Assembly: GCA_965214095.1 (NCBI GenBank)
Contig: OZ243938.1
Coordinates: 1,024,001-1,088,000, forward strand
Reading direction: 5' to 3'
DNA length: 64,000 nt
Source: Candidatus Poribacteria bacterium
GTDB lineage: Bacteria > Poribacteria > WGA-4E > WGA-3G
The translations under genes were made by a program, and so were the position numbers. Under the pieces are notes generated by a model. It saw only the letters and a program-made list of their open reading frames with translations, was not told the DNA's origin and did not search any database. Positions 1 to 64,000 of the stretch are shown here, piece by piece. How positions within the stretch are numbered: the stretch's first letter is position 1; every line of letters starts with the position of its first letter.

Positions 1-237
1 ACAGTCCTGATTGCGAATAAATCAATTCCAGAAGAAACCATTTATGCTATACTGAAACATGTTTATTCATCAGAAGGGGAAAAAACCATGCTTCAAACAA
101 ATCAAGCTGCTTCAGTAATGACTATAGAAAACGCATCAAAAGCATTTGTTATTCCTCTGCACAAAGGAGCGTATAAGTTTTGGGACGAGAAAGAGGTAGA
201 AATCCCAGAACGTGCTATGCCAGTGGATTTAAATTGA
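1..237 (+). CDS. TAXI-family TRAP transporter solute-binding protein, C-terminal part (5'-truncated by window)
   Basis: Frame 1 reads TVLIANKSIPEETIYAILKHVYS...IPLHKGAYKFWDEKEVEIP..., TGA at 235-237; the IPLHxGAxxFW ending is typical of TAXI proteins. Confidence 0.75.
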   Translation, partial: TVLIANKSIPEETIYAILKHVYSSEGEKTMLQTNQAASVMTIENASKAFVIPLHKGAYKFWDEKEVEIPERAMPVDLN

Positions 238-253
238 TTTGATTCTTAATGTA

Positions 254-282
254 TTGCAGAGATTATGAAATTATGATACAAT
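254..282 (+). promoter_or_regulatory. sigma70-type promoter of the thiamine operon
   Basis: TTGCAG-17 bp-TACAAT with extended -10 TG, just upstream of the riboswitch. Confidence 0.55.
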
Positions 283-294
283 AGTATTGAAATG

Positions 295-378
295 ACATTA
301 TGGGGTGCTCTTATATGTATAGGAGCTGAGAAAACACCCATTGAACCTGATCTGGGTCATGCCAGCGTAGGGAAATAC
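295..378 (+). ncRNA. TPP riboswitch
   Basis: GGGGTGC...GCTGAGAAAACACCCATTGAACCTGATCTGGGTCATGCCAGCGTAGGGAA matches the THI-box consensus; lies upstream of thiamine genes. Confidence 0.95.
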
Positions 379-508
379 AAAATGAATTGTGCCTCAACCT
401 TTGAGGAACTGAGCCGCTTCTTTTTGGTACTGTTAAGGCAGTTAATATAACTACCGGCATGTTCTATACCGAAAACGGAAGACGGCTTTTTGCTGTTAAA
501 AAAATTAG

Positions 509-1279
509 ATGCGTTCTTTCAGTAATTATGTGTTACCAGTACTGATATTGTTGGCTGTGTTGGGAACTTGGGAAGTGTATGTGTATATTAAAGAGATACC
601 ACACTTTATTCTTCCGCCACCATCAAAAATAGTAGTAACCCTATTTGAAGAACACGATCGATTATTGAAGCATTCTTGGGTGACATTACAAGAAATGTTG
701 CTCGGATTTGCACTTGCGGTTAGTGTAGGTGTGCCGTTAGCAGTGTTGATGTTTGAATTTCCGATTTTGGAGAAAGCATTTTATCCTTATGTGATTGGTT
801 CCCAAACGGTTCCTGTGTTTGCGATTGCCCCATTGTTAGTGGTTTGGTTTGGGTTTGGGATTGCCTCAAAAGTTATGATGGCAGCAATTATTGTGTTTTT
901 TTCTATTGTCCTAACTACATTAGATGGTTTGAAATCTACCGATCCGGATACGGTGGACCTCTTTAAGATACTACGTGCGTCACGATGGCAGATACTTTGG
1001 AAAGTGCGTATACCTACTGCACTACCGTTCATCTTTTCTGGCGCGAAAATTGGTATCTCAATATCCACAATTGGTGCTGTGATTGGTGAATGGGTAGGGG
1101 CAAGTGCAGGACTTGGTTATTTGATGTTATATGCAAATTCAACACTTGAAGTAGATCTTGTTTTTGCTGCAATTTTCAGTCTAACATTCTTGGGATTAGG
1201 TTTATTTGCAATTATGTCTTTATTGGAATTTTGGGCAATGCCGTGGCGGAAACATCAGAAAAATATTCAAACTAACTGA
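509..1279 (+). CDS. thiX: ABC transporter permease, ThiX/SsuC type (HMP/thiamine precursor uptake)
   Basis: Multi-TM protein, ILPPPS and GAVIGEWVG...GLG motifs; first gene after the TPP riboswitch. Confidence 0.8.
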   Translation: MRSFSNYVLPVLILLAVLGTWEVYVYIKEIPHFILPPPSKIVVTLFEEHDRLLKHSWVTLQEMLLGFALAVSVGVPLAVLMFEFPILEKAFYPYVIGSQTVPVFAIAPLLVVWFGFGIASKVMMAAIIVFFSIVLTTLDGLKSTDPDTVDLFKILRASRWQILWKVRIPTALPFIFSGAKIGISISTIGAVIGEWVGASAGLGYLMLYANSTLEVDLVFAAIFSLTFLGLGLFAIMSLLEFWAMPWRKHQKNIQTN

Positions 1280-1323
1280 GAAATGTAGATTATTGATAAT
1301 TATTTATACGAAAGGAAATTCTT

Positions 1324-2331
1324 ATGAAAATGTTAATACGATTAGTCTTATTCATCACATGTGGCATATTGGTAACTGGACATATCAACGGACATTCAGA
1401 TGGACATCTAAAAACAGAAACCGAGAATGTTACGTTACTGCTGGATTGGTTTCCAAATATTGACCATGTGCCGCTTTATGTTGCGAAAGAAAGCAAAATA
1501 TTTGAAAAACACGGTTTATCCGTAGATTTACAATGGGGTGGCGACCCTGATGCCCCGTTGAAACTTGTCGCAGCTGGAAAAGCACCTTTTGCTGTGAATT
1601 ACCAACACAGTGTTACTATAGCGCGTGCAAGTGAAGAGGTACTACCTGTCAAATCAATTGGGTTACTTGTTGAACATCCGCTGAACACAATCACATATCT
1701 GAAGAAATCTGGTATTAAGACTCCATCAGATTTCAAAGGTAAGACGATTGGATATACAGTAGCCCCATTAGATGTGCTTCTGTTTAATGCTATCGGTGCG
1801 AATGCAGGTTTATCAAAAGACGATTACAAACTAATTAATATTGGAACGAACATAATCGCTCCCCTAATAAGCGGACAGATTGATGCTGTAATCGGACCAT
1901 TTCGGAACTATGAAATAAACATGCTGAAACTTAAGGGAGCAGAGGCGGCATTTTTCGCACTTGAGAAACACGGTATACCCCATTATTATGAATTGGTAAT
2001 TATTACCAATGATGATTATTTGGAAAATCATCAGAAAACCGCTGAATCTTTGATGATGGCGATTAGAGAAGCCATAAAATATACGAAGAAGAATCCTGAA
2101 TCTGCATTGGAATTCTTTTTTAAGGCAAATCCCGATGCAAATAAAGAATTAGAAACACTTGCTTTTAAGGACACAGTGGACTTATTTGCAACAACTCAGA
2201 TTCAGGAAAAAGAGAAATGGGATGCATTTTCAAAATTCGCGTTTGATAATGGATTAGTCAAAAAAATTGTTAAAGCAGAAGATCTATTTATTAATCTATT
2301 AGAAGAAGAAACGGAATCATCGGAAGATTAA
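1324..2331 (+). CDS. thiY: ABC substrate-binding protein, ThiY/NMT1 family
   Basis: LLLDWFPNIDH motif, signal peptide, operon context. Confidence 0.8.
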   Translation: MKMLIRLVLFITCGILVTGHINGHSDGHLKTETENVTLLLDWFPNIDHVPLYVAKESKIFEKHGLSVDLQWGGDPDAPLKLVAAGKAPFAVNYQHSVTIARASEEVLPVKSIGLLVEHPLNTITYLKKSGIKTPSDFKGKTIGYTVAPLDVLLFNAIGANAGLSKDDYKLINIGTNIIAPLISGQIDAVIGPFRNYEINMLKLKGAEAAFFALEKHGIPHYYELVIITNDDYLENHQKTAESLMMAIREAIKYTKKNPESALEFFFKANPDANKELETLAFKDTVDLFATTQIQEKEKWDAFSKFAFDNGLVKKIVKAEDLFINLLEEETESSED

Positions 2332-3479
2332 TGTCAAACGAGAGCATTGTTATCATCGGGGGAGGCGTTATAGGTCTCGGTATTGGATGGCAGCTTGCGA
2401 AGTCTGGTGCTGCGGTCACCATATATGATCGTGGTGAAGCCGGACGCGCTGCATCATGGGCAGCAGCAGGTATGCTTGCCCCTTATGCTGAAGTTCATAC
2501 TGAAGAACCAGAACTGCTTCAATTAGGTATAGAGAGTTTATCACTTTATCCAAAATGGGTTGATGAATTAGAGGCAGATTCCCACATGTCAATCGGTTAT
2601 CGTGTGGAAGGTACTCTCATTGTGGGATTAGATCCTGATGATACACACCAACTCCGACATTTATACGATGCACAACAGCAATTTGGACTGGATGTAAAAT
2701 GGTTGAATGGGAGAGATGCATGTGAAATAGAACCTGCACTATCTCCACGGGTTAGTTCTGCAATCCACTGTGAAACTGACCATCAGGTGGATAATAGATT
2801 GATGATTTGTGCACTCAAGCATGCTTTTCAAAAGTATGGTGGGAAGTTGCATGAAAATAGAACCGTCAATAAGATAGTTGTAGAAAATGGGAGAGTGACT
2901 GCCGTACAAACTGATGAAGGTATCAAACAGTGTGATATTGTTATTCTTGCAGCGGGTTGTTGGTCTAGGCAGATAGATGGAATTCCTGACGATCTGCTTC
3001 CACCAGTCCGTCCGGTGAAAGGCCAGATGTTAGCATTAGAGATGGATGAAGGAATAGAGATCAGTACGGTCATTCGCACCGTCCGAGCAAGGTATCCAAC
3101 TAATGTTTATCTTGTTCCGCGATCTGATGGGAGACTCATCGTTGGTGCGACAACTGAAGAGATGGGATATGATGAGCGATTAACTGTTGGAGGTATGTTC
3201 GAATTGCTTCGGGGTGCATGGGAAGTTGTTCCGGGAATTTACGAGTTACCAATTCTGGAATCATGGACAGGTTTACGTCCCGGGAGTAGGGACAACGCCC
3301 CGATACTTGGTAAAACACCAATTGATAATCTAATTTATGCAACTGGACATTATCGCAACGGTATTTTGTTAACACCCGTTACCGTTTATGAAATTAGTAA
3401 ACTTATATTGACGGGTGAGACATCCGCCACAATTTCCCCTTTTCAGTTATCAAGGTTTTTGACATCAGAGGAGTCGTGA
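2331..3479 (+). CDS. thiO: Glycine oxidase
   Basis: GGGVIG FAD motif, ASWAAAGML, PVKGQM, GHYRNGILL. Confidence 0.92.
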   Translation: MSNESIVIIGGGVIGLGIGWQLAKSGAAVTIYDRGEAGRAASWAAAGMLAPYAEVHTEEPELLQLGIESLSLYPKWVDELEADSHMSIGYRVEGTLIVGLDPDDTHQLRHLYDAQQQFGLDVKWLNGRDACEIEPALSPRVSSAIHCETDHQVDNRLMICALKHAFQKYGGKLHENRTVNKIVVENGRVTAVQTDEGIKQCDIVILAAGCWSRQIDGIPDDLLPPVRPVKGQMLALEMDEGIEISTVIRTVRARYPTNVYLVPRSDGRLIVGATTEEMGYDERLTVGGMFELLRGAWEVVPGIYELPILESWTGLRPGSRDNAPILGKTPIDNLIYATGHYRNGILLTPVTVYEISKLILTGETSATISPFQLSRFLTSEES

Positions 3480-3482
3480 AAA

Positions 3483-3689
3483 ATGCATATACGTATTAAT
3501 GGAAAAGACAGAGAAATACGTGAAATAATGAATGTATGGGATCTGTTGAATTCCTTAGAGATAGATCCGCATCAATCTGGAATTGCAGTTGCTGTGGAGA
3601 AAGAGGTAATTCCGAAATCGAAGTGGAAGGCGTATGAAGTAACGGAAGACAGTGAAATAGAGATTATTCGTGCTGTTCAGGGTGGATGA
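3483..3689 (+). CDS. thiS: Sulfur carrier protein ThiS
   Basis: 68 aa ubiquitin-like fold ending AVQGG. Confidence 0.93.
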   Translation: MHIRINGKDREIREIMNVWDLLNSLEIDPHQSGIAVAVEKEVIPKSKWKAYEVTEDSEIEIIRAVQGG

Positions 3690-3866
3690 TTTGGGGTTAG
3701 AATTTGAGGACGGATTCAAGGATATCTTGAAAAAGAATATATGCGGTGTTATACTAATTGAAAACCATTGCCTTATACTATTGATCTGTCTATTTACGAT
3801 AATCTCAACAATCAAGATATAATCAATCAAATTGATCTTGAAGGTGTAACGTTTTACAAAAGATAA
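3690..3866 (+). pseudogene. Remnant of a minimal nucleotidyltransferase (MNT) antitoxin
   Basis: 3765-3866 reads PLPYTIDLSIYDNLNNQDIINQIDLEGVTFYKR*, resembling MNT C-termini; upstream part is out of frame and has no GSxA motif. Confidence 0.55.
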
Positions 3867-3884
3867 ATCGGATTTGAAAAAATA

Positions 3885-4655
3885 ATGGAAAAACTTAAAA
3901 TAGCAGAAAACACATATACATCAAGGTTACTGATTGGAACGGCAGGATATCCAAATTTCCATATCATGACGAAAGCAATTGCAGCGAGTGGTGCTGAAAT
4001 TGCGACTGTTTCAATGCGGCGTGTAAAATTTACTGATACGTCTGAGGAAAATCTGTTTACGCTCCTACGCGAACGCAATATTACTATCCTGCCGAATACT
4101 GCGGGTTGTTTTACGGCAAAGGATGCTATTTTGACTGCACAACTTGCGCGTGAAGCACTTGAAACATCGTTGATTAAACTTGAGGTAATTGGCGATGAAC
4201 AGACTTTGTTTCCGGATGTTGAACAGTTGTTAATTGCTGCGGAGACACTCATTGAAGATGGGTTCACTGTGTTGCCCTATTGTAATGACGATCCGATAAC
4301 CTGTAAAAAGTTGCAAGATGTAGGATGTGCTGCTGTGATGCCGTTAGGTGCACCGATTGGTTCTGGTATGGGAATTCGGAATCCATATAACTTGCAGATT
4401 ATCCGAGATAGTGTTCAAGTGCCGCTTATTGTTGATGCTGGTGTTGGTACTGCATCCGATGCTGCGATTGCGATGGAATTAGGTTGCGATGGTGTTCTAC
4501 TCAATACTGCTGTTGCAAAAGCACATCGTCCGGTGATGATGGCAGAAGCGATGAAAAAAGCCGTTGAGGCAGGTAGATCTGCTTTCTTAGCAGGTCGTAT
4601 TCCTAAGAAACTCTATGCTACTGCATCAAGTCCTATAGATGGGATTATTGAGTAA
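3885..4655 (+). CDS. thiG: Thiazole synthase
   Basis: [31 protein letters not shown] motifs. Confidence 0.97.
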
Positions 4656-4715
4656 TGTAAATCACTATGTATTCTAAATATCAATCAATATTTGTGTGAG
4701 TAATTTTGGGGAAAT

Positions 4716-5951
4716 GTGTGTAATATGCCTTATTGTATTCGCATAATAGTGTTCATTAGTTTTCTACTTTTCATTAGCCATTTGCAACCTGTTTTTGCAC
4801 AGTTACAGGATGAATTCGGACCGGAATTACTACAGTTAGAACCACTTCCGCCAGAGACGACAGAACCAGCAAAACTGACAATAGATGCACGACTATCCAA
4901 TACCTATAACAATCACATTGAACTTGGACTAAGTGTTGATCCTTATACGAGCAGCCTTGCTGGTCAGGAAAGTCCAGAACTGCAAGGTTATATTAACCGA
5001 TTCGGTTTGGCCCTGATCGGCGATTTACCTGTTACTGGGGATAATCTCCGACTGAAAGTGCAGTATTCACCACAATTTGAAAATTACTCTGGTGAATCTG
5101 GAAAACTCAATGAGTTTGATTCTTTCACAGATGTGTCAACGACAGAACTGAGTTATCGTCCGTTTTCCAAACTACCAGAATTAGTGGCATCACATCAATT
5201 TCAACGTTTAACACGAACACTTGATGTCTATGACAATACCGAAAGGAATATTGGTTTTCGCATTGGACGTATATTTGAATATAATATGCGAATTCACAAT
5301 TTTGACGATACAACACAGTTGAGAGAGGATTTTCTATTGATCGGTTCTACCAGTCACAAGACAACTACTCGTCTGCAATTTGGTTTACTAAAGCAGATGT
5401 TAGCTAAAATGGAATATGCTGTAGAATATGGTCAATATGATACCAATTTGAACAATTTGATATTAGGTGTATCTGGACTGGAACCTGGAGAAAGCAGACT
5501 CGATTTGAGATATTCTGGTGGAATCAAATTGTTAGAAACAGTATCAGACCGTATTGTCTTTCAAGAGGAGGCAAATTTCTTTTCTAACCGTTCTAATGTA
5601 GATTTCTTCAACTTTTTTAGTATGGAAGCTGCTTTAAACGCATTTTACAAATTTGACACGGGACGTTGGCTTCGGTTAAGGTTTGCTCGTGTGTGGGTGC
5701 TATTTGATGGCAGACAGATTCGCGATGAGAATGGTAATATTTTGGATGGTAATATTTTGGAAGGTGCAGAAGAGCGGAGAGATACACAATATGGATTTAC
5801 TGCTGCGTTCAATTGGAGATTTTCTGGCAATCTATCGTTGAGTGCTGATTACCAATTCACACAGAACCGAACAAATGAATTAGATCCTATCCTTGATTTT
5901 CTTAACTATAATCATAGTATTGTTAGTGTTACATTGCGGGAAGTTTATTAG
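4716..5951 (+). CDS. Putative outer-membrane beta-barrel protein
   Basis: Signal peptide (VFAQ), alternating aromatic beta-strands, C-terminal Tyr; start may be 4725. Confidence 0.55.
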   Translation: MCNMPYCIRIIVFISFLLFISHLQPVFAQLQDEFGPELLQLEPLPPETTEPAKLTIDARLSNTYNNHIELGLSVDPYTSSLAGQESPELQGYINRFGLALIGDLPVTGDNLRLKVQYSPQFENYSGESGKLNEFDSFTDVSTTELSYRPFSKLPELVASHQFQRLTRTLDVYDNTERNIGFRIGRIFEYNMRIHNFDDTTQLREDFLLIGSTSHKTTTRLQFGLLKQMLAKMEYAVEYGQYDTNLNNLILGVSGLEPGESRLDLRYSGGIKLLETVSDRIVFQEEANFFSNRSNVDFFNFFSMEAALNAFYKFDTGRWLRLRFARVWVLFDGRQIRDENGNILDGNILEGAEERRDTQYGFTAAFNWRFSGNLSLSADYQFTQNRTNELDPILDFLNYNHSIVSVTLREVY

Positions 5952-6004
5952 TTGTCAACACATAATTTTAGATCTTCTTCAAATGTAATCAATTCCACAC
6001 ATTC

Positions 6005-6262
6005 TTGTATTGCTTTCATGATCTGCTCATTCTCAGTAGTTCCCCACAGCAGAAGATAATCAACATTGATAGATTGGCAATCAACGAATATGACATTTAT
6101 GGTGCTAACAGTACAAGCATTTATCGATTAGATTCGCATGGTAAATGGGAACAAATAGCATCAAATGTTCCACATAGTGCTATATTTTTAACAGTAAATA
6201 AGGATAATATTTATGTTGCTACTGGGCAGCATGGTATATTTCACACAATGATCAAAGAATAA
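6005..6262 (+). pseudogene. C-terminal fragment of a beta-propeller protein
   Basis: IYRLD...WEQI...IYVATGQHGIFH blade-like ending; no convincing start or RBS. Confidence 0.45.
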
Positions 6263-6343
6263 ACTCAAGGAATTAGAACTATCAAAAACTATGCTATGAA
6301 ATGCCAGTAAATTCCTGATACACAATTAGAATGGAAATATAAT

Positions 6344-6469
6344 ATGAATGAGAAATATAGATATAGAGACGTACACCTTAAGCCTAAAATTGCCAAAGAA
6401 CTTATTCAGATAGTATGCTCAGGTAAAACGGTTAGTAGACGTGAAATTGACAAAACAATCAAATGCTAG
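6344..6469 (+). pseudogene. 41-aa truncated ORF (N-terminal remnant of a larger gene)
   Basis: MNEKYRYRDVHLKPKIAKELIQIVCSGKTVSRREIDKTIKC*. Confidence 0.3.
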
Positions 6470-6500
6470 CAGACAATTTACAAATGAAGGAGATCATATC

Positions 6501-7148
6501 ATGTCTAAGAAGTTGGTTTTCATATTTGTTTCGGGAATTGTGCTATTTATAGGATTCAATGTGTATGTGTTTATCGTCTATCAAAATTTTAAAAAATCTA
6601 TGAGAGACACGGATATAGTCCTTATTAATAAAAGATCTAATAATGTTGTTAGCTCTGATAATCTAAGTGAGGCGGAAAAACAACTGCAACATATCAGAGA
6701 TCGCCCTGAAGAATGGGGAAATATATCTCAAAAGGCATCAAGACTTATTGAAATGTTACTTCCAGTGCCAGAATTTGATAATGAAGATCATTCAGAGAAT
6801 GCAATTCTATTGTTAGATGAACTTGCAGAATTACGTGATCCTCGCAGTGCAGAGGTATTTGTTAAATATTTTTTGTATAGCCATTGGGGTAGAAAACAAG
6901 AAGAAGCACTGATTGATATCGGTGTGCCTGCTATACCGCATTTGGTGGATTATCTCAATTCAAATGATTCGGGGAGAGAAATTGTAGTGTCAAGATTGCT
7001 GGGTATTATTACTTCTCAACACAAGAAAGAGTTGGGAGATATTGTGGATGAGATTATAGTGCCTGGATTGGGTCGTATGGCAAGGTCAAATGCAGATATA
7101 TATATTGAGGATAAAGTGCGTGAGGCGTTGGCATTGATTCAAAAGTAA
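6501..7148 (+). CDS. Membrane-anchored HEAT-repeat-like hypothetical protein
   Basis: AAGGAG RBS before ATG 6501; N-terminal TM; LAELRDPRS and EEALIDIGVPAIPHL HEAT-like helices. Confidence 0.65.
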   Translation: MSKKLVFIFVSGIVLFIGFNVYVFIVYQNFKKSMRDTDIVLINKRSNNVVSSDNLSEAEKQLQHIRDRPEEWGNISQKASRLIEMLLPVPEFDNEDHSENAILLLDELAELRDPRSAEVFVKYFLYSHWGRKQEEALIDIGVPAIPHLVDYLNSNDSGREIVVSRLLGIITSQHKKELGDIVDEIIVPGLGRMARSNADIYIEDKVREALALIQK

Positions 7149-7508
7149 ATTAGATTTGACATTATAGTTATTCGGAATAAGTCGTTTTGGACTTGAGAAG
7201 ATTTATAAATTGACCTTATGATAGTGCTCAAGGTAAAGAAGTCATGGCTTACGGAAAGCGAGAATATAGAACTGAAGTGCCAATGGTAATTCAGACCAAA
7301 AAATCAGCAAAGTTAAGACAAGTTTTTTCGTTAATGTATGATGCTTAAATCTACTAAAAGTTAAAATCAATATGGCATCCCTTTTTCTAAATTATATTAG
7401 ATTTTAGTTTTAGTAGGCAGGGATCCCCCATTGCTTTAAAAGGGATACCCGAAAGTGACAACAACGCCACACAACGTATACGTGTAGCAGACAATAAGGA
7501 AGTATAAG

Positions 7509-8192
7509 ATGATTCGCGACATTTTAACCAACAAATGGATTATCGGTGCTGCATTCCTACTGCTAATATTTGCGGGTGCGTGTTATCTGTATTACCAATA
7601 CACCACCGCGCACTATAAAGCAGCAACAACACAAGACGAGAAACTACTGGAACAGTGGAAAGCCGACAAAGCAAAACCACCAACACTAGCAAAAACAGAG
7701 TCAACACAAGCCCCTGCGGAAAGCATAACGCCAACCGCGGAGAAACCTACGCAGCAAACGGGAAATATCAAAGAAGTCAAAGTATCACCTTATGGTTTAG
7801 GTTCGTTTCCGAAAATACCAAAACATTCGCCTATACCACAAGATTGGTTTGATTATCCACGTAGTAGCAAAAGACAAGAAATCATGGCGCGTGTGATAGT
7901 AAAACTCTGGCAAGATGGAAAGCCCAATTATGGTGGAACAATGTCAAGTTCTACTGGATTGGTTTATCCAACTTTTCCAAATAGAATTATTGTTGAATGG
8001 GCAAGTAAGGATACGCCTTTTGGAACAATAAGGTATGCGACGAGAATAAGTTGGTGTCCTGAAGCAGAAGGATTCCAGCAACAAATGAAGGGTAAGACCA
8101 TCTATGAAGATGACTTTCCTTCTCACTTCAAAATTGTTGAACCTAAAGATGCAGGTATAGACCCGTATGAATATTTAGATTTGCCACGATAA
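7509..8192 (+). CDS. Membrane-anchored hypothetical protein
   Basis: N-terminal TM, Pro/Thr/Glu-rich linker, C-terminal domain ending GIDPYEYLDLP. Confidence 0.7.
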   Translation: MIRDILTNKWIIGAAFLLLIFAGACYLYYQYTTAHYKAATTQDEKLLEQWKADKAKPPTLAKTESTQAPAESITPTAEKPTQQTGNIKEVKVSPYGLGSFPKIPKHSPIPQDWFDYPRSSKRQEIMARVIVKLWQDGKPNYGGTMSSSTGLVYPTFPNRIIVEWASKDTPFGTIRYATRISWCPEAEGFQQQMKGKTIYEDDFPSHFKIVEPKDAGIDPYEYLDLPR

Positions 8193-8205
8193 AGGAGATT
8201 TTATC

Positions 8206-8580
8206 ATGAAAAGATTGTCTGTATTTCTCATTCTCACACTTCTTGTTTGGACCCTGACCATCATTGCCCATGGATATAATAACGATGGCACGTATGAAGA
8301 TTAAGGTCCGCCCTTTAATTCAATAAATCGGTATGCTTATGATAGCGACGACACAGACACAGTGTGGAGTTACGCGTATACTCATGCACACGATGGCTTG
8401 TTTGGTCATACCGTCAGCTCAGGGAGTAATGTCTATTCTATCGAGGATTGGGATCTCTCCGGATCGTATGATGTAAATGCACGGCAAAACCAAGACTGGG
8501 TAAAAGAAGAAAATCGACGTGCAAGCCGACTCGGAAAAAGCCACTTGCTAACCGACATCCTACCAAAACGCGCCAATTAA
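8206..8580 (+). pseudogene. Secreted protein interrupted by an in-frame TAA (8302-8304)
   Basis: AAGGAG RBS, signal peptide MKRLSVFLILTLLVWTLTIIA; ORF 8362-8580 continues in the same frame. Confidence 0.65.
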
Positions 8581-8806
8581 TAATCCATCAGGTCACAGAT
8601 CACACCGTGTACATCAGGGAATATATAGAGATGTACTGTCAGTTGCATTTATTAAAAAACAATCTGGAATTCGGGAGTAACCCATTAACCGTGGAATGGC
8701 GACAGAAGGTAATATAGGTTGCTACCCGGCAATCCATCTTTGATACTTCAATAATTGGACATGATTTTACAAAAATCGAAGTAAATTTGCTAAGTCGTTC
8801 AAAAAA

Positions 8807-8940
8807 TAGGGTGTATAAAGTTTTTGGCATTAACTGCACAATTCATTGTAGGCGGGATCTCCGATTACCGACAGGTCGCGATTCGGAGATAGTTCCTATA
8901 GGATGTCTGTGTTCATTTGCCAAAAACTTTACACACCCTG
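8807..8940. mobile_element. MITE with 22-bp TIRs enclosing a REP-like hairpin pair
   Basis: AGGGTGTATAAAGTTTTTGGCA ... TGCCAAAAACTTTACACACCCT (1 mismatch); core GTAGGCGGGATCTCCGATT...ATTCGGAGATAGTTCCTATA. Confidence 0.75.
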
Positions 8941-9069
8941 CCCTTTGACAATCTTGCAGAAATCAATAATATATGCTAACATTGCAGAGAAGGATAGTGC
9001 GGGACATCTCTTTCATATTAATCCAGTGTTCTGATAGGTAGTTGGTTTATCAAGAAAGGAATTGTATTT

Positions 9070-10404
9070 ATGACATTAGAGCAGGTGAAATCATTTGTTG
9101 GTGAAAACGGGGTGGAGTTTTTCCTCTGTTCATTTGTAGAAATGAGTGGAACACCAAAAGCGAAGGTTATTCCTGCAACACACCTTCAGGATATGGCAAA
9201 AGATGGTGCAGGTTTTGGAGGATTTGCAGCTGGTGAGATAGGACAAGGTCCACATGATCCTGAGATGGCATGTATTCCTGACTTTAATTCACTGACAATC
9301 GTACCGTGGCGGAATAACTTAGCCTGGGTTGCTGGAGATATGTTTGTTGAAGGGAAATCATGGCACTATTGTCCACGAACTATTCTGCGAAACCAACTGG
9401 AAAAAGCAAAACAGAATGGATACATATTTAATGTTGGTATTGAAGCGGAATTCATGCTTTTGAAACAGGATGAAGGCGGACAATATCTACCTTGGGATAC
9501 ACTTGATAGTTTGGATAAACCGTGTTACGACTTAAAAGCGTTATACCGCAACCTTGATATGATGACAAGTTTGATAAAATACATGCAGGAATTGGGTTGG
9601 CAACCTTACGCCAATGACCATGAAGATGGCACATGTCAGTATGAAGTCAATTGGATATACTCCGATGCCTTGACAACTGCTGACCGACATACTTTCTTTA
9701 AATGGATGGTTAAAACGGTTGCTGAAGAACGTGGGTTGTTAGCGACATTTATGCCAAAACCTTTTACCAACCTAACCGGAAACGGTGCTCATTTTCACAT
9801 GAGCCTTTGGGATGAAGAAAATCATACAAATCTATTTCTTGATGAAAATGATACGAATGGTATATCTCAACTTGCGTATTGGTTCACGGGTGGTATTCTC
9901 AAACATGCACAAGCGATTACTGCGATTACAAATCCGCTTGTAAATAGTTACAAACGGTTAGTCCGAAGACCACCGAGATCGGGTGCATCTTGGGCACCGG
10001 TGTTTGTTACCTATGGTGCAAACAATCGTACACAGATGATTCGCATTCCTGCATCCGGACGCATTGAAAACCGATTAGGTGATGGTGCAGCAAATCCATA
10101 TCTTGCTGCAACTATACTCCTTGCTGCTGGTTTAGACGGTATTGACAACCAGATTGATCCGGGAGAGCAAAATGTGGACAATCTGTATGAGATTTCTGAA
10201 GAAGAATTGCAGCGGAGAGGCATTCATTCCCTACCTTCAACACTCAGTGATGCGATTGATGCCCTTGATGCCGATGATGTTATCAGAAACGCATTAGGAA
10301 CAGAATATGCTGACTATTATATTCGGGTAAAACGCGAAGAATGGCGTGACTACCATTTGAGTGTTAGCCAGTGGGAAACTGACAAATATATTGAAGTGTA
10401 TTAA
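9070..10404 (+). CDS. glnT: GlnT-type glutamine synthetase-like ligase (possible gamma-glutamylmethylamide synthetase GmaS)
   Basis: GAGFGGFA, KPCYD, NDHED, TFMPKPF, GNGAHFH, NNRTQMIRIP. Confidence 0.8.
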   Translation: MTLEQVKSFVGENGVEFFLCSFVEMSGTPKAKVIPATHLQDMAKDGAGFGGFAAGEIGQGPHDPEMACIPDFNSLTIVPWRNNLAWVAGDMFVEGKSWHYCPRTILRNQLEKAKQNGYIFNVGIEAEFMLLKQDEGGQYLPWDTLDSLDKPCYDLKALYRNLDMMTSLIKYMQELGWQPYANDHEDGTCQYEVNWIYSDALTTADRHTFFKWMVKTVAEERGLLATFMPKPFTNLTGNGAHFHMSLWDEENHTNLFLDENDTNGISQLAYWFTGGILKHAQAITAITNPLVNSYKRLVRRPPRSGASWAPVFVTYGANNRTQMIRIPASGRIENRLGDGAANPYLAATILLAAGLDGIDNQIDPGEQNVDNLYEISEEELQRRGIHSLPSTLSDAIDALDADDVIRNALGTEYADYYIRVKREEWRDYHLSVSQWETDKYIEVY

Positions 10405-10568
10405 GTAATTTGGTTCAATGATTCTTGTAGTGGTAATTCATGATCCATTTAGGAAGGATTTCAAGTCCTGCAAATTATGAAATTTAGTGTTTACAGATTT
10501 CACTACATTCTTGTATATATAGTTATGTATGTTGATAAACAATTGGATAGACAACATGGAGGTTAAAT

Positions 10569-11300
10569 ATGTCTCAAATAAAATCAGTGTTATTGTGGGA
10601 AAACCAAAGGCGATATGTGCGTGAGGCGATAGATGCTGGCACTCTCAAAGGTGCCATTATTCCCACGGGCAGCACAGAACAACACAACGAACATTTAGCA
10701 ATGTATCACGATACACAAAGTGCTGTGTATGTATCAAAGTTAGCAGCAGAGAAGTTATACCCGCAGGTAATAGTAACAACGCCTTTAGCCATCGGTGTAT
10801 CGGAACATTGGATGGATCATAAAGGCACACTCACACTTCGTGCAGAGGTGTTCGGTGAGGTGCTATACGATGTTGCAGATAGCATGCGTCGACATGGTGT
10901 TGAAAACATCCTAATTGTCAATGGACATGCTGGGAATGCTGGACCAGTGCATCAACGGTTAGATGGTTACAGAGAAAAACTGGGAATCAATATTGCTTTT
11001 CATTCTTATTGGGAAGCATACTCTGGTGAGTTAGTCCAAGAACAGATGGAGTCCGGTATCTGTCCGGGGCACGCAGCAGAATTTGAAACTGCGTTTGCAC
11101 TTGCTGCTTTCGCAGAAAACGTTGATTGGAATGGTGTTGATTACGACAGTGCGAAACTCACTATTTCCAATGAAGGACAAGCAAAATCTGACAGAGAATA
11201 TCATCATCAGGCAAAACTTGCTACTTCAGAAAGTGGTCAGGTAATGATTGATGTTGCAGTGGACTGGGTTGCAGAAAAGATGCAAGAGATGTTGGCATAG
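10569..11300 (+). CDS. Creatininase-family amidohydrolase
   Basis: PTGSTEQH, NGHAGN, GHAAEFET. Confidence 0.85.
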   Translation: MSQIKSVLLWENQRRYVREAIDAGTLKGAIIPTGSTEQHNEHLAMYHDTQSAVYVSKLAAEKLYPQVIVTTPLAIGVSEHWMDHKGTLTLRAEVFGEVLYDVADSMRRHGVENILIVNGHAGNAGPVHQRLDGYREKLGINIAFHSYWEAYSGELVQEQMESGICPGHAAEFETAFALAAFAENVDWNGVDYDSAKLTISNEGQAKSDREYHHQAKLATSESGQVMIDVAVDWVAEKMQEMLA

Positions 11301-11304
11301 TTTT

Positions 11305-11388
11305 GGTTGTCAGCGGTCAGTTAAAGGGGGACTTTGTTGACCAGAGTCCTCTATAACTGACAACTGACAACTGATGACTGACAACTGA
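11305..11388. repeat. Heptamer-based (CTGACAA)n long hairpin between convergent genes, probable bidirectional terminator
   Basis: GTTGTCAGCGGTCAGTTA-AGGGGGACTTTG...CAGAGTCCTCT-TAACTGACAACTGACAACTG. Confidence 0.7.
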
Positions 11389-11389
11389 T

Positions 11390-12190
11390 TTAATGTCCCT
11401 CAAGGGCTTTGCGTAATCCATCACCATGTTCGCGCCACCAACCGTAGAGAATAGATATATCTGTTCCGATACAGAAGTGTCTGACTCCCATATCAAGAAA
11501 TCGTTTTGCACCATCAGCACTACCAATCTCTGCCCGAGGCGGTACTCCCATCTTTAATGAGGTCTTGAACACTCTCTTCTCAGTTTCTTGGATTTCTGTA
11601 GAACCACGTTGACCAACCTTACCAATACTCATAGAATAATCTGAGCCACCCCACTGAATCATGTCAACACCTTCAACGGACAATACCTCTTCAAGATTGT
11701 CAACTGTCCCTTTCTTCTCAATCATAATAACAACGACGACATCTCGTAGTGCTTGAACATATTCTGGTCCGCCCCCATAACCCATATATGAGAATCTGCG
11801 CGTAGCAACACCGTAACTACCCCCATCTTCTGGCGTATCCGCTCGCGTAATTTTTACACACTCCTTCACATCTTCAACGTTTTGACAATCGGCATAGAGC
11901 ACACTCTGGAATCCAGAACCGATTGCGCGCTGTGCAATGAATCCCCGTGGTTCTTGGTCAACTTTTATCATCGTTGAAATATTATGGAGTTCAGCAGCTC
12001 TGCACAAATTATCTAAATCGTGTAGGTCAAATGGTCCGTATTCCCCAACAAATTCAACATAGTCATATAATCCTGTATGTCCAATTGCTTCAACGATGGA
12101 TGGCCAAGTTGTATGGATATGTGTTCCTACGGTTGGTTTGTCAGCATTAAGTAATTCACGAAAGGTATTTTTTCTCATTAATTCCCTCAA
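11390..12190 (-). CDS. HpcH/HpaI aldolase family protein
   Basis: IMIEKKG, VEGVDMIQWGGSDYSMS; start may be 12178. Confidence 0.85.
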   Translation of the reverse strand: MRELMRKNTFRELLNADKPTVGTHIHTTWPSIVEAIGHTGLYDYVEFVGEYGPFDLHDLDNLCRAAELHNISTMIKVDQEPRGFIAQRAIGSGFQSVLYADCQNVEDVKECVKITRADTPEDGGSYGVATRRFSYMGYGGGPEYVQALRDVVVVIMIEKKGTVDNLEEVLSVEGVDMIQWGGSDYSMSIGKVGQRGSTEIQETEKRVFKTSLKMGVPPRAEIGSADGAKRFLDMGVRHFCIGTDISILYGWWREHGDGLRKALEGH

Positions 12191-12353
12191 TAATTATGGT
12201 TTGATACAATCTGCAGTTTTGATGTTCCTGTATCTGAATGTCTCTATGTTAACAGTATTCCACACATTTTTCAACGAAAATACGTTTGCTAACGGTCGTA
12301 AAGTTTGTTAAACTGATAATGCATCGCATCTTGTAATATCACGGAGGAATCAC

Positions 12354-13139
12354 ATGAAAAGCTTGATTAAATTGCCTACAAATTTTGCAGATTATTTACA
12401 AATTGAAAACGCAGCGTTGCGTTTTAACGAAGCCACCGAAGTTGCTGAACATATTACGAGTGCAGGTGTAGAAATCTATCCAAACATGGATCACGCTGCC
12501 ATTTTTTGTGATCCACCTCACTGCGTCGCTGATGGTTTGAAACAACTCGGATATATAAATGGATGGGATGCGCGCTGTTATCCGTCTCCTGTTGATGGAT
12601 GTGACTATATCAATGTTTCTGCGCAGTTGTCCGCGGAGAGTCCTGCACGGAATGATGGTTGGTTTGACTACGTTGCTGTTGTGCATCCAGTGGACAAAAC
12701 CGCACTACAGCACATGCTTGGTCAGGGATATGGCAATCCGTTTATCCATCATCTGACATGGGGACTTCTGCCACCAGAACGTAATACACGAGATGATTTT
12801 GAATATGCAAACCATGTTGTTCCATTCATGGTTGAAAAACGAGAAGTTATCGGTAATGCAATTGGTGATGAACCTGGAACTCTAATAATCGCACTCCCAG
12901 AGAATGTGATTTCACATCCGAACTTTGAAGATGTGCTTCCAGAATGGATTGGTGATCTTGATACTGATGAATATCAGGTTGAATCGATGCAGGGTGGTGG
13001 TTTTCTTATTCAGTTTTTTGTATTGACAGGGGGCAGGATTGAAGTGGCGTTACGTGTTGATACTACGCAGACATTTAATCCAAAGAGTGTCCATAAGATA
13101 TCTGAAGACGAGATTAGTGCTGTGCAAGACGAAAAGTGA
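12354..13139 (+). CDS. Hypothetical VOC/HPPD-like metalloenzyme
   Basis: GGAGG RBS; DHAA, IHHLTW and FLIQFF...RIEVALR...TFNP motifs. Confidence 0.55.
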   Translation: MKSLIKLPTNFADYLQIENAALRFNEATEVAEHITSAGVEIYPNMDHAAIFCDPPHCVADGLKQLGYINGWDARCYPSPVDGCDYINVSAQLSAESPARNDGWFDYVAVVHPVDKTALQHMLGQGYGNPFIHHLTWGLLPPERNTRDDFEYANHVVPFMVEKREVIGNAIGDEPGTLIIALPENVISHPNFEDVLPEWIGDLDTDEYQVESMQGGGFLIQFFVLTGGRIEVALRVDTTQTFNPKSVHKISEDEISAVQDEK

Positions 13140-13254
13140 GATTATCACTTTGTCAGTTCACTTGGCGATAAGGGAATTTTGGTCTATACACTATAACATA
13201 AAATTCATACATTGGAAGGTTAGGAAAATATGACACGGAAGGAGGTCCTTTGTA

Positions 13255-13860
13255 ATGGTTTATAGCAATTTTACCTTAGAAACAGTTCGGAAGGAATTTC
13301 AGTTAGAAACGGTCCAGTCCATAGGCATTTTTGGGAATGTACAACCGGTGAGTCCGCGCGAACATTTTACATCAGATCTTGCCAAAAAGGTATCAGTAGC
13401 CTCTGCCGTAAACACAGAAAAGGCAAGGTCAGAACTGATTGTCGTAGATGTTCTGTTTGAGCTTCTTGAGCATTTTAATCAACGTATCAGTCTCTTTTCA
13501 GGCATTGAGTTCAACGTTGATGTGGAAGAGGGTTTGACCGGCGTGTGTGATTTTCTGATAAGCAAATCACCAGATCAACTCTCTTTAGAGGCACCCATTA
13601 TTATCCTTGTTGAGGCAAAGAAGGAAGATTTAACAGCAGGACTTGAACAGTGTGTTGCAGAAATGATCGCCGCACAACGTTATAACGCGGAAAAAGGGAA
13701 CGACATTCCCCGCATTTACGGCACTACCACATCAGGGACAGATTGGCGATTTCTTAAATTGGAGGAACTCACACTGCATATTGATACCGCACCCTACCAA
13801 ATCGTACAATGCGACAAAATCCTCGGCATCCTCGTGAGTATGGTAAAACAACAAGTATAA
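13255..13860 (+). CDS. PD-(D/E)XK nuclease-like hypothetical protein (HsdR_N-like)
   Basis: TEKARSE, GVCDF, LVEAKK, QCVAEM, YGTTTSGTDWRFL. Confidence 0.7.
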   Translation: MVYSNFTLETVRKEFQLETVQSIGIFGNVQPVSPREHFTSDLAKKVSVASAVNTEKARSELIVVDVLFELLEHFNQRISLFSGIEFNVDVEEGLTGVCDFLISKSPDQLSLEAPIIILVEAKKEDLTAGLEQCVAEMIAAQRYNAEKGNDIPRIYGTTTSGTDWRFLKLEELTLHIDTAPYQIVQCDKILGILVSMVKQQV

Positions 13861-14010
13861 GGTATTCCAAGAAGTGAAAATCTAATTCGAGAGTGGGTCG
13901 TTGAACGAATTGCAGCAAGATAGACATGTAATAGTTTTATTTGGACGAAAACACGACTGGAACAATCTATGAAGATTGTTTCGTAACTCTAATCAATAGG
14001 AAAATGTAGA

Positions 14011-14247
14011 ATGGTCTATGTTATATGTTCGGCAGTGTTTATTGTAATCTGCTTAGGTTTTGTCTTCTGGACTAATTTATTTTCAACAAATGGAGAGGGC
14101 CCAACAGATGAAGGGGGCTGCCTTAATCTCATAGTTGGTTTATTTTTGGGTTGTTTTTTAGCAGTAATCGTTATTCTTTTTGCCGCTGCAGTCATCTTCT
14201 TCGTGACAGGTTGTATAAAATATGCAATCGAACTCATCAACCCATGA
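14011..14247 (+). CDS. Small two-TM membrane protein
   Basis: 78 aa, two hydrophobic helices. Confidence 0.5.
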   Translation: MVYVICSAVFIVICLGFVFWTNLFSTNGEGPTDEGGCLNLIVGLFLGCFLAVIVILFAAAVIFFVTGCIKYAIELINP

Positions 14248-14269
14248 CACATAGAATTAGGGTTATTTA

Positions 14270-14384
14270 TAGTGGAATTTACAATTAATAGGACACGCCT
14301 AAGAGGACGAGGTTACCTCGCCCCTACGGGACTTGTGGTACTGGCAAGTGCATTGAAATGTCTTCTTAATTCTAAACTTTACTA
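14270..14384. mobile_element. Correia-like (IS630-type) MITE with TA duplication
   Basis: TA|TAGTGGAATTTACAATTAA ... TTAATTCTAAACTTTACTA|TA; REP-like core GAGGACGAGGTTACCTCGCCCCTAC. Confidence 0.8.
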
Positions 14385-14426
14385 TAGTTTTAAGAATTCG
14401 TGATTATTGATATTAACTTGTTGTTA

Positions 14427-14558
14427 TAGTAAAACGGACAATTAATGAAACATATTGTCCCAATTGCCTATTCATATAATGTCCGAGGCGCAATGAATTG
14501 CGCGACTACAAACGCGTTTTTCTAAATGTAAATGTATTGTTAATTTCAAATTTCACTA
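14427..14558. mobile_element. Correia-like (IS630-type) MITE with TA duplication
   Basis: TA|TAGTAAAACGGACAATTAA ... TTAATTTCAAATTTCACTA|TA; core GCGCAATGAATTGCGCGACTAC. Confidence 0.8.
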
Positions 14559-14865
14559 TAAGTCCCTGCATCGGTCTCATCACTGAATTTATTGGATATA
14601 TTGATTCTTGTCTGAACCAGGATTTACAGGATTGTTAGATTTACAGGATAAGAGTCTGAAACATCAAAGTGCCATCCAGAAAATAAACGTCAAACTGGGA
14701 ATAGGAACTTTGGAGTACCAAACGCATAATCCTGAAAATCTGTCCATCCTGAAAATCCTGGTTCAGACAAATAGGAATACAAACCCATACTGAATTTAAC
14801 GTTTGTGAATAATATTGAACAAAAATCCTAAAACTAAATATCCCTGGCATTGACATTAGATAATC

Positions 14866-14894
14866 TTGACACCACCATAGAAATTTGGTATTAT
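14866..14894 (+). promoter_or_regulatory. sigma70-type promoter
   Basis: TTGACA-17 bp-TATTAT with TG extension. Confidence 0.65.
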
Positions 14895-14943
14895 GTAAGA
14901 GATGTTGTAATGTATTTTAAATGTATATGTAGACATAGATTCG

Positions 14944-15912
14944 GTGAACAATATGCCAGCAAATCTACCGCCAACCTACTATAAACTCAAACACCAACAT
15001 GAAGCAGCAAAATCAGATGAAGAACGGCTGAGTCTGTTAGAGGAAATGCTGCGAATTGTTCCAAAACATAAAGGCACAGAAAAAGTAGTATCGGATTTAC
15101 GTAAACGAATCGCAGTCCTGAAAAAAGGACCATCAGGTAAAGGTGGTAAAGGGGCAGGCAAAAAGGGGTATAGTGAACATATACCGAAACAGGGAGCAGG
15201 ACAACTTGTGATGTTAGGTCCACCCAACAGTGGGAAATCACAGATACTTGCCAACTGGACAAAAGCGAAATCTGAAGTATCACCGACACCATACACTACG
15301 ACGATGCCGATTGTAGGGATGCTTCCCTATGAGAATATACAATTCCAACTGATTGACACCCCTTCAATACTGGAGGATTTTATCTCTCCTGCAGTATTAA
15401 CATTGGTCAGAAATGCTGATTTGTGTTTAGGTGTAATAAGTCTTGCGAACGATAATCTTTTAGATGAATTAGATTTTGTTCTGTCAGTTTTCAACGAGCA
15501 AAGAGGAGATGTTGATGGAGATGAGTTAGGATATATCTTTGTTGCGAATCAGCTTGATGCACCAGATGCTAATGATAGATTAGAGATACTATCTGAGTTT
15601 TATGGTGATGATGTGCCTATCTATGCAATCTCTGCTGAGACAGGAGAGGGCAAAGAAGAGTTATTACAAGGTTTATATGATATATTGGACATCGTTCGTG
15701 TTTATCCGAAAGCACCGGGAAAATCTGTAGAACGGGATGACCCTATTGTTTTACCGAACGGTGCAACTGTACTTGATGCTGCCCTCGGTCTACACAAAGA
15801 TTTTGCGGAATTCAAACTCGCACGAATATGGGGACCAGAATGGCACGATGGACAGCCAGTTAGTCGAAACGATGTAATATATGATGGTGATGTGGTTGAA
15901 TTCCATTTATAA
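14944..15912 (+). CDS. DRG/OBG-like GTPase with C-terminal TGS domain
   Basis: MPANLPP...PKHKGTEK N-terminus, GPPNSGKS, PYTT, DTPS, TGS ending DGDVVEFH; start probably 14953. Confidence 0.85.
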   Translation: MNNMPANLPPTYYKLKHQHEAAKSDEERLSLLEEMLRIVPKHKGTEKVVSDLRKRIAVLKKGPSGKGGKGAGKKGYSEHIPKQGAGQLVMLGPPNSGKSQILANWTKAKSEVSPTPYTTTMPIVGMLPYENIQFQLIDTPSILEDFISPAVLTLVRNADLCLGVISLANDNLLDELDFVLSVFNEQRGDVDGDELGYIFVANQLDAPDANDRLEILSEFYGDDVPIYAISAETGEGKEELLQGLYDILDIVRVYPKAPGKSVERDDPIVLPNGATVLDAALGLHKDFAEFKLARIWGPEWHDGQPVSRNDVIYDGDVVEFHL

Positions 15913-15923
15913 TTGAAAAATAT

Positions 15924-16199
15924 TTGAATAATGAAAAAAGGAGAATTGTTGTGGTAACCAAGATACAAAAAACTGATAATTGTGATAGTATCTATTTTAC
16001 AAAGACAATGTTGGACGAAGCAAAAATCAAAGCGGGGGATGAAGTCCAGGTAACAATTCAAAATGGTAGGATAATTGTTGAAACTCGTGCTATAGCAAGA
16101 AAACGAATTGATTTACAGGAGTTACTTGCCGAAATGCCCGAAGAATATCAACCAGAGGAAACAGATTGGGGTAACCCCGTTGGTAAAGAGGTATGGTAG
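15924..16199 (+). CDS. mazE: MazE/AbrB-family antitoxin
   Basis: GDEVQVTIQNGRIIV...LQELLAEMP...DWGNPVGKEVW; start probably GTG 15951. Confidence 0.8.
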   Translation: MNNEKRRIVVVTKIQKTDNCDSIYFTKTMLDEAKIKAGDEVQVTIQNGRIIVETRAIARKRIDLQELLAEMPEEYQPEETDWGNPVGKEVW

Positions 16200-16290
16200 A
16201 TGCGAAGGTATATTCCAGAGAAAGGAGATTTCGTCGTCTATCATTCGATCCACAATCAGGATATTAACAGAGAGGAAGACGCCTGCAATG
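16200..16290 (+). pseudogene. mazF: Truncated, frameshifted MazF toxin
   Basis: MRRYIPEKGDFVV, then in a shifted frame SFDPQSGY*QRGRR (cf. FDPQxGHEQxGRRP); remainder missing. Confidence 0.8.
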
Positions 16291-17883
16291 AACAACAAAA
16301 AGCGGAAACATCCATTCCTTATCTATTCTCTGTTAATCCACATTATTCTTCTATTTTGTTTGTGGTGGTATTCTCCAACAGACATAGCACAACCAGATTT
16401 CAGACCTAGCATAGTTGGAGAACTTGTGCCAATTCAACGCATTATTATTAAACCCAAACCACCTGAGGTCGTGGAAATACCTATCCCTACAAAGAACGAT
16501 AATTCTAATGAAGAAGAAGTGGAAACCACTCCTACGCCACCGAAACCAACCGTTGATATAAACACAGCACTGTTGAATATTGATAGTTTTGAAGAAATGG
16601 AAGCAACATCAGAAAGACGGACACAAGAAAACATCAATGTCCCACCCGAAGATGCAAGAAACGATGGAGAAGACATTCACACATTACGACATACAAATAT
16701 AACACAGAAACCACACACACATAACACAGCTGTCAAAGTTAATCGTGACCAATTTACACTGACATCTACATCAAAAAATACCATTCAAACACCAAATGTA
16801 GACACAAGTGCAATCAATTTAGTGGTAAGTGGCACATTGAGTGGTGTATCCCCAAAGGCAGGTGCACCACAAATCCATTACGGTAGTAAGCGAGGCGATG
16901 CCTTCCGAGCTACTGGTATGGGAAATACTTGGGGTGGTAGTAGCACATCAGGTGGTAGAAAAGTCGGTGGGATTTATATCAAGATGATGAAAGACATTGC
17001 TGGTCAACTTACATCAGCGACAACTGCAGATAAGGTTGATATAGTCTTTCTGCTCGATGAAACCGCAAGTATGATGGACAATATCCGTGGGATTCGTGCA
17101 TATTTTGACTTTGTGTTTGATGCCTTCCAGCGAGAAAAACGAGATGCCGCCTACGGATTGGTGACATTCACAGATAAGGTAAAAACTTATGGGTTAACGA
17201 CAGACTTCGGCAAATTCAAGAATTTGTTGTTCAAGATTGATGTTGATCGTGGTGGAGATATGTCGGAAGGAGGTTTAGACGCATTGATGGATGCTGTCAA
17301 TAAGATGCGATTCAGACGAAATGCACAACGTTTCTTTATACTCGCTAGTGATGCTGCCTTTCATGATGCCGATTTTGATGGCAAGTCACAATATAGTCTT
17401 GATGAAGTCATCTCCACCTTGCAAAAGGAGCAAATTCGTGTTGAGGTGATTGGTCTTGATTATCTGCCGATCAAACAGATTGCAATAGCCACAGGTGGAA
17501 CGTGGCGTGTAATACCTGGAAGAGGGTATTTGGAATATATACCTCCGATAACGCTTACGGAGAAAATGCTATCTAAATTGGGAACGCTCAGTATTGATAA
17601 AGAGACTTTAGGAGATAGAATCACGGTATATGTCAACAATCCACCTCGTCCGAAGCATGTGACACTAACGTGGAAGGTACTCAATCCATTAGGCGAGAGA
17701 TGTTACGGTCCTTTCAGTGAAAAGAGAACAGTACCAGTTGACACTTCAAAATATATAGAATTTACGCCTCTTCTTGAAAGTAATACATTTCAAAAAATGC
17801 AAGGGACATATACCGTAATTTATCGTCTGCAAAACGATCAAGGACACAAGAGTATTCTTCGTAGGACATATACATATAAGTAA
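16288..17883 (+). CDS. Membrane-anchored von Willebrand factor A domain protein
   Basis: TM SLLIHIILL, Pro-rich linker, MIDAS DETASM, SEGGLDAL, ASDAAFH. Confidence 0.85.
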   Translation: MNNKKRKHPFLIYSLLIHIILLFCLWWYSPTDIAQPDFRPSIVGELVPIQRIIIKPKPPEVVEIPIPTKNDNSNEEEVETTPTPPKPTVDINTALLNIDSFEEMEATSERRTQENINVPPEDARNDGEDIHTLRHTNITQKPHTHNTAVKVNRDQFTLTSTSKNTIQTPNVDTSAINLVVSGTLSGVSPKAGAPQIHYGSKRGDAFRATGMGNTWGGSSTSGGRKVGGIYIKMMKDIAGQLTSATTADKVDIVFLLDETASMMDNIRGIRAYFDFVFDAFQREKRDAAYGLVTFTDKVKTYGLTTDFGKFKNLLFKIDVDRGGDMSEGGLDALMDAVNKMRFRRNAQRFFILASDAAFHDADFDGKSQYSLDEVISTLQKEQIRVEVIGLDYLPIKQIAIATGGTWRVIPGRGYLEYIPPITLTEKMLSKLGTLSIDKETLGDRITVYVNNPPRPKHVTLTWKVLNPLGERCYGPFSEKRTVPVDTSKYIEFTPLLESNTFQKMQGTYTVIYRLQNDQGHKSILRRTYTYK

Positions 17884-17907
17884 TAGACAAGGTGAAATTT
17901 AGATAAT

Positions 17908-19077
17908 ATGAGAGATATGATTTTTGAAAAGTGTCATCAACATTTTGATGATATTGTAGCAATCCGTCGCGACATACATCAACATCCTGAGATAGGATTT
18001 GATGTTGAACGTACTGCTGGAATCGCAGCAGATGCCCTTGATGCCCTTGACATACCTGTTAGAACAGGCATAGGTAAGACAGGGGTTGTCGGGGATTTGG
18101 AGATAGATGGCGCGACGAGATGTATTGCATTACGTGCTGATATGGATGCTCTGCCTATTCAAGAACAGACAGATGTTCCCTTTAAATCCAGAATTGACGG
18201 AAAAGCACATCTGTGTGGACATGATGCACATACTGCTATGCTAATCGGCACTGCAAGGATACTCTCAAATCTGAAGAGTCAACTCAAAGCAAACATACGA
18301 TTTATCTTTCAACCTTGCGAAGAAGCATATCCGGGTGGTGCACAAGCGATGATTTCAGATGGCGTGCTTGAGGGTGTTGACGAAATCTACGGTATACATG
18401 TCTTTCCATTGTATCCTGTTGGCAAATATGCAACCTGTCCTGGTCCTATGCTCGCACAATCGGATATTTTTGAGATAACTATTACTGGAAGAGGAGGACA
18501 TGCAGCGTTTCCATATCTTACTGTGGATCCGATAGTTATCGGTGCTGAATTTGTAAATGCTGCGCAGACAATTGTGTCAAGAAATGTGGACCCGTTAGAC
18601 TCTGCTGTAGTCAGTATTACACAGTTTCACGGTGGAGATGCTAAGAATGTAATTCCACCTTCCGTAACACTCGGTGGCACAGTTCGCACTCTAAATCAGG
18701 AAGTTCAAAAACGTATTAGTTCACAGTTGGAAAACTTACTCGCAGGAATAGCGAAAGCACACGATGCAACATACACCTTTGCCTACCAAGAAGGATGTCC
18801 GGTTACTTACAATCATGACCTGTGTGTAGAAAAAGTCCTCTCATCAGCAAAAACATTAGTTGGAGATGAAGATGTTATCTATCCAATTTCTCCAATACTT
18901 GGTGGTGAAGATTTCGCTTGCTATTCTCAACATATCCCCGCTTGTTTTGTTATGGTAGGGGCAGGAAATGAACAGGAAGGGATTGTTAACATGTGCCATC
19001 ATCCACAATTTGATATAGATGAATCTTGTATGCTTTACGGTATGGCTCTAACGTCAAGTCTCGGCCTAATGCAATGA
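17908..19077 (+). CDS. M20D amidohydrolase
   Basis: HQHPE, LRADMDALP, HLCGHDAH, FQPCEE, GGEDF, HHPQFD. Confidence 0.92.
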   Translation: MRDMIFEKCHQHFDDIVAIRRDIHQHPEIGFDVERTAGIAADALDALDIPVRTGIGKTGVVGDLEIDGATRCIALRADMDALPIQEQTDVPFKSRIDGKAHLCGHDAHTAMLIGTARILSNLKSQLKANIRFIFQPCEEAYPGGAQAMISDGVLEGVDEIYGIHVFPLYPVGKYATCPGPMLAQSDIFEITITGRGGHAAFPYLTVDPIVIGAEFVNAAQTIVSRNVDPLDSAVVSITQFHGGDAKNVIPPSVTLGGTVRTLNQEVQKRISSQLENLLAGIAKAHDATYTFAYQEGCPVTYNHDLCVEKVLSSAKTLVGDEDVIYPISPILGGEDFACYSQHIPACFVMVGAGNEQEGIVNMCHHPQFDIDESCMLYGMALTSSLGLMQ

Positions 19078-19098
19078 AAACAAACAAGGAATATACTC

Positions 19099-21396
19099 AT
19101 GCAACATTTTTTTTCCTTAATTAATAAAATTTCAGTCGGTCTGCCTATTATACTGTTATTCCTTTTTGTTTCTACATTTAGTATTGTCCTTGCTCAGAGG
19201 CAATCTACAGACGAACAAATAGAAAGGGTAAATACACTTAGGGCAATCCAAGATGCAAACGATCATTATTACCAAAAACGTTATGCTGAAGCTATTAAAG
19301 CGTATCAAGGATTGCTGAAAGCAACACTTTCACAGACACAAAAAGATTCTATGCGTTTGATGCTTGCACAGAGTTATGCCAAACTCGGTGAAGATGCTGA
19401 AGCACGCAAAATTCTGAAAGCAGTCATAGATGAAAATCCTGATGGTTCGTATGCATCTCAGGCAGTACATCAACTTTCAAATCTGTATAGTCAACGTTAT
19501 CAGTATAATGAAGCAAAGATCATGTGCAAGCAGATAATAAAACAACACCCTGACACTGCTACTGCTGCCGTTGCCACCTACTTAATTGCTTATTATGAAT
19601 ATGTTGAGGGTGATTATGAATCTGCAATGAAGAGTTACAAGCATTTTCTTGATAAGTATCCGAATTCCATCTATCGTTCATCGGCTATTAGTAGTTTGGT
19701 TCGTCTTTATACACAGAACAAACGTTTTTCAGACGCAGAAAAACTCATAAAAGACCGACTAAAAATTAATGCCACGGATACTACGTTGTTGGAAGAATTA
19801 GCCAATATATATCAACAGCAAGGCAAATCTCAAAAGGCACTTGAACTATATCAAGGAGTGCTTGAAAAGAATCCAGCAAACACAACAATACGACGGAAAT
19901 TAGGGTCTCTCTATGCTGAAATTGGCGATAAAGAAAAAGCAATAGAGGAATGGGAAAAATTGGTTAAGGGAGATCATAATCAACATCAGCAGTTAGGGAT
20001 GATATATGTTTCTCACAAGATGTATGCTGACGCCATCGAATCATATCAGCAAGCAATACGATCAAACCCCAGTTATGGTTATCTGTATACGCAACTTGCA
20101 GCAGTATATAGCATCCAAGGAGATATTGAAAAAGCTGCTGCTACCTACCTTGATGGATTACAGACCGTTGGTCCAAGCACAAGTCAACGTGCAGCAATTT
20201 GGCAATCTATGCTTGAAATATATCAAGGTGAAAGACAAGAACCATTAAGGAAGAAGTTGATTGCTCAATATGAAACGGTTCATCAAGCTGCACCAACTAA
20301 TCTCAACAATGCATTGACTTTAGGTGAGATGTACTACTATGCTGGACAAGAACCCCAAGCACTAAAAATACTTACACAAATCCACAAAACCTATCCTACT
20401 CCCACTGATTCAACATTGGAGAAGTTAGCGAATGATCTTGAACGAAATCAAAATCCTTATGCGGTTGAATTCTATACATCTCTCCTGCAACTTTCAAATG
20501 ACAGAAGAATATTAACAAATGCACGATATAAACTTGCAAAGCTATACCAAAAGAATAAACAGTGGGATGAAGCAATAACGATTTTGAAGAAATTAGACCA
20601 GAATAGTTTCTCAGTGGATAGAAAACTTTTACTTGCAAAAACACAACTACACGGGCTGCATAACCCCAAAGCCGCACATATAACTCTACAACCCTTGTTA
20701 TCCAGAAATATGCCTGCATCCCAATTGGTAGAAGTGAATTTGATTCTTGGTGAATGTCATCTGCTTCTAAAACGGTGGACTCTTGCGAGAGATGTGTTAG
20801 AACCGATTGCAAACAGTGCCGGTCGGTCAAGTGCTACTGCGCGAAAACTGTTGGGTGATTCTTACTTCTTTGCTACAGAATTTGATAACGCAGTATCGGA
20901 ATATCAAAAAGTCTTACGGACTTCAAAATCGGATGAACTAACAAACGATGCGCTTGAACGGATTGTATTGATACAAGACAATTCCGATTACCTGTCTATC
21001 CCATTGACAGACTATGCAAATGCACTTCAATACTTCCTAACAGGAGACACGAAATCAGCCATCACACAGTGTGAGGATACAATTTTAGCACATCCGAAAG
21101 CATCAATTGTTGACGATATTTGGATGCTTCAGGGAAAAATATATCTTTCACAGAAATCAGATGGAAATGCCATATATTCATATCGTCAGGTTGTATCACT
21201 TGAAAGTTCATTGGCAGCCGAAGCATTAGCACAAATCGCAGAAATATATCAGAAAAAGAGTGATTTTACCAGTGCTGCTGAAACTTATACCACATTGCTA
21301 CAAACATATCCTGATATTAGCATCGTTCCACATATCCGGCAACAGTTGGATCAGATTACGAAGATGATAAATAGTACTGATGATAAATCACCATAA
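19099..21396 (+). CDS. Exported tetratricopeptide-repeat protein
   Basis: Signal/TM segment, many TPRs with YPxS turns. Confidence 0.85.
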   Translation: MQHFFSLINKISVGLPIILLFLFVSTFSIVLAQRQSTDEQIERVNTLRAIQDANDHYYQKRYAEAIKAYQGLLKATLSQTQKDSMRLMLAQSYAKLGEDAEARKILKAVIDENPDGSYASQAVHQLSNLYSQRYQYNEAKIMCKQIIKQHPDTATAAVATYLIAYYEYVEGDYESAMKSYKHFLDKYPNSIYRSSAISSLVRLYTQNKRFSDAEKLIKDRLKINATDTTLLEELANIYQQQGKSQKALELYQGVLEKNPANTTIRRKLGSLYAEIGDKEKAIEEWEKLVKGDHNQHQQLGMIYVSHKMYADAIESYQQAIRSNPSYGYLYTQLAAVYSIQGDIEKAAATYLDGLQTVGPSTSQRAAIWQSMLEIYQGERQEPLRKKLIAQYETVHQAAPTNLNNALTLGEMYYYAGQEPQALKILTQIHKTYPTPTDSTLEKLANDLERNQNPYAVEFYTSLLQLSNDRRILTNARYKLAKLYQKNKQWDEAITILKKLDQNSFSVDRKLLLAKTQLHGLHNPKAAHITLQPLLSRNMPASQLVEVNLILGECHLLLKRWTLARDVLEPIANSAGRSSATARKLLGDSYFFATEFDNAVSEYQKVLRTSKSDELTNDALERIVLIQDNSDYLSIPLTDYANALQYFLTGDTKSAITQCEDTILAHPKASIVDDIWMLQGKIYLSQKSDGNAIYSYRQVVSLESSLAAEALAQIAEIYQKKSDFTSAAETYTTLLQTYPDISIVPHIRQQLDQITKMINSTDDKSP

Positions 21397-21417
21397 TTAT
21401 ATCCAACCAATTGCATA

Positions 21418-23082
21418 ATGAAAAATGTCTTTCATCTAATTCTCATCTACCTATTCCTTTTCTTATCCATCTTTCCCATAAACGCAGATGAAACTGCAAT
21501 ACGTTTTACAGATCAAACACTTGCTGCAAAAATCAACTTTAGACATAACAACGGAGCTTCTGATCATAGATATCTACCTGAAACAATGGGGGCTGGTTGT
21601 CTGTTTTTTGATTTTGATAATGATGGACTCCTTGATATATTCCTTGTCAACAGTGGCAAGTCTTGTGCAAATCCGTCCAAACACCGAACAAATCCTGACG
21701 AGATGAATGTTTTATATCGCAACAACGGAGATGGCACATTCACTGATGTTTCGAAACAATCCGGATTTGAGAAAAATTACGGATTCGGAATGGGATGTAT
21801 CTCTGCTGATTATGACAATGACGGTGATGCTGACCTATATCTCACTAACTATGGAAGCAATCAACTTTACCGCAATAATGGAGATGGCACATTTACGGAT
21901 GTGACAACGCAGGCAAGTGTTGGTGATAGTCGTTGGAGTGTGAGTGCTTCATTCGGTGATTTCAACCTTGATGGATACCTTGATCTCTATGTTGTGAACT
22001 ACTTAGATTATCAGATTGAAACAGCACACCCATGTATACTTGAGGGTGTTCATATCTATTGCGGTCCACACGAATATCCTGGTGCTCAAGATACACTTTA
22101 CCAAAACAATGGTGATGGCACATTTACGGATGTGACAGACAGTGCCGGAGTACTAAATGATGGAAAGGGTTTAGGTGTCCTATTCACAGATTACAACAAC
22201 GATGGTAAACCAGATATTTTTGTTGCAAACGATGCAGTCGAAGATTTTCTATATCATAACAACGGGGATGGCACATTTAAAGATGTTGCTGTTTCTGCAG
22301 GTATTGCCTATAACTCAGAGGGACGTGCAACTGCAAGTATGGGTATTGCCAACGGTGACTACGACAATGATGGATTGTTAGATCTGTTTGTCACAAATTT
22401 CTCTTTAGAAGTGAACAGTCTCTTTCACAACGATGGTGATGGTTTCTATACAATGACTACATTTGAGACTGGACTGGCTGAACCCAGTTTCTCTCAACTC
22501 GGTTTTGGCGCACAATTTCTTGATGCTGATAATAACGGAACATTAGACCTGTTTGTTGCTAATGGACATGTGTGGGATAACGTAGCAGAAATCACCCCTT
22601 CGTTGTCCTACAAGCAGACATGTCAGTTCTTTGCTAACATGGAAGAGGGCAAATTCACAGATATATCTGAAACAGTAGGGAAATTTTTCACAAATCCCGT
22701 TGTTGCGCGTGGTACAGCAATCGGGGATTATGACAATGATGGAGATATGGATATTCTGATATCCTGCTGTGGGGACAATCCTGTTCTACTGCGAAATGAC
22801 ACCCAATTGAACAATAATTGGTTGAAAATTAAACTCGTTGGTAATACAAGCAACCGTGATGGAATTGGTTCAAAAGTCATTGTACGCTCAGGAGACTTCA
22901 CACAGATAAAAGAGATTACGTCTGGTGGTAGTTATGCATCTGGTAGCGATAATTCAATCCATTTTGGACTTGGAAATCATTCAGAAGTAGAGACAATCGA
23001 AGTAAAGTGGCAGTCTGGACATATTCAAAGACTAAAAAACATATCAGTCAATCAGGTAGTTCAAATTGAAGATAATGACTGA
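21418..23082 (+). CDS. CRTAC1-family FG-GAP repeat protein with ASPIC/UnbV domain
   Basis: DxDNDGxxD and LYxNNGDGTFTDV repeats; NRDGIG...HFGLG C-terminus. Confidence 0.92.
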   Translation: MKNVFHLILIYLFLFLSIFPINADETAIRFTDQTLAAKINFRHNNGASDHRYLPETMGAGCLFFDFDNDGLLDIFLVNSGKSCANPSKHRTNPDEMNVLYRNNGDGTFTDVSKQSGFEKNYGFGMGCISADYDNDGDADLYLTNYGSNQLYRNNGDGTFTDVTTQASVGDSRWSVSASFGDFNLDGYLDLYVVNYLDYQIETAHPCILEGVHIYCGPHEYPGAQDTLYQNNGDGTFTDVTDSAGVLNDGKGLGVLFTDYNNDGKPDIFVANDAVEDFLYHNNGDGTFKDVAVSAGIAYNSEGRATASMGIANGDYDNDGLLDLFVTNFSLEVNSLFHNDGDGFYTMTTFETGLAEPSFSQLGFGAQFLDADNNGTLDLFVANGHVWDNVAEITPSLSYKQTCQFFANMEEGKFTDISETVGKFFTNPVVARGTAIGDYDNDGDMDILISCCGDNPVLLRNDTQLNNNWLKIKLVGNTSNRDGIGSKVIVRSGDFTQIKEITSGGSYASGSDNSIHFGLGNHSEVETIEVKWQSGHIQRLKNISVNQVVQIEDND

Positions 23083-23088
23083 TTTACC

Positions 23089-23117
23089 TTGACAATTACA
23101 AAATTGAATTATAGAAT
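23089..23117 (+). promoter_or_regulatory. sigma70-type promoter
   Basis: TTGACA-17 bp-TAGAAT. Confidence 0.65.
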
Positions 23118-23141
23118 TGTAATTTAGGAGGATACAGTTTT

Positions 23142-23900
23142 ATGAAAAATCTTAGATTATTGAAAATTATATGTTATAGTGTCATTATTTGTTTATTTGC
23201 AACCTCGTCGGCAATGATAAATGTAGTATCTGCTGCCGACTCATTCGGTGACCCATTTGAAGGTGACAAATTGCATAATCCTAACTGGAATTGGCAAAAC
23301 GAACCTTCAACTTGGGATATCGGTGATACGCGCGAGGGTGCCTTATATATAAGTAGTGAACCAAACCGAAATGTGTGGGCTTCAGATGATTCACATTTCT
23401 TGTATCAAGAAACTGATGCTGACACGTTTGATGTCTCAACCCATTTCTCAGCAAAATGGGATGCTAATTCTGGTGTCAATGGACTCCTTGTGAAGAGTCC
23501 TTCAGACAATAACTGGGTTACAGTGAAATTCTGGTCACGCGATGCTGGTCCAATGGGACATATTCAGTATCAAACCAAACAAGCCGGTTTAGGACCGTCA
23601 GATGTCCAATGGAGATTTGGCGATTGGGGAGATATCCAACTGTCTTTCAGACTCAAAAAAGAAGGCAATACATACACTGCCTGGTATAAAGCAGAAGGTG
23701 ATGAAGAGTGGTTAGATATTGGAGAAGGCACCTTTGACTTGAGTCCACCACTACAACTCGGCATATATGCTGGTGTAGCAGCAGATTCAGGAAAATTAGA
23801 AGTAGAATATGAATACTTTGAAGACCATGTGAACCCAACGGATGTTGAACCTGAAGGAAAGGTTGCGACAACGTGGGGTATGGTAAAATCCCGTTATTAA
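23142..23900 (+). CDS. Secreted ConA-like (DUF1349-type) protein with TWG C-terminal motif, paralog 1
   Basis: Signal peptide, Trp-rich beta-sandwich, ends VEPEGKVATTWGMVKSRY. Confidence 0.75.
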   Translation: MKNLRLLKIICYSVIICLFATSSAMINVVSAADSFGDPFEGDKLHNPNWNWQNEPSTWDIGDTREGALYISSEPNRNVWASDDSHFLYQETDADTFDVSTHFSAKWDANSGVNGLLVKSPSDNNWVTVKFWSRDAGPMGHIQYQTKQAGLGPSDVQWRFGDWGDIQLSFRLKKEGNTYTAWYKAEGDEEWLDIGEGTFDLSPPLQLGIYAGVAADSGKLEVEYEYFEDHVNPTDVEPEGKVATTWGMVKSRY

Positions 23901-23909
23901 AATAAATTT

Positions 23910-23946
23910 TGTGGGGTTGACTTTAAGTTTGCCCCACCTATATTTC
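23910..23946 (+). terminator. Probable intrinsic terminator
   Basis: GTGGGG...CCCCAC stem followed by a T-rich tail. Confidence 0.45.
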
Positions 23947-23952
23947 ACTTAA

Positions 23953-24368
23953 CGATCTTCCGTCAAATCCCCATGCTTTAGCTTGTGGGATGTAGACGGA
24001 ACCAACGATGTGATGGACAGCACGAAATGTCCGGCGAAAGTGGAAATAAACCCCATCGCTACAAACCCTATAAAGTTGGTGGATAGCGTCCATATCAAGC
24101 CAATGCGTCTAACAAACGCAGACTGGAATGCGTGAGCGGAGGAGACCCCTCCCGAAGTCTACGGACTTGTCGCGCGGCGTGCCTGGTAGGAGGGGCAGCT
24201 GTAAAATGGGTGGAAACAGAGCCAACCCACGACGTTAGCGAAAAACGAATCAAACAGGCAGGCTTAGCTGCCTAAAGTGGAGATGACGTGAGACGGGTGA
24301 TCCTTTTGGAGAAACGCTGTTGTCAAGGAAACACAAGCCCCAACCTTTAGGTTGTGGGTCACTATGAC
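23953..24368 (+). mobile_element. Non-autonomous IS200/IS605 (TnpB-derived) element with omegaRNA-like scaffold
   Basis: Left hairpin CCCCATGCTTTAGCTTGTGGG, right hairpin AAGCCCCAACCTTTAGGTTGTGGGTCACTATGAC; 40-aa remnant 24013-24135 ending NADWNA. Confidence 0.75.
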
Positions 24369-24457
24369 TTACTTATCAATATTCTTGAATACAATAATGT
24401 AAGTTTGTTGCTTTAGTAATAGATCAATTTACAAATATGAATATGAGGTAACTTTTA

Positions 24458-25216
24458 ATGAAAAACATGACATTTGTGAAAATTGTTTGTATGAGTGCTA
24501 TAATCTGTTTATTTACATCAATGTCTGGCTTGATATTCACTGCGAATGCAGCTGATTCATTTGGCGACCCGTTTGATGGAAACAAACTACAAAATCCTAA
24601 TTGGGAATGGCAAAACGAACCACCGAAATGGGATGTTGGAGAAACAGTTGATGGACGTTTATACATAGACTGTGAACCGAATCGAAATCTATGGGCTAAT
24701 GATGCATCTCATTTTCTGTATCAGGTCACCGATACTGATATGTTTGATGTCTCAACACATTTCCGTGCTAAATGGGATACCAATTCAGGTGTCAATGGAA
24801 TCCTCGTGAAAAGTCCTGGAGATAATAACTGGGTAACTATTAAATTTTGGGGTAGAGATGCTGGTGCTAAAGGACACATTCAGTACCAAACCCGTGAAGC
24901 AGGCATGGGACCTCTAGATATCCAATGGAGATTTGGTGATTGGGGTGACATTGAAATGTCAATGCGACTCAAGAAAGATGGTGATACATACACTGCATGG
25001 TATAAAGCTGAAGGTGATGATGATTGGATGGATATCGGTGAAGGCACTTTTGCATTGACTCCTCCACTTTGGTTGGGTGTATATGCAGGTGTTGCTGACC
25101 CCGCTGGTAATCTTGAGGTAGAATACGAATACTTCACAGACAATATGAACCCCTTCCCCGTTGAACCTGGCGGTAAAGCGACCACCACTTGGGGTGCTGT
25201 AAAAACTCGTTACTAA
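24458..25216 (+). CDS. Secreted ConA-like (DUF1349-type) protein with TWG C-terminal motif, paralog 2
   Basis: Same length (252 aa) as and collinear with 23142-23900; ends VEPGGKATTTWGAVKTRY. Confidence 0.75.
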   Translation: MKNMTFVKIVCMSAIICLFTSMSGLIFTANAADSFGDPFDGNKLQNPNWEWQNEPPKWDVGETVDGRLYIDCEPNRNLWANDASHFLYQVTDTDMFDVSTHFRAKWDTNSGVNGILVKSPGDNNWVTIKFWGRDAGAKGHIQYQTREAGMGPLDIQWRFGDWGDIEMSMRLKKDGDTYTAWYKAEGDDDWMDIGEGTFALTPPLWLGVYAGVADPAGNLEVEYEYFTDNMNPFPVEPGGKATTTWGAVKTRY

Positions 25217-25231
25217 GGAGGGATATAGACT

Positions 25232-27087
25232 ATGCGATGCAGTGTATTCATACTTCTATGTTTCTGTGTCGTTTCTCCGTTATTTGCGGATAATTTCGTA
25301 GATAGAAGTGCAATCGCAGGGGTTCATCAACGTGAAACGCCAATTGATGAAAATTCCGGGACTTGGATGGGTCCCGGTGCTGCCGCTGCAGATTATGATA
25401 ACGACGGCTGTTGGATAGATATTTTCGTTGTCGGAGATGGTGGTCTACCAAATGCACTTTACCATAATAATAGAAATGGAACATTCCAGGATATTGCTGA
25501 AAAAGCAGGCGTTGCCAACACACCAAATGGACGTGGATGCGTCTGGTTAGACTACAATAATGATGGTTGGCGCGATCTCTTTGTATCCTGTGATGGTCCA
25601 AATTTTCTATTCAAGAACAACGGAGACTGCACCTTCACAGATGTAAGCAAACAGGCGGGTGTCACAGATGCACAACACGGCACAAGTATTGCAGTCGCTG
25701 ATTATGACCACGATGGTTGGTTGGATATCTATGTTGCAAATTGGGGACGTCCAGCATCGCTTTTAGTTTTTGATCCTGCTCCCAGAATTAATGTACTGTA
25801 TCGAAATAAAGGCGACGGCACTTTTGAGGATGTTGCAAGGAAGTTGGTGTTGATGATGGCGGAATCGCTTGGGGTGCAATCTTTTTTGATTACGATGGAG
25901 ATACATGGGCAGATCTGTTTGTAGCAAACGATCACGGACCTGATAAACTTTATCGTAACAAAGGGGACGGCACTTTTGAGGATGTCTCCGAACAATCTGG
26001 AATTGTTACACTCATCAGAGGAAAACCAACAGGTGCTATGGGACTCTGTGTCGGTGATTATGATAACGACGCTGATCTCGACCTATTCGTTACCAACTAT
26101 GACGAAGACCTTCTCTGGCGAAACAACGGCGATGGCACTTTTACAAATGTTGCCGAAGAAGCTGGTGTCGCAAACGTAGGCGTTGGTTGGTATGCCAGTT
26201 TCATTGACTATGACAATGATGGATTCCGCGATCTCTATGTCGTCAATGGTGATGTAGATAATTCGCAAAAGACAAACCTTAACCGTCTCTATCATAACAA
26301 TCGTGACGGCACGTTTGTTGATCGTGCAGAAGGTCTCGGTGTTACCTCTAATGCAGTCGCACGCGGTGCAACATCAGGCGATTTTGACAATGACCGTGAT
26401 GTTGATTTCTTCATCGTCAATAACACTGGCTATACGCTACTCAAAAACGAACTTGAAGATGACACACGACGAATTCAAGCTGACCATAAACGTATCCTAA
26501 TTCGGTTGATTGGTACAGAAAGCAATCGAGATGGAATTGGAACACGTGTGACTGTTAAATATGGCAACCATGTTCAGACACAAGAGTTAATTTGTGGTAC
26601 AGGTTTCTTAGGCAGTGATAGTTTAGAACTTGAATTTGGTCTTGGAACAGGTTATCCTTCGGGTAACATTACCTTAGAATGGCCCTCTGGTATAGTTGAG
26701 ACTTATGAATTCAGTTATGGCCATGATGTATATATATTCACTGAAGCTCAAGATGTGGTTACATCTGTTGAACCGCATGGAAAACAGTCTATAACATGGG
26801 GAAGACTAAAAACTGTTGAGGTATTTCAAAACTATCCTAATCCATTTAACCCTGAAACATGGATTCCATACAAACTAAACGAATCCAGTGATGTGAAAAT
26901 ATCCATCTATTCTCCAGTTGGTGAATTGGTGAGAACATTTGACCTTGGACTCCAGAATCAAGGTGAGAAAAAGTTTTATTGGGATGGTAAAAATGTAAAT
27001 GGTGAATCTGTTGCCAGTGGTATCTATTTCTATCAATTTGATGCGGGAAACACCAAGATTGTGCGTAAAATGTGGTTAATGAAATAG
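25232..27087 (+). pseudogene. FG-GAP/ASPIC protein with TWG motif and FlgD-Ig/T9SS-like C-terminal domain, split by a 1-bp frameshift near 25837
   Basis: GTFEDVA continues as EVGVDDGGIAWGAIFFDYDGD in the frame of ORF 26038-27087; QNYPNPFNPETWIPY tail. Confidence 0.8.
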
Positions 27088-27090
27088 ATT

Positions 27091-27984
27091 ATGGACAACA
27101 TATTTCTGAGATGGTGGGGTTGTGGTGCATTTGATGTCCGATTTGGAGACATCAATATTGCTTTCGACCCCTACCTATTCAATCAGAACTTAGCGGATGT
27201 CCAACCGATATACGATTATATCTTTATATCACATGAACATTTTGACCATTGCCATCCTGCTACATTAAGCAAATTGTGTCAAGGCAACCGATTTAAAAAA
27301 CTATATGTCAATCCTGGATGCATCACACCAGAACAACCTATCAATGAGAAATATGGTGATGCAGCTTTTGAACGCGACCTACCTATAACAAAACATGTTC
27401 CTGCCGAAAAAGTAGAGATTTTGTATCCAAAACATCACAACGACAAAAATGGCACATCACGTTCATTTCAAGGTTCAGACACACTTGAGCTTGGACTTAT
27501 TCAAGTTGAAACAATAGAAAGTGGTGAGAACCAAACACCTGATTTACCAACCAATGGCTATCTCATAACTCACACGACAAAAAATGTTTCTATCCTACAC
27601 ATAGGTGATCTCCACGAACCCTATCCAGCATTAGCAAACCTACAAGGAAAGGTAGATTTTCTTGTTCACATGAAACTGGGACTTGGAAAGGGTCTTGAAC
27701 ATCGCTTAATTGAACTGATAGACCTGATTCAACCCCGTTTTATGATACCCACACACTATCGCACGGATCGAAAATCTGACCCGATACCTGAAGGACACTG
27801 GCCACCCAATGTCACAGATGAAATGGCATTTGTTGAATGTATCAGAGAAATTGTTGGAGATAAAACCCAAATTCTTCCCTTCACTGCTGGCATAGAATAT
27901 GAAATAGCATTACCAGAGAAAAAGGTTATCTGGAAATGGGAATGGTTCAACACATGGACTGTTCCACCCTGGCGTGAAAAATAA
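27091..27984 (+). CDS. Metallo-beta-lactamase-fold hydrolase (UlaG-like)
   Basis: ISHEHFDHC, HIGD, IPTHY. Confidence 0.85.
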   Translation: MDNIFLRWWGCGAFDVRFGDINIAFDPYLFNQNLADVQPIYDYIFISHEHFDHCHPATLSKLCQGNRFKKLYVNPGCITPEQPINEKYGDAAFERDLPITKHVPAEKVEILYPKHHNDKNGTSRSFQGSDTLELGLIQVETIESGENQTPDLPTNGYLITHTTKNVSILHIGDLHEPYPALANLQGKVDFLVHMKLGLGKGLEHRLIELIDLIQPRFMIPTHYRTDRKSDPIPEGHWPPNVTDEMAFVECIREIVGDKTQILPFTAGIEYEIALPEKKVIWKWEWFNTWTVPPWREK

Positions 27985-28128
27985 ACTATTGGGAATCAGA
28001 AAAGAATTCGTAGGAACCCACCTATAGTTTGCCCTTATTAGAAAACCATAATAAGACACTATATATTTTTAAAGTGTTATTTTGAATTTATTTGACTAAA
28101 TATGGTTTTAATGTTATTATTTTAGGTA

Positions 28129-28598
28129 TAGTTAACCCTGAAATTAACAGGGTTATTTAGTTTTATGGATTCGCAATCATTATAGTTAACTTGATGTTAA
28201 GTCACTGGATCGGACTCATCGCTGGATTTGTTGGACTTATTGATTCTTGTCTGAACCAGGATTTACCGGATTATAGGATTTTCAGGATAAGAACCTGAAA
28301 CATCAAAGTGCCATCCAGAGAGTAAACGTCAAATTGGGAATAGAAACTTTGCAAAGCCAAACCCATAATCCTGCAAATCTACTAATCCTGAAAATCCTGG
28401 TTCAGACAAATAGGAATCCAAACCCATACTGAATTTAACGTTTGTGTATAATATTGAACGAAAAACCGAAAACTAAATAACCCTGTAAAATTAATAAGAC
28501 ATTCTTCTGTAAGAGGGAACTCCGATTCCCGATGCACCTGTATCAGGAATCGGAGTTCCCTCTTACAAATAGTGTTCAATTAATTCTGAAGTTCACCG
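28129..28598. mobile_element. Correia-like TA-MITE (host) interrupted by a CAGGG MITE; carries a REP-like palindrome at 28508-28567
   Basis: TA|TAGTTAACCCTGAAATTAA ... TTAATTCTGAAGTTCACCG|TA; TGTAAGAGGGAACTCCGATTCC / GGAATCGGAGTTCCCTCTTACA inverted repeat. Confidence 0.6.
28148..28485. mobile_element. CAGGG-ended MITE, copy 2 (intact), ISAs1-like termini
   Basis: Perfect 17-bp TIR CAGGGTTATTTAGTTTT; 9-bp flanks TGAAATTAA / TAAAATTAA (8 of 9 match). Confidence 0.85.
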
Positions 28599-28663
28599 TA
28601 AAATACATATACCTATTTAAAAACACTAACTTAAAACTAAAAAATAGAAGGAAACAAAACTAA

Positions 28664-31600
28664 GTGAATAACAAACACCCAATATATATACGCCTACTGA
28701 CAATTATTGTGATTATATGGAAAATCCTCGGAATACAACAAACAACAAACGCAAGTATTACACCCGTCAACGAACGTACTCAACAAGTTCAAGACGCTAT
28801 CGTAGCTGCAATCCCAGATGTAACATCTGCTGACGATGTTACCGAAACTCAACTTGAAACAATCACAGCACTCAATCTACGTGACGAAGGTATTACTGCC
28901 CTCCAATCAGGCGATTTTTCAGGAATGACCGCATTAACAAATATCAATTTATATGACAACAATCTTAATAATTTACCTGATGGAATTTTTCAAGGACTTA
29001 CTGCACTTACTACACTTCGGTTAGGTAATAATACCGTGAATCCTATGCCAATTGTCGTCTTCTTAGAGGAGGATAATCAAAGCCAGTTTAAAGTTGTGAT
29101 ACCGACTGGTGCGCCTTTTGAAGTTACATTCCCGATCAACGCAACAAACAATGGTGTTACCAGTGAGGTGGAATCTGTAACAATTCCAACCGGAAGTTCA
29201 GAGAGTGAACTCTTCACAATTTCCACAACGCAAGAAACAACAAATACACAGACTGTTCAAATTGGCACATTACCAACGCTACCCCGAAATCACTATGGAT
29301 ACACATTCGCGCGTTCAATGACATGCAACCGTACACCTGCTGTGCTACGCGCAATCCTCAATGCTATTTCTGGTGTAAACGAATGCGGGGAAATAACTGA
29401 TGAACACCTTGCTACTATTGATACGCTCAACTTAGAATATGCAGGACTCTCAGAACTTAGATCAGGTGATTTCGCGGGATTAACATCTCTGAGGACTCTA
29501 TACCTCGGCAACAACAACCTGACAACTTTACCTGCAGACATCTTCTCAGACTTGTCAAACTTAAGAGATCTTTACATACAAAGTAATAAATTGAACTCAC
29601 TTCCAGAGGATGTGTTTTCGGGTCTTTCTTCAATAAGGCAACTCAATCTACATAGTAACCAATTGACTGCACTTCCGAAAAACCTGTTTTCAGGATTAGA
29701 TACGCTGACACAGATTTTTGTGAATAACAATCGTTTGACAACACTTGATCCTGATATCTTCTCAAATGTATCAAACCTAAGGTATTTTTACATAGACAAC
29801 AATAGACTAACGACTATACCTGAAAGTATATTCGCCAATATTACATCTCTTGAACAACTTCTATTGAATAACAATCGGTTAGGGACATTACCACAAGGTG
29901 TATTCCGTGGAATGTCAACACCCACGCTGCTTTGGATTCATGTCAATCCAATTATTACATTACCATTGACGATAACTCTGGAGAAGGTTGAGGAAGGCCA
30001 ATTCAAAGTTGTCGTGCCATCAGGAACGCCAATCGATTTCAGACTTCATTTTACAATCACAAATGGAACACTGAATACGGAATCTAATGTTATAACAGTT
30101 GCAGCAGGAAGCGTGGAAAGTGATGTTCTTACTGTCACGAAAACAGAGGGTACAACTGATGCAGTTTCAGTTGATTTTGACATTCTAACAACTATACCAA
30201 GGGACCATCTTGGTTACGAACTTGTTAAGTCGGCAGACTTACCTTTAGAAGTCATCAGTGGGATTAACTTGGCTCCAGTCTTTACAGAAGGTGAAACAAC
30301 AACACGTACAGTGTCGGAGAACACTGCTGCGAATGTGAATATTGGAGATGCTGTTACCGCAACTGATGCCAATGATGATAATTTAACATATACACTCGGT
30401 GGGACAGATGCTACAACCTTTGATATTGATACCTCAACCGGTCAACTCAAAACAAAAGAACCACTTGATTATGAAACAAAGAATGTGTATACAGTTTCTA
30501 TTTCTGTTTCTGATGAAAGTCTAACGGATAATATTGCTGTCACGATTAACATTACTGATATAGATGAAACCATACCAAACCGTGCACCAAGTTTTACTGA
30601 TGGAGAAAGCACAGATCGCAGCGTTGCAGAGAATACGGTTAGTGGTGTTAACATTGGTACTGCTATTGCTGCTACTGATCCTGACGGTAATACGTTAACT
30701 TACACATTGAGTGGCACAGATGCTTCATCCTTTGATATTGATGAATCATCAGGACAACTCAAGACAAAGGCAACACTTGACTATGAAACAAAGGACGTTT
30801 ATACAATCACGGTTACCGTGTCGGATAGTAGTCTTACCGATACAATAAGTGTAACGATTAACATCAATAACGTAAATGAAGCTCCAGTTTTCACTGAGGG
30901 AAACACCACAGTTCGGTCTGTTGCAGAAAATGCTGATGTAGGTACAGACATCGGAACACCAGTTGGTGCAACTGATGAGGATGGAAACTCACTCACATAC
31001 ACAATCGGTGGTACAGATGCTGACATCTTTGACATAGTAGACAGTAGCGGACAACTGAAAACAAAAACTACTCTTGATCGTGAGAGTAAGTCTACTTATG
31101 CTATTACAATCACTGTAACCGATGATAGTCTGACTGACATAATAAATGTTACGATCATTGTCAGTAATATTAATGAAGCACCTGTCTTCACGGAAGGTGA
31201 AAGCACTAATCGAACAGTCGCTGAAAATACGTTGGATGGCGTAGAAATCGGTCCAGCAGTAACCGCCACAGATGTTGATGGAGACACTTTAATCTATGAT
31301 ATTTCCGGTGCTGATGGAACTATCTTTGAGTTAGAGAATACAACCGGTCAATTAAAAACAAAGACATTACTTGATTTTGAAAGTCAATCTATATATAAAG
31401 TCACACTCACTGTCACTGATGGGGAACTGACCGATTCAATTGAAGTCACTATAACCGTTACAGATATAGATGAAACCGTTCCAAACCGCGCACCAACTTT
31501 CACTGATGGCGAAAGCACCACACGATCTATTCAGGAGAATACGGCTACAGGTGTAAACATTGGTAATGCTGTCGCTGCCACCGATCCGGATGGTAATACA

Positions 31601-34600
31601 CTTAATTACTCACTCGGTGGAACTGATGAATCATCGTTTGACATTGAAGCTGCTACGGGTCAATTGAAAACGAAATCGTCATTAGACCATGAGACCAAGG
31701 CTTCATATTCAGTAACTGTTAGTGTTTCAGATGGCGAACTATCGGATACTATTGATGTTACTATTATTGTCACAGATATTGACGAAACACCTGCGAACCG
31801 TGCACCTATATTCTCTGAAGGCGAAAGCACAACACGAACAGTAGTTGAAAATACTGAAGCAGGAAATAATATAGGCAATACAATATCTGCCATTGATGCT
31901 GATGGGGATTCTTTGTCATACACCCTCGGTGGAACAGATGCAACTTCTTTTGACATTGTAAACATGACAGGACAATTGAAAACAAAGGCTGCACTTGATT
32001 TTGAGACAAAAAAAGCTTATACAATAACTGTTACTGTCACTGATGGAAATCTTACAGATATTATCAACGTTACTATTAACGTTAGTAATGTCAACGAGGC
32101 ACCATTCTTCACAGATGGAGAAAAAACCACTCGATTAATCACTGAGAATGCTGCTGCAGACGTCAACATTGGAACGCCAATTGCTGCAACAGATCCCGAT
32201 GGCAATTCATTAACATACACGCTCAGTGGAACGGATGCTACTTCTTTTGACATTGTAAAAATGACAGGACAATTGAAAACTAAGGCTGCACTTGATTACG
32301 AAACAAAAAACGCCTACACAATAACTGTTACGGTTACTGATGGTGAGTTAACAGACACAATAACTGTTGATATAAATGTCACTGACATAGACGAAACAAT
32401 TCCAAACCGCGCGCCAATATTCACAGAGGGTAACAGTACGACTCGAACAGTTGCAGAAAACACAGTAACTGGAACAAACATCGGGGATGCTATCACCGCA
32501 ACTGATGCAGATGAAGACACACTGACATATACACTTGGCGGTACTGATAACACTTCCTTTGATATTGACCCAACAACCGGACAATTGAAAACAAAATCTG
32601 AACTCAATTTTGAGACAAAAAAGGCTTATACAATAACTGTTACGGTTACTGATGGTGAGTTAACAGACACAATAACTGTTGATATAAATGTCACTGACAT
32701 AGACGAAACAATTCCAAACCACGCGCCAATATTCACAGAGGGTAACAGTACGACTCGAACAGTTGCAGAAAACACAGTAACTGGAACAAACATCGGGGAT
32801 GCTATCACCGCAACTGATGCAGATGAAGACACACTGGCATATACACTTGGCGGTACCGATAACACTTCCTTTGATATTGATACAACAACCGGACAATTAA
32901 AAACAAAAGCTGAACTTAACTATGAGACTAAGAAATCATATTCAGTTTCTGTCACCGTCTCGGATAATGTCATTTCTGCTACTATTGATGTAACCATTAA
33001 CATCATTGATATAAACGACGCACCTGTGTTTACAGATGGTACTGAAACAACCCGATCAATACTTGAAAATACTGTTTCTGATGTAAATATTGGCACTCCA
33101 ATATCAGCGACAGATGCGGATGAAGACACACTGATATATACCCTTGGCGGTATAGATGCAAGTTCATTTAGTATTGAGAGAACGACTGGACAATTAAAAA
33201 CCAATGCAGCACTTGATCATGAATCAAAGTCATCATATTCGGTAACAGTCTCTGTTTCCGATGATGATGCAACCGCCGAAATCTTAGTCACAATCACTGT
33301 CACAGACGAAAACGAAGCACCTGTGTTCTCCGAAGGTGAATCCACGACGCGTTCAGTCGCAGAGAATACTGATTCAGGAGAGAATATCGAGGCTCCTGTT
33401 TCTGCAACAGATGACGACAATGACACGTTGGAATATGCACTGAATGGAACAGATTCATCTTCGTTTAATATTGATAGTACGACTGGACAGTTGAAAACCA
33501 GTGCAGCCCTTGACTTCGAAGCAAAGAAGTTGTTTTCAGTGACAATCTCTGTCACTGATGGCAAGGGAGGTTCCGATTCTATCTCTGTTACCATCAGTAT
33601 CACAGATATAGACGAAAACACATCAAGACCAGAATTTACAGGTGTCTGCGATAGAACCCCACAAGTCAGAGATGAAATTGTTAGGGAAGCAGGTGTTACC
33701 GATTGCAGCGAAGTAACTGCAGAACACCTCGCAGCAATTACAATATTCAACCTTCAAGACAAATCCATTACTTCTCTAAAATTAGGTGATTTTGATGGAA
33801 TGTCAAACCTTAAGACACTCAGACTATGGGATAATCAACTTACATCCCTACCTGAGGACATATTTCAACCGTTAACCAGTATGACACGGTTGAAGTTGGA
33901 AAGAAATCAACTGACTACATTGCCAGAAGACATCTTTGATGGGTTGACTTCACTGGAATCCATCTGGCTACAAGCAAATAAAATCACCAGTTTACCAGAA
34001 GACATCTTTGATGGATTGACTTCATTGGATTTTATCACAATTACTGAAAATAAACTTTCCAGCTTGCCAGAGGATATTTTTGATGGGTTATCTTCACTTA
34101 CTTTACTTACTATGGATGCCAATCAAATAACCAGTATACCAGAAGACCTGTTTGATGGAATGTCATCCTTAATGCGTCTATATATAAGTAAGAATAAAAT
34201 CTCAACGCTACATGTGGATGTATTTGATGGATTGACATCACTAAAGACTATCAGTCTTGGTAGCAATGATATTACGAGCATCTCAAAAGAACATTTTGAT
34301 GGTTTGTCCTCGCTGACAAATATTGGCTTGTCTGCCAATGAACTTACAAGTCTGCCAGAAGATCTGTTTGACGGTAAGTCTGCATTGGAAAGACTGAGTT
34401 TACAAGTAAACAAATTTACAACTTTACCAGAAGATGTGTTTGATGGACTATCCTCACTCAAATATCTGTACTTACAACATAATGAAATCACAAGTCTACC
34501 GAGTGATATCTTTGATGGATTGTCTTCACTAACTAATCTTGATCTGAATAGCAATAAATTTACGAGTTTACCAGAAGATATATTTGATGGGTTGTCATCA

Positions 34601-35503
34601 TTGAGTCGTCTTGAATTACAATGGAACAGAGAACTTACGAGTTTACCAGAAGATATATTTGATGGATTGTCATCACTGGAAGATCTCGTATTGCATAATA
34701 CAGCACTAACAAGTCTACCTGCTGATTTATTTGATGGATTGTCATCTCTGACGGATATTGAGTTATATGACACACAAATTACGAGCTTACCAGATGGTAT
34801 ATTTGACGGGTTGTCATCTTTGACAACACTTACCTTTGCCAAATTCAGAAATGAGATTCTATCTTTAACGGTTTCTCTTGAAAAAGTTGGAGACAACCAG
34901 TTCAAAGCTGTTATGCCTGTCGGTGCTCCATTTTCAATAGAATTACCCATCAGTGTAACGAATGGGAGTATCAGTGGAGAGGCAACGTCTGTAACGATTT
35001 TGACAGGCAGTGTTGAAAGTTCGCCTCTATCTATAACCCGAACATCTGGCACAACTGCTGCAGTTACCGTTGATATAGGCACGCTACCCAGTATACCTTC
35101 ATCACATAATGGATACATACTTGCCAAATCTGCTGATCTACCATTGGAAGTTTTGAGTATTGTGGCGAGTGCACCGACCATCGTCAGCAACAGCAACCAT
35201 CAAACACCAAAAGAAACATCTCTGCTATCAAACTATCCAAACCCGTTCAATCCAGAGACATGGATACCGTATCAGTTAGCAAATCCTGCTGATGTCTCAG
35301 TGACTATTTACAACATACACGGTCTCGTTGTGCGACAATTTGCGTTGGGTCGTCAACCGAAAGGACTCTATCATAATCGTAGTAAAGCTGTATATTGGGA
35401 TGGTCGGAATACGTTTGGTGAACGTGTTGCGAGCGGTGTGTATTTTTATAAGTTGAATGCAGGTGATTATTCGGCGACACGCATTATGTTGATAAAGAAA
35501 TAG
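28664..35503 (+). CDS. Giant secreted LRR/cadherin-repeat protein with FlgD-Ig/T9SS-like C-terminal domain
   Basis: Three LRR blocks, 11 cadherin repeats (APxF...EN...ATDxD...LDYE), SNYPNPFNPETWIPY tail. Confidence 0.92.
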   Translation: MNNKHPIYIRLLTIIVIIWKILGIQQTTNASITPVNERTQQVQDAIVAAIPDVTSADDVTETQLETITALNLRDEGITALQSGDFSGMTALTNINLYDNNLNNLPDGIFQGLTALTTLRLGNNTVNPMPIVVFLEEDNQSQFKVVIPTGAPFEVTFPINATNNGVTSEVESVTIPTGSSESELFTISTTQETTNTQTVQIGTLPTLPRNHYGYTFARSMTCNRTPAVLRAILNAISGVNECGEITDEHLATIDTLNLEYAGLSELRSGDFAGLTSLRTLYLGNNNLTTLPADIFSDLSNLRDLYIQSNKLNSLPEDVFSGLSSIRQLNLHSNQLTALPKNLFSGLDTLTQIFVNNNRLTTLDPDIFSNVSNLRYFYIDNNRLTTIPESIFANITSLEQLLLNNNRLGTLPQGVFRGMSTPTLLWIHVNPIITLPLTITLEKVEEGQFKVVVPSGTPIDFRLHFTITNGTLNTESNVITVAAGSVESDVLTVTKTEGTTDAVSVDFDILTTIPRDHLGYELVKSADLPLEVISGINLAPVFTEGETTTRTVSENTAANVNIGDAVTATDANDDNLTYTLGGTDATTFDIDTSTGQLKTKEPLDYETKNVYTVSISVSDESLTDNIAVTINITDIDETIPNRAPSFTDGESTDRSVAENTVSGVNIGTAIAATDPDGNTLTYTLSGTDASSFDIDESSGQLKTKATLDYETKDVYTITVTVSDSSLTDTISVTININNVNEAPVFTEGNTTVRSVAENADVGTDIGTPVGATDEDGNSLTYTIGGTDADIFDIVDSSGQLKTKTTLDRESKSTYAITITVTDDSLTDIINVTIIVSNINEAPVFTEGESTNRTVAENTLDGVEIGPAVTATDVDGDTLIYDISGADGTIFELENTTGQLKTKTLLDFESQSIYKVTLTVTDGELTDSIEVTITVTDIDETVPNRAPTFTDGESTTRSIQENTATGVNIGNAVAATDPDGNTLNYSLGGTDESSFDIEAATGQLKTKSSLDHETKASYSVTVSVSDGELSDTIDVTIIVTDIDETPANRAPIFSEGESTTRTVVENTEAGNNIGNTISAIDADGDSLSYTLGGTDATSFDIVNMTGQLKTKAALDFETKKAYTITVTVTDGNLTDIINVTINVSNVNEAPFFTDGEKTTRLITENAAADVNIGTPIAATDPDGNSLTYTLSGTDATSFDIVKMTGQLKTKAALDYETKNAYTITVTVTDGELTDTITVDINVTDIDETIPNRAPIFTEGNSTTRTVAENTVTGTNIGDAITATDADEDTLTYTLGGTDNTSFDIDPTTGQLKTKSELNFETKKAYTITVTVTDGELTDTITVDINVTDIDETIPNHAPIFTEGNSTTRTVAENTVTGTNIGDAITATDADEDTLAYTLGGTDNTSFDIDTTTGQLKTKAELNYETKKSYSVSVTVSDNVISATIDVTINIIDINDAPVFTDGTETTRSILENTVSDVNIGTPISATDADEDTLIYTLGGIDASSFSIERTTGQLKTNAALDHESKSSYSVTVSVSDDDATAEILVTITVTDENEAPVFSEGESTTRSVAENTDSGENIEAPVSATDDDNDTLEYALNGTDSSSFNIDSTTGQLKTSAALDFEAKKLFSVTISVTDGKGGSDSISVTISITDIDENTSRPEFTGVCDRTPQVRDEIVREAGVTDCSEVTAEHLAAITIFNLQDKSITSLKLGDFDGMSNLKTLRLWDNQLTSLPEDIFQPLTSMTRLKLERNQLTTLPEDIFDGLTSLESIWLQANKITSLPEDIFDGLTSLDFITITENKLSSLPEDIFDGLSSLTLLTMDANQITSIPEDLFDGMSSLMRLYISKNKISTLHVDVFDGLTSLKTISLGSNDITSISKEHFDGLSSLTNIGLSANELTSLPEDLFDGKSALERLSLQVNKFTTLPEDVFDGLSSLKYLYLQHNEITSLPSDIFDGLSSLTNLDLNSNKFTSLPEDIFDGLSSLSRLELQWNRELTSLPEDIFDGLSSLEDLVLHNTALTSLPADLFDGLSSLTDIELYDTQITSLPDGIFDGLSSLTTLTFAKFRNEILSLTVSLEKVGDNQFKAVMPVGAPFSIELPISVTNGSISGEATSVTILTGSVESSPLSITRTSGTTAAVTVDIGTLPSIPSSHNGYILAKSADLPLEVLSIVASAPTIVSNSNHQTPKETSLLSNYPNPFNPETWIPYQLANPADVSVTIYNIHGLVVRQFALGRQPKGLYHNRSKAVYWDGRNTFGERVASGVYFYKLNAGDYSATRIMLIKK
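32312..32909 (+). repeat. Near-identical 312-bp tandem duplication (one cadherin unit)
   Basis: 32312-32597 and 32624-32909 differ at only a few positions. Confidence 0.9.
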
Positions 35504-35593
35504 TACTCATGGGTGTTATATACATTGAATTAAATTCGTTTATCAATTAACATGTATTAGGAGAAAGATTGCATGTATTAGGAGAAAGAAATC

Positions 35594-36616
35594 TTGTCAC
35601 CCACTTCAAATGTTCGCATTGCCTTCTACGGATGCGGTAATTTCGCTAAAAAAAACCGAATTCCGAACCTTTTGCAGTTGGATTCCGTTAATATAATTGC
35701 CGTGTGTGATAGTAATATGGAAACAGCACAGGAAGTTGCTGAACAGTTTGACGTTCCAAATATCTATCACAGTGAAAATGGTGGTGCACACGAAATGTTG
35801 AATAAGCATGATTTCGATGTGCTTTATTCTATTGTGCCTGCTTATGTACGGACAGATGTTGAGGTAAACGCCGCAGAAAAGGGAATCCATATATTCAGTG
35901 AAAAACCACAGGCAATCAAGATGCAAGTTGCTAATCGTATTGACAAGGCGATTCAACATGCAGAAGTTATTAGCACTGTTGGGTTTCGCGAACGTTATCG
36001 TCCAATCTTCCAAAAAGCACGTGATTTTTTGATGGATAAAACCATCGTGCATGTGCGTTTTGTAAGCTATGGAGGATTGCCAGCCAAAGCAGAGAGTTCA
36101 CCAAAAACGTGGTGGGCAGACATGAATAAATCGGGCGGACGCGCACTTGATTGGGGTGTCCATGCTACTGATTATAGTCGCTTTATGACAGGTTTGAACG
36201 TATCTAAATCGCAAGCGTTTTATTGTGAAAGATCTTCATATAACACACCGTTATCGTGTATATTCAATTACTCCTTTGAAAACGGTGCGACTATGACACT
36301 CAACTTTATCTCTGCAGGAGCAAGTCCGAATAATGAACCGTGGTTTACAGTTTTCTATGAAGGTGGCTATCTCGCAATCTTCCGCTACGATAGAATAGAG
36401 GTAAACGGTGAATTGTTCTATCAAGCAGAGGAATTCAACCCGTGGTTAGAACAGGATAAAACCTTTATTCGTGCTGTTCAGACTGGTGATGCAAACATTT
36501 TACAAAGCGATTATCACGACGGTTTATTTTCTTTAGCACCTGTTCTGGCAGGCTGGGAATCAGCACGTCGTGAAGGAGAATGTATTGATATAGATACGTT
36601 CATGGATATTACTTAA
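35594..36616 (+). CDS. Gfo/Idh/MocA oxidoreductase
   Basis: GCGNFA, EKP, DWGVH. Confidence 0.88.
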   Translation: MSPTSNVRIAFYGCGNFAKKNRIPNLLQLDSVNIIAVCDSNMETAQEVAEQFDVPNIYHSENGGAHEMLNKHDFDVLYSIVPAYVRTDVEVNAAEKGIHIFSEKPQAIKMQVANRIDKAIQHAEVISTVGFRERYRPIFQKARDFLMDKTIVHVRFVSYGGLPAKAESSPKTWWADMNKSGGRALDWGVHATDYSRFMTGLNVSKSQAFYCERSSYNTPLSCIFNYSFENGATMTLNFISAGASPNNEPWFTVFYEGGYLAIFRYDRIEVNGELFYQAEEFNPWLEQDKTFIRAVQTGDANILQSDYHDGLFSLAPVLAGWESARREGECIDIDTFMDIT

Positions 36617-36642
36617 CTATTTTTCAATATAGAGGATTTATT

Positions 36643-36858
36643 ATGGATGCAAAACTGAAGAAGATACAGATTACACCAATGAAGTTTGATAAAGATGGAG
36701 ACGTTCAAAAAGAGGAATTCGCTACACTCACAATTGAAGTTCCTATGGATAGTGCGGTGCAACGTGAAGCTATCGTCTCAATACTACAACTTCTTAGCAG
36801 AGAGTGGATTGTTATGGAAATTGAGAGCAAGTCACCTGGGGCAGTCGGTACATCTTAA
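36643..36858 (+). CDS. Small hypothetical protein (71 aa)
   Basis: GAGGA RBS, protein-like composition. Confidence 0.6.
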   Translation: MDAKLKKIQITPMKFDKDGDVQKEEFATLTIEVPMDSAVQREAIVSILQLLSREWIVMEIESKSPGAVGTS

Positions 36859-36883
36859 ACTATTGTTCTGTCTACACTAATCT

Positions 36884-36967
36884 TGTAGGTCGGGTAGAGG
36901 CACGACACCCGACCTACAGTCCTTTGTAATCAATAAAGTCGGGTTTCGTGCCTCTACCCGACGGACA
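36884..36967. repeat. Inverted pair of GTAG-type REP hairpins
   Basis: GTAGGTCGGGTAGAGGCACGACACCCGAC ... GTCGGGTTTCGTGCCTCTACCCGAC. Confidence 0.8.
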
Positions 36968-36993
36968 ATGTCCGAATGGACACTCCACTAGTC

Positions 36994-38142
36994 ATGAAAA
37001 AAAGTTATCTCTTTACACCAGGTCCAACACCAATTCCACCAGAAGCGTTGTTAGCAATGGCACAACCCATTGACTACCATCGAAGCGATGATACAGTTGA
37101 CCTGATTAAAGATGTTTTGGAAAAATTGAAGCATGTTTTCCAAACAGAAAACGATGTCCTATTCTTGACATCATCTGGCACTGGAGCAATGGAAGGTGCT
37201 GTTGCAAACCTACTATGCAGAGGAGATAAGGTCATCGTAATTCGCAGCGGAAAATTCGGAGAACGGTGGGCAGAAATTTGTGATGCTTATGGCGTTAATG
37301 CAATTCCTATTGATGTTAGATGGGGAGATTCTGTTGCACCTGAAGCCGTTGAATCGGGGTTATCCTCACATCCTGACGTAAAAGCAGTTTTCGCAACACT
37401 CTGTGAAACTTCCACAGGAGTATTGCATGACATAGAAGCACTCGCTGGTATAACACAACGCACATCAACTTTGCTTGTCGTTGATGCTGTTAGTGCACTC
37501 GGGGCAGATGATTTGCAGATGGATAGCTGGGGAGTTGATGTTGTGGTATCATGTTCACAGAAAGGACTGATGACACCACCCGGACTTGCTTTTGCTGCAC
37601 TAAATCAACGTGCATGGGACGCGACAGAAAAGTCAGATCTGCCGAAATACTACTTAGACTATCGTAAGGCACATCAAAGAGGATTAGAAGGTTCAGTTCC
37701 CTACACTCCAGCAGTTACGCTTCTAATTGCATTACAATGTGCGTTGAACCGTATTTGTGCCGAAGGAATCCACAATACAATCAGTCGCCATAGTCTAATG
37801 GCAGAAGCAACACGAAATGCTATTAAAGCCATCGGTCTTCCACTGTTTGCCTCATCACCCGCGAACACATTAACATCAATCCGTTTACCGAAAGAAATTG
37901 ATGGTAAGGCATTCGTGAAGATGATGAGAGAAAGACACGGTGTCACTTATGCGGGTGGACAAGGTGACTTGAGTGGTAAGATTGTCCGGATCGCGCACCT
38001 CGGTTGGATGAATGAAAACGATGTTATTGTTGCCATATCTGCTTTTGAGAGGGGTTTGATGGAAATAGGTTACGATGTTGAAATTGGTGCAGGCGTAGCA
38101 GCAGCACAGGATATATTCACAAAGTTGACAAATACAGAATGA
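36994..38142 (+). CDS. Class V PLP aminotransferase (serine-pyruvate/alanine-glyoxylate type)
   Basis: TPGPT, SSGTGAME, ETSTG, DAVS, SQKG, RIAHLG. Confidence 0.9.
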   Translation: MKKSYLFTPGPTPIPPEALLAMAQPIDYHRSDDTVDLIKDVLEKLKHVFQTENDVLFLTSSGTGAMEGAVANLLCRGDKVIVIRSGKFGERWAEICDAYGVNAIPIDVRWGDSVAPEAVESGLSSHPDVKAVFATLCETSTGVLHDIEALAGITQRTSTLLVVDAVSALGADDLQMDSWGVDVVVSCSQKGLMTPPGLAFAALNQRAWDATEKSDLPKYYLDYRKAHQRGLEGSVPYTPAVTLLIALQCALNRICAEGIHNTISRHSLMAEATRNAIKAIGLPLFASSPANTLTSIRLPKEIDGKAFVKMMRERHGVTYAGGQGDLSGKIVRIAHLGWMNENDVIVAISAFERGLMEIGYDVEIGAGVAAAQDIFTKLTNTE

Positions 38143-38213
38143 CTATAAAGATATATGCAAAGCGAATAGTCTGATTTTTCTTATGTTTGATAAACCTATT
38201 TTCTGGAGACACA

Positions 38214-39488
38214 ATGTCTGAAACTACAATATTTGATTCTTCCTATGAACAACGCAAAAAACCACTATTGGCAAAAACATTAGACCGTCTACGTCCAATC
38301 TATAGTAGGTCTGATCTCAATGCTTTACGTATAGATAGCACGAGTCGAGAAGGTTTAGCACTACGTTCTGGACGTGGTTTTGTTAATCGTGATATTCTTG
38401 AAACTGTGCTGGGTAATCTACTGGAATGTGTCGCGCCAGGATCACACAACGCACCGCAGCTACAGAATCAAAAACGTGAACTATCAGAAGCAATAGAAGA
38501 GGTAGCTGACCAGTTGTATGCAATGGTGGTGCAATCGTTCTTAGCAGTGCCAGACGAAAAACATCTTGAAGCTGCTCTTGAAACTGCCTTCTCTCTTTTA
38601 TGGGAACTTCCAAGATTGAAAAGTCGAGCGTTGTGGAACAGATTCGCTTCTCTCAAAGACCCAGCCGTATGGGATGCATATCTACTCCATAACGGTGTTT
38701 CTCGTGAAAAACTTGCTGCTCAGGATTTTCGTAAACACATAGATATCGCAATCCATGAACGTACCTTTGAACCGTACGAAGACTTTCTCGGCACTTTGAA
38801 CGCTACTGCCGCATTAGATTATCAACTACAACTGGTTGTCAGTACATACCCCGGTTGGCGTGTACTCTTCTATCATGATGTCGCACATGCCCTAACACGA
38901 ACCGAACCGCCAGAAGACAATACAGAACTCCATAGAGTCCCTGTACCCCTCTTGCCTCGAGCAATTTCAGAATTAGGCGGTCGTTATTATCAAGCTGATT
39001 TACATCCAGAAACGCAAATCGGTGATGCGAATCTTTTAGAACATCCACACCGAGGTGTAACAACCGGACAAACGGGAATCATCGGTTCAGGATGTGTGAT
39101 TTACCCATGCACACTTGGCGGTTTGAGTGTCAAAGTCAAGCAACGGCATCCGGTAATCGGTGATTTTGTTGAAATTGGCACGGATACAAGCCTCCTCGGT
39201 CCCGTTCAAATCGCTGATCGCACAACTATTGGTACAAATACTGAAATATATGGGTTCGTAGAGATTGATCAAAGGTGTCGGATCGGTTCATCCGTTGTTA
39301 TTGGAACAATCCGTGGTGCTGCTGAACATCCCGGTAAGATTATGATTGGTGACGAAGTGCGGATTGGTGATGGCACGGTGATAGAAAACACATCTGAAAT
39401 GGATCTGATTATACCGACTCGCGCACAAATTCCCGCCAGAAGCCACGTCGCTAATGACGGTTTTGGATTTCCAAGATATATAACATAG
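38214..39488 (+). CDS. Serine O-acetyltransferase-like hexapeptide-repeat protein with long N-terminal extension
   Basis: YPG, ADLHP...IG...EHP..GV..GQT, TLGG...RHPVIGD. Confidence 0.7.
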   Translation: MSETTIFDSSYEQRKKPLLAKTLDRLRPIYSRSDLNALRIDSTSREGLALRSGRGFVNRDILETVLGNLLECVAPGSHNAPQLQNQKRELSEAIEEVADQLYAMVVQSFLAVPDEKHLEAALETAFSLLWELPRLKSRALWNRFASLKDPAVWDAYLLHNGVSREKLAAQDFRKHIDIAIHERTFEPYEDFLGTLNATAALDYQLQLVVSTYPGWRVLFYHDVAHALTRTEPPEDNTELHRVPVPLLPRAISELGGRYYQADLHPETQIGDANLLEHPHRGVTTGQTGIIGSGCVIYPCTLGGLSVKVKQRHPVIGDFVEIGTDTSLLGPVQIADRTTIGTNTEIYGFVEIDQRCRIGSSVVIGTIRGAAEHPGKIMIGDEVRIGDGTVIENTSEMDLIIPTRAQIPARSHVANDGFGFPRYIT

Positions 39489-39527
39489 AAAGATCGGCAT
39501 ACACACAAAATAGAGACTATATTTGAT

Positions 39528-41090
39528 ATGAAAAAGATAGAACGCGCGCTCATTAGTACTTATGATAAGACTGACCTAATTGACATTGGAAATGCACTCT
39601 TACAACATAAGGTAGAAATACTTTCCACAGGTGGCACTGCTAAACATCTTCGTGAAGCAGGAATAGAGATTATTGATGTCTCTGAATACACAGGTTTTCC
39701 TGAGATGTTAGATGGGAGGGTTAAGACACTTCACCCTAAAATCCATGGAGGATTGCTGGCACAATGGGAAAATGCTGAACACTCAGCACAAGCGGTAGAA
39801 AACGGCATCAAACCTATTGACATGGTGATTTGCAACCTCTATCCATTTGAGGAAACAGTTGCCAAACCTGATGTCACCATTGAAGATGCCATTGAAAATA
39901 TAGACATCGGGGGACCAACAATGATTCGCGCTGCGGCCAAAAACTATCGGCAAGTTGCAGTCCTAACAGTCTCCAATCAATATGCACAAATCATCTCTGA
40001 TTTAGATGCTAACGATGGATGCCTTTCCAATGAATTACGTTTTGAGTTAGCAAAAACAGCGTTCCTCCACACCGCACATTACGACAGAGCAATTTCTACC
40101 TATCTTGCAAATTTAGATAATGACGATAAATTCAGTAATACACGGACACTGCAATATCATAAAGCAGATTCATTGAGATATGGTGAGAACCCACATCAGA
40201 GTGCTGCATTTTACAGAACTGAGACAAAACCTGCCCCTTGTGCTGCCTGGGCAAAACAACTGAATGGTTCACCTCTATCTTTCAATAACATCCTCGATTT
40301 GGATGCGGCTTTAGAAATAGTAAAGGATTTCAAAACACCCACATGTGCCATCATCAAACATAACAACCCGTGTGGACTTGCCAGTGCTGAAAACCTCCAA
40401 GATGCATTTACAAACGCACTTGAATGTGACAAAACTTCTGCATTCGGTTCAATTGTAGGCTTAAATCGTAAAGTTACAATTCAGACAGCGAATACTATCC
40501 GAGAAGCTGCAAAATCGGGAGTTAAGATTGAAGCGATCATCGCACCCAGTTATACAGAAAAAGCATTGTATGTATTATCTCTTGTGAAAGACAGAAGGAT
40601 ACTTGAAACCGGTTCACTTTCCTCATCAGAATCCGTTTTGCAAATTCGTAATGTCACAGGTGGTGTGCTTGTTCAAGAACAGGATGTACATCACATTGAT
40701 AGAAGTGATTTACAATTTGCCACAAAACGCAAACCCACGGACGAAGAGATAGAATCCTTGTTATTTGCATGGAAGGCGTGTAAACATGTCAAATCCAACT
40801 GTATCCTGCTTGCGCAAGACACACAAACTGTCGGTATCGGTGCAGGACAGATGAGTCGTGTAGATGCTGCTATTATCGCTGTTCGTAAAGCAGGTGAAAA
40901 AGCGATGGATTCGGTCTTAGCTTCGGATGCGTTCTTCCCATTTCCTGATGGTGTGGAGATTGCCGGTGAAGCAGGCATCCGTGCGATTATCCAACCCGGT
41001 GGCTCTGTCAATGATGACTTAGTGATAGAAACTGCGGACTCTTACGGTATGGCGATGGTATTTACGGGTGTCCGCCATTTCCGGCATTAG
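39528..41090 (+). CDS. purH: Bifunctional AICAR transformylase/IMP cyclohydrolase
   Basis: GRVKTLHP, IDIGGP, LRYGENPHQ, ASDAFFPF, RHFRH. Confidence 0.98.
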   Translation: MKKIERALISTYDKTDLIDIGNALLQHKVEILSTGGTAKHLREAGIEIIDVSEYTGFPEMLDGRVKTLHPKIHGGLLAQWENAEHSAQAVENGIKPIDMVICNLYPFEETVAKPDVTIEDAIENIDIGGPTMIRAAAKNYRQVAVLTVSNQYAQIISDLDANDGCLSNELRFELAKTAFLHTAHYDRAISTYLANLDNDDKFSNTRTLQYHKADSLRYGENPHQSAAFYRTETKPAPCAAWAKQLNGSPLSFNNILDLDAALEIVKDFKTPTCAIIKHNNPCGLASAENLQDAFTNALECDKTSAFGSIVGLNRKVTIQTANTIREAAKSGVKIEAIIAPSYTEKALYVLSLVKDRRILETGSLSSSESVLQIRNVTGGVLVQEQDVHHIDRSDLQFATKRKPTDEEIESLLFAWKACKHVKSNCILLAQDTQTVGIGAGQMSRVDAAIIAVRKAGEKAMDSVLASDAFFPFPDGVEIAGEAGIRAIIQPGGSVNDDLVIETADSYGMAMVFTGVRHFRH

Positions 41091-41108
41091 GATTGAAACT
41101 ATAGAACC

Positions 41109-41137
41109 TTGATTTGATTAGAACAATATGCTATAAT
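41109..41137 (+). promoter_or_regulatory. sigma70-type promoter
   Basis: TTGATT-17 bp-TATAAT with TG extension. Confidence 0.6.
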
Positions 41138-41237
41138 CATATCAAGATTTGTTTATAGAAATTGCGAACGAAGTTTCCTTTACTCCTACTTTGTCACACA
41201 AGTAGTTGACTACTTATTGTGCAATGGAGAAACCAGT

Positions 41238-41969
41238 ATGAAAAAACTGATTTTTCTCATCACTTTTGGTGTCATTCTTGTAGCACTTTTCCTATCAAGA
41301 AACTACCACACACTCGACTCTACAGACAAACTCATGGAGGTACTGCCTGCTGAAAAGCAAGAGAATACAAACACGGGATCATCAGATCAAAATGTAAAAG
41401 AAATTGTTAAGAAGCCAGTTGATCTGAAATCTGTTGATGAATCTGATCCATCAATACATCAAAAAGGTAGCGATCTCTCACAAGAAAAGGACGATTTACT
41501 AAATGAAGAATGGACAGATCAGGACTCGCAAAACGACGTGCTTACGAATGAACACTCTCTTCAAAGGAATCCATGGAAGACTACTATTGATACCGAAATA
41601 GAAGCAAAAGCGCGCGGCACGTGGATAGGTGATCCAGAAACGATGGATCCAGATGAACTTCATAGTGCACAGTATAACCAACTCCTTGAAAGGTTTGGAG
41701 ATATTCCAGAGGTACATACCTACATGGAGTATATGCGAAATGCTCCAATGACAATAGATGAGGATATTGCTGGATTGGAAGCAGCGAATCATCTATTTCC
41801 ATACGGATCTACCCGCCGTACATTGGCACTTTACAAGTGGATGAAAGCAAATGGTGGTTATAATGCCTTTGAACAAGGTATACCTATAAAAGAACTTCAA
41901 GATTTAGGTGTCACAGTTGAGATAAACGAAACAGATGAAGGATGGGGATATTATATCACAACGAAATGA
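41238..41969 (+). CDS. Membrane-anchored hypothetical protein
   Basis: GGAG RBS, N-terminal TM, acidic linker, helical domain QLLERFGDIPEVH. Confidence 0.7.
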   Translation: MKKLIFLITFGVILVALFLSRNYHTLDSTDKLMEVLPAEKQENTNTGSSDQNVKEIVKKPVDLKSVDESDPSIHQKGSDLSQEKDDLLNEEWTDQDSQNDVLTNEHSLQRNPWKTTIDTEIEAKARGTWIGDPETMDPDELHSAQYNQLLERFGDIPEVHTYMEYMRNAPMTIDEDIAGLEAANHLFPYGSTRRTLALYKWMKANGGYNAFEQGIPIKELQDLGVTVEINETDEGWGYYITTK

Positions 41970-42063
41970 TTTAGTTGAGGATAAATTTCCTCATAAATTG
42001 ATTCAAGTTAGTAATAAGACATCAAAAATTCTGTTTGAAATACTTTAATCTGGAATATGAAAA

Positions 42064-43230
42064 TTGCCTACCACATTCTCACTCCCTTCCACAATAATCA
42101 CCGGTGCAGGTTCATCCGAAAAAGTTGGTGAACAAGCAAAACGACTCGGTGCAATCAAAGCACTAATTGTCACAGATCCAGGAATCGCTAAAATCGGATA
42201 TGCTGACCAAATAGCCAAAAACTTACGCAACTCTGGCATAATCTCTACTATTTTCTCAGATGTAACCCCCGATCCAACATTACAAAACGTTACAGACGGG
42301 ATAAACCAATTTGCTGGTGAAAACTGTAATTTTATTGTGAGTATCGGTGGCGGCAGCGCGATTGACTGCGCGAAAGGTATCTCTGTCAAACTCACAAATG
42401 ATGGAGAATTCGCAGATTACATGGGTGTAGACAAAATCCCAAATCAGGGTATCCCGCTAATTGCAATACCAACCACTGCAGGAACAGGTAGCGAAGTAAG
42501 CAAAGTAACCGTTATAACAGACACAGAACGTAATGTCAAAATGATGTTGAGCAGTTCGTGTCTTCTTGCATCTGTTGCCATAGTCGATCCATTGTTGTCA
42601 CTAACAACACCACCCCACCTGACAGCAGCTGTCGGTGTTGATGCCTTGACACATGCAATTGAGGCGTATGTCTCAAAACGCGCACAGCCGATAACCGATG
42701 CACTTGCACTGAAAGCAATCAGACTGATTTCAGGTTCACTACGTCAAGCATGGTCAGATGGAGAAAACCTATCAGCACGAACAGATATGATGATTGGTGC
42801 ATCCATCGCAGGCATGGCATTCAGCAATTCGTCTGTAGCATTAGTGCACGGCATGTCCCGACCCATTGGTGCATATTTTCACATTCATCACGGTTTGTCA
42901 AATTCAGTGCTGTTGCTTGATGTAATGGAGTTTAGTGTTGTAGGTGCTCCTCAGCGATTCGCAGATATAGCAGAAGCAATGGGTGAACAGATTGATGGAT
43001 TATCACCGATGAAACAAGCGGATGCGGCGATTACTGCTGTTGAACGACTTGTCAACGATATTGATATGCCACGTCTCGGACAAATCGGTATTGATGAAGA
43101 GAAGTTTGACGAAGTTGTTGAGCAAATGGCCGCGGATGCAATTGCAAGTGGAAGTCCAGCCAACAATCCCAGACAAGCAACACAAGAAGAAATCATCGCT
43201 TTATATCGTATATGCTTTGCTGTGAGATAA
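42064..43230 (+). CDS. Iron-containing alcohol dehydrogenase
   Basis: GGGSAID, PTTAGTGSE, DALTHAIE, HG..HHG. Confidence 0.92.
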   Translation: MPTTFSLPSTIITGAGSSEKVGEQAKRLGAIKALIVTDPGIAKIGYADQIAKNLRNSGIISTIFSDVTPDPTLQNVTDGINQFAGENCNFIVSIGGGSAIDCAKGISVKLTNDGEFADYMGVDKIPNQGIPLIAIPTTAGTGSEVSKVTVITDTERNVKMMLSSSCLLASVAIVDPLLSLTTPPHLTAAVGVDALTHAIEAYVSKRAQPITDALALKAIRLISGSLRQAWSDGENLSARTDMMIGASIAGMAFSNSSVALVHGMSRPIGAYFHIHHGLSNSVLLLDVMEFSVVGAPQRFADIAEAMGEQIDGLSPMKQADAAITAVERLVNDIDMPRLGQIGIDEEKFDEVVEQMAADAIASGSPANNPRQATQEEIIALYRICFAVR

Positions 43231-43284
43231 AGTCAAACAAATCAGAGGAAACTGTCCTTTAGGAAATAGTTAGTTCTTTCTTTA

Positions 43285-43418
43285 TAGTGAAATGTAAAAA
43301 TACGTGCACACTCCGCGGTAGATGCGGTTTCCTAACCGCATCTATGAGACTGAACAAACACCGGTTCGGTTAGGAAACCGAACCTACCGTGGTGTGTAAA
43401 TAATTATGGTTTTTACTA
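43285..43418. mobile_element. Correia-like TA-MITE carrying an inverted REP pair
   Basis: TA|TAGTGAAA ... TTTTTACTA|TA; CGGTAGATGCGGTTTCCTAACCGCATC and GGTTCGGTTAGGAAACCGAACCTACCG. Confidence 0.7.
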
Positions 43419-43452
43419 TAATGGTATGTTCTCAAATAGAAATGGTATAACA

Positions 43453-44973
43453 ATGTCACAGACACCCGTAATAGAGATGCGCGGCATCAACAAAAGATTT
43501 GGACATGTGCAAGCAAACGATAATGTAGATTTTACGCTCAAACAAGGTGAAATTCATGCAATCGTTGGTGAAAACGGGGCAGGCAAATCTACGCTGATGA
43601 ATATACTCTACGGACTCCAACATCCAGATTCCGGACAGATACATGTTAATGGAAATTCTGTGAATATCTCAACACCCAAAAATGCTATGCAACTCGGTTT
43701 GGGTATGATACAACAACACTTCACTTTGATACCTACTTTTACTGCACTTCAGAACATTATATTGGCAAAAGAAATACGAAAATATGGCACTCTAATTGAC
43801 TATCATGAAGCTGAAAACGAAATTACTGAACTTTCAGAACAACTTGGGTTTGATGTCCAGTTAAATGTTCCAATTGAATCGCTACCGATTGGCGCACAAC
43901 AACACACAGAGATTCTCAAAGTCCTTTACCACGGTGCAGAAATACTAATTATGGATGAACCGACAGCAGTGCTTGTACCACAAGAGATTGAAGGTTTATT
44001 TGAATGTATGCGTGGACTGAAAAAGGAAGGTAGGAGTATTATCATCATTACACACAAACTCAACGAGGTAATGACGATAGCAGATACTGTAACAGTCATG
44101 CGACGCGGACGATCTATTACAACTCGGTCTATATCAGATACAGATCCTCATGAATTAGCTGAACTCATGCTCGGAGATTCTGTAACACAGAACACTACTG
44201 AACGTAAGAATACAGAGCAAAATCGTCCAATACTAAGATTAGAAGATGTTACAGTGACTTCTGATATAACTAAGAAACTATTGAACGGGATTGCACTTGA
44301 TGTGTATTCAGGAGAAATTGTTGGCATCGCTGGTGTTGAAGGGAATGGACAGACAGAACTTGTTGAAGTGCTAACCGGATTGCGTAAGATAGAGAGTGGA
44401 ACTATTACAATAAACGATGAATCTGTTACCAATGCATCACCAGAAGAATTCCGTAAGAAAAAAGTCGCACATCTACCTGCGGACAGACACCGACACGGTG
44501 TAAGTCTGAATAGTCGGATAGATGAGAATTTTATCATAGGCAGACATAGACAAAATCTGTTCTTACGAAACGCAATGCTACATACAGAAAATATACGGCG
44601 ATTCTCTATGAATGCATTGGATAAATATCAAATACGTGTAGGAAGCATATACGATCCAATTAGCACATTATCTGGTGGAAATCAGCAGAAGGTTGTTGTC
44701 GCACGTGAGTTATCTGGGGATCCGACGTTGATTATTTCTGCACATCCAACACGCGGATTGGACATTCACGCTGCGAAATTTGTTCATACACGACTTATCC
44801 ATGCACGTAATCGTGGAAAAGCCGTTATACTTGTTTCTTCCGAACTTGATGAACTACTTGAACTCAGCGATAGAATAGCAGTAATGTTTAATGGTGAGAT
44901 TGTAGGGATGGTAAATCCGAATGAAACTAATCAACAAGAATTGGGAAAACTAATGCTTGGTTTGACTATTTGA
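43453..44973 (+). CDS. Nucleoside/sugar ABC transporter ATP-binding protein (duplicated NBD)
   Basis: GENGAGKS, DEPT, LSGGNQQK. Confidence 0.9.
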   Translation: MSQTPVIEMRGINKRFGHVQANDNVDFTLKQGEIHAIVGENGAGKSTLMNILYGLQHPDSGQIHVNGNSVNISTPKNAMQLGLGMIQQHFTLIPTFTALQNIILAKEIRKYGTLIDYHEAENEITELSEQLGFDVQLNVPIESLPIGAQQHTEILKVLYHGAEILIMDEPTAVLVPQEIEGLFECMRGLKKEGRSIIIITHKLNEVMTIADTVTVMRRGRSITTRSISDTDPHELAELMLGDSVTQNTTERKNTEQNRPILRLEDVTVTSDITKKLLNGIALDVYSGEIVGIAGVEGNGQTELVEVLTGLRKIESGTITINDESVTNASPEEFRKKKVAHLPADRHRHGVSLNSRIDENFIIGRHRQNLFLRNAMLHTENIRRFSMNALDKYQIRVGSIYDPISTLSGGNQQKVVVARELSGDPTLIISAHPTRGLDIHAAKFVHTRLIHARNRGKAVILVSSELDELLELSDRIAVMFNGEIVGMVNPNETNQQELGKLMLGLTI

Positions 44974-45032
44974 AACGAAATAACCCTGGATTTATATTGA
45001 CAATGACTAAAGACATGAGTTAATATGTAAAT

Positions 45033-45884
45033 ATGGAAGCAATGATGATAATCGATTCCCACACACACGCATGGCCACGGTGGCCCTACCAACCCCCTGT
45101 CCCCGATGATGAAAGTCGTGGAAAAGTTGAACAACTCCTCCACGAAATGGATTTACACAATGTTGATAAGGCTGTAATAATCTGTGCACGCATTGAGAGA
45201 AATCCAGATAACAACGATTATGCAGCAGACTGCGTTAAACGGTATCCCGATAGACTGATTCAGTTTGCAGACATAGATTGTTCGTGGACAGAGACATATC
45301 ACACAGATGGTGCCGCAGACCGACTGAAAACTGCAGCTGAGAAATACCAACTAAAAGGGTATACACATTACCTCAGAGGTGATGACGATTGCAGTTGGTT
45401 CTTTTCTGAGGAGGGACAACGTTTCTTCAAAACAACTGCAGAATTGGGATTAATTGCAAGTATTGCAATGGGTAGTCATCATCACTCGCCATTACGCAAA
45501 CTTGCAGCGCAGTTTCCTACCGTTCCATTTCTATGTCATCACATGGCAGGAGCACGTGCAGATGAACCAGCACCGTATCCACAACTTGAACAAGTTCTTG
45601 CCTCTGCCTCTGTGCCGAACATATATGTAAAGATGTCTGGATTTGCTTATGTCTCCGAAGTTTCGTGGGAATATCCATACAAGGATACACATAGAGTTGT
45701 ACGTGCACTCTATGAAAATTTTGGTGCTGATCGTCTCTGTTGGGGTTCGGATTATCCGGTTGTCAGAAACTTTATGACATATCAACATGCACTTGAAGCG
45801 TTCCGAACACATTGCACCTTTATCACAGAGGATGATAAATCAGAAATACTGGGTGGTACTCTCAACAAACTACTTACAACTTAA
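45033..45884 (+). CDS. Amidohydrolase family 2 protein
   Basis: IDSHTH, HHMA, WGSDYP. Confidence 0.88.
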   Translation: MEAMMIIDSHTHAWPRWPYQPPVPDDESRGKVEQLLHEMDLHNVDKAVIICARIERNPDNNDYAADCVKRYPDRLIQFADIDCSWTETYHTDGAADRLKTAAEKYQLKGYTHYLRGDDDCSWFFSEEGQRFFKTTAELGLIASIAMGSHHHSPLRKLAAQFPTVPFLCHHMAGARADEPAPYPQLEQVLASASVPNIYVKMSGFAYVSEVSWEYPYKDTHRVVRALYENFGADRLCWGSDYPVVRNFMTYQHALEAFRTHCTFITEDDKSEILGGTLNKLLTT

Positions 45885-45937
45885 ATCTGTCCATCAGATT
45901 GTTTGGCAATATTATTTGATAAACATAAGGATTACGC

Positions 45938-47962
45938 ATGTTCAAAAACACCCCATTGAAATACCTTCTCTTACTAACTCTCTCGTTACATTTTCTTGGA
46001 ATAGGAGCAGACCCAGCATCAGCAGTTGATCTCATTAAACTTGAACGCGAGTTCTCAGGAAAAGGCTCAACACAAGGTGCATTCGGTAAAACCATTCATC
46101 TTGGATTCAAACAGAATATCTATGTAAGTGATACAGAAAACAGACTAATTCAGAAACTTTCACCTACAGGTGAATTTCTCCTTCAAATACCAGAAAATCC
46201 TGAATCTTATGATAATTTCCTACGCAAACCCGGACACATCGCTGTTGATGACAACGGAAATATCTATGTTGCTGACGTAACCACACATCATATTGCTGAT
46301 ACTTCTGAACCTAAAGTATACATCTTTGCCCCTTGTGTCCATAAATTGAGTCTAACTGGAGAACTACTCAATACTTACTTTGTTGATCTTGTTGACGAAA
46401 AACCGGGAGTCGTTATTCCTGCACAACATCTGATAGATGAAGATGGGAAAATTGCATTAGGGATTCAACCCAAGGGTTATGACCGACAACTTCGTATCGC
46501 TGTCAACGCAAGTAATCAACTCTATGTGTTAGATGCAGAACGTGGACGTATCCATAAATTTGGTGTAGATGCCAAGAAATTGTCCACATTCGGGAGGTAC
46601 GGAGCAGGTGATGGTGAGTTTGATAAAGACGCATCCGACATCGCAATAGATGCGCGTGGCAACGTATTTGTCGCAGACACTGGGAACCATAGAATAGTAA
46701 AATTTGATAAAGATGGAAAATTCGTCCTAAGTTTTGGGAGAAAAGGACGTAACAACAGAGAATTTGTAAAACCCATCGCACTTGTTACTATGCCTACAGG
46801 TGAGGTTTTAGTCAAAGATTCAAGCATATTCCGTCGAAAAATTGGTGGTCTACCCGAAGTAATCGCACTTTCACCAACTTTGACACAATTAACTGAAAGT
46901 ACACCTAGCCAAACAGAACTGGCAGATACAATCAAAAATGCTACCCGTCCACAATACGGTCCATTTGCTCAAAATCCAGTGTCCCCTGTTGACATCACAT
47001 CACTAAATCGTCGGTTGCGTCTGCTTGAGGAAGCGGAATATCGCCGATATTATGAGGATAATGCGTATGACGACGAAGACGATAAAGAACTTGCAGATGA
47101 ACTGAAACGCACTGATATTCGGTTGACTCTTCTTCATAATGTCATTTCGCGAGTCCAGAAATTTGATAACAACGGCAGATATATCGGAAGGATTATCTAT
47201 GAAGTTGATCAACTCAGCGAGGAGAAACACGACCTGACTTTTTTAGATCTTGACAACTCAGGTTATCTCTACCTACGAGACACAAGCGATTTCACAATCA
47301 CTCAATATTCTGTCACCGGCTTTACTGTAAAACCATCGCACATGAACGGTTTCTATAGTACTCGTGTCGCAAATCTAAGCAACGACTACCTTGAAGATTA
47401 CGAGGATGTTGACACATTAACCGATGTTCAAGACAAGCTAAACCAGTTAGAACTCAAGAATCTTTTCGGTTGGACGTATAGTCTGTCTGAACGTTGGCAC
47501 TTGACTTTCATTGATGAGTTGACCTACAGTGAACAAGATGAGCGGTATATCACACCCGCAAAAGAAGAGGATAGTTTTGATTTTGAAACACAAGCGATGG
47601 AAAATGCATTCGCATTAAATCTGAAATATATCACCAATCCAAATCCGTATCGGTATAAGGAGTTGAATTTCTCTGTAGGACGGGTTGATGGCACGACTGA
47701 TCTGACACAGGATGCGCTTTTTCAGGAACAGAACAAACAACGGAGAATTGATACTGGTGATGCAAGTTCTACGGTATTTGAGTTAAATTGGGATATTTGG
47801 TCTCGGACAAATCTGTGGTTACGTTATGCACATCTGAATCCTGCTGAAACAAGTCGCAATTTTATCCGCAGATTTTATGATGTTTCAGGGGATCTGTATG
47901 AAGTGTTCGGAAGCCGTAATGAAGCACGACAGTTCCTCGGTGAATTCACGATTAAGTTTTGA
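45938..47962 (+). CDS. Secreted NHL-repeat protein with C-terminal beta-barrel-like domain
   Basis: Signal peptide, IAVDxxGNIYVAD and ADTGNHRI repeats, C-terminus FLGEFTIKF. Confidence 0.75.
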   Translation: MFKNTPLKYLLLLTLSLHFLGIGADPASAVDLIKLEREFSGKGSTQGAFGKTIHLGFKQNIYVSDTENRLIQKLSPTGEFLLQIPENPESYDNFLRKPGHIAVDDNGNIYVADVTTHHIADTSEPKVYIFAPCVHKLSLTGELLNTYFVDLVDEKPGVVIPAQHLIDEDGKIALGIQPKGYDRQLRIAVNASNQLYVLDAERGRIHKFGVDAKKLSTFGRYGAGDGEFDKDASDIAIDARGNVFVADTGNHRIVKFDKDGKFVLSFGRKGRNNREFVKPIALVTMPTGEVLVKDSSIFRRKIGGLPEVIALSPTLTQLTESTPSQTELADTIKNATRPQYGPFAQNPVSPVDITSLNRRLRLLEEAEYRRYYEDNAYDDEDDKELADELKRTDIRLTLLHNVISRVQKFDNNGRYIGRIIYEVDQLSEEKHDLTFLDLDNSGYLYLRDTSDFTITQYSVTGFTVKPSHMNGFYSTRVANLSNDYLEDYEDVDTLTDVQDKLNQLELKNLFGWTYSLSERWHLTFIDELTYSEQDERYITPAKEEDSFDFETQAMENAFALNLKYITNPNPYRYKELNFSVGRVDGTTDLTQDALFQEQNKQRRIDTGDASSTVFELNWDIWSRTNLWLRYAHLNPAETSRNFIRRFYDVSGDLYEVFGSRNEARQFLGEFTIKF

Positions 47963-47976
47963 TTGGAATATAGATA

Positions 47977-48953
47977 TGGAGTTTCGCGCACTTTATCCAG
48001 ATGAATTTGAGGCATGGCTTGACCATGTTTCTCACGTCTTTTCGGCGAGTCGTCAATACTTTGCTAACCATTGGCGCAACGATCCGTGGAAAGACTGTGA
48101 AGGTATACGTATTGCGCTTGATGATGGAAAAATTGTAAGCACTGTACGGGTATTTATCCGTAAGATGTACTTACAAGGTGAGCCTATTACAGTGGGTGGA
48201 ATAGGTGAAGTAAGCACGCGTTCGGAATACCGTAAACGTGGAATTGCATCGCAACTGTTGAAGGATTCAATTCAGTTTATGGAAGACCGTGAAATTGCCA
48301 TCTCCATGCTACACGGTGGTCAACGTATCTATTCAGTTGAAGGATGGGAAAGTGTCCCACGTTACTTTGCCAAGAAAACGCTTCAAGGAAACAAAACACA
48401 GCAATGGAACATCCGTCCTGCCAATTTTAAAGACACTGAAGAGGTAGAGAAACTTGCATCCATCTACGACACCTATTCCCGCAAATTCAACGGTACATTT
48501 GTCAGAGATGACATAGCATATTGGACAGATTGGGTTCAGGCAGAATCACCACAAACATGGATCGCTGAAAGAGATGATGAAATTGAAGGTTATGTTTCCG
48601 TTAGAAGAAGTGATGGAGAGTTAGGTGTAAAGGAATTTGTTGTGTCAGAGAAGTTGTTTTCACAAGGTAAAGAAACAGTATTATTTGACGCTTTGTTATC
48701 ACATATAATCGCGGAGATGGATGAGGAAAGTTTGGAAATAGCATATCCTGCACCGATTGCTGATGGATTCAATACCCCAAATGTTGAGTCTTCTGGCAGT
48801 ACCATGTATCATGTCATCCAACCGGAGGCATTACCATCCCATATAAGGAAAGAATTTACTAAAGGTCTACCGGACCTTCTACACAGTCAATCTGGAACTT
48901 TAGCACAAAGGATCAAATCTCATCATATCTTTTGGCAAACTGATGGATTTTAA
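47977..48953 (+). CDS. GNAT acetyltransferase (Eis-like)
   Basis: GGIGEVST..EYRKRGIA acetyl-CoA motif. Confidence 0.85.
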
Positions 48954-49037
48954 GGTAGAGAAGGTTCATTCACGCGGAATTAGAAGGAAGTTGGTAATAT
49001 CACTGGAATTAGTCCATAGAAATTGGAGGATAGCAAT

Positions 49038-50027
49038 ATGGCAAAACTACGTGTTGGTGTAATAGGTTGTAGTGGCATCGGGACAACACACGCATCTGGA
49101 TTAGTCGGATTGTCCAACGTTGAATTAGCCGCAGGATGCGATTTTGTGCAAAGCACTCTCGATGCATTCAAGGCAAAATGGCAAGACAATTGGGATAACA
49201 TTTCTCTTTACACAAGCCATCAAGAAATGCTCGCTACCGAGAAATTAGATGTTGTTACAGTGGCAACTTCTGACCATCGTCATGCAGACCTTGTTGTTGA
49301 TGCTGCAAATGCTGGTGTTAAGGGAATCTTCTGTGAAAAACCGATGGCAACAACTGTTGAAGATGCTGACAGAATGCTGGAAGCAGCTGATAAAAACGGA
49401 ACTTACCTCTCCATTGACCATACCAGAAGATGGCAACCTTTGTGGAGACACACAAGAGAAGAAATCGTCGGCGGCGGACAAATAGGGGATGTTCAATATG
49501 TCATCGGCACGTTGAGCGGTGGACGTGCGATGCTATTTCGTAACGGCACGCATTGCGTAGATGCAATCTGCTATTTTGCCGACTCTACGCCAGAGTGGGT
49601 CTCTGCTGAATTGGAAGATGGCTACGAAGATTACACCGAGTATAAAGGTGATGGTGGACACGACCCATCTACAGAACCATCAGCACACGGATACATCCAT
49701 TTTGCTAATGGAGTGCGAGGATATTATGCGGGTGGTCCGAAATCCACACAATCAGGTTTCCGATGTGAGATAGTCGGTACAAACGGATATATACTGATTA
49801 GTGATAAGGGAGCGACGATTCACCAAGGAGATTCTGTAGAAACAATTAATGCACCATCGTGGGATGTTGTTGGCATTCCTGCAGGTGTTCAAGAGACTGT
49901 CAAACTCGTTGCAGAGGGTGGAGAACCTGTTTCACCGGGCAGTGAAGGACATAAAGTTGTGCAGATAATCATCGGATTTTTGACTTCACAACAACAGGAT
50001 AATGGAAAAGTTATATTGCCATTATAG
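49038..50027 (+). CDS. Gfo/Idh/MocA oxidoreductase
   Basis: GVIGCSGIG, CEKPMA, NGTH. Confidence 0.9.
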   Translation: MAKLRVGVIGCSGIGTTHASGLVGLSNVELAAGCDFVQSTLDAFKAKWQDNWDNISLYTSHQEMLATEKLDVVTVATSDHRHADLVVDAANAGVKGIFCEKPMATTVEDADRMLEAADKNGTYLSIDHTRRWQPLWRHTREEIVGGGQIGDVQYVIGTLSGGRAMLFRNGTHCVDAICYFADSTPEWVSAELEDGYEDYTEYKGDGGHDPSTEPSAHGYIHFANGVRGYYAGGPKSTQSGFRCEIVGTNGYILISDKGATIHQGDSVETINAPSWDVVGIPAGVQETVKLVAEGGEPVSPGSEGHKVVQIIIGFLTSQQQDNGKVILPL

Positions 50028-50032
50028 CACAG

Positions 50033-51190
50033 TCAATCTGCTGGTAGAACAATCGCATTCTCAGGAATCCAATGCAAATATACCTTATCGCCCTGTCTAA
50101 AACGTTGTGTTGTGGCGTTGTCTGTTTTCTGTTCATTACTGGTAGATGAGGTATCTACGCTTTGCCATTGTTGGTTAACAATAATTGGTGTTGGGTAGTC
50201 CGTTTGCACTGTATATTGCACTGTTGTTCCAAGATAGCTTTCGTCTTGTATTACACCGTGCAAGCAATTTGGTGTATTCTGATCAGGTTCTGTTGAAATA
50301 ATAATCCGTTCTGGACGAACTACAACCGTTACAGCAGTGTCAACCTGAAAGGTCTCTTTCCGCCTACATACAAATCTAAATGGTTGTTCTGTATCAACCA
50401 TTACCTCTGTCAATAAACCGTCAGAGTTGACGATTATGCCGTCAAAAAAGTTTGAAGTGCCGATAAAGTCTGCCACAAAACGATTCTGTGGTGAATCATA
50501 AATTTCAGATGGCGTTCCGACTTGTAATATCTTACCTTCGTTCATCACTGCTATCCGATCCGATAGTGCTAATGCTTCTCCTTGATCATGTGTGACATAC
50601 ACAAATGTTATTCCAACTTTGCGTTGCAGTTCTTTGAGTTCCAACTGCATCTGTTTACGAAGTTTCAGATCAAGTGCAGAAAGCGGTTCGTCCAATAGTA
50701 ATATAGTCGGTTCGTTTATCAATGCCCGCGCAAGTGCCACACGTTGTCTCTCTCCACCAGAGAGTTCATCCGGTTTCCGTTCCCCATACCCTTGCAACTG
50801 TATCATATCAAGTGAACGTTCCACTGCATCTGCTATTTCTGCTTTTGAACTTTTTTTCATCTGCAATCCGAATGCGATGTTTTGTGAGACCGTTTTGTGT
50901 GGGAACAGTGCGTAGTTCTGAAAGACGGTATTGACAGGTCTCCGATAGGGAGGCGTTTCTTTCATCAATTCTTCGTTTATATAGATTTCACCTTCATCAG
51001 CAAAAACGAATCCTCCTATAATCCGAAGTGTTGTTGTCTTGCCACATCCACTCGGACCGAGCAAGGAAAAAAACTCACCACCCTCTATCTGCAATGATAC
51101 ATCGTCAACAGCAATAGTTTCACCGAACTTTTTTGTTACTGATGAAAGGGTTATCTGACCTACGGACATGATTGATCCGTTCTCTGACAT
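50033..51190 (-). CDS. potA: Spermidine/putrescine-type ABC transporter ATP-binding protein
   Basis: GPSGCGKTT, VNTVFQNYALFPH, LSGGE, TOBE tail; start may be 51169. Confidence 0.85.
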   Translation of the reverse strand: MSENGSIMSVGQITLSSVTKKFGETIAVDDVSLQIEGGEFFSLLGPSGCGKTTTLRIIGGFVFADEGEIYINEELMKETPPYRRPVNTVFQNYALFPHKTVSQNIAFGLQMKKSSKAEIADAVERSLDMIQLQGYGERKPDELSGGERQRVALARALINEPTILLLDEPLSALDLKLRKQMQLELKELQRKVGITFVYVTHDQGEALALSDRIAVMNEGKILQVGTPSEIYDSPQNRFVADFIGTSNFFDGIIVNSDGLLTEVMVDTEQPFRFVCRRKETFQVDTAVTVVVRPERIIISTEPDQNTPNCLHGVIQDESYLGTTVQYTVQTDYPTPIIVNQQWQSVDTSSTSNEQKTDNATTQRFRQGDKVYLHWIPENAIVLPAD

Positions 51191-52425
51191 ATTACGATAT
51201 TTTCTTCGTTCATTGTTGATGATGTTTTACCAGCAACATTAGTAGGACTGTTCTTTCTTGGCATCCGTTTATTAGGTATATTCCTAACGATTGTTTCTTT
51301 ATGTGAGAACCCGTGTTTGCCAAATGCATAGATAACAAATTCATCTGTTGGCAGTTGCACATCTTTAACCCTACGGTTGCCTACAACATAGCAAATTGTT
51401 GAACGTGGTGAAAGTAATTTAGCAACAGTATCTATGCTATGTCCAAGATCAATGTAAAATGCAGATACATCTTGTGAACGTTTTTCATCTATTGTTTGAA
51501 TTTTTTCAATAGCAGTTGTCACAGGTGAATCTTCAAGAATCCTCTTTGATGGTCGTCCACCCATTGCTATACTATCAATCTTACGTGCGTTGTTTAGACC
51601 TATCCATTCTGCAGACAATCGAGAAAATTGACCGTACGCAACTGTTGTTTGCGAGTCACCATAAGGAGGAGAAGTAATCACCAGATTATATCCACCAAGT
51701 GGTCGTGGTAACGGGAGTTCTCCTGCAACGGTATTGGAGTTACAAATTCTTGCTTCCACATCTTTGCGTTGTTCAAGGTATGCTATTAAACCTTGTCTAT
51801 TTCTGTTGAGTTTTTTGCGAAAGATACCGTATACATCAGGATTGAAATTCTCCAGTTTTTCTGATGGCATTCGATGCAACTTGAATGTGCTTGTTCTTGT
51901 GTATGATACCTCGCGCACAGTCTCTGAAAATGCAACCGTCATGAAGTTACGAATCTGTTCATCTTCCACTATATTAATCTCGCATAGTAAATATGCAAGA
52001 TGTTTCTTAACCTCCTCAGAAAACCAATAATCCAGATTGGGTATGGCTGGAATCGGTGTTTCTGGGATTTTGGCAGTTCCAAACTCAATCTCAAAAAAAG
52101 AATCGTTCAACCTATTAATCTCAAGTTCTAATTCCTTTAGACAGATCGGTGTTACTTTAGATGTTGCGATCAGTCGCACAAGTGGATTGATGTCGCAGCC
52201 AACACTGTGCATACCGAACAGAGATGCCTCAACAAGAGAAGTACCAGTTCCACAATACGGATCCAAGATCCACTCGTCTTCACGACCATATTCATTTAAT
52301 AATCTTCTTGCTATCTGTGGGATCATCATTGCGGGATAGGTGTGAAAGCAGTGGGTGTACTCTTTAGTATCTGCTGTTCGGAAGTCCCACGATTCGTCTT
52401 TGTATTTTTGATTACATGCATTCAT
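51160..52425 (-). CDS. N4-cytosine DNA methyltransferase, M.MvaI-like
   Basis: HTYPAMMIP, DPYCGTGT, TSPPYGDSQTTVAYGQFSRL. Confidence 0.85.
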   Translation of the reverse strand: MNACNQKYKDESWDFRTADTKEYTHCFHTYPAMMIPQIARRLLNEYGREDEWILDPYCGTGTSLVEASLFGMHSVGCDINPLVRLIATSKVTPICLKELELEINRLNDSFFEIEFGTAKIPETPIPAIPNLDYWFSEEVKKHLAYLLCEINIVEDEQIRNFMTVAFSETVREVSYTRTSTFKLHRMPSEKLENFNPDVYGIFRKKLNRNRQGLIAYLEQRKDVEARICNSNTVAGELPLPRPLGGYNLVITSPPYGDSQTTVAYGQFSRLSAEWIGLNNARKIDSIAMGGRPSKRILEDSPVTTAIEKIQTIDEKRSQDVSAFYIDLGHSIDTVAKLLSPRSTICYVVGNRRVKDVQLPTDEFVIYAFGKHGFSHKETIVRNIPNKRMPRKNSPTNVAGKTSSTMNEENIVICQRTDQSCP

Positions 52426-53111
52426 ATTAGTTGTTCCCGTTTACTAAAGCAAAGATTAAGGTATTTTTCGTCAATTCTAAATCCTGTGCCGTGATTTCGC
52501 ACCGATTTGTTTTCTTTTAAATGCATTCTAATATCAACTATGATTTTATCTTGTTTGATTAACTCCAATAAATTGTCCTCATTGGGTAGTGTTAGGTAGA
52601 AGGATTCATTAAACCAAAATTCCTCCTTCTCATCTGAATTAATGCGTGTGTCCGCATTAACAATAACCAACGCGGGCATCTTTTCTCTGAAAGTTTCTAT
52701 TAGTCGTTGACCCATCCATTCAGCAATTAGATTTCCATCTAAGTGATAAAGTCTAACATTTTCGTGTTCTACTTTGACAAAAAGTCCCTGATTGTTCACT
52801 CGTGTATCAACTGTACAGTAGAGAGAGGGACGGTCATTTGTGTCTATATATCCGTATTTCTCGATCAATTCTCGTTGTTTGATTTTCCAAACCCCACGAT
52901 TAAAGGTAAACATGGTTACTCGGTTAGATGCGGAATTTCGCTGAGATTTCAACTCAATATTATCAAAATCTGGCATTTTCAGATTATTTTCCTTTACCCC
53001 AAGTAAGGTTTCAAGCGTATAACCAATACCAGTATTTCCTTTCCGTTTGGTAACAACATATCCCATCCTTTTAATATCAGACAGTTTGTTTTTTAATTCA
53101 GATATATCCAT
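52422..53111 (-). CDS. MvaI/BcnI-family restriction endonuclease
   Basis: GNTGIGYTLE..LG..EN...PD...IELKS and RNHGTGFR; overlaps the MTase start by 4 bp. Confidence 0.88.
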   Translation of the reverse strand: MDISELKNKLSDIKRMGYVVTKRKGNTGIGYTLETLLGVKENNLKMPDFDNIELKSQRNSASNRVTMFTFNRGVWKIKQRELIEKYGYIDTNDRPSLYCTVDTRVNNQGLFVKVEHENVRLYHLDGNLIAEWMGQRLIETFREKMPALVIVNADTRINSDEKEEFWFNESFYLTLPNEDNLLELIKQDKIIVDIRMHLKENKSVRNHGTGFRIDEKYLNLCFSKREQLI

Positions 53112-53191
53112 CAGGTACTCTCCCCTAATACCAATTTCATGAAATTTATTCCTTCCTGGAAATCAGTAGGAATGTTACTTGAGATATTACA

Positions 53192-54004
53192 TCAGATTCT
53201 GCCACCATATTTTTCCAAATCACACCCAATGAAATTTCGCCCTTTTGAGAGTGCTGCTTCCATGACAGAAAAGGAACCGGCAGCGGGATCAATTACATAA
53301 TCACCTTCATTGCTGACAGCAGCAATAAGCTCAGCCTGTAAACCGATTGGTTTTTGATGGGGATGTTCCTTTGTTTTCGTTCTTTCAAGCCAGACATCGC
53401 GAATGTTATGTATTTTCCAAACCCCTTTTGCCTTTCGCGGATGCTTCTGTAGAACAACACAATATTCACACACTCGTCTGGATCGGTACCCCATTCCGAA
53501 CCTATCTTTATTCCAGACGATTAAGTCAACAATGTCTAACGCTGTGCCTTCAAACCATGTCTTGAACCCTTGACATAGATGAAACTTATCCATCCATAGA
53601 AAGAGGTGTCCAGAAGGAATAAGCACATTGTCAATGCCGTGTATGAATTCTGTAATTAGTTCTTCGGACATTTGCATCAATGAACCTCTGCGTTTCTCTC
53701 TGCCTTTTCCCTCATTACCGTAATTCATTTTGTCAAGTATACCCCTATACTGTGGGTCAAGAAACGCTACTGGTATAGATTCTGGAGGTAGGTGTGATAG
53801 AAACTTAAGACCGTCCATCTTTAACCTTGTATTAGGCTGTAGAGGTTCGGGTAAATCTATAGTAGGTGTTTGAACTATCCGTTCAGTGGAGAAGACACTG
53901 TTTGAGATATTATCGGTTGGGTCAGTAAAAAGACTGAGATCCTCATCAGTTGGTGACAAATTTTTCATGTTTCTCCTTATATAATTATCAGATTGCTCCG
54001 TCAA
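53192..54004 (-). CDS. Beta-class amino DNA methyltransferase with DPQY motif
   Basis: FLDPQY, HPHQKP, DPAAGSFS. Confidence 0.8.
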   Translation of the reverse strand: MTEQSDNYIRRNMKNLSPTDEDLSLFTDPTDNISNSVFSTERIVQTPTIDLPEPLQPNTRLKMDGLKFLSHLPPESIPVAFLDPQYRGILDKMNYGNEGKGREKRRGSLMQMSEELITEFIHGIDNVLIPSGHLFLWMDKFHLCQGFKTWFEGTALDIVDLIVWNKDRFGMGYRSRRVCEYCVVLQKHPRKAKGVWKIHNIRDVWLERTKTKEHPHQKPIGLQAELIAAVSNEGDYVIDPAAGSFSVMEAALSKGRNFIGCDLEKYGGRI

Positions 54005-54036
54005 CCTGTTTACCTTTAGAGTATTTATTACATATT

Positions 54037-55482
54037 CTAAGTGTCTGACAAAACGCGTGACAAAATCTGATTGACAAGCTGCGGATTTGCTTTGCCTTGC
54101 GTTGCTTTCATCACCTGACCGACAAGAAAACCAATTGCCTTCTTCGTTCCATCACGAACATCTTGTGCTGGACCAGGGTTTTCCTCAATCACTTGCATCA
54201 CAATCGCTTCTATCTCAGATGTGTCGGTTATCTGTGACATGCCTTTTTCTTCAACAATCTGTTTCGGCATCTTTCCAGTTTCAAAGGCATCGTCTAACAC
54301 AGATTTGGCGATCTTCCCACTGATAGTATTGTCGCTTATTAACTGAATAAGTTCACTAAGATGTGCAGGCGTGACTTTAGAATCTTGTATCTCAATTTCT
54401 GCAGTGTTCAATAATCGCGATAGGTCTCCCATTATCCAGTTTGCACAGATTGACGGTTCTCCACTAATTTGAGCAGCTTCATCAAAGAAATCAGCAACTT
54501 GCCGTGTTGCTGTTAGAAATTCAGCATTTTCTTGTGAGATACCATAGTCATCAATAAATCGGTTGCGGCGAGAAGCAGGTAGTTCTGTTAGAGTGGGTTG
54601 TATTTCTGCTACCCAGTCATCTTCAATCTGGACATGAACCAGATCGGGTTCAGGAAAATATCGGTAATCATCCGCTTCTTCCTTCCCGCGCATTGCGACT
54701 GTCTTACCAGTATCTGCGTCAAATAGAAGTGTTTCTTGGACTACCTCACCACCTGAATCAAGGATACGTGCCTGCCGTTTTACTTCGTAATCCATCGCAT
54801 CAAGGAGTTCTTGAAAAGAGTTCTTATTTTTTATCTCCGTGCGCGTTCCCAACTCCTTACTCCCTTTTGGTCGTAGTGAAATGTTTGGTTCACAACGTAA
54901 ACTACCCTCCTCCATATTGCAGTCACTTACCTCAATGTATTCTAAAATCTCTTTAACCGCACGACAGTATGCAATCGCTTCTTCTGGCGAATGAATCTCG
55001 GGTTCACTCACAATTTCCATTAGCGGAACACCTGCCCGATTGAAATCCATGAAACTGCGAGTTGGGTCACCTGTAACTTCAGCATGTATGGATTTTCCAG
55101 CATCCTCTTCAAGATGAATCCTTCGGAGTGCCACGGTCTTCTGTTGTCCATCAAATTCATAGGTAACCTCACCGTGCAGACACAGCGGTAGATCGTATTG
55201 CGATATCTGATAGTTTTTAGGGAGATCAGGATAGAAGTAATTTTTCCTGTCAAATTTACTGTATGATGTTATTTCACAATTCATTGCTAAACCTGCGCGG
55301 ACTGCAAACTCCAATGCACGTTTGTTGATTACAGGTAGCGTTCCCGGCATGCCCAAACAGATTGGACAAGTGCAATCATTTGCCGAGGAACCGAATGTAT
55401 AAGCACAGTTACAGAACAACTTACTATCTGTGCATAATTCTGCGTGTATTTCCAAACCGATGACTATTTCATATTTGTCCAT
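54037..55482 (-). CDS. gatB: Asp-tRNA(Asn)/Glu-tRNA(Gln) amidotransferase subunit B
   Basis: IGLEIH, RKNYFYPDLPK, DYRYFPEPDL. Confidence 0.98.
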   Translation of the reverse strand: MDKYEIVIGLEIHAELCTDSKLFCNCAYTFGSSANDCTCPICLGMPGTLPVINKRALEFAVRAGLAMNCEITSYSKFDRKNYFYPDLPKNYQISQYDLPLCLHGEVTYEFDGQQKTVALRRIHLEEDAGKSIHAEVTGDPTRSFMDFNRAGVPLMEIVSEPEIHSPEEAIAYCRAVKEILEYIEVSDCNMEEGSLRCEPNISLRPKGSKELGTRTEIKNKNSFQELLDAMDYEVKRQARILDSGGEVVQETLLFDADTGKTVAMRGKEEADDYRYFPEPDLVHVQIEDDWVAEIQPTLTELPASRRNRFIDDYGISQENAEFLTATRQVADFFDEAAQISGEPSICANWIMGDLSRLLNTAEIEIQDSKVTPAHLSELIQLISDNTISGKIAKSVLDDAFETGKMPKQIVEEKGMSQITDTSEIEAIVMQVIEENPGPAQDVRDGTKKAIGFLVGQVMKATQGKANPQLVNQILSRVLSDT

Positions 55483-55581
55483 GGATTCACTCTCATTTCT
55501 ACTGCATATCATAAGAAACAGCGCGAGCACCTACCCTTAACATAGGTAGGACATCTCGCGCAATAAAATAATATTAACATA

Positions 55582-56355
55582 TCACATAGACTGTTCCGAA
55601 AATTCGTTAACAACTTTCACATTTGCTTCCACTTCAGCGCGAGAAGTCATACCGATTGTCATTGCGTGTACACACGGTAAACCCATCACAAACTCAATCG
55701 CATCGCGTTGACTCTCAGCATCTTTCGCCAATTTACCCATACCTAAGACTTTCATACCGTAGATACCTTTTCCAGTAAAAGCCATCTGTTCCATAGTTCG
55801 GATAACATCTGGGGGAGAAGCGTCCATCTGAACACCCGAATGATTTATCCGCGCCAAAACGACTTCTACCCAATCTGTCATAGCAGATGTTTGAAATGCT
55901 CCGAAGTCATGGCAAGAAACACCGTGTGCACGAATCAATCCCTGTTCTTTACACCGAGTCAGTGCTTCCATCGCATCTGGATACCGAGAGGGCCAATCCA
56001 CTTGTGTTAGACAATGAAGCAGAACAATATCCACATAGTCCGAATCTGTCTCTTTTAAGAAACGCTTAACATCTGCTTCCACTTCCTCTCTTGTGCGGGA
56101 TACAGTTTTCGTTGTAATGGTTACGCTACTTCGAGGAACATGTTTGAGTGCTTCTTTTATATGGGGATGACTGCCATACTGGTCAGCTGAATCCCAAAAC
56201 GTAATACCCTTTTCATGTGCAAAAAGCAAAAGGTCACGTAGTGCTTCAAACCCTAAATCTGTCTGATTTGAACGACCATTCCATCCGTTTGATCCTGTGC
56301 CAATTGAAAGACGTGAAACATCTAAACCGGTTTTCCCAAGTGCTACTATTTCCAT
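55582..56355 (-). CDS. Aldo/keto reductase
   Basis: LGKTGL, WDSADQYG, DYVDIVLLH, GVSCH; GGAGG RBS. Confidence 0.88.
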   Translation of the reverse strand: MEIVALGKTGLDVSRLSIGTGSNGWNGRSNQTDLGFEALRDLLLFAHEKGITFWDSADQYGSHPHIKEALKHVPRSSVTITTKTVSRTREEVEADVKRFLKETDSDYVDIVLLHCLTQVDWPSRYPDAMEALTRCKEQGLIRAHGVSCHDFGAFQTSAMTDWVEVVLARINHSGVQMDASPPDVIRTMEQMAFTGKGIYGMKVLGMGKLAKDAESQRDAIEFVMGLPCVHAMTIGMTSRAEVEANVKVVNEFSEQSM

Positions 56356-56451
56356 CGTAAATCCTCCTATAGTCAATATAGAACTTATGCAAGTATAGCA
56401 TTTATTTCCAATCCTTGCAATAAAAACATCAGGGATGCTTCTGATTCCAAG

Positions 56452-56480
56452 TTGACATCTGCAATTAAACCTGCTATATT
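56452..56480 (+). promoter_or_regulatory. sigma70-type promoter
   Basis: TTGACA-17 bp-TATATT with TG extension. Confidence 0.55.
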
Positions 56481-56526
56481 ATTGGTACACAATTTGCCAA
56501 ACAAAGGAAATCTTTCACATAGCCGA

Positions 56527-57510
56527 ATGCATACAAACAACACACACAAATTGGTAGTCGGTTCTTTGGTTGCCGAACCCGGCACCAAAGTAGAAGGACA
56601 TTTATCAGCAGGAACCATGCCAGATGGCACAGCGATACGTATACCTGTTGTCCTCGTTAACGGAAAACAACCGGGAAAAACCTTATATCTTCAAGCAATA
56701 AGCGATGGCAATGAACTCAACGGTATCGCTGTTATCCACGACATTTTGAACCAAATCACACCGGAAAACTTGCGTGGAAAACTTGTTATCGTTCCAGTTG
56801 TTAACGTTCACGCATTCCACGCTAAACAAGCATATAGTCCCGTGGACAACGTCAAAATGAACCGTTGTTTTCCCGGACGACCAGAAGGCACATCAAGCCA
56901 ACGTATTGCCCATCAGTTGTTTGAAAAGGCTGTCCGAAACGCTGATTACTGTATAGACCTGCATCAAGGTGGTGTTCAACCGATGATTGATGAAGTGCGT
57001 GTGCGAGTGAGTAAGAAACACGAATGCCATAGTGCCAGTATGGAATTAGCGAAGGTATTCGGAATAGGCTATATTCTGGATCAAAGAGGACCGAAAGGAC
57101 AACTTGCACAGGCAGCCCCTGACATTGGAATACCGACTATAGATCCAGAACTTGGTGGCACATACGGATGGGATACTACAAGCATCAACAAGGGGGTTCG
57201 TGGTGTGTTAAACGTCCTTAAACACTACCAGTTTATTGATGGCACACCAGAAATACCTGATAAACAGGTTGTCGTCAACAAGTTTATCACAATCGTCAGC
57301 AATAAAGGTGGATTTGTCTACTACAAAGCAAAACTATACGATCAACTACAAGCACAGCAAACAATAGCCGAAATCCGAGATGTGTTCGGAAATGCTATTG
57401 ATGTTGTTAGAGCACCGGAAGCAGGTGTTTTCTGGTCCCATCCAATATATCCAATGGTCGCAAGTGGCGGCATAATTGGAAAAATAGGAACACCTATCAG
57501 TTATATCTAA
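56527..57510 (+). CDS. Succinylglutamate desuccinylase/aspartoacylase (M14) family protein
   Basis: SDGNELNG, MNRCFPG, IDLHQG, PELGG. Confidence 0.82.
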   Translation: MHTNNTHKLVVGSLVAEPGTKVEGHLSAGTMPDGTAIRIPVVLVNGKQPGKTLYLQAISDGNELNGIAVIHDILNQITPENLRGKLVIVPVVNVHAFHAKQAYSPVDNVKMNRCFPGRPEGTSSQRIAHQLFEKAVRNADYCIDLHQGGVQPMIDEVRVRVSKKHECHSASMELAKVFGIGYILDQRGPKGQLAQAAPDIGIPTIDPELGGTYGWDTTSINKGVRGVLNVLKHYQFIDGTPEIPDKQVVVNKFITIVSNKGGFVYYKAKLYDQLQAQQTIAEIRDVFGNAIDVVRAPEAGVFWSHPIYPMVASGGIIGKIGTPISYI

Positions 57511-57624
57511 CAGGATTTAGTCACAAACTGTAGGCACGCTTTATAAGCGCACTGGATTTTCAGAATTTCTCTGAAAAATACACCATTTTAACTATAATTA
57601 TCGAGTTGATTTTAGGAAAACAGT

Positions 57625-58923
57625 ATGCATATAGATAATCGCAAAAACTTCATTGAACAGATGGAATCCGACAGTGTTGCAATCTTTGCAAACGCACCCG
57701 CAGCAATGCGAAATCACGACACAGAATATAACTATAATCCCGATCCGAACTTTTATTATCTCACCGGATTTGAAGAATCGGAATCAATCTGCGTGATAGC
57801 ACCTGACAAGAAAAAAAACAAGTATATTCTTTTTGTTCTCCCTAAAGATGAAAAAGCAGAAATATGGAATGGTAAGCGGGTTGGTGTGAAAGATGCTTGT
57901 AAACACTACGGCGCAGACAAAGCCTATTCTATAAAAAAGTTCAACAAACGCATCGGTAAATACCTAAAGAATGCAAAAAAACTATATTACACACTCGGTT
58001 CAAATTCTCACGTAGATTCACAAATACTTTCCCACTTTAAGCAAGGTGTCTTTTCCCGCATACGCACAGGAAAGGGTATTAATACACTTGTTGACCCAAG
58101 CCCCATTCTCAGTGAAATGCGACTTATCAAGAACGACACAGAATTAGAACGGATTAGGCAGGCAACAAATATCACCGTTGATGGACATATCGCAGCGATG
58201 GTGGCAGCTCAACCGGGTATGTACGAATATGAATTGGAGGGTATTGTTGACGCAACATTCCGTAGCAGTGGTGCAAACGGCACAGCCTTTCCTACAATCG
58301 TCGCAAGCGGTGGAAATGCAACCACCCTTCACTATACAACAAACAACTGCGAAATCAAAGATAATACGCTTGTCCTAATTGATGCGGGGGCAGAATATCA
58401 ACACTATTGTGGGGATGTAACACGTACCTTCCCCATCAACGGCACCTTTACTGAAGCACAAAGAGAAATATATCAAATCGTTCTGGATGCTCATTATGCA
58501 ATTATTGACACTATACGACCCGGTGTATCTATAGATGAACCGCATCAAAAGTCAATAGAATTACTGACAGATGGCATGCTACGACTCGGACTATTAAAGG
58601 GTAAAGCGAAGAAATTGATCAAGAAAGAGGCATACAAGCAATTTTATATGTATCGTATCGGGCACATGCTCGGTTTAGATGTGCATGATGTTAATTGCGT
58701 GCGTGACGCAGAGGGAGAGTATAAAACCTTTGAACCCGGCATGGTCATCACGATAGAACCCGGATTATACATCGCGGAAGGCACAAAAAAAGTTCCACCT
58801 GAATATCTCGGCATTGGCATCCGCATTGAGGACGATATCCTCGTCACAGAAGATGGTTATGAAGTTCTAACTGACGCTGTACCAAAAGAGATTGATGCAA
58901 TTGAGGAACTTATGAATCAATAA
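57625..58923 (+). CDS. pepP: Xaa-Pro aminopeptidase
   Basis: FYYLTGF, LIDAG, GDVTRT, GHMLGLDVHD, EPGLY, IRIEDD. Confidence 0.92.
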   Translation: MHIDNRKNFIEQMESDSVAIFANAPAAMRNHDTEYNYNPDPNFYYLTGFEESESICVIAPDKKKNKYILFVLPKDEKAEIWNGKRVGVKDACKHYGADKAYSIKKFNKRIGKYLKNAKKLYYTLGSNSHVDSQILSHFKQGVFSRIRTGKGINTLVDPSPILSEMRLIKNDTELERIRQATNITVDGHIAAMVAAQPGMYEYELEGIVDATFRSSGANGTAFPTIVASGGNATTLHYTTNNCEIKDNTLVLIDAGAEYQHYCGDVTRTFPINGTFTEAQREIYQIVLDAHYAIIDTIRPGVSIDEPHQKSIELLTDGMLRLGLLKGKAKKLIKKEAYKQFYMYRIGHMLGLDVHDVNCVRDAEGEYKTFEPGMVITIEPGLYIAEGTKKVPPEYLGIGIRIEDDILVTEDGYEVLTDAVPKEIDAIEELMNQ

Positions 58924-59042
58924 CCAATAACAAATGCTTAAACTTTTTATAGAAGCATATACCAATGAACAACAACCTTCATCATACTAATATTTGATAA
59001 ATCACAAAAAACATGTCATAATTCTATTCACAGAGAATTTAG

Positions 59043-59582
59043 ATGCCAAAAAAATCAACAGGCAAGAACAAATATCAGAAGAAGGCACACCGACGACGCG
59101 AAGATCGCTTACGCGGCGATGATATTGAATACTACCTATCACTTGCCTATTCTGATAATCCTGATGATCGTGCATTAGCAATGGAAAACCTCTGTCCATG
59201 CCACGTCCGCAAACGTATTGATGCAGTATGGGTGGCATTATATAAAGGGATGGTTGACCCCGACTTACATGTGCGACGTGCCGCATGGCATACTCTTGAC
59301 GATGGTGGAAACCCGAATGACCCAAGACTGCAGCCACTCCTTCAGAAAATCGCAAAAACAGAAACCGATACAACTTTACGTCAACGCGCACGCAATCTCA
59401 TTAAGGAAACCGAAACAATAGAAGAACAGAAAAAAGCACTCTTAGCACAGAACACACACACTTTTTCAGGACGATGTGATTGGTGTGGAACATCAAATGT
59501 CTCTGTCACTTACGATTATGAAACAGAATTTGAAACCGATGGTACAAAACGATTCGCATTAGTATGTGCGGATTGTAACTAA
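59043..59582 (+). CDS. HEAT-repeat protein with C-terminal zinc ribbon
   Basis: CPCH, DPDLHVRRAA HEAT unit, CDWC...CADC. Confidence 0.7.
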   Translation: MPKKSTGKNKYQKKAHRRREDRLRGDDIEYYLSLAYSDNPDDRALAMENLCPCHVRKRIDAVWVALYKGMVDPDLHVRRAAWHTLDDGGNPNDPRLQPLLQKIAKTETDTTLRQRARNLIKETETIEEQKKALLAQNTHTFSGRCDWCGTSNVSVTYDYETEFETDGTKRFALVCADCN

Positions 59583-59678
59583 GCCGAAAATCAGAAAAAC
59601 AAAATTGCTGAAAATTAATTGAAGAAAAATAAATCTTGACACAACATAATACATAACCTTTGCGCAAGGTGGACTTTT

Positions 59679-60236
59679 ATGATTCCAGATGATGTATACG
59701 TACATAAAACAGTAGAAGGCGATGTTGAAGCGTTCAACGAATTGGTTAATCGCCATCAATCCAAAATATATGGACTTGCATTCCGCATGCTCGGAAATGC
59801 AGAAGATGCCAAAGATGCCACGCAAGAAACATTCTTAGAGGCATATAAATCTATAAAATCTTTTCGTTTCCAATCACAATTCGGAACATGGTTATATCGC
59901 GTTGGACTCAACACGTGTAATCAATTTATCCGAAAATCCAAGTCCCGCAACAGAATGATTGAGGCGTACACCGAAGAATCGGCTGCACGCGGTTTGACTG
60001 TTGAACATAATGTCCCCGAACGCAAGGCATTAAAGACTGAACAAAGTCAAGTAGTTCAAGCTGCTATTGACCGTTTGCCACCAAAGCAGCGTGAAGTGGT
60101 GACACTCTTTTATATGCAGCATCTCAAATACAAAGAGATCGCTGAAATACTTGACTGTTCTATCGGAACCGTTGCCTCCAGATTGAACAAGGCAACGCAG
60201 AACCTTAAAACAAAATTGGAAAAATACTATTATTGA
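59679..60236 (+). CDS. ECF RNA polymerase sigma factor
   Basis: DAKDATQETF, FGTWLYR, EIAEILDCSIGTVASRL. Confidence 0.93.
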   Translation: MIPDDVYVHKTVEGDVEAFNELVNRHQSKIYGLAFRMLGNAEDAKDATQETFLEAYKSIKSFRFQSQFGTWLYRVGLNTCNQFIRKSKSRNRMIEAYTEESAARGLTVEHNVPERKALKTEQSQVVQAAIDRLPPKQREVVTLFYMQHLKYKEIAEILDCSIGTVASRLNKATQNLKTKLEKYYY

Positions 60237-60291
60237 GTATTACGATTGCTACGTGAACAATCTCATAAACTATATTAGTGAGGATTGTTAA

Positions 60292-60975
60292 ATGAAATGT
60301 GAACAAACTCGTGAACACTTAGTATTACACCGTCAAGATTCCAGATTAACTGGAACGAAACGGCAAGAATTTCTAAAACATCTACGTGGATGTGAGAACT
60401 GCCAAATTGAATATGAAGGGCTCATGCATACTGCTACGGTGTTAGGAAATCTTGAAGCACCAACACCTCCCCCTGATTTACTCGGGAATATCCAGAACAA
60501 AATCAGGGAAATCCATAAACAGAACCAAACTGCATTCTTTGCAAACCCGTTTTCATGGCTTTTCAATAAAGTCAATTTAGACCTTTCACCTCGGTTTGTC
60601 AATAGTGTCGCACTGCTTTGTTATCTGGTTGCGTCCGCTTTTATAGTAAAGTTCGCATTTTTTCCAGATGCACCAAAGCAGCCCCTCGGTCTGACTGCAA
60701 TGGAAGCATCCCGTTTAGTAAAACCGGGGCAAACTTCACCATCACAATTAGGATCACTGAAGTTTAAAAGTGTCCAGGAAAAGTCAAAACTATCTTCTAA
60801 TGTTATAGGAGAGAATAGTATTGACCTTTCTCGTCCATTCGTAGACACTAAATCAGAGGAAATGTGGCACATTATTACCGACAATCAGGATGGAGAAACC
60901 GTTGATGCACACTTCCAGGAAACTATGAACGAAAAACTCACACTTTTCTGGAATGACATAAAGTCAAACCTATAA
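60292..60975 (+). CDS. Zinc-finger (ZAS) anti-sigma factor
   Basis: HLRGCENC followed by a TM helix; directly downstream of the ECF sigma. Confidence 0.85.
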   Translation: MKCEQTREHLVLHRQDSRLTGTKRQEFLKHLRGCENCQIEYEGLMHTATVLGNLEAPTPPPDLLGNIQNKIREIHKQNQTAFFANPFSWLFNKVNLDLSPRFVNSVALLCYLVASAFIVKFAFFPDAPKQPLGLTAMEASRLVKPGQTSPSQLGSLKFKSVQEKSKLSSNVIGENSIDLSRPFVDTKSEEMWHIITDNQDGETVDAHFQETMNEKLTLFWNDIKSNL

Positions 60976-61022
60976 GGAGAACTATATAACCTGCCCCACA
61001 TTTATATTAATCTCAGTTCAAG

Positions 61023-61056
61023 AAAAGAGGCACAACATTTCGTGCCTCTTTTTTTA
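61023..61056 (+). terminator. Intrinsic terminator
   Basis: AAAAGAGGCAC-loop-GTGCCTCTTTTTTT. Confidence 0.85.
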
Positions 61057-61158
61057 TGCATACGAGTATTACTAAAATAAGATTGACCAACTCACATTTT
61101 AACGATAAAATATATCCACATATTCACATTATAAAACGTTTGTTTATCGGACTTAAAA

Positions 61159-62235
61159 TTGACACAACCATTACTTGAAGTCTCAAATTTAAAAACGGTA
61201 TTCCCCACAGAGGGTGGACTTGTCCACGCTGTAAACGATGTCAGTTTTTCTATTGGACGTGGTAAAACTGTCGGCATTGTCGGAGAAAGCGGATGTGGGA
61301 AAAGCATCACCGGTCTCTCCCTACTCCAACTTGTGCCAAATCCGGGTAGAATTGAAGCAGGCGAGATACTGTTTTACCGTGAAGAAGACGAAACGCCGTT
61401 AAACATAACACAAGTATCACCGCGTAGCAAATTGATGCGTGATATCAGAGGCAACGAAATCGCATTTATTTTTCAGGAACCGATGACTTCTCTCAATCCT
61501 GTCTTTACCGTTGGAGACCAAATTGTTGAAGCAATTGTTCTACACCACGAACAAGAACGGACATTACTGTCCCGTTTGGGTTTGCATACCAATTTAAGTT
61601 GGGCAAGGCAACTTGCTATTAAGATGCTGGAACGTGTCGGAATTCCTGCCCCTGAACAGAGAGTAGATGAATACCCACATCAACTTTCTGGGGGCATGCG
61701 TCAACGGGTCATGATCGCAATGGCTTTGTGTTGTGAACCTGCACTTCTCATAGCGGATGAACCCACCACAGCACTTGATGTGACTATACAAGCACAAGTG
61801 CTCGCTCTTATGCAGGAGCTGCAAGCAGAAATTGGTATGGCTATTATGCTAATTACACATGACCTCGGCATTATCGCTGACATGGCAGACGAAGTGGTTG
61901 TTATGTATGCAGGACGCGTTGTTGAAAAGGGTACCGTTGATGACATCTTCTATAATCCATTACATCCATACACACGCGGTTTGCTCAATTCCATTCCAAC
62001 GCTCAGCGGCACTCAGCAAAATACTTTGGCTTCAATTCCAGGAACGGTGCCGCATCCGTTGGCACTTCCTATCGGATGCTCTTTTCAACCAAGATGTACA
62101 GAAAGTATACAAGATTGTGAACAAATGCCAGAACTCAAGACTTATGCACCCAACAATAGTGTAGAAATAGAAAACGACACCCATACAGTGAGATGTTGGC
62201 TTTGTGAGGAAAAACCCCATGTCCAAACTGCTTGA
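61159..62235 (+). CDS. oppD: Oligopeptide/dipeptide ABC transporter ATPase
   Basis: [24 protein letters not shown]. Confidence 0.9.
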
Positions 62236-63217
62236 TGTAAAAAACCTTCGAAAATACTTTCCAATAAGAAAGGGAATTCTCCGCCGCACCGTCGGACATG
62301 TCAAAGCAGTCGATGGAATCAGTTTCGATGTGCATCGCGGTGAAACACTTGGCTTAGTTGGAGAAAGCGGATGCGGAAAAACTACCGCAAGTAGATGTCT
62401 ACTCAGACTCATCACACCAACAGAAGGTAATTTTACTTTCGGAGAAGAACAAGTAGATTTAGCAAAATTAACTGCTAAACAGATGCGTCCTTTCCGCAGA
62501 CGTATACAGATGATTTTTCAAGACCCTCAGTCATCGCTAAATCCCCGCATGACAGTAGCAAATATCGTCGGTGAACCACTGCGTGTTAACCGGACAGTCA
62601 GAAGAGATAAACTGCAAGACAAAATCGTTGAACTGTTAGAATCGGTTGGTTTGACATCACAAGACATGCGACGGTATCCCCATGCATTCAGTGGAGGACA
62701 ACGCCAACGTATCGGGATTGCCCGCGCCTTAGCCTTGCAACCAGAATTGATCGTTGCAGATGAACCTGTGTCCGCGCTTGACGTGTCAGTACAAGCCCAA
62801 ATCCTCAATCTGTTGGCAGAGTTGCGTGAAAAGTTTCAACTCTCTTATATTTTCATAGCACACGATCTCAGCGTTGTTAGACATATCAGCGACCGTGTAG
62901 CAGTGATGTATCTCGGTAAAATCGTGGAAATTAGTGCTGCAGAACAACTCTACAAATCCCCCAAACACCCGTATACTGAAGCATTGATATCGGCAGTACC
63001 AATTCCTGATCCCAAAAAACAACGCAAACGTGAACTGATTCGTCTTGAAGGGGATGTACCAGATCCATCTCAACCCCCACCAGGTTGTCATTTTCATCCA
63101 AGGTGCATTTATGCAGAAGACTTATGTAAAACAGAAACACCTGAACTTCGTGAGGTATCACCCGGTGTCAAAGTCGCATGCCATTTAAGTGATACATTGA
63201 AATTAAATGGAGTATAA
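62219..63217 (+). CDS. oppF: Oligopeptide/dipeptide ABC transporter ATPase
   Basis: [25 protein letters not shown]. Confidence 0.9.
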
Positions 63218-63379
63218 GCATGATTATACAAAAACATCTATGCTGAAGAATTAATTTATGATAATACAGAAGAACACACAAGAAACATAGAAAGAGTATA
63301 CTAAAGTTTCTCTGATGATCTCAATGTGTTCACCAATTCTCTTGCCCAAATTAAAGAAGATGGATAAAGGAGTAGATAT

Positions 63380-64000
63380 ATGTCAACAGACACAGATATC
63401 GGATTTTTTGCAACTGACGTTTCATTAGAAAATAGTGCTGCAATCGTAACCGGGTCCAGTAGAGGAATTGGACGCGCAATCGCTATTGAATTAGCACGTC
63501 AAGGTGCTGACGTACTCGTCAATTATAATCAGAATCGGGATGCAGCCGAAGCAGTGAAGGAAGAAGTCGAGTCATTTGGTAGAAAGGCAGCGGTCATCCA
63601 AGCGGATATTAGCGACTTAGACGTACACCAAAGAATGCTTGAAACTGCACACAACGTTTTCGGTAAGGTAAATATTCTTATAAACAATGCTGGTATCACC
63701 CGTATCGCTGATATTCTTGAGGAAACACCAGAGCAATTTGATCTGCTGCTGAATACGAACTTAAAGGCACCACATTTTCTCACACAACGCGTTGCAAACT
63801 ACATGGTAGAAAATGAAATCCGCGGTTGTATCATTTATACACTTTCTATTTCCGATACAATGGCATCCGACAATCGGACAGCATACTGTATTTCAAAGGC
63901 TGGATTAGAGATGAGCATGCGTGCTTATGCAGGTCGGTTAGCAATGCATGGAATTAAGGTAAATGGAATTGCTGCAGGTGTGATCAATACAGACCTATCC
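63380..64000 (+). CDS. SDR-family oxidoreductase (3'-truncated by window)
   Basis: AAGGAG RBS; VTGSSRGIG, NNAG, YCISK. Confidence 0.9.
   Translation, partial: MSTDTDIGFFATDVSLENSAAIVTGSSRGIGRAIAIELARQGADVLVNYNQNRDAAEAVKEEVESFGRKAAVIQADISDLDVHQRMLETAHNVFGKVNILINNAGITRIADILEETPEQFDLLLNTNLKAPHFLTQRVANYMVENEIRGCIIYTLSISDTMASDNRTAYCISKAGLEMSMRAYAGRLAMHGIKVNGIAAGVINTDLS

Follow-up and report, generated by a model that had tools for sequence, protein, structure and literature searches.

An element without genes between two paralogs

In the genome of a sponge-symbiont bacterium, Candidatus Poribacteria, two genes for paralogous proteins of 252 aa are separated by a short stretch that bears the end hairpins of an IS200/IS605 transposon and carries no transposase gene. 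This locus raises the question of what such a gene-less stretch is, how it could be moved, and what its GC-rich interior does. We analyzed the stretch within a window of 64,000 nt (positions 1,024,001 to 1,088,000 of contig OZ243938.1), to which all coordinates refer; features lie on the + strand unless stated otherwise. An earlier note, made from the letters alone, had proposed a protein-less TnpB element that retains an omega-RNA scaffold and loads a TnpB in trans. The core of that reading, a protein-less IS200/IS605 element keeping an omega-RNA scaffold, was found to hold; the supply of TnpB in trans and the use of a guide would be the probable further steps.

Boundaries, ends and copies of the element

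The whole non-autonomous element occupies 416 nt (23953-24368) and is a protein-less IS200/IS605 derivative (PATE), as delimited by an empty site and by copies with different flanks. The empty site was found in a close relative, genome G021, which has flanks 95% identical to those of the window without the element between them, and in which ...CACTTAA runs directly into TTACAT... (in full, ...TTTCACTTAA followed by TTACATAATCAATATT...). From this vacant site it follows that the element comprises 23953-24368, that the TTAA at 23949-23952 is external to it, and that the insertion was scarless. Neither a target duplication nor terminal inverted repeats were detected, the insertion being 3' of a short target motif. 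The TTAA had been suggested as a possible target motif and is now placed outside the element as its target or transposon-adjacent motif by the G021 site and by the flanks of other copies, which are likewise TTAA and rarely TTGA or TTAG. The left flank reads TTAAC in all copies but one (TTGAT) and the right terminus reads ...CTATGAC, with flanks that are otherwise unrelated.

Hairpins had been claimed at both ends. The left one stands as drawn: at 23958-24001 lies a subterminal hairpin that, by its fold and its likeness to tnpB left ends, would be a DNA signal for a Y1 transposase, with a DNA fold of -11.3 kcal/mol (z -4.2) that none of 200 shuffles equaled. The right one is also present, narrowed to 24338-24358 inside the 24335-24368 first proposed; its single-sequence fold is no better than that of shuffles (z -0.41), and it covaries across copies (helix 21 of the consensus described below). 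The absence of a transposase was borne out, as the longest open reading frames in the element are of at most 52 aa and the 50-aa frame of the earlier note has no Pfam match. So was the GC-rich character of the interior, with a GC content of 0.50-0.57 between 24000 and 24300 versus about 0.41 for the contig.

The element has moved and multiplied in two genera of one family, and relatives contain at least 30 more copies, each at different flanks. A search with the whole element gave some match in 32 of 61 genomes, its own genome (G000) counted; matches were found in 31 of the 36 genomes of the same genus and in none of 24 genomes from three other families of the order.

An omega-RNA-type tail shared with resident tnpB elements

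When 23901-24457 was compared by BLAST to its own genome (5.2 Mb in 4 contigs), the stretch fell into three parts. The first, 23949-23999, matched eight other left ends at 80-98% identity, these being the left ends of tnpB elements and of other short elements of the genome. The middle of the element had one other good match, at 80%, and the last part, 24249-24368, had three matches at 98-99%. The right-end matches lie about 1.26 kb downstream of left-end matches and thereby delimit three elements of 1.38 kb, each with an intact tnpB gene. The element of the window is 80-92% identical to these three over the left 51 nt and identical at 119/120 and 118/120 positions over the last 120 nt. Thus, a tnpB parent with the same ends, for which the earlier note had advised a search, is present in the same genome, and the TTAA flank is found on full tnpB elements as well. 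The parent TnpB is of 370 aa when counted from the first ATG, matches the OrfB_IS605 and TNB domains of Pfam, has readable DFG, FETLN and DRDINAA motifs, and ends in ...HDRDINAAINIKQAGLAA.

Altogether the genome holds 22 tnpB loci, five RRXRR loci, and five matches to Y1 transposase (PF01797), four of them full length. The elements that bear tnpA have end hairpins with the same CTTTAG loop, but with sequences that are related to, and different from, the ends of the element. Other protein-less elements of this genome were also observed, which have the same kind of ends around unrelated interiors that are AT-rich or promoter-bearing.

The 3' end of tnpB and the right end of the element together give rise to the omega-RNA of TnpB, which takes its guide from the flank and includes the right-end hairpin in its scaffold. 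An omega-RNA-type tail of this kind, common to the intact tnpB elements in sequence and in consensus structure, is found at 24249-24368. It contains a hairpin (24257-24272), the motif AAAGTGGAG, a stem (24282-24287/24319-24324) and the terminal ...CTATGAC. Since these last 120 nt are the omega-RNA part of a tnpB element, the 3' flank (TTACTTATCAATATT...), which begins right after the right end at 24368, is the would-be guide (24369-24388, TTACTTATCAATATTCTTGA). The guide proposed earlier, TTACTTATCAAT..., is indeed identical to the sequence that follows TTAA at the vacant site; its role as a guide would be as in the known TnpB mechanism. A further proposal, which equated the GC-rich interior with the guide scaffold of TnpB, had to be given up, because the scaffold held in common with tnpB elements is restricted to the last 120 nt.

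Vestiges of the TnpB protein

A 40-aa remnant of TnpB had been seen in the frame 23983-24135, in which the letters VEINP and NADWNA were taken as remains of the RuvC-III region. The letters are present in that frame, and in one derived clade of TnpB the RuvC-III motif is NADxN, according to the available part of PMC10691335. By contrast, the best BLASTP alignment of the frame to the parent TnpB was at E 0.31 and to unrelated residues (119-145), a Pfam search of the frame gave no match, the RuvC-III motif of the parent is DRDINAA and not NADxN, and upstream of NADWNA the frame is broken between copies by indels whose lengths are not divisible by three. The NADWNA codons (24115-24132) fall inside the conserved structured domain described below, in a nucleotide stretch that is conserved among copies, ACTGGAAYRCGTGAGCGG (ACUGGAAYRCGUGAGCGG as RNA). 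These comparisons refute the descent of this frame from TnpB, with NADWNA as its RuvC-III motif, which is in our judgment hardly credible.

A true remnant of tnpB was found further downstream. The open reading frame 24132-24275 aligned by BLASTP with residues 351-370 of the parent TnpB (11/20 identical, E 0.005), which identifies 24216-24275 as the remnant of the tnpB C-terminus (...T.HD...IKQAGLAA plus stop). This C-terminus is kept in 23 of 24 sampled full-length tails, the remaining one being without such a reading frame.

Covariation in the interior and the tail

Between the left end and the tail lies a conserved structured domain (24008-24248) that consists of the 5' strand of helix P0 and helices P1-P10, as defined by covariation and by a covariance model (R1). 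An alignment of 30 distinct copies with A-type ends was folded with RNAalifold, which gave 93 pairs in 21 helices, helices 1-14 in the interior and helices 15-21 in the tail. In the proposed structure 96.5% of the cells were paired versus 34-41% when the partners were slid by 1-3 columns, and 30 of the 93 pairs had changed on both sides versus 0-9 when slid, values that none of 500 shuffles reached, with controls that are weakened by the relatedness of the copies and by the derivation of the structure from the same alignment. Compensatory changes included GGACA/TGTCC versus GGGCA/TGCCC and TGGGT/ACCCA versus TAGGT/ACCTA. Given these changes and the size of the gap to the controls, a selected fold is a reasonable reading. 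Invariant G-U pairs, which would be A-C on the other strand, place this fold on the tnpB-sense (+) strand. Taken together, these results make it reasonable to read the interior of about 240 nt as a strongly covarying structured domain of the + strand; covariation, one of the observations by which the earlier reading was to be judged, is strong and counts in its favor, as do the intact tnpB elements with the same ends and the coverage by RNA-library contigs (see below). When single sequences were folded, the + strand gave z -1.42 and the minus strand z +0.41, neither of which is informative alone.

The closing helix P0 (helix 1) pairs 24009-24012 with the CACA of the tail at 24332-24335, beside the right-end hairpin; being invariant, this helix carries no covariation evidence. 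It is followed by two 5' hairpins, by a core of seven helices closed by GUUG/CGAC in the consensus fold (24075-24233), and then by the tail, which begins with a hairpin spanning the final codons of tnpB and continues with AAAGUGGAG, a variable stem and, finally, the right-end hairpin. Loops and junctions are nearly invariant across copies. Two of the three stems that had been described as intact, TGGGT/ACCCA (helix 14) and GGCAG/CTGCC (helix 17), were found to covary. The third, CCCCTCC/GGAGGGG, is contradicted by the consensus fold and the pair counts, in which GGAG has CTCC as its local partner and a different hairpin is closed by GGGGCAGC. A long-range TCCAT/GTGGA pairing of the first consensus fold, broken in two copies, was replaced because these copies keep a local hairpin instead through double changes. 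The same helices are preserved, via wobble pairs or full swaps (e.g., GAAGUC/GACUU versus AGAGA/UCUCU), in the elements of the other end type, as judged by eye and from the consensus fold of these elements.

The extent of compensation bears on the view of the element as a decaying relic, that is, a deletion derivative of a tnpB element still moved by TnpA, of which the interior and the tail are functionless. The lack of a coding frame, the broken tnpB C-terminus and the commonness of PATEs as by-products of IS200/IS605 in the available accounts are as this view would have it. Decay is at odds with compensatory changes in 30 of 93 pairs, with a P9-P10 core conserved in diverged subfamilies and two genera, and with a tail that keeps the hairpin 24257-24272 and the stem 24282-24324 and that, in three cases, is nearly identical to resident tnpB elements. 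We disfavor the relic as very unlikely.

The fold may alternatively act as single-stranded DNA, whereby a compact top-strand fold would place the left and right ends close to each other and thus promote excision and integration by TnpA. The strand that covaries is the top strand, P0 joins the start of the interior to bases adjoining the right-end hairpin, and IS200/IS605 elements move as single-stranded top-strand DNA, as set out in the available part of PMC10055086. However, many pairs are invariant G-U, which would be G-T in DNA and weak, and the unpaired loops and junctions are near-invariant over diverged subfamilies, as expected for tertiary or protein contacts of an RNA. RNA-library contigs, moreover, cover the domain (see below). 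The presence of the same kind of ends around unrelated interiors in other protein-less elements also indicates that no such fold is needed for mobility. An action as DNA is thus regarded as quite unlikely.

Comparison of the interior to known RNA families

No Rfam match was detected at E up to 1 in 23000-25500 or in seven related loci, and the element had no match to curated omega-RNA or IS605-orfB RNA families. With the element alone and E up to 10, the sole Rfam match was to sX5 (13.4 bits, minus strand), which was taken as chance. Homology of the interior to the 3' coding region of tnpB was rejected as unsupported, since a local alignment score of 58.75 compares to 55.0 ± 6.3 for shuffles, 127 of 500 of which scored as high; short colinear matches were seen by eye (ATGGACAGC, ACAAACCCT, GACTGGA and CACGA), with a score not above that of other parts of the gene. 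An identity as IscB/IsrB omega-RNA (HEARO) was likewise rejected. In the available descriptions the HEARO scaffold lies upstream of iscB at the right end, and its direction would be from the right-end flank into the element, antisense to a TnpB omega-RNA. The element gave no Rfam match of this type, its G-U pairs point to the tnpB-sense strand, and its interior does not resemble any of the five RRXRR loci of the genome.

A mosaic of interior and tail with separate histories

The copy in the window and a copy in genome G032 are 99.6% identical over the first 230 nt and 75.5% identical over the tail, and two copies within G032 are 99.1% identical in the interior versus 75.5% in the tail. This contrast reveals different histories for interior and tail. 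The tails of PATEs are close to those of full tnpB elements, with identities of 98.9% (own genome), 97.8% (G022) and 93% (G029). For 8 of 14 PATE tails whose own genomes had been sampled for full elements, the best full-length match was in another genome, as counted over 23 full-length tails with 1-3 full elements sampled per genome. The switch point falls in ATCAAAC-hairpin-AAAGTGGAG, a stretch that hardly varies among either PATEs or full tnpB elements, and the two tnpB families whose tails occur on the domain encode proteins that are 40% identical.

Distribution of the interior domain

Five short elements of the own genome share the interior, two with the A-type ends of the element in the window and three with ends of another tnpB family (one truncated). 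A profile of the interior detected five places only in this genome, none of them in the 22 tnpB loci. A degenerate 25-mer of the core, searched against one genome per species in 185,579 species, returned 42 stretches. All of them were from Poribacteria, and each belongs to a short element whose right end is no more than about 700 nt away and which contains no frame of tnpB size. A looser two-part pattern, applied to metagenome contigs, returned 5 stretches, again all short elements. Among 151 genomes of the phylum, the covariance model R1, built on the core, had matches in 24, all from one family; 13 of 37 genomes of the genus of the window and 10 of 57 genomes of a second genus were matched, compared to none of 51 genomes in eight other families. 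The seven weakest or most divergent R1 matches were inspected and found to be protein-less short elements with other end types, which keep the P9-junction-P10 core through compensations. By the own-genome profile, the 25-mer, the metagenome pattern and the R1 search of 151 genomes, no protein-bearing parent that holds the domain was detected, and as far as such sequence searches reach the domain is found only in gene-less elements of one Poribacteria family.

RNA-library coverage

Contigs from RNA libraries of two studies (sponge data) cover 23958-24369, in a form that does not give strand, 5' end or level and that may include DNA carry-over. One of these studies includes two runs with a contig that reaches from 23958 to 24369 and shows 9-10 differences. 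The contig extends 9-11 nt into the flank of a G032 copy that is 97% identical, and then continues into what we take to be sequencing adapter. Adapter read-through at the contig end implies that many fragments ended there, and this would be consistent with a discrete RNA terminus some 10 nt beyond the right end. Guides of TnpB are roughly 16 nt, and the overhang of 9-11 nt is shorter. A transcript had been predicted to end 15-20 nt past 24368: coverage by RNA-library contigs was found, and the end that was detected, in the 97% identical copy, is close to the predicted one without falling in that range. Contig ends at 23958, 24249 and 24277 coincide with points of copy divergence and were rejected as RNA ends. 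Differences in RNA depth between parts of the element were left unused, as they sum over many copies and organisms.

Apparent insertion into host 5' leaders

Upstream of the element are a gene for the first paralog (252 aa; 23142-23900, from the list of open reading frames) and a host hairpin (23911-23937) predicted by folding and of presumed function. Overlapping this hairpin, a sigma-70-like promoter match at the level of consensus (TTGACT-16-TATATT; 23917-23944) would read into the element. The downstream paralog (252 aa; 24458-25216) is co-oriented, and the element is now located in its 5' leader, in the same orientation and 89 nt ahead of the start codon, in agreement with the location given in the earlier note. 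Both paralogs have weak Pfam matches to the concanavalin-like families GH43_C2 and DUF1349.

The surroundings of 47 insertion sites were surveyed by a crude test for open reading frames and Shine-Dalgarno motifs on raw flanks. A co-oriented start was found at most 120 nt after the right end at 30 of the sites, 22 of these with a Shine-Dalgarno-like motif. A start diverging from the left end was found at 12 of the sites, one with such a motif. This survey suggests that the elements, which appear to be promoter-less, sit in sense in host 5' leaders. Insertion of IS200/IS605 elements has a strand bias relative to replication, and a replication-linked bias of this type may contribute to the bias in orientation.

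The orientation survey would also be compatible with an interior that forms no part of a TnpB guide RNA and is an RNA cargo in its own right (such as a small RNA, a regulatory leader or a processing ribozyme), spread via IS200/IS605 ends and acting on the host transcript. Such a cargo would be expected to keep its own history while tails swap, as the domain does. The domain occurs with tails of at least two TnpB families (40% identical) and with further end types, no tnpB locus of its own genome contains it, its loops and junctions are nearly invariant, and co-oriented starts after the right end exceed diverging ones (30 versus 12 of 47 sites, with 22 versus 1 Shine-Dalgarno-like motifs). By contrast, the domain was never found without an omega-RNA-type tail and right end, and its first bases pair with the CACA by the right-end hairpin, in a helix that does not covary, such that it would fold together with the tail. 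No known ribozyme or riboswitch family was matched in Rfam, and the bias in orientation could stem from the replication-related strand bias of IS200/IS605. A free-standing cargo is on balance unlikely.

Proposed mechanism

The best explanation, and one that we consider probable, is that the element is a mobile PATE with an omega-RNA tail that depends on TnpA and TnpB in trans and that carries a further structured domain on the 5' side. A Y1 TnpA encoded elsewhere in the genome would move the element as single-stranded DNA. The element would be transcribed in sense and, given its position in the leader ahead of the downstream gene, the likely source here is the host promoter-like site at 23917-23944. 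The 3' part of the RNA, together with about 10-20 nt of flank as guide, would load the resident 370-aa TnpB in trans. After excision, this TnpB would cut the vacated TTAA plus TTACTTATCAAT... site, and recombination would restore the element. Such a cycle would follow the published mechanism, in which TnpA excises single-stranded DNA and reseals the donor, guided TnpB cuts the resealed TAM and flank, and recombination restores the element (PMC10055086, in its available part). Counting against the explanation are the lack of an Rfam match, the overhang of 9-11 nt, the 8 of 14 PATE tails with their best full-length match in another genome of the sample, and the differing ends of the elements that bear tnpA.

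Within this explanation, the interior would be a 5' extension of the same RNA that stands in for the omega-RNA portion located inside the tnpB frame of full elements, and it may serve in folding, in stability or in binding TnpB or a host factor. We prefer this 5'-extension reading of the interior with less confidence than the explanation as a whole. The interior has no detectable likeness to the 3' coding region of tnpB and is absent from the 22 tnpB loci, which renders its role in a guide RNA a conjecture.

Relation to known systems

The TnpB omega-RNA, or reRNA, of IS200/IS605 elements such as ISDra2 is reportedly the subject of Karvelis et al. 2021 and of cryo-EM structures from 2023. The Poribacteria element is like an ISDra2-type omega-RNA in its hairpin over the last tnpB codons, its right-end hairpin in the scaffold and its would-be guide from the flank, and unlike it in that the part inside the tnpB coding region is replaced by an unrelated, larger domain.

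Group I introns end in G, whereas the last base of the element is C. By eye the element has no group I core sequence elements, and no Intron_gpI match was detected on 461 nt at E up to 10 with the general Rfam model, as distinct from the subclass models of the IStron paper. In these respects it differs from IStrons, with which, to judge from the available part of the report (bioRxiv 10.1101/2023.11.20.567912), it shares a large structured RNA behind the left end, an omega-RNA at the right end and the occurrence of protein-less derivatives.

PATEs have been noted in Geobacillus stearothermophilus and Clostridioides difficile (PMC10055086; bioRxiv 10.1101/2023.11.20.567912, both in their available parts) and "often encode omega-RNAs" that need TnpB in trans (PMC10055086). 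Like these, the Poribacteria elements are short and protein-less, have end hairpins in common with tnpB elements, insert by a short target motif, would depend on TnpA in trans, and carry a putative omega-RNA that would need TnpB in trans. They differ by the added covarying interior (about 240 nt), which the parent tnpB elements lack and for which the available portions of these reports describe no counterpart in PATEs. Standalone omega-RNAs of OMEGA systems work in trans, with a biological role that is stated to be unknown (PMC10691335, available in part, citing Altae-Tran et al. 2021). As far as that account extends, these too are mobilized guide loci without effector or transposase that occur in genomes with effector-bearing loci. 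Their function in trans is known, by contrast to the Poribacteria element, for which such function would be expected by analogy; the Poribacteria element is also distinct in being of the TnpB type, with the guide 3' of the right end, an extra 5' domain and swapped tails.

Thus, standalone omega-RNAs and PATEs carrying omega-RNAs are already in print, in the sources available to this extent, and the element of the window conforms to that kind in each feature that the analysis covered. What goes beyond the described cases is an additional domain on the 5' side, recombined onto several different tails. A literature search returned no work on TnpB in Poribacteria.

Significance for Poribacteria

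The reach of these results is limited to one family of uncultured sponge symbionts, and the idea of a PATE with an omega-RNA is already published. Within that family the elements form a natural series, in which dozens of copies carry several swapped guide tails on one 5' domain and intact TnpBs of the cognate type reside alongside them. Further assets are the vacant site of the close relative G021 and the RNA-library contigs in public sponge data. Questions that can be tested with this series are which part of a TnpB guide RNA is replaceable, whether elements without genes parasitize several TnpB and TnpA lineages, and whether the domain is active in itself. Should it improve the stability or loading of the guide, the domain could be of use in TnpB-based editing tools.

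More tentatively, the interior may represent a new class of structured RNA that belongs only to protein-less transposons, a portable 5' domain that can be recombined onto different TnpB guide tails; we find this possible, though doubtful. Its roles could possibly be to release, stabilize or load the guide from host 5' leaders, as a processing ribozyme, a chaperone-like scaffold or a universal adaptor to TnpB or to a host factor. If this portable-domain reading is true, gene-less elements would compete with, or outnumber, their protein-coding parents.

Insertion of conserved-interior elements relative to genes

Elements with the conserved interior (window 24008-24248 in the copy under study) were surveyed at 47 insertion sites, consisting of the loci with the core motif among L002-L144 (extracted from the genome of the window and its relatives) plus three further own-genome copies. 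By this crude, ORF-based counting, an ORF was found to start at most 120 nt past the right end at 30 of the 47 sites, and a Shine-Dalgarno-like motif was detected at 22 of these 30. At 12 of the 47 sites, an ORF begins on the left-end side and reads away from the element, with a Shine-Dalgarno-like motif in one case. Elements with the conserved interior tend, by this crude count of 47 sites, to be placed in sense directly upstream of a gene start.

The element of the window is flanked by tandem 252-aa paralogs (23142-23900 and 24458-25216) whose N-termini are hydrophobic and whose Pfam matches, to the concanavalin-like families GH43_C2 and DUF1349, are weak; the two genes share 73% identity across about 400 nt. 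In many genomes of the genus, a pair of tandem matches was likewise found on a single contig, separated by about 0.5 kb.

Other protein-less and truncated elements

The genome of the window (G000) was found to carry a second family of protein-less elements, with 4 copies of about 413 nt each: one at L009:1177-1589 (contig C1:781022-781434) and others with ends at C1:959174 (minus), 3279134 (minus) and 5082566 (plus). This family has an omega-RNA-like tail with a right end of ...CTATGAC and a longest frame of 63 aa, but its interior differs from that of the window element and includes its own promoter-like site (TTGACA-17-TAAAAT) immediately inside the left end. A third kind, a protein-less element of 429 nt on the minus strand at C1:3131649-3132077 (within L006 and L017), is 98% and 95% identical to the window element at its left and right ends, respectively, whereas its interior is AT-rich and unrelated. 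Downstream of the core motif at 2501 in locus L087 (minus strand), at a distance of about 300-450 nt, a truncated element belonging to the other end type passes into tandemly repeated units that resemble GGCGATTGCGATGA. Contig C2 of G000 (32,066 bases) has a GC content of 0.64, compared to 0.39-0.41 for the other three contigs, and may be a foreign or misbinned assembly piece.

The guide-RNA tail and the TnpB C-terminus

In RNA-library run X9 (sponge data), a 101-nt contig includes window 24249-24295, the stretch common to all tails; word depth was about 3300 for this shared-tail contig compared to about 60 for interior contigs, values that sum over many elements and organisms. The TnpB C-terminus was compared using the end of the intact resident tnpB (L003:1480-1527) and 23 full-length tails with a readable frame. 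Among these 23 family members, the last six residues are QAGLAA in 22 and QAGVAA in the remaining one, and the codons of these residues form the guide-RNA tail hairpin GGCAGGCTTAGCTGCC. The same bases look to be under a double constraint, as protein and as RNA.
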